A DNA stretch of 32,000 bases, taken from contig CP104013.1 of NCBI GenBank assembly GCA_025839675.1, positions 4,230,001 to 4,262,000 of the forward strand, read 5' to 3'. The position numbers were made by a program, and so were the translations under genes. Of the stretch, positions 1 to 32,000 are shown in pieces. The notes beneath the pieces were generated by a model. The model saw only the letters and a list, made by a program, of their open reading frames with translations, was not told the origin of the DNA and made no database searches. The stretch comes from Candidatus Lokiarchaeum ossiferum (GTDB taxonomy: Archaea; Asgardarchaeota; Lokiarchaeia; Sigyniarchaeales; Promethearchaeaceae). The first letter of the stretch is position 1; every line of letters begins with the position of its first letter.

Positions 1-8052: not shown

Positions 8053-10821
8053 TTAGGACTTTTTTTTGGCCATAATTAATATTACAACAATTAATCCTCC
8101 GATACCTCCAATAATTCCGAGTTGGGTGTTCGTATCTGTCGGTTGTAAATAGGTGATCCAATTGTTGGGAGAATCTCCCTCTGAAGTCGTTTCACTGGTA
8201 CCCTCGCTAGTACTCCTGCTAGCATCCTCACTAGTAGTTGTATTCAGAAACTCAATTGTGATCTTTACTATTGTGTGTAGTCCATTCCCGTATTGATCCA
8301 CTACTGAGATTTTTATCCAATAGAAGCTCTTTGTTAATTCGGTAATATTTTGGATGATTCCTTCATCATTAATTACAAATTCTGAAGTTGCATTTATCGA
8401 ATAAGTAATATTAGACAAATCTGTTGCTATAACTTGGATGTTTAAGGCATTCCCTTCCGTTAAAATTTGGTCTGAAGGGGGTTGATTCCAAGTGGGGGAA
8501 GTTGTGTCTCGGACAGAGAATGACAAATTATGATTCATTTCATTTCCTAGGGTGTCATTAACCCTAATTTCAAGAGGATAGGTTCCAATCGGAAGGAGAC
8601 CAACTGTTGTTAAATTCCCTGTTTCAGAGTTGATGTAAAAATGGATTGTATCGTTAATGGTATAACAATCAATCCCCGAGGGATCCGTTGCATTGAGATC
8701 ATAATACCAGTCTTGACCAAATTCAATAAATTGATTAATAGGTAGAGGGTTCCATGTGGGGGCTCCCGGTTCTTGGACCTGTATCATAATTTCAAAAAAG
8801 TTCTCATTACCTAAGGTGTCATTAACCATTATTTCAAGAGGATAGGTTCCAATTGGAAGGATGCCAACTGTTGTTAAATTGCCTGTTTCAGAGTCAATGT
8901 GAAAATGGGTTGTATCGTTAATGGTATAACAATCAATCCCCGAGGGATCTGTAGCATTGAGATCATAATACCAATCATAGCCGAATTCGATAAATTGATT
9001 GAGTGGTGCGGGATCCCATGTGGGGGCTCCCGGTTCTTGGAATGTTGTGAAATTCCAGGTGTTTGATATATTATAGGATTGTCCGTCACCAGTAACTGTA
9101 TACCATTCATAAGTAGTATCATTTAGTAGTTCACTCCACTCAACTGCTGCGACATCCCCACTTGAAACTCCAAACTGGGTTCCAATGAGTGAATCATCTT
9201 TTGCATTGAAAAATGATACAGTGAGTGTATCTGAATCTGGATCATCCACGTATACCATTAATTGTGCTGATGATGATATTTCTGTGCTATTAAATGCTGG
9301 GAATGGGTTTGTAGCGGTTGATTTTAAGGAACCCCAATAATCCAATTGCGGATCTCCATATAAATTAAATTCCATTTTATTCATCCAACTTTCTGCGCCC
9401 CAGAGATCTCCTCCATTGTATTTGGACTCGAAAAGAGCATCTCCCGCGGGAAGATTAAGTCGTAGTAAGTTATCCATGTATTTATAGCCTAATCCTGTAT
9501 TGTCGGAGACATAATCCCACATATCTGCTTCCCATTCTCCTACACCGTACCAGCTTACTTGGGCTGCGGACACCGTACTAATGGCTGCACCTTGTTTTAA
9601 TAATGCATATCCTAAATTATTCGAGTTTTCTGGGTTCCCATTATTACAAGAAGATTGATAAATGAATGCTGGGACATCTGTTTCGAGGTTTCCGACAGAA
9701 GAAGAACTTACAAAAGGTTCCCAATCCATTTCACTCGCATTATCTTCTGGAACCCCATCTCCATCGTCAGCAGACCAATATTTGCGATAAACTCCAGAAT
9801 CACTGCCATGACCCCACCATAAAACGGCCCCTTGATCATAGTTGAAATATGTTTCAAAATTTGAAGCGTTTAAATTGTTTGTATAATGAAATGCACTTGG
9901 GAGGACAGGATCCAATCCGGCTCCTTCATACAACACGGTATCATTCATACCTAATCCTGCTAACACATTTGTATAGAGTTCTTCTGGTAGATTTAATCCG
10001 TCTGTTCTCTCATATCCTTGATTATCTTCATTTTCATAATTGGAAATTGCCATCGGTAACAGGATGTTGTTTTTTCCCTCGTAAGTTTGGTTGTGATGGG
10101 ATCGAATTCGGAATAAAATTTCATCCAGTGTAGAGTAATCCTCATCATAAACGGGAATACGTCCTGCAAAAACTTCTGTTTGAAAATCTACCTCAGTATC
10201 TTCATATTCGCCGTAAAATCCATCTGAATCGGAATCCCAATTTCCAGATAGGTCAGCATAATAGTAGTCTGTGAAAGTAAATTCATCGGAACCTGTTCCC
10301 GAACGTGGCCAGACTTTTAACATGGGTACATCCCCTCCATCATCTGGATCGCCAATCAACAGCACATATTCTATATTTTTAGGTGTTTGTTGGTTTTTCA
10401 ACCATGTACGGATGGCGTGAGCGCGATCTTGACCAAAAAAATATCCATAATCGTCTTCTGTAATAACTTCTACATTGAACCCTAAATATTGTTTATATTT
10501 TACAAAATCTTGCAATTCCGCACTATTTGTTTCAATCGCATTGGTGGTCACGATAATATACGAGGTATTTACATCCTCCGTTTGGTGGGGGGGAGCGTTA
10601 ACTTGAGGTGTTTGATCTATTTTTCTATGTGAATATAGTTGCATATTGTTTAGAATTACGGCTTTCAGCGATTCATCAACAATTAGGTCTTTGATTTGAA
10701 GGGTTTCTTCCGTATCGTCTGTAATTTTAGATGTACTTCCCTGAAGAAGCCCGCATAGGAATAGGAAGATCAATATTTTCTTAAGATGACCCTTCCTTTG
10801 AAATTCCTTACTTTTTTTCAT
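8053..10821 (-). CDS. Secreted clan-CD cysteine peptidase (C25 gingipain-like) with tandem Ig/cadherin-like domains, Ser/Thr-rich stalk and C-terminal TM anchor
   Basis: The 922-aa ORF has an N-terminal signal-like segment (KKILIFLFLCGLLQG). Its C25-like propeptide/catalytic layout includes YIIVTTN..LQDFVKYKQYLGFNVEV, YVLLIGDPD..VPM, and a His-Cys dyad context (WWGHGS and IYQSSCNNG). Two near-identical 88-aa domains and one diverged copy follow. Then comes TSEDASRSTSEGTSETTSEGDS and the anchor LGIIGGIGGLIVVILIMAKKKS. Confidence 0.8.
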   Translation of the reverse strand: MKKSKEFQRKGHLKKILIFLFLCGLLQGSTSKITDDTEETLQIKDLIVDESLKAVILNNMQLYSHRKIDQTPQVNAPPHQTEDVNTSYIIVTTNAIETNSAELQDFVKYKQYLGFNVEVITEDDYGYFFGQDRAHAIRTWLKNQQTPKNIEYVLLIGDPDDGGDVPMLKVWPRSGTGSDEFTFTDYYYADLSGNWDSDSDGFYGEYEDTEVDFQTEVFAGRIPVYDEDYSTLDEILFRIRSHHNQTYEGKNNILLPMAISNYENEDNQGYERTDGLNLPEELYTNVLAGLGMNDTVLYEGAGLDPVLPSAFHYTNNLNASNFETYFNYDQGAVLWWGHGSDSGVYRKYWSADDGDGVPEDNASEMDWEPFVSSSSVGNLETDVPAFIYQSSCNNGNPENSNNLGYALLKQGAAISTVSAAQVSWYGVGEWEADMWDYVSDNTGLGYKYMDNLLRLNLPAGDALFESKYNGGDLWGAESWMNKMEFNLYGDPQLDYWGSLKSTATNPFPAFNSTEISSSAQLMVYVDDPDSDTLTVSFFNAKDDSLIGTQFGVSSGDVAAVEWSELLNDTTYEWYTVTGDGQSYNISNTWNFTTFQEPGAPTWDPAPLNQFIEFGYDWYYDLNATDPSGIDCYTINDTTHFHIDSETGNLTTVGILPIGTYPLEIMVNDTLGNENFFEIMIQVQEPGAPTWNPLPINQFIEFGQDWYYDLNATDPSGIDCYTINDTIHFYINSETGNLTTVGLLPIGTYPLEIRVNDTLGNEMNHNLSFSVRDTTSPTWNQPPSDQILTEGNALNIQVIATDLSNITYSINATSEFVINDEGIIQNITELTKSFYWIKISVVDQYGNGLHTIVKITIEFLNTTTSEDASRSTSEGTSETTSEGDSPNNWITYLQPTDTNTQLGIIGGIGGLIVVILIMAKKKS
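8512..9039. repeat. Tandem 264-bp direct repeat (2 near-identical copies) encoding 88-aa beta-sandwich-type domains of the C25 protein; a third diverged copy lies at about 8250-8511
   Basis: The string ccatgtgggggctcccggttcttgg recurs at 8752-8776 and 9016-9040, a period of 264. The encoded units are QEPGAPTW[DN]P.P[LI]NQFIEFG.DWYYDLNATDPSGIDCYTINDT.HF.I.SETGNLTTVG.LPIGTYPLEI.VNDTLGNE. Confidence 0.85.
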
Positions 10822-10922
10822 ATATATAACATCGAAACTTTGTTAATATTTTCTTGGGTTCATGGAGAAGATTAATATGAAAAAAAGCACTCTGACAAGG
10901 TAGAATATAAGGATACAAGAAA

Positions 10923-11399
10923 ATGAAAACACTGATTGTAATCTATTCCTATCATCATAAGAATACAGAGAAAATCGCACATATAATGGGAAAAGTGTTG
11001 GATGCTGATGTAAAAGCACCTAAAAATTTAACTCCCGAAATAGTTCGAACATATGATCTTATTGGGTTTGGGTCGGGAATCTATAGTGCCAAGCATCACT
11101 CAATTCTGCTTGAATTTGTGAAAAATTTGCCCGAAATTCCAAATCTAAACGCTTTCATTTTTTCAACAGCAGCCTTAGTTGGAAAAGAAAAAATGATGTC
11201 AGATCACCAGCAGTTGAAAAGTGTGTTAGAAAGAAAAGGATTTGTGATTCTGGATGAGTTTAGTTGTAAAGGATTTAACACCAATAGCTTCTTAAAGTTC
11301 TTCGGTGGTATGAATAAAAATAGACCAAATGCTATAGACCTGAAGAATGCGGAAATTTTTGCCCAGAATCTTCGAAATAGTCTGGAAAAGAAGAATTGA
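10923..11399 (+). CDS. Flavodoxin-family protein (short-chain, Flavodoxin_4/5-like)
   Basis: The 158-aa ORF has MKTLIVIYSYHHKNTEKIA, YDLIGFGSGIY, AFIFSTA and FSCKGF, the standard layout of this family. Confidence 0.8.
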   Translation: MKTLIVIYSYHHKNTEKIAHIMGKVLDADVKAPKNLTPEIVRTYDLIGFGSGIYSAKHHSILLEFVKNLPEIPNLNAFIFSTAALVGKEKMMSDHQQLKSVLERKGFVILDEFSCKGFNTNSFLKFFGGMNKNRPNAIDLKNAEIFAQNLRNSLEKKN

Positions 11400-11456
11400 A
11401 ACGAATCCAATAAATTAAATAAAAAAAATGGGTGTGTCTCCTTTTTCAAACCTTTA

Positions 11457-12185
11457 CTATAATTCCATTTTCACCGGATTCTTGAGTATCCCGATGTTTT
11501 CAATTTCAATTTCCATGATATCCCCTTCTTTTAAGGCTGCCACTCCTTTGGGGGTTCCGGTTATTATGATATCTCCTTCTTCCAATGTAAAATTGCATGA
11601 AACATATTCAATAATGGAGGGAATGTCGAAAATCATAAATCGTGTGTTAGAATCTTGGCATAGATTTCCATTTAAACGACTTTGAATTCTTAAATTTTGG
11701 GGATCTCCGATATCCTCCATTAATACTACTTGAGGTCCAATTGGTCCAAAAGTATCAAAACTTTTTCCCCTAAACCATCCTGTTTTATCCGATTTTTGAA
11801 TATTTCGCTGACTCACATCATTCATACAAGTGAATCCCAAAATATGCTTCATTGCTTCGTTTTTAGGGACATTTTTACATCTATCCTTAATTATAATTGC
11901 AAGTTCCGCTTCAAGATCCGTCCGTACTGTCTCAAAATTGTATTGATAGGCTATTTTTGGAATAACAACTGGTTCATCCGGGCCAATTAAAACATTTGGA
12001 GTTTTTGGAAATATATGAGGTTCTGTAGGTAGAGTATTTTTTGCTTTCTCTGGATCAATATCTAAATTCAATGCAATTTCCTGACTTTCTTTGATATGTT
12101 CCAGGTAATTCAAACCCAAAGCGATGATTTTACTCGGATGAATTTTATAACGTTCTTTTTTTTTATAAATAGGAAGTGTTACCAT
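11457..12185 (-). CDS. Fumarylacetoacetate hydrolase (FAH) family protein (2-keto-4-pentenoate hydratase / oxaloacetate decarboxylase-like)
   Basis: The 242-aa ORF has KIIALGLNYLEH, FPKTPNVLIGPDEPVVIP, DLEAELAIII, GFTCMNDVSQRN, GKSFDTFGPIGP and GDIIITGTPKGV..LKEGD...IEIENIG.L.N.V. Confidence 0.9.
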   Translation of the reverse strand: MVTLPIYKKKERYKIHPSKIIALGLNYLEHIKESQEIALNLDIDPEKAKNTLPTEPHIFPKTPNVLIGPDEPVVIPKIAYQYNFETVRTDLEAELAIIIKDRCKNVPKNEAMKHILGFTCMNDVSQRNIQKSDKTGWFRGKSFDTFGPIGPQVVLMEDIGDPQNLRIQSRLNGNLCQDSNTRFMIFDIPSIIEYVSCNFTLEEGDIIITGTPKGVAALKEGDIMEIEIENIGILKNPVKMEL

Positions 12186-12474
12186 ACCTCTTTATAATGT
12201 AATCTCGTTAAAAAATAGAATAAAAATGAAACTTATTAATTCTTTGTTAATTCTCTTAAAAATCATTCTACTCTCGCCCTTTTCCGAATTATTTTTAACT
12301 CATCAATCTAAATTATATCTGCAAGCATCGGTCAAAAATTACCAAAATCTTTCCGTACACATATTTGTGAACTTTGTTAAAATGTCATCCCCAAAAATCT
12401 AAATTTTTAATAAACTCCAAATATGAATAATATTAGGAAACCTTTTTTTGATCGACAAGGAATGAATCCAACAC

Positions 12475-13728
12475 ATGGTAAAGAAGAAATATGTTTTCAA
12501 GATTCTGGTGGCTGGCCAAGGTGGAGTAGGAAAAACTACTCTCTTAAATCGTGCCGTGACGGGTAAATTTGTTCAGAACACAGCTATGACCATCGGCGTC
12601 GAGTTTCACTTATTGAATTTTACACTTGGCAATGAAGGATCAGATGACTCCCTCAACACGACGCTTCAACTTTGGGATTTTGGTGGCCAGGAGCGATTTC
12701 GCTTCATGTTGGATTCATACGTGGCTGGTGCACGTGGTGCCCTCTTATTATATGATTTAACCCGATTACGAACTCTAGATGGACTAGAAGAATGGGTGAA
12801 TATTGTGCGAAAACACGATAAAAATTTACCTATTTTGTTTGTCGGAACCAAATTGGATAGGGTTGAAGATATCACGGTCGCAGATGATTATGCCCACGAA
12901 TTCTTGGAACCCTTACAAATGTTTGGACATATGAAGATTTCCAGTAAAGATGGAACTGGTGTAAAGGATGCTTTCAAAGCCATCTCTCGCAAAATTTTAG
13001 AAATGAATGGAGTGCCATTACCTGCTGAAGATTTAAGCGGTGTAGTTACTCCTGCTCCTGGAACAAATTTACCTGGTGGAGATCAAATAACTCCTTCGAC
13101 TCCAAGTCCAGCCCCTTTCAGTGCACCTTCACCCCCTAAATCGGAGAACCCTGCGCCTTTTAGTGCACCAAAACCTGTTGAGCCAACTCCTGCACCTTTC
13201 AGTGCACCTTCGACTCCAAGTCCAGCGCCTTTCAGCGCACCTGTTGTTCCTAAATCAGAGGGTTCTGCACCTTTCAGTGCACCTTCGACTCCAAGTCCAG
13301 CACCTTTCAGCGCACCTAGTGCTCCTAAATCAGAGAGCCCTGCGCCTTTTAGTGCTCCGAAACCTGTTGAGCCAACTCCTGCACCTTTCAGTGCACCTTC
13401 GACACCAAGTCCAGCACCTTTCAGCGCACCTAGTGCTCCTAAATCAGAAAGCCCTGCGCCTTTTAGTGCCCCAAAACCCGTTGAGCCAACTCCTGCACCT
13501 TCAATTCCAAGTCCAGCGCCTTTCAGCGCACCTAGTGCTCCTAAACCAGAGAACTCTGCACCTTTTAGTGCCCCAAAACCTGTTGAGCCAACTCCTTTTA
13601 CTGCTCCAAAACCCGCTGATCCTTCACCCTTTAGTTTTTCTCAACCTACTGAAGAAGAAAAGAAGAAAGAAGCAGAACGGAAGAAAAAGGAAGAAGATGA
13701 ACGCCTTAATAGCTTTTTCTCTGTATAG
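12475..13728 (+). CDS. Rab/Ras-like small GTPase with long C-terminal APFSAP proline-rich repeat tail
   Basis: The 417-aa ORF has G1 GQGGVGKT, G2 TIGVEF, G3 WDFGGQERF, G4 GTKLD and G5 SSK within residues 1-177. Residues ~206-391 hold 12 exact APFSAP units plus degenerate copies. The protein ends with a charged helix and NSFFSV, and it has no C-terminal Cys. Confidence 0.9.
   Translation: MVKKKYVFKILVAGQGGVGKTTLLNRAVTGKFVQNTAMTIGVEFHLLNFTLGNEGSDDSLNTTLQLWDFGGQERFRFMLDSYVAGARGALLLYDLTRLRTLDGLEEWVNIVRKHDKNLPILFVGTKLDRVEDITVADDYAHEFLEPLQMFGHMKISSKDGTGVKDAFKAISRKILEMNGVPLPAEDLSGVVTPAPGTNLPGGDQITPSTPSPAPFSAPSPPKSENPAPFSAPKPVEPTPAPFSAPSTPSPAPFSAPVVPKSEGSAPFSAPSTPSPAPFSAPSAPKSESPAPFSAPKPVEPTPAPFSAPSTPSPAPFSAPSAPKSESPAPFSAPKPVEPTPAPSIPSPAPFSAPSAPKPENSAPFSAPKPVEPTPFTAPKPADPSPFSFSQPTEEEKKKEAERKKKEEDERLNSFFSV
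13090..13647. repeat. Intragenic tandem repeat array (33-42-bp APFSAP units organised in 114-bp higher-order repeats), locally GC-enriched
   Basis: The string gcacctttcagtgcaccttcgac[t/a]ccaagtcc starts at 13267 and at 13381, a period of 114. A third copy starts at 13495 and carries a 12-nt deletion. Earlier partial copies begin at about 13105. Confidence 0.9.
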
Positions 13729-13739
13729 AAGGGTCTCTG

Positions 13740-14156
13740 GTGGTCATTTACCTTTTTTTAGATGCTAATTTTATCTTAATTCCCGCTCAGTTCAAAGTTG
13801 ATATATATTCTGAATTCGAGCGCTTAATTCCGAAACCTTGGGAAATTATATTAGTGTCAGCTATATTTTCTGAAATCGAATATAAAATTACTCGGTTCTC
13901 TCAAAAAACAAAATTGAAACGACAATATTTAATGGCCCGTCAATTACTTACGCGACAATCTTATCGCCTAATAAAGAAAGAACGCACATCTGATCAAATA
14001 GTTGATGATTTGCTGTTAGAAGTGGCCCTTGAATTCCAAGAACTTGGGGGTGAAGTTTATCTCTGTACGAATGATAAAGAATTACGGGAAAAATGTCATC
14101 AACAAGAAATAAAAACTGTTTTCTTGCGTCAAGAAAAATTTTTAGATGTTGAATAA
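13740..14156 (+). CDS. PIN-domain ribonuclease, Fcf1/Utp24-like (COG1412 type)
   Basis: The 138-aa ORF has VIYLFLDANFILIPAQFKVDIYSEFERL at its N-terminus and VYLCTNDKELREK near its C-terminus. Both match the archaeal Fcf1-type PIN pattern (D-x-N-F...T-N-D-x-x-L). The GTG start lies 12 nt after the GTPase stop. Confidence 0.7.
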   Translation: MVIYLFLDANFILIPAQFKVDIYSEFERLIPKPWEIILVSAIFSEIEYKITRFSQKTKLKRQYLMARQLLTRQSYRLIKKERTSDQIVDDLLLEVALEFQELGGEVYLCTNDKELREKCHQQEIKTVFLRQEKFLDVE

Positions 14157-14212
14157 GTGTTTGTTATTCAAAAATATGTATAAAAAAAAGAGGTAAAATT
14201 AGATATTTACAC

Positions 14213-16165
14213 TTATAATTTCTGAATTTCAGTAAATAGTCTTTCAGCTGTGCTATTTAATTCTTCAGCAGCAGCACTCATTTCTTCAAGCGTTGAAGCC
14301 ATTTCTTCAGTTGAGGATGACAATTCTTCTGCAGTACCCGAGCTTTGTTCGATCACAACATTGATTTTTTCAACGCTATTAACAATTTCATTAATATCCC
14401 CATCTTGAGATGATACTGAATCAATTGTTTGCTTAATTCCTTCATTTGTTTGATTTATTACATTAAACAAAGCATCTAATTGAACTTTGGTTCCATTTAA
14501 AGCCACATCCCCTTTTTCAATAGAGTTCACCGTGTCATTTGTTGCAGAGACTGCATCCCCTACTTCAACTTGGATTGCTTTGATTAAGTCGTTAATCTGA
14601 TCCGCGGCTTGTTTGGAGTCTTCTGCTAACTTTCTGACCTGTTCTGCAACAACTGCAAATCCTTTGCCTGCATCACCTGCTCGAGCTGCTTCGATTGCAG
14701 CATTTAACGCAAGTAAATTCGTTTCTGTTGCTATTCCAGCAATAGCATCAACAATTTTATTGATCTCTTTACTTTTTATTTCAAGGGATCCCATTGTTTT
14801 TGCTACTTTATCTGCTCCTTTAGTTATTTCAGTGATTTGAGTGACCAAGTCCTCGGTAAGATTTTTTCCCTTTTGTGCCATAGCTTGACCTTGGGAACCA
14901 ACTTCCGCAAGATCTGCAGAATTTTTTACAATTTCTTGACTGACTCCTTGAACTTTAAGGACTGCATTAGAAATTTGATTGACAGATTGTGTTTGATGTT
15001 GAGCACCTTTAGCAACTTCCTGTGTTCCTCCTGTTACTTCTTGAACAGATAGATTTATTTGATTACTGGATTGAGCAATTTGATTTGCCATACTTGAAAC
15101 CTCTTCTGCAATTTTTGCGACCTCTTTAATTAAATTCTTAATATTGGTCACATCAACTATCGTTCCAATTGCTCCCAAATTTTTACCAGAAGAATCAATT
15201 AAAGGTTTAACTGTGATTTGAACAATAATATGTTCATTCCGACCACTTTTTAATTCAAATTCAACATCTTTCGCTTCCCCATTGTGTTGAAGTTGACTTA
15301 GAAAATCTTCCCCCTTTCTTCCTTCCTTGAAAATCGAATTAATAGACTTCCCAATGTAGGTATCTTTCGAAAATTGGGTAAAATCTAACATTGATTGACC
15401 AACATTTTTAATAGTATAATCTGAATCTGTAATTATTATTGGTGAAGATGTCCCGTTTACAATGGTTGTATTCATTTCAGATTGTTCACTCACTTCAACA
15501 AGTATTGTTTCCATGCCTAACGCCGAATTCTGAGTTAATTTTGAACTTTGAATGTTAACTACAATGATGGATGCAATAATAGCTATCGTTGAAATTATCG
15601 CTACCCAAAAAATGATAGTATTAATTAGAATTAATTGGGGAGTTGAAACATCTTCAACATATCGTTCTATACCTTTGAGTACTTCAGTGATTGATTCCAT
15701 GTGCACATCTAACTCACCATAGGGAACCAAGAATTCTGCTAAAGTTGAATCATTTTCTGCTACCGTATAGCATACTAATACTTGAGATTCAAATTCGTCA
15801 AATTCTGTCTTACTTTCAACTACTAATTCCAAAATATCGTTTGGCATGTTCAATAACAAGTAACTATCAAACAAATTCGCTGCATCTGCAATAAATGAAT
15901 TGATTTCTTCCTTCAATGCGATTCTATTATCAGTATCCAGAAAATAATCAAAAGATATTTCATATGCATTTAGTAAACTGATTTGAATCTCCATCGAGTG
16001 GTCTGCAATTTCAACCTCATTATCTATGAGTTTTGTATTTTGGGCTTGAATTATTATCATAAAGGTGATATTTGAGACCCCTAATATTACGAGTAAGAAA
16101 AGAGTATTCCGTAACCTTTTCACGGCTTTATTGATTGTTTCAAGATTTTTATTTTCATTTGCCAT
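14213..16165 (-). CDS. Methyl-accepting chemotaxis protein (two TM helices, helical periplasmic-type sensor, cytoplasmic PAS, MA signalling domain)
   Basis: The signalling hairpin core is canonical: [36 protein letters not shown]. The TM helices are [18 protein letters not shown] and [20 protein letters not shown]. There is also a PAS-like segment ([16 protein letters not shown]...IGTIVDVT). I prefer the ATG at 16165, which has AGAGGA 8 nt upstream, over the TTG at 16201. Confidence 0.9.
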
Positions 16166-16508
16166 ATTTTTTTCCTCTAAGTTCTTTTCATTCGATTTCA
16201 AACTATTTCAATTGAATTGATTGTAAGGGTTTTGCATCATTTCATATATTTTTGGAAGGGTTACACCCAAAATTACATTTATATTGAATTTAAAGCCCAA
16301 AATCGATTTAATCTGAAATAAAAATTATATTAGGTCTTCCAGTCTAATGAACCTCTTATATGTAAATTCTGAGAAATATTTGTAAATAGAAATCCACTTT
16401 TTTCAAAAATGATGTTTTTAATAGGATTGTGAAGTGTCTAAGAATTAATACAATCCATGACGAAGAGAAATATTTTTCTTGGCTAAAAATGAAGTTTAAA
16501 AAAAAGGT

Positions 16509-16868
16509 TTAGATATTTTGCATGTCTTCTAAGAAATTTTTCTTAATGTAATTATGATTTTGAAGCCATGTGGATTGGGTACGAGTATATCGCCAAATGA
16601 TGTGGGCTTTGCGCTTTTTACCTTCTTTTTCCGTTTCAAAGTACCACGGACTTAAAATGACTAAATCGCCAACGCGTGTCCACATTCGTTTTTTGATTTT
16701 ACCCCGAATAAGCCCCATATAGAGTGTACCGTCTTCTCCCTTCACGGACATATGTTCACCACCATATATTTCCGTCACGACTCCCAATATTTCTTCATTT
16801 CTATAATTGGGAATTCTTGGGCGCTTAGGTGTAGCATCGGCTTGATTTCTTCTTCTATTTTTAGGAAT
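16509..16868 (-). CDS. eif1A: Translation initiation factor aIF-1A (eIF1A homologue); 5' boundary uncertain
   Basis: The OB-fold core is LGVVTEIYGGEHMSVKGEDGTLYMGLIRGKIKKRMWTRVGDLVILSPW. The track start (TTG 16787) cuts off an in-frame basic N-terminal segment, IPKNRRRNQADATPKRPRIPNYRNEEI, that is typical of aIF-1A. The frame is open up to 16889 and contains no ATG, GTG or TTG. The end given here is a candidate ATT codon at 16868 (see findings). Confidence 0.8.
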   Translation of the reverse strand: MPKNRRRNQADATPKRPRIPNYRNEEILGVVTEIYGGEHMSVKGEDGTLYMGLIRGKIKKRMWTRVGDLVILSPWYFETEKEGKKRKAHIIWRYTRTQSTWLQNHNYIKKNFLEDMQNI

Positions 16869-16924
16869 AAGCCCGACCCCGTTGATTGATTAGCATAAGT
16901 CATTTAATTAACGATAACTTATTA

Positions 16925-16963
16925 TTTTTTGGATTTGGGAGATGTCAATAGTAATCCAAAAAA
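16925..16963. repeat. 10-bp perfect inverted repeat TTTTTTGGAT-N19-ATCCAAAAAA between the kinase 3' end and the aIF-1A 5' region
   Basis: I read this directly: arms at 16925-16934 and 16954-16963. Its function (terminator hairpin or operator) is not established. Confidence 0.4.
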
Positions 16964-17082
16964 TTGCCCTTGCAAATATATGTTTATTAGAAAATTTAGA
17001 AAAAAGTCACTAATCTTCAAGAATGATAAGATCTGGCAAATATATTTATGTTCCTAATCAGCACAAAAGAGGAAATAGGAGG

Positions 17083-19434
17083 TTAGATCCATTTTTCACA
17101 TTTTTCTTTCAATTGTTGCAAGGTGAATGGTTTAACAAGATAGTCGCAAAAACCATAATCTTTATGTTGGGCAAGAATAGGATCTGTCGAATATCCACTG
17201 AATACAATCACTTTAAGTTCTGGATAGATTTCATGAACTTGTTGAACCGCAATTTTACCTCCAATACCTCCAGGAATTGTGAGATCCATAAAAACTAGAT
17301 CAAATTCTTTCCCAATTGCATGATTTTGGTTTAAAATCCCAATAATTTCCGCACCATCATAGCAAGATTCCATATCATAACCGAATTTGCTAAATACTCG
17401 CTGTAAGAATTTGTGTATCTTGGGATCGTCATCAAGTACTAAAATGCGGCCGTTAATTTTTTTGGAAATTGAGGGACTTGTTGATATTATCTTCTTATCT
17501 TTTGTTATAGGAAGGTATATGTCAAAAATAGTTCCATAATTTTTTTCCGAGCGAAATGTAATGTGTCCAGCATGTTTCTTTATGATTGAATAACTCATAG
17601 TAAGACCTAAACCATTGCCTTCGGGCTTGGTTGTAAAGTAAGGGTTGAAAATTTTGTGCTGGTATTCCTTCGGGATCCCAATTCCGTGATCTTGAATTTG
17701 AATTTTAATGTATTCTCCTTTCTTTAAGGGAATCAGTGATTTTGCCGATATATGTTCCTTTTTCACCGTTATGTTTATAGTTCCTCCTTTCGGCATGGAC
17801 TGTCTGGCATTAATTATTAGATTATTGAAAACTTGATTCATCTGTCCGAAATCAAATTCTGTGGTAGGTAAGTTAGATTGAAAATCAAACACACATTTGC
17901 AATTTGATCCTCTGAGCACAAAATTAGCAGAATCACGAATTAATTGTTCAATAGATTCGAGTTTTAAGATTGGTGCCCCTCCTTTAGAAAAAGTAAGAAG
18001 CTGTTTTGCTAGATCTCGGGCATGTAAGGTGGCGGATTCTAAATCATGAAAGATTTCTTTTTGATCAGGCGTGAAATTCGTGTTTTCAATTTGTAGCAAA
18101 TCTATGTTGCCAAGAATTGAAACCAATATATTATTGAAGTCATGGGCTAGTCCTCCAGCGAGTAAACCAATGGATTCGATTCTTTGTTGGCGAAATCGCT
18201 CTTCAGTAATCATCTTTCGATAACCGATATCACGGGCAATAACTAATATTCCAGAAAATTTATTTTCACGATAAATTAACCGTGACATAACTTCAACAGA
18301 TATGGTACCACCATTTTTCTTTTTTAGATCCAATTCATAAAGAGTTCTGTCTTGTTTTTTTTCTTGTTTGGCTTGGATATTTTGCTTAACTAATGAATGG
18401 AAATCTTCAACAATAAATTCAAAAGCAGGATGATTGATTACCTCCTCTTCTGTGAAACCTAACAATTCTGTGACAACGGGATTGATTTTTTGCATTAAAA
18501 TATTTGAATCAACTAGAAATATCATATCTCGGGAGTTTTCAACAATCTCTCGATAAGCAAGTTCTTGTTTTTGAGCTTCTTTTTCGATTTTGCGTTGAGC
18601 TGTGATATCTTGTAAAAAAGTAAAATCCTCTTTCCCAATGGAGATATTTTGAAAAATCATAGTTTTTTTTTCCCCATTTTTGCATGTAATAATTCGTTCA
18701 TGAGCGCCATATGGATCATATCCTGGCTGTCGCGTTTCAAGGAGAATTTGATTGCGATATTCAATATCTGGATATACTTGTAACGACCATGCTCTATTAT
18801 CTGGAAAATCTTCAATTGTGTATCCTAAATCTTGAGTAAATATGGGATTAACATATTTAAATTTCCCCTTCTCATCAGTAACAACGATGGGGAATGGAAA
18901 AAATTCGGCTATTTCTTGAAATCGTTCTTTAGTTTTTTTGAGATAATCATCTGAATGATATTTATCTGAAGCATCTTCGCAAATAGTTATGGTTAATTGG
19001 TCTGTAATGGGGATAGATTGAAAAAAGAAATGGAGAATTTGACCAGATTTCCCAGTGAAAAAATTAAAATGTGGTGTAGTGAGTCCATTTTCAGTTTTTT
19101 TCAATTTTAGTTTCAATTTCTCCCGTTTTTGTTCGTTAGGATATGCTCTGCGTTCCCAATCTGCTCTGGTTGCAATATCTTGTAGATTATATCCCGTTTT
19201 TTCTTCAAAAAGGGAATTTACATATAAATTATTATCTTGAATATCCGAAAGAACAATAGGAAATGGAAACTTGTCCAAAATTAGCTTCAAATCTGAAATA
19301 TCAAAAATAAAATTCTTTTCTTCATTATTTTGGTGCAAATTTTGCTTGATTTCTTTTAATAGTGATTTTTGCTCTTCTTTCTTTAGGGAACTGAGTAGTT
19401 GCAGTATGTGTTGTTTTTTATCCTCAAGTTCCAT
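17083..19434 (-). CDS. Hybrid sensor histidine kinase (multiple PAS domains, HisKA, HATPase_c, C-terminal receiver)
   Basis: The 783-aa ORF has the H-box LAGGLAHDFNNIL, the N-box NLIINARQSM and G-boxes DHGIGIP...GNGLGL. The receiver reads RILVLDDDPKI...DLVFMDLTIPGG...VIVFSGYS...KPF. Several PAS-like modules lie upstream (for example FPIVLSD, FPIVVTDEKG and RDMIFLVD). Confidence 0.9.
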   Translation of the reverse strand: MELEDKKQHILQLLSSLKKEEQKSLLKEIKQNLHQNNEEKNFIFDISDLKLILDKFPFPIVLSDIQDNNLYVNSLFEEKTGYNLQDIATRADWERRAYPNEQKREKLKLKLKKTENGLTTPHFNFFTGKSGQILHFFFQSIPITDQLTITICEDASDKYHSDDYLKKTKERFQEIAEFFPFPIVVTDEKGKFKYVNPIFTQDLGYTIEDFPDNRAWSLQVYPDIEYRNQILLETRQPGYDPYGAHERIITCKNGEKKTMIFQNISIGKEDFTFLQDITAQRKIEKEAQKQELAYREIVENSRDMIFLVDSNILMQKINPVVTELLGFTEEEVINHPAFEFIVEDFHSLVKQNIQAKQEKKQDRTLYELDLKKKNGGTISVEVMSRLIYRENKFSGILVIARDIGYRKMITEERFRQQRIESIGLLAGGLAHDFNNILVSILGNIDLLQIENTNFTPDQKEIFHDLESATLHARDLAKQLLTFSKGGAPILKLESIEQLIRDSANFVLRGSNCKCVFDFQSNLPTTEFDFGQMNQVFNNLIINARQSMPKGGTINITVKKEHISAKSLIPLKKGEYIKIQIQDHGIGIPKEYQHKIFNPYFTTKPEGNGLGLTMSYSIIKKHAGHITFRSEKNYGTIFDIYLPITKDKKIISTSPSISKKINGRILVLDDDPKIHKFLQRVFSKFGYDMESCYDGAEIIGILNQNHAIGKEFDLVFMDLTIPGGIGGKIAVQQVHEIYPELKVIVFSGYSTDPILAQHKDYGFCDYLVKPFTLQQLKEKCEKWI

Positions 19435-19521
19435 AATCTAATAATTGTAGTTCCTTTCAACCTAAAAATTTATTTTTGTTGTTTTAAAATTGATCTGTTA
19501 GAATGTTATGCTGCTATATAG

Positions 19522-20190
19522 TCACTTTTGTTTTTTTCTTTGATTATTTCCAAGCTTCTTAATAAATTCATTAGAAGTCAAGAATCCAACAGGGCACGCG
19601 AATGAATGAAAAGTATGTTTATAATGAGTTTGATTATTTTCTAGATGTTCAAATTTTTCAATTTGTTTAAGGAAATTTTCGTGTAGTTGTTTGAATTCCT
19701 TAATTTCTTCTTTTGATTTAAAATTCAAGATTGTATGCGAAGAGGTAAACACAGCTTCTTGACCGATATTTTTGGAAGTTTTCTCTGGCATTGTTTGCAT
19801 GAATTTGGCTGAAATTTTTGCTAATTGGTGATTGATACTTGAAATACCCACCACCGCGTTAGCTGCCAAGTGAATTTTTTTTTGAGCCTCAATCCAATTC
19901 TCTTGCTTAAATTTTATAGATTCAAAATCTTGGGAATCAATCAATTTTTGAATATAATCTGAAAGGCAATAATATTTTCCACGCTTTTCGATAGTTGCTT
20001 GGTTATCGAGTACAATTGTTTTAACTCTAATTAAATCTTTCATCTTTCGTAATAAAGTGCTTTCGGGAATATCTAATAATCCAGAAAGTTGCATTAAGTT
20101 CAAGGATCTGAAAGTATAGAGGGTGATGAGAATGGAGAATTCTGTTTCATCATCAATTAAATCATTTAATGAAACTGGTTTAGCCTTCAT
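19522..20190 (-). CDS. Putative winged-helix transcriptional regulator (ArsR/MarR-like N-terminal wHTH) with uncharacterised C-terminal domain
   Basis: The 222-aa ORF has EFSILITLYTFRSLNLMQLSGLLDIPESTLLRKMKDLIRVKTIVLD, which reads as helix-turn-helix plus wing. The gene is divergent from the MFS transporter. The family is not identified. Confidence 0.5.
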   Translation of the reverse strand: MKAKPVSLNDLIDDETEFSILITLYTFRSLNLMQLSGLLDIPESTLLRKMKDLIRVKTIVLDNQATIEKRGKYYCLSDYIQKLIDSQDFESIKFKQENWIEAQKKIHLAANAVVGISSINHQLAKISAKFMQTMPEKTSKNIGQEAVFTSSHTILNFKSKEEIKEFKQLHENFLKQIEKFEHLENNQTHYKHTFHSFACPVGFLTSNEFIKKLGNNQRKKQK

Positions 20191-20337
20191 TAGTTAATAG
20201 ATAAATTAAACCTATTTAAATTAAATCCTATTTGGTATAGATTTCAAAACATTTAAAAATCCATAATTATATTATTTTCATATTGACATATATTTCAAAA
20301 TGGAATATATGCTCAAAAATGTAAGTTGTGATTTGTT

Positions 20338-21687
20338 ATGGAAACACGAGATTATAAACAACCGACTATAAAAAATTATCATCACTACCTGATTTTTTGG
20401 GCAGGTCAACGTCTTTCATATCTAGGCTCAGAAATTGTGCAATTTGCTTTAATTTGGTGGTTAACAGAGACTTCTCAAAGTGCAACGATTCTTTCAATAG
20501 GAATGTTTATCACTATTCTTCCAAGAGTCCTCTTAAGTTCCTTTGCGGGCGTAATTGCAGATAAATTTGATAGAAAAAAAGTAGTAGCAATTGCTGACGG
20601 ACTTCAAGCCTTAACAACATTAACTCTAATTCTATTAATATTGATTCAAAATATTGCTATTTGGTTAGTATTAAGCTTCAATGGAATTCGTGCTATCTTT
20701 CAAACTTTCCATGATCCTGCTACAAATGCTGTTGCCTCAACCATGGTTCCTAAATCTAAATTATCACGTATCAATGGAATGAATCAGCTGGTCCGATCAA
20801 TTATTGACATGCTTTGTCCCATTATTGCAGTACTCCTTATGTCGTTTCTTCCGATCCATTCAATTCTTTGGGTTGATATTATCACATTTGGTATCGCTAT
20901 TACAACACTCCTAATGATAACGATCCCAAAAAATCCAAAAGTAATTTCTGAACAACTCGAAACCGAACAATCTATCAAAACATCATTTAAAGGGGAATTG
21001 ATGGAAGGAATTCATGCTATCGAAAGTGTGAAAGGTTTATCTGCAATGTTCATTCTGGTTGCTTGTACTAACCTATTTTTAAGTCCCTTTAACGTCCTGA
21101 GCACTTTCTTTGTTAATGTGATACATGGAGGAAATGAAGTGAATATGGCGATTTTAAGTGTCGTATTTCAAGTTGGATTAATTTTAGGGGCTCTTGTGTC
21201 TTCCCTTAAAAAAGAATGGAAAAAGAAAGCTCTTGTTATGGTAATTAGTGTAATTGCTGTTTTTTCTGGAATAATATTCATGGCTTTCACTCCAGAGGGT
21301 AATTTTTATTGGATGAGCGTTGGAGGTTTCATTGTTACATTCCTATTACCAATGTTTCAAACCCTCTTAGTCACCATCATGCAAACAACAGTTCCTCGTG
21401 AAAAAATGGGTCGAATCTTTGGTATTTTCAGCACAGTTAATTCTGCAACAATGCTTCTTGGATATGTTGCATCTGGACCACTGGCCGATCTAATTGGTGT
21501 TGTACCTCTCTATATTGTGAGTTCTCTAATTGCTATTGGGTTTGTTCTACTATTATATTTCTTCAGTAATCTCAGAGAGTTGGATAAGTTGGACTTAAAA
21601 TCACATAAAGTAGAAAAAAGTGATGATGACGCTCCAGTATTCGTTTCTAGTCAAATATTAGAAGATAAACCCATAGAATCTCAATAA
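20338..21687 (+). CDS. MFS transporter (MFS_3 / EntS-like efflux type)
   Basis: The 449-aa ORF has about 12 hydrophobic segments. It begins YLIFWAGQRLSYLGSEIVQFALIWWL and has the loop motif AGVIADKFDRKK, typical of this MFS subfamily. Confidence 0.85.
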   Translation: METRDYKQPTIKNYHHYLIFWAGQRLSYLGSEIVQFALIWWLTETSQSATILSIGMFITILPRVLLSSFAGVIADKFDRKKVVAIADGLQALTTLTLILLILIQNIAIWLVLSFNGIRAIFQTFHDPATNAVASTMVPKSKLSRINGMNQLVRSIIDMLCPIIAVLLMSFLPIHSILWVDIITFGIAITTLLMITIPKNPKVISEQLETEQSIKTSFKGELMEGIHAIESVKGLSAMFILVACTNLFLSPFNVLSTFFVNVIHGGNEVNMAILSVVFQVGLILGALVSSLKKEWKKKALVMVISVIAVFSGIIFMAFTPEGNFYWMSVGGFIVTFLLPMFQTLLVTIMQTTVPREKMGRIFGIFSTVNSATMLLGYVASGPLADLIGVVPLYIVSSLIAIGFVLLLYFFSNLRELDKLDLKSHKVEKSDDDAPVFVSSQILEDKPIESQ

Positions 21688-21796
21688 TTTTCCAAAACCT
21701 TTTGCTCCCTTTTTTCTTAGTTTTGATTTTATTAATGGGTTAAATTTATTGAAATTTTGACAGTTCGATTCAATATATAATTTGAAAGATGCTTAT

Positions 21797-22756
21797 TCAG
21801 AGTGAAGTGGATGGTTTAGAATATATTCTCTCATAATTTTGAGAAATCTTAAATAATTTCTCTGTTTTTAGATTAAAATGGTATATTCGAGCCATGGATC
21901 TACCATTCATCATAGTTTCTAAAAACGAAAATCTGATCTGGAACGAATCGCCGTCCCGTACAATCTTAGGGATCTTAGTCCATTTTTTCCTATAATAATC
22001 GTCATTACATCTATGGAGTGCCTCTTCATAAAATTTCATCTCTTGGGGTGTAAAATCCCATTTTTCTTCCAAATATATCAAACGGGAGGAAGATCGAGTT
22101 CCTTTTTCTAAATTGAGTTCAATATTTTTATCAGAAAGATGGAAGTTATACACATAATAGTGATGTGGAAGAACTCCGGGGAAATATTTTTGAGTGTCTA
22201 CTAATTTGGAAGTTATTTTTCTTCTAAGGATACTGCGATACCCATAATATCCAATAAATAGAAGTAATGAAATACCATTGTATAATCGAAATAGGTCGAT
22301 ACTTGTGAATTGATAGACAATAAAACCTATACTTGCTATAATAACTGAAGATACCATCGTGAACATGCTCCCTGCTTTTTCTACATAAAAACTGTATTCT
22401 TTCTTTGAAATGGGATAGAAAATGGGGATCAATGTTGTGGTCAGTAGATCCATGCTTATGTGTAATCCATAGAACAAACTTCCGAGTATCCACGTCAAGA
22501 AAAAGGATTTGGAAAATACCACAGAAAAAATAATACTACCGATTAATGCAACTCCCAAACCAATTATATATGAGTGGGAACCTCCTCGATGTTCCAAATA
22601 ATCTGCTTTAAAGATTTTCTTCAAAGGGGTCAGAAAAAGGTCAAAATCTGGTAGGATTGCAAATAGTATGCCGAAGAGATAATATTCTGACATAACATCA
22701 CCTCCGAAGGTTCCGTAGAGTAGTGCTGCAACAACAGCATGTGTGAATAGATCCAT
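21797..22756 (-). CDS. Membrane-bound metal-dependent hydrolase, YdjM/DUF457-like, with soluble C-terminal extension
   Basis: The 319-aa ORF begins MDLFTHAVVAALLYG and contains EHRGGSHS within a multi-TM N-terminal half. This is the pattern of the YdjM (LexA-binding inner-membrane hydrolase) family. I do not recognise the ~140-aa C-terminal part. Confidence 0.7.
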   Translation of the reverse strand: MDLFTHAVVAALLYGTFGGDVMSEYYLFGILFAILPDFDLFLTPLKKIFKADYLEHRGGSHSYIIGLGVALIGSIIFSVVFSKSFFLTWILGSLFYGLHISMDLLTTTLIPIFYPISKKEYSFYVEKAGSMFTMVSSVIIASIGFIVYQFTSIDLFRLYNGISLLLFIGYYGYRSILRRKITSKLVDTQKYFPGVLPHHYYVYNFHLSDKNIELNLEKGTRSSSRLIYLEEKWDFTPQEMKFYEEALHRCNDDYYRKKWTKIPKIVRDGDSFQIRFSFLETMMNGRSMARIYHFNLKTEKLFKISQNYERIYSKPSTSL

Positions 22757-22804
22757 TAATTATCAGTGTGATTATTGTATCTAGTAATAAAAAAAGGATA
22801 GGTT

Positions 22805-24013
22805 TTATTGATATACATCGTCAATTGATTGATGCTTTTCCATGACCGCCATTACTTTTGTTAATTCTTCTGGAATATTGATTTCTTGAGGACATTTTGG
22901 AATACATGCTCCACACTTCGTACACAGAGAAGATCGTCCCATATTTGGTTTCTTTACTAGTTGTGCTTTATTTTTTGCTAAACTTCGATAGCGATTTTTC
23001 TGTTGAAATCTGAGAAGGCGATCCATGGGGGCTTTACTATCATTTAAGGAAATTGCATTTATGGTTGCAAAATTTTCTGGGATATTAACTCCAAATGGGC
23101 AAGGCATACAATATCGACAAGCTGTACAAGGAACTCGAATTTTTTCTCTATATATTTGAGTGATTTGCGTTAAAATTTGGTTTTCTTCTTCAGAAAGTGA
23201 TTTAACTCCGGATTTATCTGCACTGGCGCAATTTTCTTCAACCATTTTCATATTCCCCATCCCACTTAACACAATACTTACTTCGGGTTGATTCCAGATA
23301 AATTGAAGTGCCCAATCTACGGGTGATCGATGAATGGGGGCATTGTTCATTATATCTAATGCCTCACGTGGGGGATTTGCCAACATTCCTCCTTTGACGG
23401 GTTCCATAATAATCACAGCAATATCCTTTGAATGAGCATAAGCCAAACCTTCTTGGTTTGCTTGAATTGCCGTATCCATATAATTATATTGAATTTGGCA
23501 TGCATCCCATTCATAATAATCGATTATTTCTTTAAATTTGGGAAGTGAGTCATGAAATGAGAACCCAATAGCATTTATTTTTCCTGCGGCTTTGGCGTGT
23601 TCCATTTTTTCAATCAAATTGAATTTTTTTACGACATTAAAATATGTTTTGTTCAAACTGTGAAACAAATATAAATCTACATGGTCAGTTTGTAAACTTT
23701 CAAGCTGAGATTTTAAAAATTTTTCAAAATCATCTGCTTTTCTTACTAAAAACATAGGTAGTTTGGTTACCAACTTTACTTTTTCACGGTATCCATCCTG
23801 TAATGCTTTTCCCAATACTTTTTCAGAGTTTCCCATATGGTAGGGCCAAGCAGTATCAACATAGTTGATCCCTAAATCAATTCCACGTCTAATTATTCTA
23901 ATTGCTTCTTCCTCGTCCAAGCGCTTTAAAATTCCTTTGGTTGGAAGGCGCATTGCACCAAATCCCAATGCTGAAACATCCCACCCCAATTTTCCCATTT
24001 TTCGATATTGCAT
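22805..24013 (-). CDS. Aldo/keto reductase with C-terminal 4Fe-4S ferredoxin-type domain (COG1453-type oxidoreductase)
   Basis: The 402-aa ORF begins MQYRKMGKLGWDVSALGFGAMRLP and contains INYVDTAWPYH. It has two Cys clusters, CTACRYCMPCP and CTKCGACIPKCP. Confidence 0.9.
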   Translation of the reverse strand: MQYRKMGKLGWDVSALGFGAMRLPTKGILKRLDEEEAIRIIRRGIDLGINYVDTAWPYHMGNSEKVLGKALQDGYREKVKLVTKLPMFLVRKADDFEKFLKSQLESLQTDHVDLYLFHSLNKTYFNVVKKFNLIEKMEHAKAAGKINAIGFSFHDSLPKFKEIIDYYEWDACQIQYNYMDTAIQANQEGLAYAHSKDIAVIIMEPVKGGMLANPPREALDIMNNAPIHRSPVDWALQFIWNQPEVSIVLSGMGNMKMVEENCASADKSGVKSLSEEENQILTQITQIYREKIRVPCTACRYCMPCPFGVNIPENFATINAISLNDSKAPMDRLLRFQQKNRYRSLAKNKAQLVKKPNMGRSSLCTKCGACIPKCPQEINIPEELTKVMAVMEKHQSIDDVYQ

Positions 24014-24023
24014 GATCTTCTAA

Positions 24024-24326
24024 TTACTCCTTTTTTGTAGATGGTGAATCATTCTTATTTTTTGCTTTGATTTTTTCAAAAGAATACCCACAATTCTCTT
24101 TGGTTATATGTTCAAAGGCTGTCCGTGGATATTTACGACAATTGAGCGGTCTAAACCTGTATATTGCACAACGTGGATGGCCTTCCTCATCGTATCGTAA
24201 GGCAGGACATACATTTGGGAGTTTACAACAGTCGCCACATCGTACACATTCCCCAATTCTTTTTCTACTGACCGGTAAGATTGCAGTAAATGTGCGAAAA
24301 ATTCGTGAAAACCAGTTATTTTTCAT
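24024..24326 (-). CDS. YkgJ-family (UPF0153) cysteine-cluster zinc/iron-chelating protein
   Basis: The 100-aa ORF has CVRCGDCCKLPNVCP followed by further Cys residues (C..Y.F.PLNCRKYP), the CxxCxxCC signature of this family. Its stop lies 10 nt upstream of the AKR start, so co-transcription is likely. Confidence 0.75.
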   Translation of the reverse strand: MKNNWFSRIFRTFTAILPVSRKRIGECVRCGDCCKLPNVCPALRYDEEGHPRCAIYRFRPLNCRKYPRTAFEHITKENCGYSFEKIKAKNKNDSPSTKKE

Positions 24327-24721
24327 TTTAATAAAATCATATGAAATAATCCAAGATCCGATTTAAAAATAGGGAAAATGGGCGGACAATTTTTCCCCAA
24401 ACTTTAAATCCGTAAAATATAATGTTCCGTTATGAAAGAATTAACAAAAACCAAAATTCGCATGTTTTTCGGTTATGTGTTTTCATTTCTATTTCATTCC
24501 TATCCTACAGTGATCGTTGGAAATGCGGTTGCAAAAGGAAAGAAAAAGAAAAAAAAAGAAACAGAATAAAAAAAATACAAATTTGGTTTGGTGAAATGGA
24601 ATTCTAAAATAACAATGTTTTTTTGAAATGCTACTTTTCTAACATTACTTTTTCTTCTAAAACTCTATTGAAAAAAAAGGGATTTTAGGAAGAAACAATC
24701 ACTATTATATAGGTAAGAAAC

Positions 24722-25483
24722 ATGTCACCTGATGATATTAATATTACAGAGCAAAAAGAATCAACCATTTTTGCCGTACGAACTACTATTGGACAAGAAA
24801 AATCTGTTCTGACCAATATATTTAACCGATTAAAAGTTTTAAATCCCTTTCCTGATTTAAAGGCGTTAATGATTGCTGAAGAATTGCGAGGTTATGTATT
24901 TGTTGAAGCAACTCATCAACGTGATGTCATGATCACTATTGCTGGATTACGCCACATCAAGGGTAAAATTGTTGGTTCTATCTCACTTGATTCGATCTCT
25001 CATGTTATCTCCCCACGCAAAGTTACTGAAATTTTAGAGGAAGGTGATACTGTAGAAATTGTATCCGGAATTTTTATGGGCCAAAAAGCTCAAGTCATCC
25101 GAATGCCGAAAGAAGGGGCCAAAGAAGAAGTTACTTTAAGGCTTTTGGATTCTGATTCTGCTATATCTATCAAAATTCATGGTGATTTCTTGAAATTGAT
25201 TGAAAAAGGTGCTCGTCATCAAGAAGAGTATATCATTAAGGATATGGAGGTCAGTGATGGAACAACAATTCCTGCGAGTGAAGATGATTCGGAAGGAGTT
25301 ACTGTTGTGGTAGATGGAGCTTCAGAGGGTAGCGATGAAGAATTATTTGATTTTGGTGAATCTGCAGACGAAGATGGAACTGATGATGAGGATTACGATG
25401 AAAGTTCTGTGGATCGGGAAAAATCTGATGATGAGGATATCGATGAAGACGAAGATGATGAGTGGTCTAAATTTGGTTTCTGA
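24722..25483 (+). CDS. spt5: Transcription elongation factor Spt5 (NGN + KOW) with ~90-aa acidic C-terminal extension
   Basis: The NGN domain reads IFAVRTTIGQEKSV...LRGYVFVEATHQ...IAGLRHIKG. The KOW domain reads EGDTVEIVSGIFMGQKAQVIRM...EVTLRLL. Residues 171-253 contain 36 Asp/Glu by my count and end DEDEDDEWSKFGF. Confidence 0.9.
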   Translation: MSPDDINITEQKESTIFAVRTTIGQEKSVLTNIFNRLKVLNPFPDLKALMIAEELRGYVFVEATHQRDVMITIAGLRHIKGKIVGSISLDSISHVISPRKVTEILEEGDTVEIVSGIFMGQKAQVIRMPKEGAKEEVTLRLLDSDSAISIKIHGDFLKLIEKGARHQEEYIIKDMEVSDGTTIPASEDDSEGVTVVVDGASEGSDEELFDFGESADEDGTDDEDYDESSVDREKSDDEDIDEDEDDEWSKFGF

Positions 25484-25491
25484 TTTTTTTT
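25484..25491 (+). terminator. Oligo-T tract (T8) immediately after the spt5 stop; candidate archaeal intrinsic terminator
   Basis: The stop codon tga is followed directly by tttttttt. Archaeal RNA polymerase terminates at oligo-T runs. Confidence 0.35.
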
Positions 25492-25553
25492 GAAAAAACC
25501 AAAAAAACAATCTTGTATTCTACCCTTTTTTTTACCTTTCAGGAGAAATTAAC

Positions 25554-26636
25554 ATGCACGGATTCTTTTATGTCGGAGTATTAAATTTGAAAGATGGATT
25601 CCCCCTTGTTGAATTCAAAGATCTGACTTTTAGGAAGCCTGATTTACAAATAAATTTCATTAAAGCATTGATCGATCAAGGTATTTCCTTTCTCGATATG
25701 GAAATGGCTCATGAAATGAATTCGCTTCAATTGCAGTTAGAAAATTCTCCCTATCCCTTTGTATTTTATTTTTTTAAGGGGCGTCAAACACTTCTTATGG
25801 TTGTCTCAGAGAAATATAATAAGACTATCTTCAATTTAATGGAACAAATTGTAATGGAGTTTGAACATGAAATTGATCTTTCCAGTGAAAATGATATGCA
25901 AAAGGAAAAAATAGTTGAATTAACAATTAAAAATCTTGCAGGCAATCTTTCACAATTTTTAATCCCAAGTTTTTTAATCCCTGAGATTAATCCTAATGCT
26001 CTTTTTGATTCATTTTCTTCCTTTTTTGCCCAAAATGATGATGTTTCTGTTATTTATGATTTGATTGACGGTTCATGGACACTTTCTGATATATTTGAAC
26101 GGGTTGAAATTGATCAAAAACTTGTAAATGAAATAATTTTTAATCTCTGGGTAAATGATCTTATTTATTTTCGGTTTCATTATTATGATTGGGATGTTTT
26201 TGAAGGCCTCCAAAATAATAAAAATTATCTCGAAGATGGAAATCCAAATAATGTGGCCCTAATCAACAAGTATAATAGCAATAAAATTATCCGTGTAATC
26301 CAACTTTGTCAAGATCCAATTTCATACAAGGAAATTTTGGGACAACTTGATATTACCCGTACGAAACTGAATAAATATATGTCTGAGTTAATCTTCTTGA
26401 AAATTATTGAAAAAAAGCCTATGATTCCACACTTTTCTCATATTTCAGAAGATATTGTTCCTCTTTTATCTATGCAAGGTTTTTCTGATGAAGATTTTTA
26501 TATTTTTAAAAAACTGGAGTCTAATCTTGATGGGAAAGTTTGTCTTGATGATGTTGCTTTAGAAATACAGCGAGATTCAATTAAAATCAAAAAACTTTTA
26601 GATAAATATAATGCTGCAATTAAGATTATCGATTAA
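25554..26636 (+). CDS. Hypothetical protein; possible N-terminal longin/roadblock-like domain followed by winged-helix-like segments
   Basis: This 360-aa ORF has an AGGAG motif 8 nt upstream of the ATG. I recognise no family motif. The domain guess comes only from hydrophobic patterning (see findings). The segment ISYKEILGQLDITRTKLNKYMSELIFLKIIEKK looks like a wHTH. Confidence 0.65.
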   Translation: MHGFFYVGVLNLKDGFPLVEFKDLTFRKPDLQINFIKALIDQGISFLDMEMAHEMNSLQLQLENSPYPFVFYFFKGRQTLLMVVSEKYNKTIFNLMEQIVMEFEHEIDLSSENDMQKEKIVELTIKNLAGNLSQFLIPSFLIPEINPNALFDSFSSFFAQNDDVSVIYDLIDGSWTLSDIFERVEIDQKLVNEIIFNLWVNDLIYFRFHYYDWDVFEGLQNNKNYLEDGNPNNVALINKYNSNKIIRVIQLCQDPISYKEILGQLDITRTKLNKYMSELIFLKIIEKKPMIPHFSHISEDIVPLLSMQGFSDEDFYIFKKLESNLDGKVCLDDVALEIQRDSIKIKKLLDKYNAAIKIID

Positions 26637-27597
26637 ATAATTGTTCTATTATTAAAACACATGCAGTTAAATCTGCCGTTGTTCCGGGATTAAGTTTTCC
26701 CTTAGATTCTAACATCTTTTGGTTAAGTTCCTTTATTTTCAATAATCCTGCTTGAGTTGTGATTCCTCCGGCTTTAATGATCACTTTTGCCCGGTTTTGA
26801 ATATCTCTCGCACAAATTGTCCCATTTTTTCGAAAAATAAGTGAATCTGGAACAGTGGCGAGGATTTGAAGAAATAAATTTTTAACATCTTTCTCTTGAG
26901 AATTTAAGGGATTTTGAATTGGGAAGACTGATTGTAAATAAAAATTACGGCAGAATTCATAATTCGTACAATATTGGGCGCTGATCATATCAAAATCTGC
27001 ACTTTCTTGGAATAAATCCTTCATTGTTTTTTGATCTTCGATAATTATTGTTTCAATTGAACTCTTCGTGAAATCATATTTTGACACTAGGGGTTTATTT
27101 CCAGGAGTTTTAATTCCTCCAGCATTAGATATCTGAATTGCTTTGGAGAGCCAAATTCCATCTTGTGGGGTAGTTGTTGCGATTACATGTTCTACAGTGT
27201 TCCAAAATTTATTCCAATTAACTTTTTTAGGAATATCATTTCGAAATAATAGATCAAATGCAAATATTAGGGGTGAATATAAAAGAATATGTCCCAATAA
27301 CAGATTCTTATAAGGAGGATTGGAAACCATGGTATGAACTGATTGAAAAATAAAATTTCCGATAGAAAAATCCGGAGAACTAATATTTTTTTTATCAAAA
27401 TATTTTGAATTGAACTTTTTTAGAAGTTGGAGGATATGACAATAATCTTGATAAGAAACACCATCGATTATTTGGGATGGTCCAACGTTTCCTGGTTTTG
27501 GTGTGGATACTTCTTGCAGACCTGCATCATAAATAATATTGATAAATTCCTCTAGTGATTCCAGCTGAAAACTAAGGTGTTCTGATGGATTTTTCAT
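26626..27597 (-). CDS. CitG/MdcB-like triphosphoribosyl-dephospho-CoA synthase family protein
   Basis: EVSTPKPGNVGP near the N-terminus compares with E. coli CitG LSPKPGLVDR. LNPGTTADLTACVLIIEQL at the C-terminus compares with CitG LSPGGSADLLILTWF. I prefer ATG 27597 to the TTG at 27606. The 3' end overlaps the convergent 25554 gene by 11 nt. Confidence 0.65.
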   Translation of the reverse strand: MKNPSEHLSFQLESLEEFINIIYDAGLQEVSTPKPGNVGPSQIIDGVSYQDYCHILQLLKKFNSKYFDKKNISSPDFSIGNFIFQSVHTMVSNPPYKNLLLGHILLYSPLIFAFDLLFRNDIPKKVNWNKFWNTVEHVIATTTPQDGIWLSKAIQISNAGGIKTPGNKPLVSKYDFTKSSIETIIIEDQKTMKDLFQESADFDMISAQYCTNYEFCRNFYLQSVFPIQNPLNSQEKDVKNLFLQILATVPDSLIFRKNGTICARDIQNRAKVIIKAGGITTQAGLLKIKELNQKMLESKGKLNPGTTADLTACVLIIEQLFNR

Positions 27598-27659
27598 AGA
27601 AATCAAAAGTTGTTATAATATAAGAGAAAAAAGATAAAAAGGAGCAATGCTAAAAATTT

Positions 27660-27956
27660 TTACCGATCCATGACTTGAAATCCATTTCCTTTTTCGTTCA
27701 CTAATGAAATTAAGCGGAAATCATCTTTCAAGCCTGCATTATAAATAAATTTATTCAATCGCAACTTCAACATTTTTTTGGAAAATGATACTGGAACACT
27801 AATCTTAATAGTACTCCCCTCTTTGGAAATTTTGCTGTTTGCAATATTTTCTTCAATATATTGTTCTGATTGAGAAATATACTTGTCTTTTTTTAGTCCT
27901 AATTTAGTGACATCAAAAATGTATTCGACTGTTTCGATTTTTTTCTTGCGGGCCAT
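27660..27956 (-). CDS. rpl22e: Ribosomal protein eL22 (L22e) homologue
   Basis: MARKKKIETVEYIFDVT...STIKISVPVSFSKKMLKLRLNKFIYNAGLKDDFRLISL aligns by eye with eukaryotic eL22 as I recall it (...[27 protein letters not shown]). I prefer ATG 27956 to the GTG at 27965. Confidence 0.75.
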   Translation of the reverse strand: MARKKKIETVEYIFDVTKLGLKKDKYISQSEQYIEENIANSKISKEGSTIKISVPVSFSKKMLKLRLNKFIYNAGLKDDFRLISLVNEKGNGFQVMDR

Positions 27957-28041
27957 AATTTTCACATTTTAAATTGATTATTTTCTTAAAAGAAGGCAAA
28001 AAATAAAATTTTTTCTAATTCAATCATTTCGAAGAAAAAAA

Positions 28042-29838
28042 TTAAGAAGTAAGTTTTTGTTTTGAACTGGTAGATTTGTCTTTATTTTCTGAATCATTAG
28101 ATTTTTCTTTTGGTTTATCTTCTAAATCGTCTTTTTCACTTGAATCTTGTTTTTCCCCTTTAATCTTCGATTTTAGATCTTTTACCCTCTTTAAACGTTC
28201 AAGTTCGCGTTTTTCATGCTTTAATCCTTCCAACTCCAATTTTTCTTGTTCGCTTTTCTTTCTCTGTTCTTCTAATTGTTTGATACGTTCCATTTCTTTT
28301 TTCTGTTTTTCTTTTTTAGCTAATTCTTCTTGAATCGTTTGTTCTTCTTGCTCTTTTGAAATTATTGGATCAATATCTTCAAGAACTTGGATTGTTTCCT
28401 TTGATGGTTCCATCTTGATCTCTTTTTCTGGAGTAGGAGTAACGTTCTCATCTGATTCTTCATTTTTAGAGGTTTCTAGTGTAGATACAAAATCATGATG
28501 GTGCGTATCTGGGATATAGTGAAGCTGAGAAATTAAATAGTCCTGCTGATTGGTTGGAATCTGCAAAGTTTTGATTCGATTAATAAATTCTTCATATTCT
28601 GCTTCATTATATTCATTAACGTGTTGTAATTCTTCTAAGTACTTCATTTGTTGGGTGGGGTTTAAATAAATAAAAGATTTTGCGAGTAAATTTCGTTCTT
28701 CTTCAGAAATTGGTAGATTCATTAATTGCTCTCTGACGGAATCATCTAAAACCATAAATAACTCTTGAATCTGCATGGATGGAAACGGTTTCGGAGATGA
28801 AATTCCTTGTTGCGGAACATTTTTTTTAGCTTCTGGAATATGTTGTGGGAAAGAAGTTGGTTCTTTCTCAGTTTGATTTAATAATGGTTTTCCAGTCATT
28901 GGGTCAAAGCGCATCTGTTTAGTGATTGGTTTCCCCGTCATAGGATCGAATTTGTGTCTTTTTGTTGAAATTTGGACTAATTCTGGTGGTTTGGCTGTAT
29001 CACCAGGATCATAGGCTTGAAATTCTTTGACTTCATATGGAATTGGCTCGAATTTAACCATATAATTTTGACTTGCTTCCCCAGTTTTTAATACACGATT
29101 AAAGGCTTTGGCATTATACCTCTGTTTCTCTTGAAAAGATCTGCTGTTTTTGCGCTTAGTTTTTCGGAAAGTTTTTTTATTTAATCGCGCAGTTCGCTTG
29201 TATTCTTTTGTAATATTTTTGAGAGAGGTTTTGTGTTTTTTTCGATTTGCTTTTTTTACTGTTTTAAATTCTTTGTCGATTTGTTTTTGTGTAATTTTAT
29301 CTGCATTGATATTGGATAATTTGGTGATTTTATAGATTCTTTTATTATTTTTGACAGTGGTTTTATATAAGCGTTTATTATTTTTGATTAATTTTTTATA
29401 TTTTCTCCGGTCCCTAACCATTGGGCGCTTGAAAGCCTTTCTATTTTGTTTTTTAATTTTCTGAAATTCTTTTCGATTGCTTTTCCGAATTGTCTTGTAT
29501 CCCTTGATATCGATCAATTGTTTGTTTGCGGGAAGTGACGCATATTTATTAGCATCGAATTGTTCAAATTTTACTGATGTAGATGGTTTTGCTGGTTTTA
29601 TAGAAGTTGGGCCTGGTGTATAGCGCGGTTGGACTGGTTGAACTTTTGGTATTGCTTGGGGAGATTGAGTTTGAATATGTTTTCTTAATTGATCTTTAGA
29701 ATTTATCTCAAATTGATGACCACAACTCTCACAAAATACTTCTTTTCCCAATAATAGTTTCTCAACTAACCGTGGTTCCAATTGTGTGCTACATTGTGTG
29801 CAAAATTTTTTCGGAATCGGAGAATTTCTTGATTGCAT
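28042..29838 (-). CDS. Hypothetical protein: N-terminal zinc ribbon, ~9 lysine-rich K-x-N-[RK]-[KR]-x-[FYH]-K repeats, duplicated FDPMTGKP motif, helical middle domain, C-terminal E/K/R-rich (ER/K-like) region
   Basis: The 598-aa ORF has CTQC-x18-CESC at residues 13-39. Basic repeats span residues 113-249 (KSNRKEFQ, KQNRKAFK, KNNKRLYK, KNNKRIYK, KANRKKHK and others). HKFDPMTGKPITKQMRFDPMTGKPLL lies at 295-320. The C-terminus reads EELAKKEKQKKEMERIKQLEEQRKKSEQEKLELEGLKHEKRELERLKR. I recognise no family. Confidence 0.75.
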   Translation of the reverse strand: MQSRNSPIPKKFCTQCSTQLEPRLVEKLLLGKEVFCESCGHQFEINSKDQLRKHIQTQSPQAIPKVQPVQPRYTPGPTSIKPAKPSTSVKFEQFDANKYASLPANKQLIDIKGYKTIRKSNRKEFQKIKKQNRKAFKRPMVRDRRKYKKLIKNNKRLYKTTVKNNKRIYKITKLSNINADKITQKQIDKEFKTVKKANRKKHKTSLKNITKEYKRTARLNKKTFRKTKRKNSRSFQEKQRYNAKAFNRVLKTGEASQNYMVKFEPIPYEVKEFQAYDPGDTAKPPELVQISTKRHKFDPMTGKPITKQMRFDPMTGKPLLNQTEKEPTSFPQHIPEAKKNVPQQGISSPKPFPSMQIQELFMVLDDSVREQLMNLPISEEERNLLAKSFIYLNPTQQMKYLEELQHVNEYNEAEYEEFINRIKTLQIPTNQQDYLISQLHYIPDTHHHDFVSTLETSKNEESDENVTPTPEKEIKMEPSKETIQVLEDIDPIISKEQEEQTIQEELAKKEKQKKEMERIKQLEEQRKKSEQEKLELEGLKHEKRELERLKRVKDLKSKIKGEKQDSSEKDDLEDKPKEKSNDSENKDKSTSSKQKLTS

Positions 29839-29898
29839 GTACTTAATTATTAACTTCTCTTTTGCTTAATTTATTCTTAACCTAGCCCGATGCTTAGC

Positions 29899-29929
29899 AA
29901 AAAAAAACCCATGGCTTTAAAAAAAAAAA
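29899..29929 (-). terminator. Two oligo-T tracts (T11 then T9 on the minus strand) just downstream of the TrmB-like gene; candidate terminator
   Basis: Plus-strand A11 lies at 29919-29929, 4 nt from the stop at 29934, and A9 lies at 29899-29907. Read on the minus strand these are T-runs. Confidence 0.4.
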
Positions 29930-29933
29930 GGGA

Positions 29934-30995
29934 TCACTTTAGTCGAATAAATTCTTTTGGTCTTCCTTTTTGTTGAGGTTGTGAAATTCTCTCAATTTTT
30001 CCTTCTTTAACTAAACGTGTGATTAAATTCTTAAGCTCGTGACCCGAAATCTTCAATTTTGTGCATAATTCATTCCGTTGCATAAGTGGTTCATTTTGAA
30101 GAAATTCAATCAAATTAGCTTCCCTAGGGGGAATGAAGTTGATTTGTTGCTCAATAGGATTTAGATGGAGACTTTTTTGAATTTGTTTAATTATACCTGG
30201 TGCATGATAGAATCCAGAAATGAGATCTATCCCATGTTCTATAGATGGGTTTTTATTTTTCGCTATGAAATAGGGATAATTTACCAATATTTTTCCATCG
30301 ATTAACATTTGACCTACCCGTGTATAAGCATCATTGATTGATATAGCTTCATATGTTCTGTATTGTCTTCTATTTATTTGGATATTGCATTTTTGAATGA
30401 AGGGTGATATCGTTTTTATATAGTCTGATAGTTCTTCAAAATCACGATTAGAATACTGTATTTCGATTGAAATTCCTCTACTATATGCTTTAATAATACC
30501 AATTTTCAATCGTTTGAATATGAATGGGGGTGTCGCAATAAAAATGACTGATTTTTGACAGTCTTTTATGAATTTATCTTCGATTATCTTAATTCCCATC
30601 TCGATTGAAGAGAAGTGAAATTGGTTTGTTTGAATCGTACATAAACCGAAATGTGAAGTTGTTCGGGCATAATCCTCATTTAATATTTTTTCCAAATGGT
30701 TCAATTTTTCAAGTTTAACTTGTCGATAGCGTTCCAATATAATTGATGGGTTTATAGGAGTAAATTTTTTTTCTAAACCTTGTTGAATTTCAATGATTTC
30801 CTTTTTCTTTAGTTTTTTTAGAATGTAATAGATTTGATTATAGGAGATATTGAGTTGATCTTTAATTTTGAGTAATAAATCTTTTGTAGTTGCCCTTCCC
30901 AATTTTAGCAAAGCCATATAGACTACAACCATCTCATGATCAAAACCATTTTCATATAGAGGTTCCAGTTGTTTTTGTAGTTTGGTCATCGTCAT
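29934..30995 (-). CDS. TrmB-like transcriptional regulator (N-terminal wHTH, central effector-type domain, second C-terminal wHTH)
   Basis: The 353-aa ORF has VVVYMALLKLGRATTKDLLLKIKDQLNISYNQIYYILKKLKKKEIIE, which resembles the TrmB HTH. The C-terminal LIEFLQNEPLMQRNELCTKLKISGHELKNLITRLVKEGKIERI is a second wHTH. Confidence 0.65.
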   Translation of the reverse strand: MTMTKLQKQLEPLYENGFDHEMVVVYMALLKLGRATTKDLLLKIKDQLNISYNQIYYILKKLKKKEIIEIQQGLEKKFTPINPSIILERYRQVKLEKLNHLEKILNEDYARTTSHFGLCTIQTNQFHFSSIEMGIKIIEDKFIKDCQKSVIFIATPPFIFKRLKIGIIKAYSRGISIEIQYSNRDFEELSDYIKTISPFIQKCNIQINRRQYRTYEAISINDAYTRVGQMLIDGKILVNYPYFIAKNKNPSIEHGIDLISGFYHAPGIIKQIQKSLHLNPIEQQINFIPPREANLIEFLQNEPLMQRNELCTKLKISGHELKNLITRLVKEGKIERISQPQQKGRPKEFIRLK

Positions 30996-31117
30996 ATATT
31001 TAATCTCTCAAATTATCATATCGATTTTATGACTAAGTAATATTCATACTTGAAAGAAGGAATATTTAACTTTTTTCAGTGTCATAATCTAATTAACCTC
31101 ATTTATGGTGATGAAAC

Positions 31118-31246
31118 ATGACTGAATGTCGAGAATGTAAATTTTATAAACCTATTGATGAGACCAAAGGTGACTGCTTTGGTCATGAAGTTCCTGCAGC
31201 AATGAATGTTGATCAATGCCCATCTAAGGCTTTTCAAGCAAGATAG
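31118..31246 (+). CDS. Small (42-aa) cysteine-rich putative metal-binding protein
   Basis: This ORF is not in the track. My translation is MTECRECKFYKPIDETKGDCFGHEVPAAMNVDQCPSKAFQAR, with four Cys arranged CxxC-x12-C-x13-C. Support is limited to the intact ORF in an otherwise empty gap and a composition that is not low-complexity. Confidence 0.35.
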   Translation: MTECRECKFYKPIDETKGDCFGHEVPAAMNVDQCPSKAFQAR

Positions 31247-31528
31247 TTGTTTTTTTTTAAATTAATTTCTCTTCTTTTTTTTCAATCTGATCTGATATAT
31301 GATTTCAATTAAAAAATTGAACATTTTTAATACATTAAACTAATAGCAAGAAATTCTGGAAGTAAAGAAGTTGAATCTTGAATTTGGGTTTGTTTTTTCA
31401 AATTTTTTATTTTGATAAATTGAGAAACGGTTCATTAATTCACAATACTTATATATTACTTGAATAAAAGTAACATTAACGAATTGAATGATATTTTATC
31501 TATCATTTTTTTCGTTAAGGTGTTATAA

Positions 31529-32000
31529 ATGAAAAAAAATCATTTTCTGGTTGGGTTAATGGCTCTTTTGATTGTCATCCCCCTTACATTTGTAGTAGCT
31601 TCTGCAGAAACCAATACGCGTAGTGTTATGCGTCCTGGTGGTGGCGGTGGCGGTGGTGGTAATACTTATGTCCCACCTCCCTTACCTACTGGTGGAGCTC
31701 CACTAACAGGTCAAAAATATGCATTAGTTATAGGAATTAGTGATTATGATGGTGATTCAAGTGATTTGACCTATTGTGATGATGATGCTTATGATTGGCG
31801 TGATTATCTTGAATCCATTGGTTATCAAGTGACTCTACTCATTGATGAACAAGCAACTGAAGCAGGCATCCTTGCTGCACTACAGAATCTTGCAGATCTT
31901 GAAGATGAAGCTGGCGATGCAGTCGCTATTTGCTATTCTGGTCATGGTTCTTATTCTCGAACAACTGGAGAATCATGTTTAGTCGCATGGGAATTAGCTG
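31529..32000 (+). CDS. Secreted caspase-like peptidase (C14 family), N-terminal 157 aa; continues beyond the window
   Basis: This ORF is not in the track because it is open at the edge. It has a signal-like N-terminus (MKKNHFLVGLMALLIVIPLTFVVASA) and a Gly8 linker. Then comes QKYALVIGISDYDG..DLTYCDDDAYDW..YL...GYQVTLLIDEQAT and AICYSGHGS, the caspase-fold His-Gly site. The catalytic Cys region would lie beyond position 32000. Confidence 0.75.
   Translation, partial: MKKNHFLVGLMALLIVIPLTFVVASAETNTRSVMRPGGGGGGGGNTYVPPPLPTGGAPLTGQKYALVIGISDYDGDSSDLTYCDDDAYDWRDYLESIGYQVTLLIDEQATEAGILAALQNLADLEDEAGDAVAICYSGHGSYSRTTGESCLVAWELA

What the first reader, a model, noticed from the sequence alone, without database searches (positions are those of the whole stretch)
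12475..13728. Rab/Ras-like small GTPase fused to a 12x APFSAP proline-rich tail, with no prenylation cysteine
Seen in sequence: residues 1-177 carry all five G-boxes in Rab-like form (GQGGVGKT, TIGVEF, WDFGGQERF, TKLD, SSK). Residues ~206-391 consist of 12 exact APFSAP hexapeptides plus 3 degenerate copies. These are separated by three alternating spacers (STPSP, SAPKSESP, KPVEPTP). A charged helix (EEEKKKEAERKKKEEDER) and a hydrophobic end (NSFFSV) follow. There is no Cys near the C-terminus, so a eukaryote-style CAAX/CC prenyl anchor is impossible. Three spacers generate exact P-S-A-P tetrapeptides. Established knowledge: expanded families of eukaryote-like small GTPases are a hallmark of Asgard genomes. 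Eukaryotic Rabs use a flexible hypervariable C-terminal linker for membrane targeting. Inference: the tail is an extended, multivalent short-linear-motif array, with one Phe every 11-14 residues in a polyproline-like context. It could tether the G-domain or recruit a partner such as a proline- or aromatic-binding module. I do not know of a described GTPase tail of this type.
Basis: partly seen in the sequence, partly recalled or inferred. Interest (0 to 1): 0.7.

Follow-up and report, generated by a model that had tools for sequence, protein, structure and literature searches.

The report
Rab-like GTPase with tether-and-dock tail
A Rab-like molecular switch from the cultured Asgard archaeon Lokiarchaeum ossiferum carries a long, floppy, proline-rich repeat tail that ends in a small, strictly conserved peptide, which probably serves as a lipid-free way of tethering the switch to a partner or membrane, something published work says archaeal Rab-like proteins lack.

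Summary
ORF 12475-13728 encodes a 417-aa protein (NEF87_003621, Ca. Lokiarchaeum ossiferum). It has a Rab-type G-domain (Pfam Ras E=1e-32), 12 exact APFSAP repeats and no cysteine. The tail is real: it is found in two independent assemblies, which differ only by in-frame repeat-unit indels.

The tail belongs to one monophyletic Lokiarchaeum/Promethearchaeum/Harpocratesius clade. All 72 other Asgard loci examined encode a tail-less G-domain. Within the clade the repeat sequence, period and copy number change freely, and only a Pro-hydrophobic-x-x-Pro pattern persists. The constant parts are a K/E cluster and a terminal [LF]xx[FY][FY] peptide. The last 27 residues are 27/27 identical between two species at synonymous saturation. 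APFSAP is under purifying selection within the genus (pN=0, pS=0.55). PSAP is not conserved.

The gene is co-transcribed with an Fcf1-like PIN nuclease, and this pairing holds across Asgard.

Best reading: a disordered spacer plus a terminal docking peptide. This works like the Rab hypervariable tail plus anchor, or the FtsZ linker plus C-terminal peptide. The partner is unknown. It is a new variant of a known kind, of moderate to high interest.

The parts
12475..13728 (+). Complete CDS of the tailed Rab-like GTPase (417 aa plus TAG stop); NEF87_003621 / UYP47336.1
   Evidence: ORF list and translation; exact identity to P0001
12475..13008 (+). Rab-type G-domain, residues 1-178, with G1 GQGGVGKT, G2 TIGVEF, G3 WDFGGQ, G4 TKLD and G5 SSK
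   Evidence: Pfam Ras E=1.2e-32; PDB best hits are Rab11/14/43/Ypt1; Foldseek top 50 are all Rabs, TM 0.75-0.81; 97.8% identical to P0002, with dN/dS 0.017
13009..13089 (+). Non-repetitive junction, residues 179-205 (GVPLPAEDLSGVVTPAPGTNLPGGDQI). The NGVxLPxE start is conserved across the clade, and the tail-less sister protein L009 stops just after it
   Evidence: Invariant N178, V180 and P183 in alignment A1; L009 ends ...RNGIEVPED
13090..13647 (+). Pro-rich tandem-repeat array, residues 206-391: 12 exact APFSAP cores plus degenerate copies. It is organised as a 38-aa super-repeat (STPSP-core, xxPKxExx-core, KPVEPTP-core). It is predicted to be disordered
   Evidence: Core pN=0 / pS=0.55 against spacer pN=0.24 / pS=0.33. 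AF2 pLDDT 36-57 with no secondary structure. In-frame unit indels between two assemblies
13648..13725 (+). Conserved C-terminal module, residues 392-417: charged segment TEEEKKKEAERKKKEEDER followed by the terminal peptide LNSFFSV
   Evidence: AF2 helix 393-415 at pLDDT 74-83. The last 30 aa are 100% identical to P0002, and the last 27 codons are 27/27 identical at pS=0.75
13705..13719 (+). Terminal hydrophobic motif L411-N-S-F-F415, matching the family consensus [LF]-x-x-[FY]-[FY] placed 1-6 residues from the C-terminus
   Evidence: 32 of 40 tailed sequences carry it; the exceptions are truncated or end in KKKKTFF or KKKKPPFFG. In 0.9 Mb of Asgard DNA, the motif combined with the K/E context occurs only on this orthogroup
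13740..14156 (+). Downstream operon partner: a 138-aa PIN_9 (archaeal Fcf1/Utp24-like, COG1412) protein. Its GTG start lies 11 nt after the GTPase stop
   Evidence: Pfam PIN_9 E=4.6e-14. A profile hits PDB 5YZ4 Fcf1 at E=6e-6, plus Utp24. It is adjacent to the GTPase in almost all of the 80 Asgard loci. Junction sequence. PIN_9 definition from PMC5499597
12186..12474 (.). A 289-bp AT-rich intergenic region between the divergent FAA-hydrolase gene and the GTPase. It is the presumed promoter region of the GTPase-PIN operon, which is an inference only
   Evidence: Sequence; neighbouring ORFs. No promoter test was done, because archaeal promoters are not covered by the scanning tool

Best explanation
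The gene encodes a GTP-binding switch of the Rab type. Across Asgard archaea its closest relatives (56-74% identical G-domains) are short, tail-less proteins of about 173 aa. Their genes are translationally coupled to an Fcf1-like PIN nuclease gene.

In one clade (Lokiarchaeum, Promethearchaeum/MK-D1, Harpocratesius and relatives) the protein acquired a C-terminal 'tether-and-dock' extension with two parts.
1. A long disordered spacer rich in proline. It is built from tandem repeats that turn over quickly. Sequence, period and copy number all change, and units are gained and lost even between strains. The repeats keep a hydrophobic residue embedded between prolines (P-Phi-x-x-P).
2. A strictly conserved terminal module: a K/E-rich charged segment followed by [LF]xx[FY][FY] a few residues from the C-terminus.

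I infer that the terminal peptide is the docking element. Its three hydrophobic side chains would plug into a partner protein or a membrane interface. The spacer then holds the G-domain on a leash with a contour length of tens of nanometres (about 215 residues, 65-75 nm fully extended). This works like the eukaryotic Rab hypervariable region plus prenyl anchor, or like the FtsZ C-terminal linker plus conserved C-terminal peptide, but without lipid.

Within the genus Lokiarchaeum the APFSAP cores are themselves under selection. They probably add weak multivalent contacts or set the stiffness of the leash.

Shown here: the architecture, its phylogenetic distribution, the selection pattern and the operon. 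Inferred: docking, tethering and the identity of the partner.
For: - G-domain: Rab-type by HMM, by sequence and by predicted fold. The catalytic Gln and all G-boxes are invariant in 28 orthologues.
- Tail restricted to one clade: 9 of 81 loci have C-extensions of 92-332 aa, and all 9 share 81-89% G-domain identity. The other 72 loci have extensions of at most 6 aa. The tailed set is monophyletic in an NJ tree, with tail-less L009 as its sister.
- Array hypervariable, terminal module constant: between L. ossiferum and P0002, the G-domain is 97.8% identical, the array 64.6% and the last 30 aa 100%. The last 27 codons are 27/27 identical at pS=0.75, and the G-domain has dN/dS 0.017. The motif [LF]xx[FY][FY] is present in 32 of 40 sequences. 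In 0.9 Mb sampled it occurs with its K/E context only in this orthogroup, against a bare-motif background of 6 in 995 ORFs.
- Disorder plus a terminal helix in AF2.
- Selection on the cores: pN=0, pS=0.55 over 66 copy pairs, with all 5 variable core sites at third codon positions. The 8-aa spacer gives pN=0.24.
- P-Phi-x-x-P pattern: 63% observed against 30% in shuffles, across about 6-7 independent repeat types.
- Repeat-unit indels between two assemblies of one species are all in frame.
- The same 'G-domain, Pro-rich repeats, terminal module' layout recurs with other terminal modules in other Asgard GTPases: a Zn-ribbon in P0036-42 and P0196, and a folded domain in P0167. This supports a linker role for the array.
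- Archaeal-type membranes are permissive to amphipathic-helix adsorption, and Asgard Arf-like GTPases use an N-terminal helix to bind membranes.
Against: - No partner has been identified, and no binding or localisation data exist.
- The terminal segment is not a classical cationic amphipathic anchor. Its net charge is about 0 to -2, and its hydrophobic moment is no higher than that of shuffled sequences.
- In the MK-D1 subgroup the charged segment contains prolines (KKKPKKDPEED), so a continuous helix is not conserved.
- A small short-tailed subgroup (P0005, P0006, P0017) lacks the LxxFF motif, although several of these come from contigs of 1-1.5 kb.
- Strong selection on the APFSAP cores means the array is more than a passive spacer in this genus.
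- Tail-less orthologues evidently function without any tail, so the tail adds a function rather than being essential.
- The tree is only a neighbour-joining tree on about 180 positions.
- Expression of the protein could not be verified.
Confidence: 0.55

Rival explanations
1. The APFSAP array is itself the functional element: a multivalent array of short linear motifs that recruits several copies of a partner carrying a proline- or aromatic-binding module. The C-terminal end is secondary.
For: - The APFSAP cores show pN=0 at pS=0.55, while the adjacent 8-aa spacers change at the protein level.
- APFSAP remains the dominant core in the second L. ossiferum assembly (12 copies) and in the nearest species (7 copies plus variants).
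- A P-Phi-x-x-P pattern is enriched in 28 of 36 tails.
- Aromatic residues are regularly spaced, at a median of 10-14 residues.
Against: - The core sequence is not conserved between genera. The aromatic residue is replaced by Thr-Ile or Val in the MK-D1 subgroup.
- Copy number ranges from about 4 to more than 25.
- No Asgard domain known to bind such motifs was identified. Loki profilins reportedly do not bind polyproline.
- PSAP is not conserved.
- Similar Pro-rich PxPhiP repeats serve as plain linkers to Zn-ribbon or folded domains in other Asgard GTPases.
- This model is not mutually exclusive with the best explanation.
Confidence: 0.25
2. The terminal helix is a membrane-targeting sequence of the MinD/FtsA type. 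L, F and F insert into the lipid interface and the lysines contact head groups, so the protein is a peripheral membrane GTPase on a long leash.
For: - AF2 predicts a C-terminal helix 393-415 at pLDDT 74-83.
- The i, i+3, i+4 spacing puts L, F and F on one helical face (visible directly in the sequence).
- A K-rich cluster lies upstream in all members.
- Archaeal-like diphytanyl membranes adsorb amphipathic helices readily, and Asgard Arf-like proteins bind membranes through such a helix.
- From memory, the B. subtilis MinD targeting sequence ends ...KIKSFFGVRS. I recalled this and did not test it.
Against: - Net charge of the last 11 residues is -3 to +1, against +3 to +4 for the MinD sequences.
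- The hydrophobic moment is not above shuffled controls in 7 of 8 family members.
- Acidic residues immediately precede the motif (EEDERL, PEEDLY).
- There are only 3-4 hydrophobic residues.
Confidence: 0.2
3. The terminal peptide is a hub-binding motif of a known archaeal class. One option is a Q-less PIP-box (Qxx[LIM]xx[FY][FY]) that binds PCNA. The other is a mimic of the ribosomal-stalk aP1 C-terminus (charged hinge plus LxxLF), which binds translational GTPases. Either would tie the GTPase to nucleic-acid or ribosome transactions, together with its PIN-nuclease operon partner.
For: - The pattern L-x-x-[FY]-[FY] sits 1-6 residues from the C-terminus after a flexible linker. [quoted passage not shown]
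- The operon partner is an Fcf1/Utp24-like nuclease.
- The pairing of the GTPase with this nuclease is conserved across Asgard.
Against: - The defining Gln of the PIP box is absent in all members.
- The motif class is degenerate, with a bare-motif background of about 0.6% of ORFs.
- No precedent for a Rab-like GTPase on PCNA or on the ribosomal stalk turned up in my literature searches.
- Tail-less orthologues keep the PIN pairing without any such peptide, so the PIN link does not depend on it.
Confidence: 0.1
4. The array is an FG-repeat-like cohesive or condensate-forming domain. Regularly spaced Phe 'stickers' in a polar, disordered spacer would let the GTPase partition into, or nucleate, a phase.
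For: - Phe occurs every 11-14 residues in a net-neutral disordered array.
- Orthologue P0003 has four literal PFG units (KPFGLPK) alternating with PFSAP and PFTVP.
- The only recurrent PFSAP..PFSAP hits in metagenomes are eukaryote-like FG-nucleoporin-type ORFs in which PFSAP alternates with PFGAP.
Against: - There are no FG dipeptides in the window's tail.
- At 34% Pro the array is atypical for FG domains.
- Aromatic residues are nearly absent from the MK-D1 subgroup arrays.
- The resemblance to nucleoporins is compositional, not homologous.
Confidence: 0.05
5. The tail is functionless low-complexity drift, or an assembly or frame artefact.
For: - The array is hypervariable and gains or loses units within a species.
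- A tail-only HMMER search finds nothing.
- A shadow ORF exists in another frame of the repeat.
Against: - Two independent assemblies agree.
- The tail architecture is conserved in 40 sequences from at least 9 species-level genomes.
- The frame runs into a terminal peptide that is 27/27 identical at synonymous saturation.
- Core pN=0.
- All indels are multiples of 3 nt.
Confidence: 0.02

Closest known systems
Eukaryotic Rab GTPases (Rab11, Rab1/Ypt1, Rab4, Rab43)
   Same: The G-domain is the same by sequence and predicted fold, at 30-35% identity and TM 0.75-0.81. RabF-like segments are present: IGVEF, LQLW, RFRFML, YVAGA and LLYDLT. The catalytic Gln is present. The overall logic is also shared: a globular switch, a flexible hypervariable C-terminal region, and a terminal targeting element.
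   Different: There is no Cys, so geranylgeranylation and the REP/GDI cycle are impossible. The tail is 5-10 times longer than a Rab hypervariable region, and it is tandemly repetitive and Pro-rich. The terminal element is a peptide, [LF]xx[FY][FY]. G4 is TKxD rather than NKxD. The gene is operonic with a PIN nuclease.
Described Asgard Rab-like GTPases (Thor-Rab, PDB 7EZB; the Lokiarchaeum Rab-like set of Surkont & Pereira-Leal 2016)
   Same: Both are Rab-like G-domains from Asgard archaea without C-terminal cysteines (7EZB E=5e-24).
   Different: The published proteins are characterised as lacking an extended C-terminal region and any targeting signal. This family has a 60-390-aa extension ending in a conserved peptide. 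Thor-Rab is a different paralogue: it is no closer to this protein than human Rabs are.
FtsZ C-terminal linker plus conserved C-terminal peptide (established knowledge, not tested here)
   Same: The layout is the same: a GTPase core, then an intrinsically disordered linker of variable length and sequence that is often Pro-rich, then a short conserved C-terminal peptide that docks onto membrane-anchoring partners. The conservation pattern is also the same: core and tip conserved, linker free.
   Different: The GTPase fold is unrelated (tubulin/FtsZ versus Ras-like). FtsZ polymerises. The peptide sequence is different. No partner is known here.
Asgard Arf-like GTPases (ArfR) with an N-terminal amphipathic helix
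   Same: Both are Asgard small GTPases that reach their targets without lipid modification. The ArfR helix is required for membrane binding in yeast cells, and it carries Phe and Leu residues.
   Different: The ArfR helix is N-terminal, packs against the G-domain and is released on GTP binding. Here the element is C-terminal, separated from the G-domain by about 215 disordered residues, and not demonstrably amphipathic.
Other Asgard Rab-like GTPases with Pro-rich repeat linkers (P0036-P0042, P0196, P0167, P0184)
   Same: They share an N-terminal Rab-like G-domain, Pro-rich PxPhiP tandem repeats, often a K/E-rich segment, and a small terminal module.
   Different: Their terminal modules are a CxxC...CxxC zinc ribbon or a folded domain, not the LxxFF peptide. 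Their G-domains are only 33-43% identical to this one. These proteins are not in the PIN operon orthogroup.
PIP-box clients of PCNA and MinD/FtsA membrane-targeting sequences (established knowledge)
   Same: Both have a hydrophobic triad with i, i+3, i+4 spacing at the extreme C-terminus, after a flexible linker.
   Different: The PIP-defining Gln is absent. The net positive charge typical of MinD/FtsA targeting sequences is absent. Neither kind of binding was testable here.

Membership tests
Ras superfamily small GTPase | G1-G5 nucleotide-binding motifs and a Ras-family HMM match | tested here: met
   GQGGVGKT, TIGVEF, WDFGGQ, TKLD and SSK. Pfam Ras E=1.2e-32, above the gathering score (113 vs 21.6 bits), and TIGR00231 E=3e-21.
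Ras superfamily small GTPase | The alpha/beta G-domain fold | tested here: met
   AF2 model with a 6-strand/5-helix G-domain. There are 1569 PDB matches at E<=0.001, and the top 50 are all Rabs at TM 0.62-0.81 normalised to the target. The model's G-domain pLDDT is only 46-88, because the alignment is shallow.
Rab family (eukaryotic definition) | Closest similarity to Rabs, and presence of the RabF1-F5 segments | tested here: inconclusive
   The best PDB hits are Rab11B, Rab14, Rab43 and Ypt1. In the printed alignment to Rab11B, IGVEF, QLWD and LLYDL match well, while RFRFML and YVAGA match only partly. The RabF consensus was recalled from memory, and no formal RabF scoring was run.
Rab family (eukaryotic definition) | C-terminal prenylatable cysteine motif (CC, CXC, CCXX) | tested here: not met
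   There is no Cys in the protein. No orthologue has a C-terminal Cys motif, apart from one Y-to-C substitution inside the motif of P0018.
Rab family (eukaryotic definition) | Dependence on REP/GDI and Rab GGTase | not testable with these tools
   Only 32 kb of the genome is available. The literature reports no REP or GGTase homologues in Asgard.
P(T/S)AP late-domain (UEV-binding) motif carriers | A conserved P[TS]AP tetrapeptide | tested here: not met
   There are 3 copies in the window, 2 in the second L. ossiferum assembly and 0 in the closest species P0002. Only 2 of 32 orthologues have any.
PIP-box (PCNA-interacting peptide) | Q-x-x-[LIM]-x-x-[FY]-[FY] | tested here: not met
   L-x-x-[FY]-[FY] is present in 32 of 40 sequences. 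The position corresponding to Q is D, E, K, R, S or Y and is never Q. PCNA binding is not testable here.
MinD/FtsA-type C-terminal membrane-targeting sequence | A C-terminal amphipathic helix with net positive charge | tested here: inconclusive
   A helix is predicted. However, the net charge of the last 11 residues is -3 to +1, and the hydrophobic moment exceeds shuffles in only 1 of 8 members.
FG-repeat domain | Multiple FG dipeptides in a disordered, low-complexity region | tested here: not met
   There are no FG dipeptides in the window's tail and 4 in orthologue P0003.
PIN_9 / archaeal Fcf1-like nuclease (the operon partner, 13740-14156) | A PIN_9 HMM match and conserved acidic active-site residues | tested here: met
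   PF18477 E=4.6e-14, above the cut-off. E45, D89 and D112 are invariant, and D8 is conserved in at least 90% of 20 orthologues. A profile hits PDB Fcf1 5YZ4 at E=6e-6, AF0591 1O4W, and yeast Utp24. Nuclease activity was not tested.

The most novel reading that the evidence does not exclude
This clade evolved, independently of eukaryotes, a working equivalent of the Rab hypervariable tail plus anchor. The conserved K/E-[LF]xx[FY][FY] peptide reversibly docks the switch to the cell membrane, to protrusions or to a cytoskeletal or scaffold partner. The repeat array sets the reach of the switch and its copy number tunes that reach. If so, this would be the first archaeal Rab-like GTPase with an identifiable localisation signal. 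It would be directly testable in two cultured Asgard species, and it would contradict the published view that such extensions arose only during eukaryogenesis. A bolder variant is that the F-spaced array behaves like a proto-FG cohesive domain.
Probability: 0.3. Interest if true: 0.8.

Novelty: new variant of a known kind. Interest (0 to 1): 0.6.

Why it matters
How Asgard small GTPases find their targets without lipid anchors is an open question in work on eukaryogenesis. Two studies (Surkont & Pereira-Leal 2016; Tran et al. 2024) conclude that archaeal Rab-like proteins lack a C-terminal extension and any targeting signal, and that the extension arose in proto-eukaryotes.

This family is a concrete counter-example. 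It is present in all three cultured or closed-genome Loki lineages: L. ossiferum, P. syntrophicum MK-D1 and H. repetitus. Its tail has a clear division of labour, with a free-running repeat spacer and a strictly conserved terminal peptide.

That gives experimenters a short, defined peptide to mutate, pull down with, or localise. Tail-less relatives elsewhere in Asgard provide a natural comparison.

The conserved pairing with an Fcf1-like PIN nuclease also warns that this 'Rab-like' switch may not act in membrane traffic at all. It may instead act with an RNA-processing enzyme. I found no description of this pairing in my literature searches.

Tried and rejected
1. Tail-only protein search against 5.8 billion proteins. 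Nothing scored E<=0.001, not even the protein itself. HMMER's composition correction suppresses this query, so the result is uninformative, not negative.
2. DNA pattern scan of JGI metagenomes for PFSAP..PFSAP. It returned 19 contigs and none was Asgard-like. The recurrent hits are high-GC, eukaryote-like FG-nucleoporin-type ORFs. So no other APFSAP carrier was found, but the pattern was restricted to the CCT codon for Pro.
3. Expression check in the published L. ossiferum proteome. The table uses in-house GNAMCCOK identifiers that cannot be mapped to NEF87 tags or accessions, so this was a dead end.
4. Hydrophobic-moment and charge analysis of the C-terminus. It does not discriminate between the models and weakens the classical membrane-anchor reading.
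5. NCBIfam gave only the generic small_GTP domain for the GTPase and nothing for the PIN protein. Single-sequence PDB search with the PIN protein found nothing. A 20-sequence profile was needed.
6. Literature searches for Asgard + small GTPase + PIN domain, for prenylation and for proline-rich GTPase tails found no description of this protein, tail or operon.
7. PSAP/UEV and LIR/AIM readings of the tail were considered and rejected, because the motifs are not conserved (inspection). The HbYX proteasome motif was rejected because the Tyr/Phe is not penultimate.
8. The shadow ORF 13121-13768 in another frame of the repeat was rejected as a by-product of stop-poor, GC-rich repeat DNA.
9. tRNA scan of the window: none found.
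Full report
WHAT IS THERE. Window 12475-13728 (+) is one uninterrupted ORF of 417 codons plus a TAG stop. Its product is identical to hypothetical protein NEF87_003621 (UYP47336.1) of Candidatus Lokiarchaeum ossiferum, on a 6.04-Mb contig.
- 12 exact APFSAP hexapeptides;
- the three spacer classes (STPSP, an 8-residue xxPKxExx class, and KPVEPTP);
- three PSAP tetrapeptides;
- a K/E-rich stretch and the NSFFSV end;
- no cysteine anywhere.

At the DNA level the array has nested periods of 33, 75, 114 and 189 nt at 88-90% match. A PFSAP..PFSAP pattern matches 10 times, against 0 in shuffles. GC content rises to 0.45 over the array, against about 0.33-0.36 nearby, as expected from Pro and Ala codons.

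THE G-DOMAIN. Residues 9-175 match Pfam Ras (E=1.2e-32) and Roc. The closest solved structures by sequence are Rab11B, Rab14, Rab43 and Ypt1. The crystallised 'Thorarchaeota Rab' 7EZB is no closer than these. An AlphaFold2 model built on 28 orthologues gives a G-domain whose top 50 PDB neighbours are all Rabs, with TM 0.62-0.81 normalised to the target. All G-box residues and the switch-II Gln are invariant in the orthologue alignment. So it is a Rab-like switch, but it fails the defining Rab feature of a prenylatable C-terminus.

THE TAIL IS REAL. A second, independent L. ossiferum assembly (6.27 Mb, XEO78833.1) encodes a 425-aa version that is 96% identical. The differences are:
- one extra STPSPAPFSAP unit (+11 aa);
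- loss of one SAP (-3 aa), which removes one PSAP;
- three substitutions.

All of these changes keep the frame. The +2-frame ORF 13121-13768 is a shadow of the stop-poor repeat.

THE TAIL IS A CLADE-SPECIFIC ADDITION. A protein search returned about 32 close orthologues at 58-84% overall identity. All have the same layout but different repeats. A scan of one genome per species returned 80 loci. I extracted the ORFs from these loci.
- Nine loci have C-terminal extensions of 92-332 aa and G-domains 81-89% identical to the window. These are the window plus L001-L008, and they include P. syntrophicum MK-D1, Ca. Harpocratesius repetitus and several Promethearchaeum MAGs.
- The other 72 loci are labelled Thor-, Hermod-, Hod- and Odinarchaeota or generic Promethearchaeota. 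Their G-domains are 56-74% identical and have at most 6 residues beyond the G-domain.

In a neighbour-joining tree of 134 G-domains, the nine tailed proteins form an exclusive clade, and the tail-less L009 is their sister. An exhaustive search of 1.84 billion representatives found the tailed clade collapsing to two 50%-identity representatives.

WHAT IS CONSERVED IN THE TAIL. The repeat unit differs between lineages:
- APFSAP with three spacers in Lokiarchaeum;
- more than 25 copies of EPKPFAPPTT in Harpocratesius (512 aa);
- nine copies of PPTIPTPVSE in MK-D1 (317 aa);
- PFTPTP, PPFIPPT, RPFIPP and KPFGLPK in the others.

Tail length in the 32 database orthologues is 60-237 aa, with a median of about 114. 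What persists is a pattern. Hydrophobic residues lie with Pro at -1/-2 and at +2/+3 in 63% of cases, against 30% in shuffled tails. This is significant in 28 of 36 proteins, but repeats inflate that count, so the real number of independent observations is about 6-7 repeat types.

The end of the tail, by contrast, is constant. It consists of an acidic/basic K/E cluster followed by [LF]-x-x-[FY]-[FY], placed 1-6 residues from the C-terminus: LNSFF, LSSFY, LYSYF, LFNYF, LSNFY, LSDFF. The motif is present in 32 of 40 sequences. The exceptions are contig-truncated, or end in KKKKTFF or KKKKPPFFG, or belong to a small short-tailed subgroup. In 0.9 Mb of Asgard DNA (1003 ORFs), the motif in its K/E context occurs only on this orthogroup, and the bare motif has a background of 6 in 995.

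SELECTION. I compared L. ossiferum with its nearest relative (P0002, locus L100). The G-domain is 97.8% identical, the array 64.6% and the last 30 residues 100%. At the codon level the G-domain has pS=0.62, pN=0.022 and dN/dS 0.017. The last 27 codons are 27/27 identical in protein at pS=0.75. The terminal module is therefore constrained at least as strongly as the enzyme core.

Within the window's array, the 12 APFSAP cores differ only at third codon positions: five variable sites, pS=0.55 and pN=0 over 66 pairs. The 8-residue spacer class shows pN=0.24 at pS=0.33. Because the cores were copied as blocks, the number of independent events is small (at least 8 synonymous, 0 non-synonymous). Still, about 74% of random changes in these codons would alter the protein, so the core peptide is under purifying selection in this genus. 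APFSAP is also the dominant core in the second assembly (12 copies) and in P0002 (7 copies plus APFSTP, TPFSAP and APYSAP).

STRUCTURE PREDICTION. AF2 gives no secondary structure and pLDDT 36-57 for residues 200-390. It predicts a helix at 393-415 with pLDDT 74-83. The disorder is an inference from low confidence and composition. From the end of helix alpha-5 to the terminal helix there are about 215 residues, giving a contour length of 65-75 nm if fully extended. The real mean extension would be much shorter.

GENOMIC CONTEXT. Eleven nucleotides after the stop codon, a GTG opens a 138-aa PIN_9 protein. PIN_9 is defined in the literature as 'Archaea-specific Fcf1-like domains', COG1412, function unknown. 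A 20-sequence profile hits archaeal Fcf1 (PDB 5YZ4, E=6e-6), AF0591 (1O4W) and yeast Utp24. Three acidic active-site residues are invariant and the fourth is conserved in at least 90% of sequences.

This gene follows the GTPase in all complete tailed loci. It also follows the GTPase in the large majority of the tail-less loci. There the GTPase stop usually overlaps the PIN start by 4 nt, and a second tail-less Rab-like GTPase gene usually follows, giving the order G1-PIN-G2. In the tailed clade and its immediate tail-less sisters the second GTPase is absent from the locus. The FAA-hydrolase gene upstream is also syntenic within the clade. I found no paper that mentions this GTPase-PIN pairing.

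COMPARISON WITH WHAT IS PUBLISHED. Surkont & Pereira-Leal (2016) wrote that archaeal Rab-like sequences miss most of the hypervariable region. They also found no polybasic region or other membrane-association signal. Tran et al. (2024) concluded that Thor and MK-D1 Rabs 'lack the C-terminal extension' and that the extension arose during eukaryogenesis. Their survey of 74 MK-D1 GTPases classified folded domains only. The MK-D1 orthologue found here (L003, 317 aa) has a 140-residue extension, so this family is an undescribed exception.

It is not an isolated oddity, though. Other Asgard Rab-like proteins combine a G-domain with Pro-rich PxPhiP repeats and a different terminal module: a zinc ribbon in P0036-42 and P0196, and a folded domain in P0167. 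Many others carry coiled-coil, LRR or TPR extensions.

MECHANISM. The pattern of a conserved core, a free-running disordered linker and a conserved tip is the signature of a tether with a docking peptide. FtsZ (C-terminal linker plus C-terminal peptide) and eukaryotic Rabs (hypervariable domain plus prenyl group) are examples, both from established knowledge. I therefore favour a tether-and-dock model in which the [LF]xx[FY][FY] peptide is the docking element.

What it docks to is open:
- A membrane-inserting amphipathic helix is plausible in principle. Asgard Arf-like proteins use one, and archaeal-type lipids favour it. But the segment is not cationic, and its hydrophobic moment is unremarkable.
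- The motif equals the C-terminal half of a PIP box and resembles archaeal stalk-protein tips. Both resemblances are recalled from memory and were not tested.
It loses support from the lack of motif conservation between genera, from the non-conservation of PSAP, and from the reported failure of Loki profilins to bind polyproline.

LIMITS. No binding, localisation or expression data could be obtained. The proteome identifiers could not be mapped. The tail-only homology search was defeated by composition correction. The tree is a distance tree. Several orthologues come from short contigs. The AF2 alignment is shallow.

VERDICT. This is a new variant of a known kind: a Rab-like GTPase with a non-lipid, repeat-spaced, peptide-tipped tail, restricted to one clade and embedded in an operon with an Fcf1-like nuclease that holds across Asgard. 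Interest 0.6.

Noticed in passing
window 12475-14156; loci L013-L080 (e.g. L047 5995-7588): There is a three-gene cluster found in most of the Asgard loci examined: a tail-less Rab-like GTPase (~173 aa), an Fcf1-like PIN_9 nuclease (~147 aa, whose start overlaps the GTPase stop by 4 nt), and a second Rab-like GTPase (~171 aa). It occurs in most of the 72 tail-less loci, from genomes labelled Thor-, Hermod-, Hod- and Odinarchaeota. The tailed clade keeps GTPase-PIN but lacks the second GTPase at the locus. I found no paper mentioning this pairing.
   Followed up: partly
window 13121-13768 (+), a different frame from the GTPase: A 215-aa ORF (MHLHPLNRRTLRLLVHQNLL...) lies entirely within the repeat region in another reading frame. 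It looks like a shadow ORF produced by stop-poor, GC-rich repeat DNA, not a gene.
   Followed up: partly
P0048 vs window 13090-13647: Two L. ossiferum assemblies (6.04 and 6.27 Mb) differ in this gene by one whole repeat unit (+11 aa), a 3-aa deletion and 3 substitutions. This is repeat copy-number polymorphism within a species.
   Followed up: yes
P0036, P0039, P0040, P0042, P0196 (database proteins): A separate Loki GTPase family of 435-600 aa has a Rab-like G-domain, long Pro/Glu-rich repeats (e.g. EFEYSAPPVPEP, IDFAAPPVPEPAKTFEPEPE), a K/E-rich segment (ISKKDKKKLEKQKKKEEKE) and a C-terminal CxxC...CxxC zinc ribbon. The design logic is the same as here, with a different terminal module.
   Followed up: partly
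P0050-P0053, P0067, P0093, P0126 (database proteins): These proteins have 3-6 tandem Rab-like G-domains in one chain (519-2322 aa) and are among the best-scoring relatives of this G-domain.
   Followed up: no
L083, L084, L090, L094, L097, L099 (JGI metagenome contigs, GC ~0.6): These contigs carry eukaryote-like ORFs of ~720 aa with classic FG-nucleoporin-type repeats (FSFGA, FTFGA, SPFGAPSSPFGAPSSPFSAPSS), in which PFSAP alternates with PFGAP. They were found only because they share the PFSAP DNA pattern, and they are unrelated to the Asgard protein.
   Followed up: partly
window 12847-12858 (residues 125-128): The G4 box is TKLD rather than the canonical NKxD. Thr125 is invariant in all 28 aligned orthologues, and the tail-less L047 proteins also have it.
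   Followed up: no
window 14213-16201 (-) and 17083-19434 (-): Immediately downstream lie a PAS-containing methyl-accepting chemotaxis-type protein (662 aa) and a hybrid PAS histidine kinase/response regulator (783 aa). The MCP is syntenic in the nearest relative (L100) but not in MK-D1.
   Followed up: partly
window 8053-10821 (-): A 922-aa ORF has only a sub-threshold Cadherin-domain hit (E=1.4e-4, below the gathering score). It may be a surface or adhesion protein.
   Followed up: no
L003 7555-9726 (-): In MK-D1 the gene after the PIN gene encodes a 723-aa protein made of dozens of thrombospondin-type-3-like calcium-binding repeats (DxDxDGxxDxxE) with a C-terminal transmembrane segment.
   Followed up: no
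L100 10665-11024 and L047 9277-9651: An eIF-1A gene lies within 2-4 kb of the GTPase-PIN pair in two distant lineages. It may be a remnant of a translation-related neighbourhood.
   Followed up: no

What the first reader, a model, noticed from the sequence alone, without database searches (positions are those of the whole stretch)
25208..25483. Spt5 with a ~90-aa hyper-acidic C-terminal tail ending in an aromatic FGF
Seen in sequence: the NGN and KOW core (residues ~15-162) is a normal archaeal Spt5. The ORF then continues for ~90 residues. By my count, 36 of the last 83 residues are Asp/Glu and only 4 are basic. Short hydrophobic/aromatic islands are embedded in the tail (EELFDFGE, DEDYDE, and DDEWSKFGF at the C-terminus). 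The gene stands alone, with a ~390-bp upstream gap and a T8 run after the stop. Within this window it is not next to secE or rpl11. Established knowledge: archaeal Spt5 normally ends shortly after the single KOW (about 150 aa). Eukaryotic Spt5 has added an acidic region and repeat regions that recruit other factors. Inference: the tail may be a eukaryote-like elaboration that binds basic partners (histones or chromatin proteins, which Asgard archaea encode) or recruits factors to the elongation complex. More speculatively, an acidic run followed by a hydrophobic Gly-Phe terminus resembles the C-terminal tails of ribosomal stalk proteins, which dock translational GTPases.
Basis: partly seen in the sequence, partly recalled or inferred. 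Interest (0 to 1): 0.6.

Follow-up and report, generated by a model that had tools for sequence, protein, structure and literature searches.

The report
Lokiarchaeal Spt5 with conserved acidic tail
The only Spt5 transcription elongation factor of this Lokiarchaeales genome carries a real, disordered, very acidic 90-residue C-terminal tail with two conserved aromatic motifs that every relative in the order shares, most likely as an arm for docking a still unknown partner.

Summary
Window 24722-25483 (+) encodes a 253-aa Spt5. Residues 15-163 are a normal NGN-KOW core. Residues 164-253 form a tail with 38 Asp/Glu and 5 Lys/Arg.

It is not an assembly or frameshift artefact. All 140 distinct relatives from the same order keep a 63-136 aa acidic tail in frame, and it ends in the same motif.

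- **Motifs.** Motif A is [FY]-[ST/D]-F-[GD]-[DE] (LFDFGE here). The tip motif B is an acidic run followed by D-[DE]-W-x-K-F (DDEWSKFGF here). Trp248 is invariant. Motif B is better conserved than the folded core, while the linkers drift.
- **Structure and origin.** AlphaFold2 predicts the tail as disordered. A tree built on the core alone shows one origin of the tail (SH-aLRT 98).
- **Other Asgard Spt5.** They are about 155-210 aa and sit next to rpl11. In this order spt5 lies near aIF1A instead.
- **Elf1.** In most of the order Elf1 also gained a C-terminal extension.
- **Stalk idea.** The genome's own aP0 and aP1 end in PAGLGALFG, not in the Spt5 tip, so the stalk-mimic idea is weakly supported.

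The partner is not identified. Histones are the leading candidate, by analogy only.

I rate it a new variant of a known kind, of moderate interest.

The parts
24722..25483 (+). spt5 gene, 253 aa plus stop; the only Spt5 in the genome
24770..25210 (+). NGN-KOW core (residues 17-163). Pfam places NGN at 16-95 and KOW at 107-126.
   Evidence: TIGR00405 scores 109 bits over model positions 1-143 of 145. Pfam domains. AF2 pLDDT is 83-93 over most of the core. PDB Spt5 chains align to residues 15-166.
25211..25480 (+). Acidic, intrinsically disordered C-terminal tail (residues 164-253)
   Evidence: 38 D/E and 5 K/R of 90 residues. AF2 pLDDT is 44-50 with no secondary structure. Tails of 63-136 aa occur in all order-level relatives, with median net charge -23.
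25334..25360 (+). Motif A: DEELFDFGE (residues 205-213). Consensus is acidic-x-Φ-[FY]-[ST/D]-F-[GD]-[DE]-[DE].
   Evidence: In the 70-sequence alignment F211 is 90% conserved, position 209 is aromatic in 76% and E213 is acidic in 94%. The f4 (Sigyn-type) tails carry EYTFGEE.
25442..25480 (+). Motif B, the C-terminal tip: DEDEDDEWSKFGF (residues 241-253). It is an acidic run followed by D-[DE]-W-[SAT]-K-F-x-[FYM].
   Evidence: W248 is invariant; D246 is 94%, K250 94% and F251 96% conserved; positions 243-247 are 99-100% acidic. An acidic run plus W at the end is present in 140/140 distinct relatives. The motif is unique to Spt5 in a six-frame scan of the whole genome.
25484..25491 (+). T8 run directly after the stop codon; a likely oligo-T archaeal terminator
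   Evidence: Sequence. No hairpin terminator was found.
24327..24721 (.). 395-bp AT-rich intergenic region upstream of spt5; presumably holds the promoter
   Evidence: no Rfam family matches in the window
16509..16787 (-). aIF1A gene, the order-specific neighbour of spt5; here it is separated from spt5 by 7.9 kb
   Evidence: phmmer hit at genome position 4246509-4246889. aIF1A lies within 1.5 kb of spt5 in 22/30 Lokiarchaeales loci and in 0/47 other Asgard loci.
25554..26636 (+). 360-aa gene of unknown function, 70 bp downstream and syntenic with spt5 within the family
   Evidence: Homologue directly downstream of spt5 in 8 family-f1 loci. Only a weak HTH_7 match in Pfam. No detectable similarity to the downstream gene of family f3.

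Best explanation
The tail is a functional, intrinsically disordered acidic arm attached to the RNA-polymerase-bound NGN-KOW core of Spt5.

Its long acidic linkers keep their charge but not their sequence. They present two short aromatic motifs: an internal [FY]-[ST/D]-F-[GD]-[DE] and a C-terminal acidic-D-[DE]-W-x-K-F tip. I read these motifs as docking sites that insert aromatic side chains into a pocket on a basic or hydrophobic partner, so that the partner is tethered to, or handed over at, the elongating polymerase.

The partner is not identified. My leading candidate, at about one chance in three, is the histone or chromatin proteins of these archaea. That would be analogous to the acidic N-terminal tail of eukaryotic Spt5 and the acidic C-tail of Elf1, which contact histones during nucleosome passage.

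Shown here: the tail is real, disordered, of single origin and order-wide, and its motifs are under stronger constraint than the folded core. Inferred: docking as the mechanism, and the identity of the partner.
For: - **Conservation pattern typical of short linear motifs in a disordered region.** Mean top-residue fraction is 0.75 for the core, 0.30 for the linkers, 0.56 for motif A and 0.80 for motif B, and W248 is invariant.
- **Motif B is universal in the order.** It is present in 140/140 distinct sequences, usually 5-6 residues from the C-terminus.
- **Predicted disorder.** AF2 with a 70-sequence alignment gives tail pLDDT of 44-50 without secondary structure, and 57-60 over the last 13 residues.
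- **Single origin.** In a tree of the core only, the 30 long-tailed sequences form one side of a branch with SH-aLRT 98.
- **Only copy.** It is the sole Spt5 in the genome, so the tail sits on the essential factor. A normal Spt4 is present.
- **Proteome outlier.** Spt5 is the most extreme acidic-tailed ORF in the genome and the motifs occur nowhere else.
- **Context for the histone reading.** The genome has 9 histone-fold genes, 3 with Lys-rich N-tails. Close homologues of the tailed histone occur in every sampled genome of families f1 and f3. Elf1, which sits beside Spt5-NGN on RNAP in eukaryotic complexes, is 192-261 aa in f1 and f3 but 75-134 aa in all other Asgard families.
- **Literature.** Eukaryotic Spt5N and the Elf1 C-tail are acidic and contact exposed histones (PMC12462365). 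Spt5N binds H3-H4 through a short motif of a few conserved residues, including hydrophobic ones (PMC8886531).
- **Possible precursors.** Shorter acidic runs ending in hydrophobic or aromatic residues occur at the Spt5 C-terminus in many other Asgard families, for example ...EEEELLEL...EEEEFHL and ...DEDSFWA. This suggests the tip function is older and was expanded here.
Against: - No binding partner was tested, and no multimer modelling was available.
- Other histone-bearing archaea and Asgard families manage without such a tail.
- The motif does not match the eukaryotic Spt5N histone-binding motif (F-x3-E-x2-V in S. pombe numbering, PMC8886531) beyond loose resemblance.
- The tail is at the other end of the protein from the eukaryotic one. 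It leaves the KOW near the RNA exit rather than the NGN.
- The co-distribution with the Elf1 extension and with tailed histones rests on one or two lineages, so it has no statistical weight.
- An invariant Trp-x-Lys-Phe tip could equally fit a dedicated globular partner, such as RNAP, a termination factor or a translation factor.
Confidence: 0.6

Rival explanations
1. Autoinhibitory or nucleic-acid-mimicking tail. The acidic arm folds back on basic nucleic-acid-binding surfaces of the KOW, the NGN or the RNAP cleft. The aromatic tip acts as a latch. This would gate Spt5 loading or RNA/DNA contacts, as the SSB C-tail does on its own OB fold and sigma70 region 1.1 does in the RNAP channel.
For: The tail has very high net negative charge, median -23 across relatives. 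pLDDT rises slightly at the tip (57-60 against 44-46), which could reflect a weak intramolecular contact. No other protein in the genome shares the motifs, which fits a partner within the same complex.
Against: The core is not notably basic: 23 D/E against 21 K/R. AF2 predicts no ordered docking. The contact could not be tested with the tools at hand.
Confidence: 0.18
2. Stalk-like tail that docks translational GTPases or the ribosome, coupling transcription to translation. The acidic run plus hydrophobic tip would imitate the aP1/aP0 C-terminus, which binds aEF1A, aEF2 and aIF5B.
For: The general architecture is the same: an acidic run followed by a short hydrophobic tip with i/i+3 spacing (W248, F251). 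In other Asgard families spt5 lies directly upstream of the rpl11-rpl1-rpl10-rpl12 stalk operon, and their short Spt5 tails also end in an acidic run plus L/F. In this order spt5 sits next to the translation initiation factor aIF1A.
Against: The genome's own stalk proteins end in the canonical ...EEEPAGLGALFG, and the Spt5 tip shares no residue pattern with it. Gene neighbourhood is weak evidence. No binding test was possible.
Confidence: 0.12
3. The Spt5 tip docks on another elongation-complex protein that co-evolved in the same lineage, for instance the three-helix bundle that Elf1 gained in families f1 and f3. The two factors would then bridge across the polymerase cleft.
For: The Elf1 extension consists of a three-helix bundle (pLDDT 86-94), an acidic linker and an invariant D-x-G-F-L-E tip. 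It is present in f1 and f3 only. In f4 Elf1 lacks the bundle, and there the Spt5 tail ends right at the Trp without the x-K-F part.
Against: The Spt5 tail and its Trp predate the Elf1 bundle, since they occur in f4 and f2. The correlation rests on two lineages. The bundle has no significant structural match (Foldseek E about 1).
Confidence: 0.07
4. Artefact or neutral low-complexity expansion: a missed stop or frameshift, or a functionless acidic run.
For: The composition is of low complexity, and reads could not be inspected.
Against: The same frame and the same C-terminal motif occur in 140/140 independent assemblies. Trp is invariant. There is no tandem DNA repeat. The genome is a closed single contig.
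Confidence: 0.02

Closest known systems
Canonical archaeal Spt5 (NGN + one KOW; TIGR00405; e.g. M. jannaschii 4zn1, P. furiosus 3p8b, T. kodakarensis 9bct)
   Same: The core is the same over residues 15-163: 34-39% identity to the best non-Loki representatives, and the full model is covered. It is single-copy and an Spt4 partner is present.
   Different: It has 90 extra C-terminal residues, whereas the solved proteins end 3-4 residues after the KOW. The gene is not beside rpl11.
Eukaryotic Spt5 acidic N-terminal region (Spt5N) with its H3-H4-binding motif
   Same: Both are long, acidic, unstructured appendages on Spt5 that contain a short conserved motif with hydrophobic or aromatic anchor residues (PMC8886531, PMC12462365).
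   Different: This tail is at the C-terminus after the KOW, not before the NGN. The motif sequence differs. The origin is independent, inside one Asgard order. There are no extra KOW domains and no CTR repeats. Histone binding is untested.
Ribosomal stalk aP1/aP0 C-terminal tail
   Same: Both have an acidic run followed by a short hydrophobic C-terminal tip on a flexible linker, and both look like docking elements.
   Different: The tip sequence differs: PAGLGALFG in this genome's aP0 and aP1 against DDEWSKFGF. The host protein and cellular machine also differ.
Bacterial SSB C-terminal tail (disordered linker plus acidic tip ending in Pro-Phe); recalled from general knowledge
   Same: Same logic: a disordered linker plus an acidic tip with a terminal aromatic residue, which serves as a hub for partner proteins and can fold back on its own domain.
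   Different: The protein, motif and process are unrelated. This is a resemblance of design only and was not tested here.

Membership tests
Archaeal transcription elongation factor Spt5 (TIGR00405 equivalog) | NGN domain that binds the RNAP clamp | tested here: met
   Pfam Spt5-NGN scores 53.5 bits over residues 16-95. AF2 core pLDDT is 83-93.
Archaeal transcription elongation factor Spt5 (TIGR00405 equivalog) | A single KOW domain after the NGN, with the whole-protein model above its cut-off | tested here: met
   TIGR00405 scores 109.4 bits against a cut-off of 69.95, covering model positions 1-143 of 145. The Pfam KOW match alone scores 20.6 bits, just under its cut-off of 22.3.
Archaeal transcription elongation factor Spt5 (TIGR00405 equivalog) | Single-copy orthologue with an Spt4 partner in the genome | tested here: met
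   One match above the cut-off in the 6.04-Mb genome. Spt4 was found at 48.8 bits.
Eukaryote-type Spt5 | Acidic region N-terminal to the NGN | tested here: not met
   Only 14 residues precede the NGN. The acidic region is C-terminal.
Eukaryote-type Spt5 | Multiple KOW domains and a repetitive C-terminal region (CTR) | tested here: not met
   Only one KOW. No tandem repeats in the tail DNA. The tail is predicted disordered.
Ribosomal stalk-type C-terminal docking tail | Conserved tip L-G-x-L-F-G after an acidic run | tested here: not met
   aP0 and aP1 of the same genome end in PAGLGALFG, whereas Spt5 ends in DDEWSKFGF.
Ribosomal stalk-type C-terminal docking tail | Binds aEF1A, aEF2 or aIF5B | not testable with these tools
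   No multimer modelling or binding assay was available.
Acidic histone-binding tails (Spt5N, MCM2N, FACT C-termini) | Acidic disordered region with conserved hydrophobic or aromatic anchor residues | tested here: met
   This is a resemblance of design only.
Acidic histone-binding tails (Spt5N, MCM2N, FACT C-termini) | Sequence match to the Spt5N motif (F-x3-E-x2-V; S. pombe F146, E150, V153; PMC8886531) | tested here: inconclusive
   Motif A has F209 and E213 at i and i+4, but there is no conserved hydrophobic residue at i+7. No PDB sequence match to the tail was found.
Acidic histone-binding tails (Spt5N, MCM2N, FACT C-termini) | Direct binding to histones | not testable with these tools
   Histones are present (9 genes), but no interaction test was possible.

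The most novel reading that the evidence does not exclude
The tail is a transcription-coupled histone-handling module. Together with the extended Elf1 of the same lineage, it captures or displaces archaeal histone dimers, including the Lys-tailed paralogues, as RNAP moves through chromatin. A prokaryote would then have independently evolved the Spt5/Elf1 acidic-tail solution that the literature describes as unique to eukaryotes.
Probability: 0.25. Interest if true: 0.8.

Novelty: new variant of a known kind. Interest (0 to 1): 0.55.

Why it matters
Spt5/NusG is the only transcription factor conserved in all domains of life. Archaeal Spt5 is treated as a minimal NGN-KOW protein, and a recent paper calls the acidic tail of Spt5 unique to eukaryotes (PMC8886531).

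Here a whole order of Asgard archaea, including the cultivated Promethearchaeum syntrophicum, carries a conserved acidic arm with an invariant Trp tip on its only Spt5. Elf1 of the same lineage is also enlarged, and spt5 has moved from the ribosomal-protein cluster to aIF1A.

This gives a concrete, mutable handle (W248/F251 and F209/F211) for asking what the archaeal elongation complex recruits, and whether chromatin-coupled elongation evolved before or in parallel with eukaryotes. Because the tail arose inside Lokiarchaeales, it does not directly describe the ancestor of eukaryotes.

Tried and rejected
- **Missed stop or frameshift:** rejected on conservation grounds.
- **Second tail-less spt5:** none. 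The only other hit is a 14.7-bit KOW-like match.
- **Same motifs on other proteins of the genome:** none for motif B, and only chance-like matches for motif A.
- **Stalk identity:** the aP0 and aP1 tips differ from the Spt5 tip.
- **TFIIS-N (TND) domain as a receptor for acidic-aromatic motifs:** no credible match in the genome (17.6 bits, with a stop inside).
- **Sequence similarity of the tail to any solved structure:** none.
- **Tandem-repeat (CTR-like) nature:** none.
- **RNA families in the window:** none.
- **Downstream gene as a conserved partner:** it is syntenic only within family f1. The f3 downstream gene is unrelated by BLASTP.
- **Elf1 helical bundle as a known domain:** only insignificant matches to generic three-helix bundles, including MIT domains.
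- **Literature:** three full-text searches found no description of an acidic C-terminal tail on Asgard Spt5.
- **Earlier notes of this scan:** none on this locus or on look-alikes.

Full report
**1. What is in the sequence**

The window holds an ORF at 24722-25483 on the + strand, 253 aa long. NCBIfam's Spt5 equivalog TIGR00405 matches residues 17-163 at 109.4 bits, against a cut-off of 69.95, and covers model positions 1-143 of 145. Pfam finds Spt5-NGN at residues 16-95 and a KOW at 107-126.

The ORF then runs on for 90 residues (164-253; nt 25211-25480). These hold 38 Asp/Glu, 5 Lys/Arg and 7 aromatic residues. The islands EELFDFGE, DEDYDE and DDEWSKFGF are there.

The stop codon is followed by T8 (25484-25491), and 395 bp of AT-rich spacer precede the start.

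The genome is one contig of 6,035,313 bp. The size matches what I recall for Candidatus Lokiarchaeum ossiferum; that is memory, not a test. The genome holds a single Spt5 and a normal small Spt4.

**2. Real or artefact**

- A search of 5.8 billion proteins returned 162 relatives. The best 120 are listed, and all but a few fragments are 235-311 aa. Source names include Promethearchaeota and Lokiarchaeota archaeon, Promethearchaeum syntrophicum and Candidatus Harpocratesius.
- In 40 genomes of the same order, every Spt5 frame found is 238-404 aa.
- All 140 distinct sequences end in an acidic run followed by Trp: WSKF in 66, WAKF in 57, most often with 5-6 residues after the Trp.

A conserved motif at the very end of the same frame in independent assemblies excludes a missed stop or a frameshift. 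The DNA has no tandem repeat.

Within this genome the tail is a compositional outlier. Only four ORFs have at least 16 acidic residues in the last 40 plus two aromatics in the last 10, and Spt5 is the most extreme.

**3. Anatomy of the tail**

I aligned 70 diverse relatives (A1) and scored each column.

| Region | Mean fraction of the commonest residue |
|---|---|
| Folded core | 0.75 |
| Linkers | 0.30 |
| Motif A (residues 207-213) | 0.56 |
| Motif B (residues 243-251) | 0.80 |

- Trp248 is invariant. D246 is 94% conserved, K250 94% and F251 96%. Positions 243-247 are 99-100% acidic.
- In motif A, F211 is 90% conserved, position 209 is aromatic in 76% and position 213 is acidic in 94%. The residue between the two aromatics is Ser/Thr in most sequences and Asp here.
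- Linkers vary in length (tails of 63-136 aa) but stay acidic: median 38% D/E and net charge -23.
- AlphaFold2 with this alignment gives a confident core (pLDDT 83-93) and a tail at 44-50 without secondary structure. pLDDT rises to 57-60 over the last 13 residues.

This is the signature of a disordered region carrying short linear motifs.

**4. Distribution and origin**

I searched 301 Asgard genomes and found Spt5 in 289.

- Long frames are confined to the window's own order (families f1-f4). One f4-type protein is named Candidatus Sigynarchaeota.
- Two genomes of the same class but other orders have a 163-aa protein and a 207-aa protein.
- Most other families have 155-210-aa proteins.
- A tree built from the core only, with tails removed, puts all 30 long-tailed sequences on one side of a branch with SH-aLRT 98. 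One change of state suffices. The tail was therefore gained once, at the base of this order.
- Many short Asgard Spt5 proteins nevertheless end in 6-19 residues of acidic run plus a hydrophobic or aromatic end: EREETEEEELLEL, SKFEEEEEEEEEEFHL, ATEKEEEEGEYLL, EEEQDEDSDF, and ...DEDSFWA in family f11. The Loki tail may therefore be an expansion of an older small tip.
- Solved Spt5 proteins from M. jannaschii, P. furiosus and T. kodakarensis (147-152 aa) stop 3-4 residues after the KOW.
- In a scan of 1.84 billion representatives, only the top hits of Loki or Sigyn type have the long C-tail.

**5. Context**

- In 31 non-Loki Asgard loci rpl11 directly follows spt5. In none of 29 Lokiarchaeales loci does it.
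- Instead aIF1A lies within 1.5 kb of spt5 in 22 of 30 Lokiarchaeales loci and in 0 of 47 others. It is co-directional upstream in f3 and divergent in f1 and f4.
- In this genome aIF1A is at window 16509-16787 (-), 7.9 kb away. The rpl11-rpl1-rpl10-rpl12 cluster is about 670 kb away.
- A 360-aa gene of unknown function 70 bp downstream is syntenic in 8 f1 loci but not beyond.

**6. What the tail might bind**

*Stalk idea.* aP1 and aP0 of this genome end in ...EEEPAGLGALFG. The Spt5 tip shares only the design: an acidic run, then a hydrophobic tip with i/i+3 spacing. This reading is not excluded but has no positive support beyond gene neighbourhoods.

*TND/TIM-type network.* No TFIIS-N domain is present in the genome.

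*Histone idea.*
- The genome has 9 histone-fold genes, three with Lys-rich N-terminal tails.
- Close homologues of the tailed paralogue occur in all sampled f1 and f3 genomes, in f20, and weakly in f26. This is a weak test because the query is short.
- The literature describes the acidic N-tail of eukaryotic Spt5 and the acidic C-tail of Elf1 as contacting exposed histones (PMC12462365).
- It also describes an H3-H4-binding motif in Spt5N, a feature called unique to eukaryotes (PMC8886531).
- Motif A resembles that motif only loosely: F and E at i and i+4, but no conserved i+7 hydrophobic residue.

*Elf1.*
- Elf1 of this genome is 206 aa rather than about 80 aa.
- Across 151 Asgard genomes Elf1 frames are 192-261 aa in f1 and f3 and 75-134 aa everywhere else.
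- The extension is a confidently predicted three-helix bundle (pLDDT 86-94), then an acidic disordered stretch, then an invariant D-x-G-F-L-E tip.
- The bundle has no significant structural match.
- In f4 Elf1 lacks the bundle, and there the Spt5 tail ends at the Trp.

These co-distributions are suggestive. They rest on one or two lineages and are not independent observations.

**7. Verdict**

The tail is a conserved, disordered, acidic docking arm of single origin on the only Spt5 of Lokiarchaeales.

I put about 0.8 on the tail being a functional motif-bearing region. I put 0.6 on intermolecular docking as the mechanism. About a third of that goes to histone or chromatin proteins as the partner.

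The rivals are listed with their confidences:
- an autoinhibitory or nucleic-acid-mimic role (0.18);
- a stalk-like link to translation factors (0.12);
- docking on the co-evolved Elf1 bundle (0.07);
- artefact or neutral expansion (0.02).

The protein is a full member of the archaeal Spt5 family and not of the eukaryotic Spt5 architecture. I found no paper describing the tail. I rate it a new variant of a known kind, with interest 0.55.

Noticed in passing
own genome G000:C1:2628036-2628656 (+), outside the window; loci L082, L113-L121: Elf1 is 206 aa in this genome. It has a basic N-tail, a Zn ribbon, a confidently predicted three-helix bundle (residues 76-156), an acidic disordered stretch and an invariant C-terminal D-x-G-F-L-E-[FW] tip. 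Long Elf1 (192-261 aa) occurs in families f1 and f3 of the order only. All other Asgard families sampled have 75-134 aa.
   Followed up: yes
proteins P0146, P0159, P0161, P0142, P0158: Unnamed metagenomic archaeal Spt5 homologues carry long, very acidic N-terminal extensions directly before the NGN. Examples are 188 aa with 72 D/E and 209 aa with 76 D/E, ending in ...EEEDFG or ...EEEPFFEKG. This is the eukaryote-like position. A paper calls that feature unique to eukaryotes (PMC8886531). The lineage is not identified.
   Followed up: partly
loci L070-L073 (Asgard family f11, 76 genomes); P0133: Spt5 of this family has a C2H2 zinc-finger-like insert inside the NGN domain (for example DVWECPHCAEQFASKEATLDHMKK followed by a Lys-rich stretch). 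It ends in an acidic run plus DSFWA.
   Followed up: partly
window 16509-16787 (-) and loci L005-L031: aIF1A is the conserved neighbour of spt5 in Lokiarchaeales (22/30 loci), replacing the spt5-rpl11 linkage seen in other Asgard families. In this genome about 8 kb of other genes separate the two.
   Followed up: yes
P0156, P0157, P0164, P0169, P0172, P0174, P0187, P0190: Another group of archaeal Spt5 homologues has a non-acidic N-terminal domain of about 120-165 aa before the NGN. One cluster member is named Thermoplasmata archaeon.
   Followed up: no
own genome: 2335708-2335983 (+), 3348033-3348308 (-), 4593375-4593698 (+): Three of the nine histone-fold genes carry Lys/Ala/Pro-rich N-terminal tails (MAKKKAPAKKKKAAPKK...). 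Two near-identical histone gene pairs lie at about 4.065 Mb and about 6.025 Mb.
   Followed up: partly
window 25554-26636 (+); L010:2235-3029: The genes downstream of spt5 have no Pfam domain (one has a weak HTH_7 match). These are the 360-aa gene in f1 and a gene of about 260 aa in f3. By eye their N-termini look like small alpha/beta (roadblock- or longin-like) domains; this was not tested.
   Followed up: no
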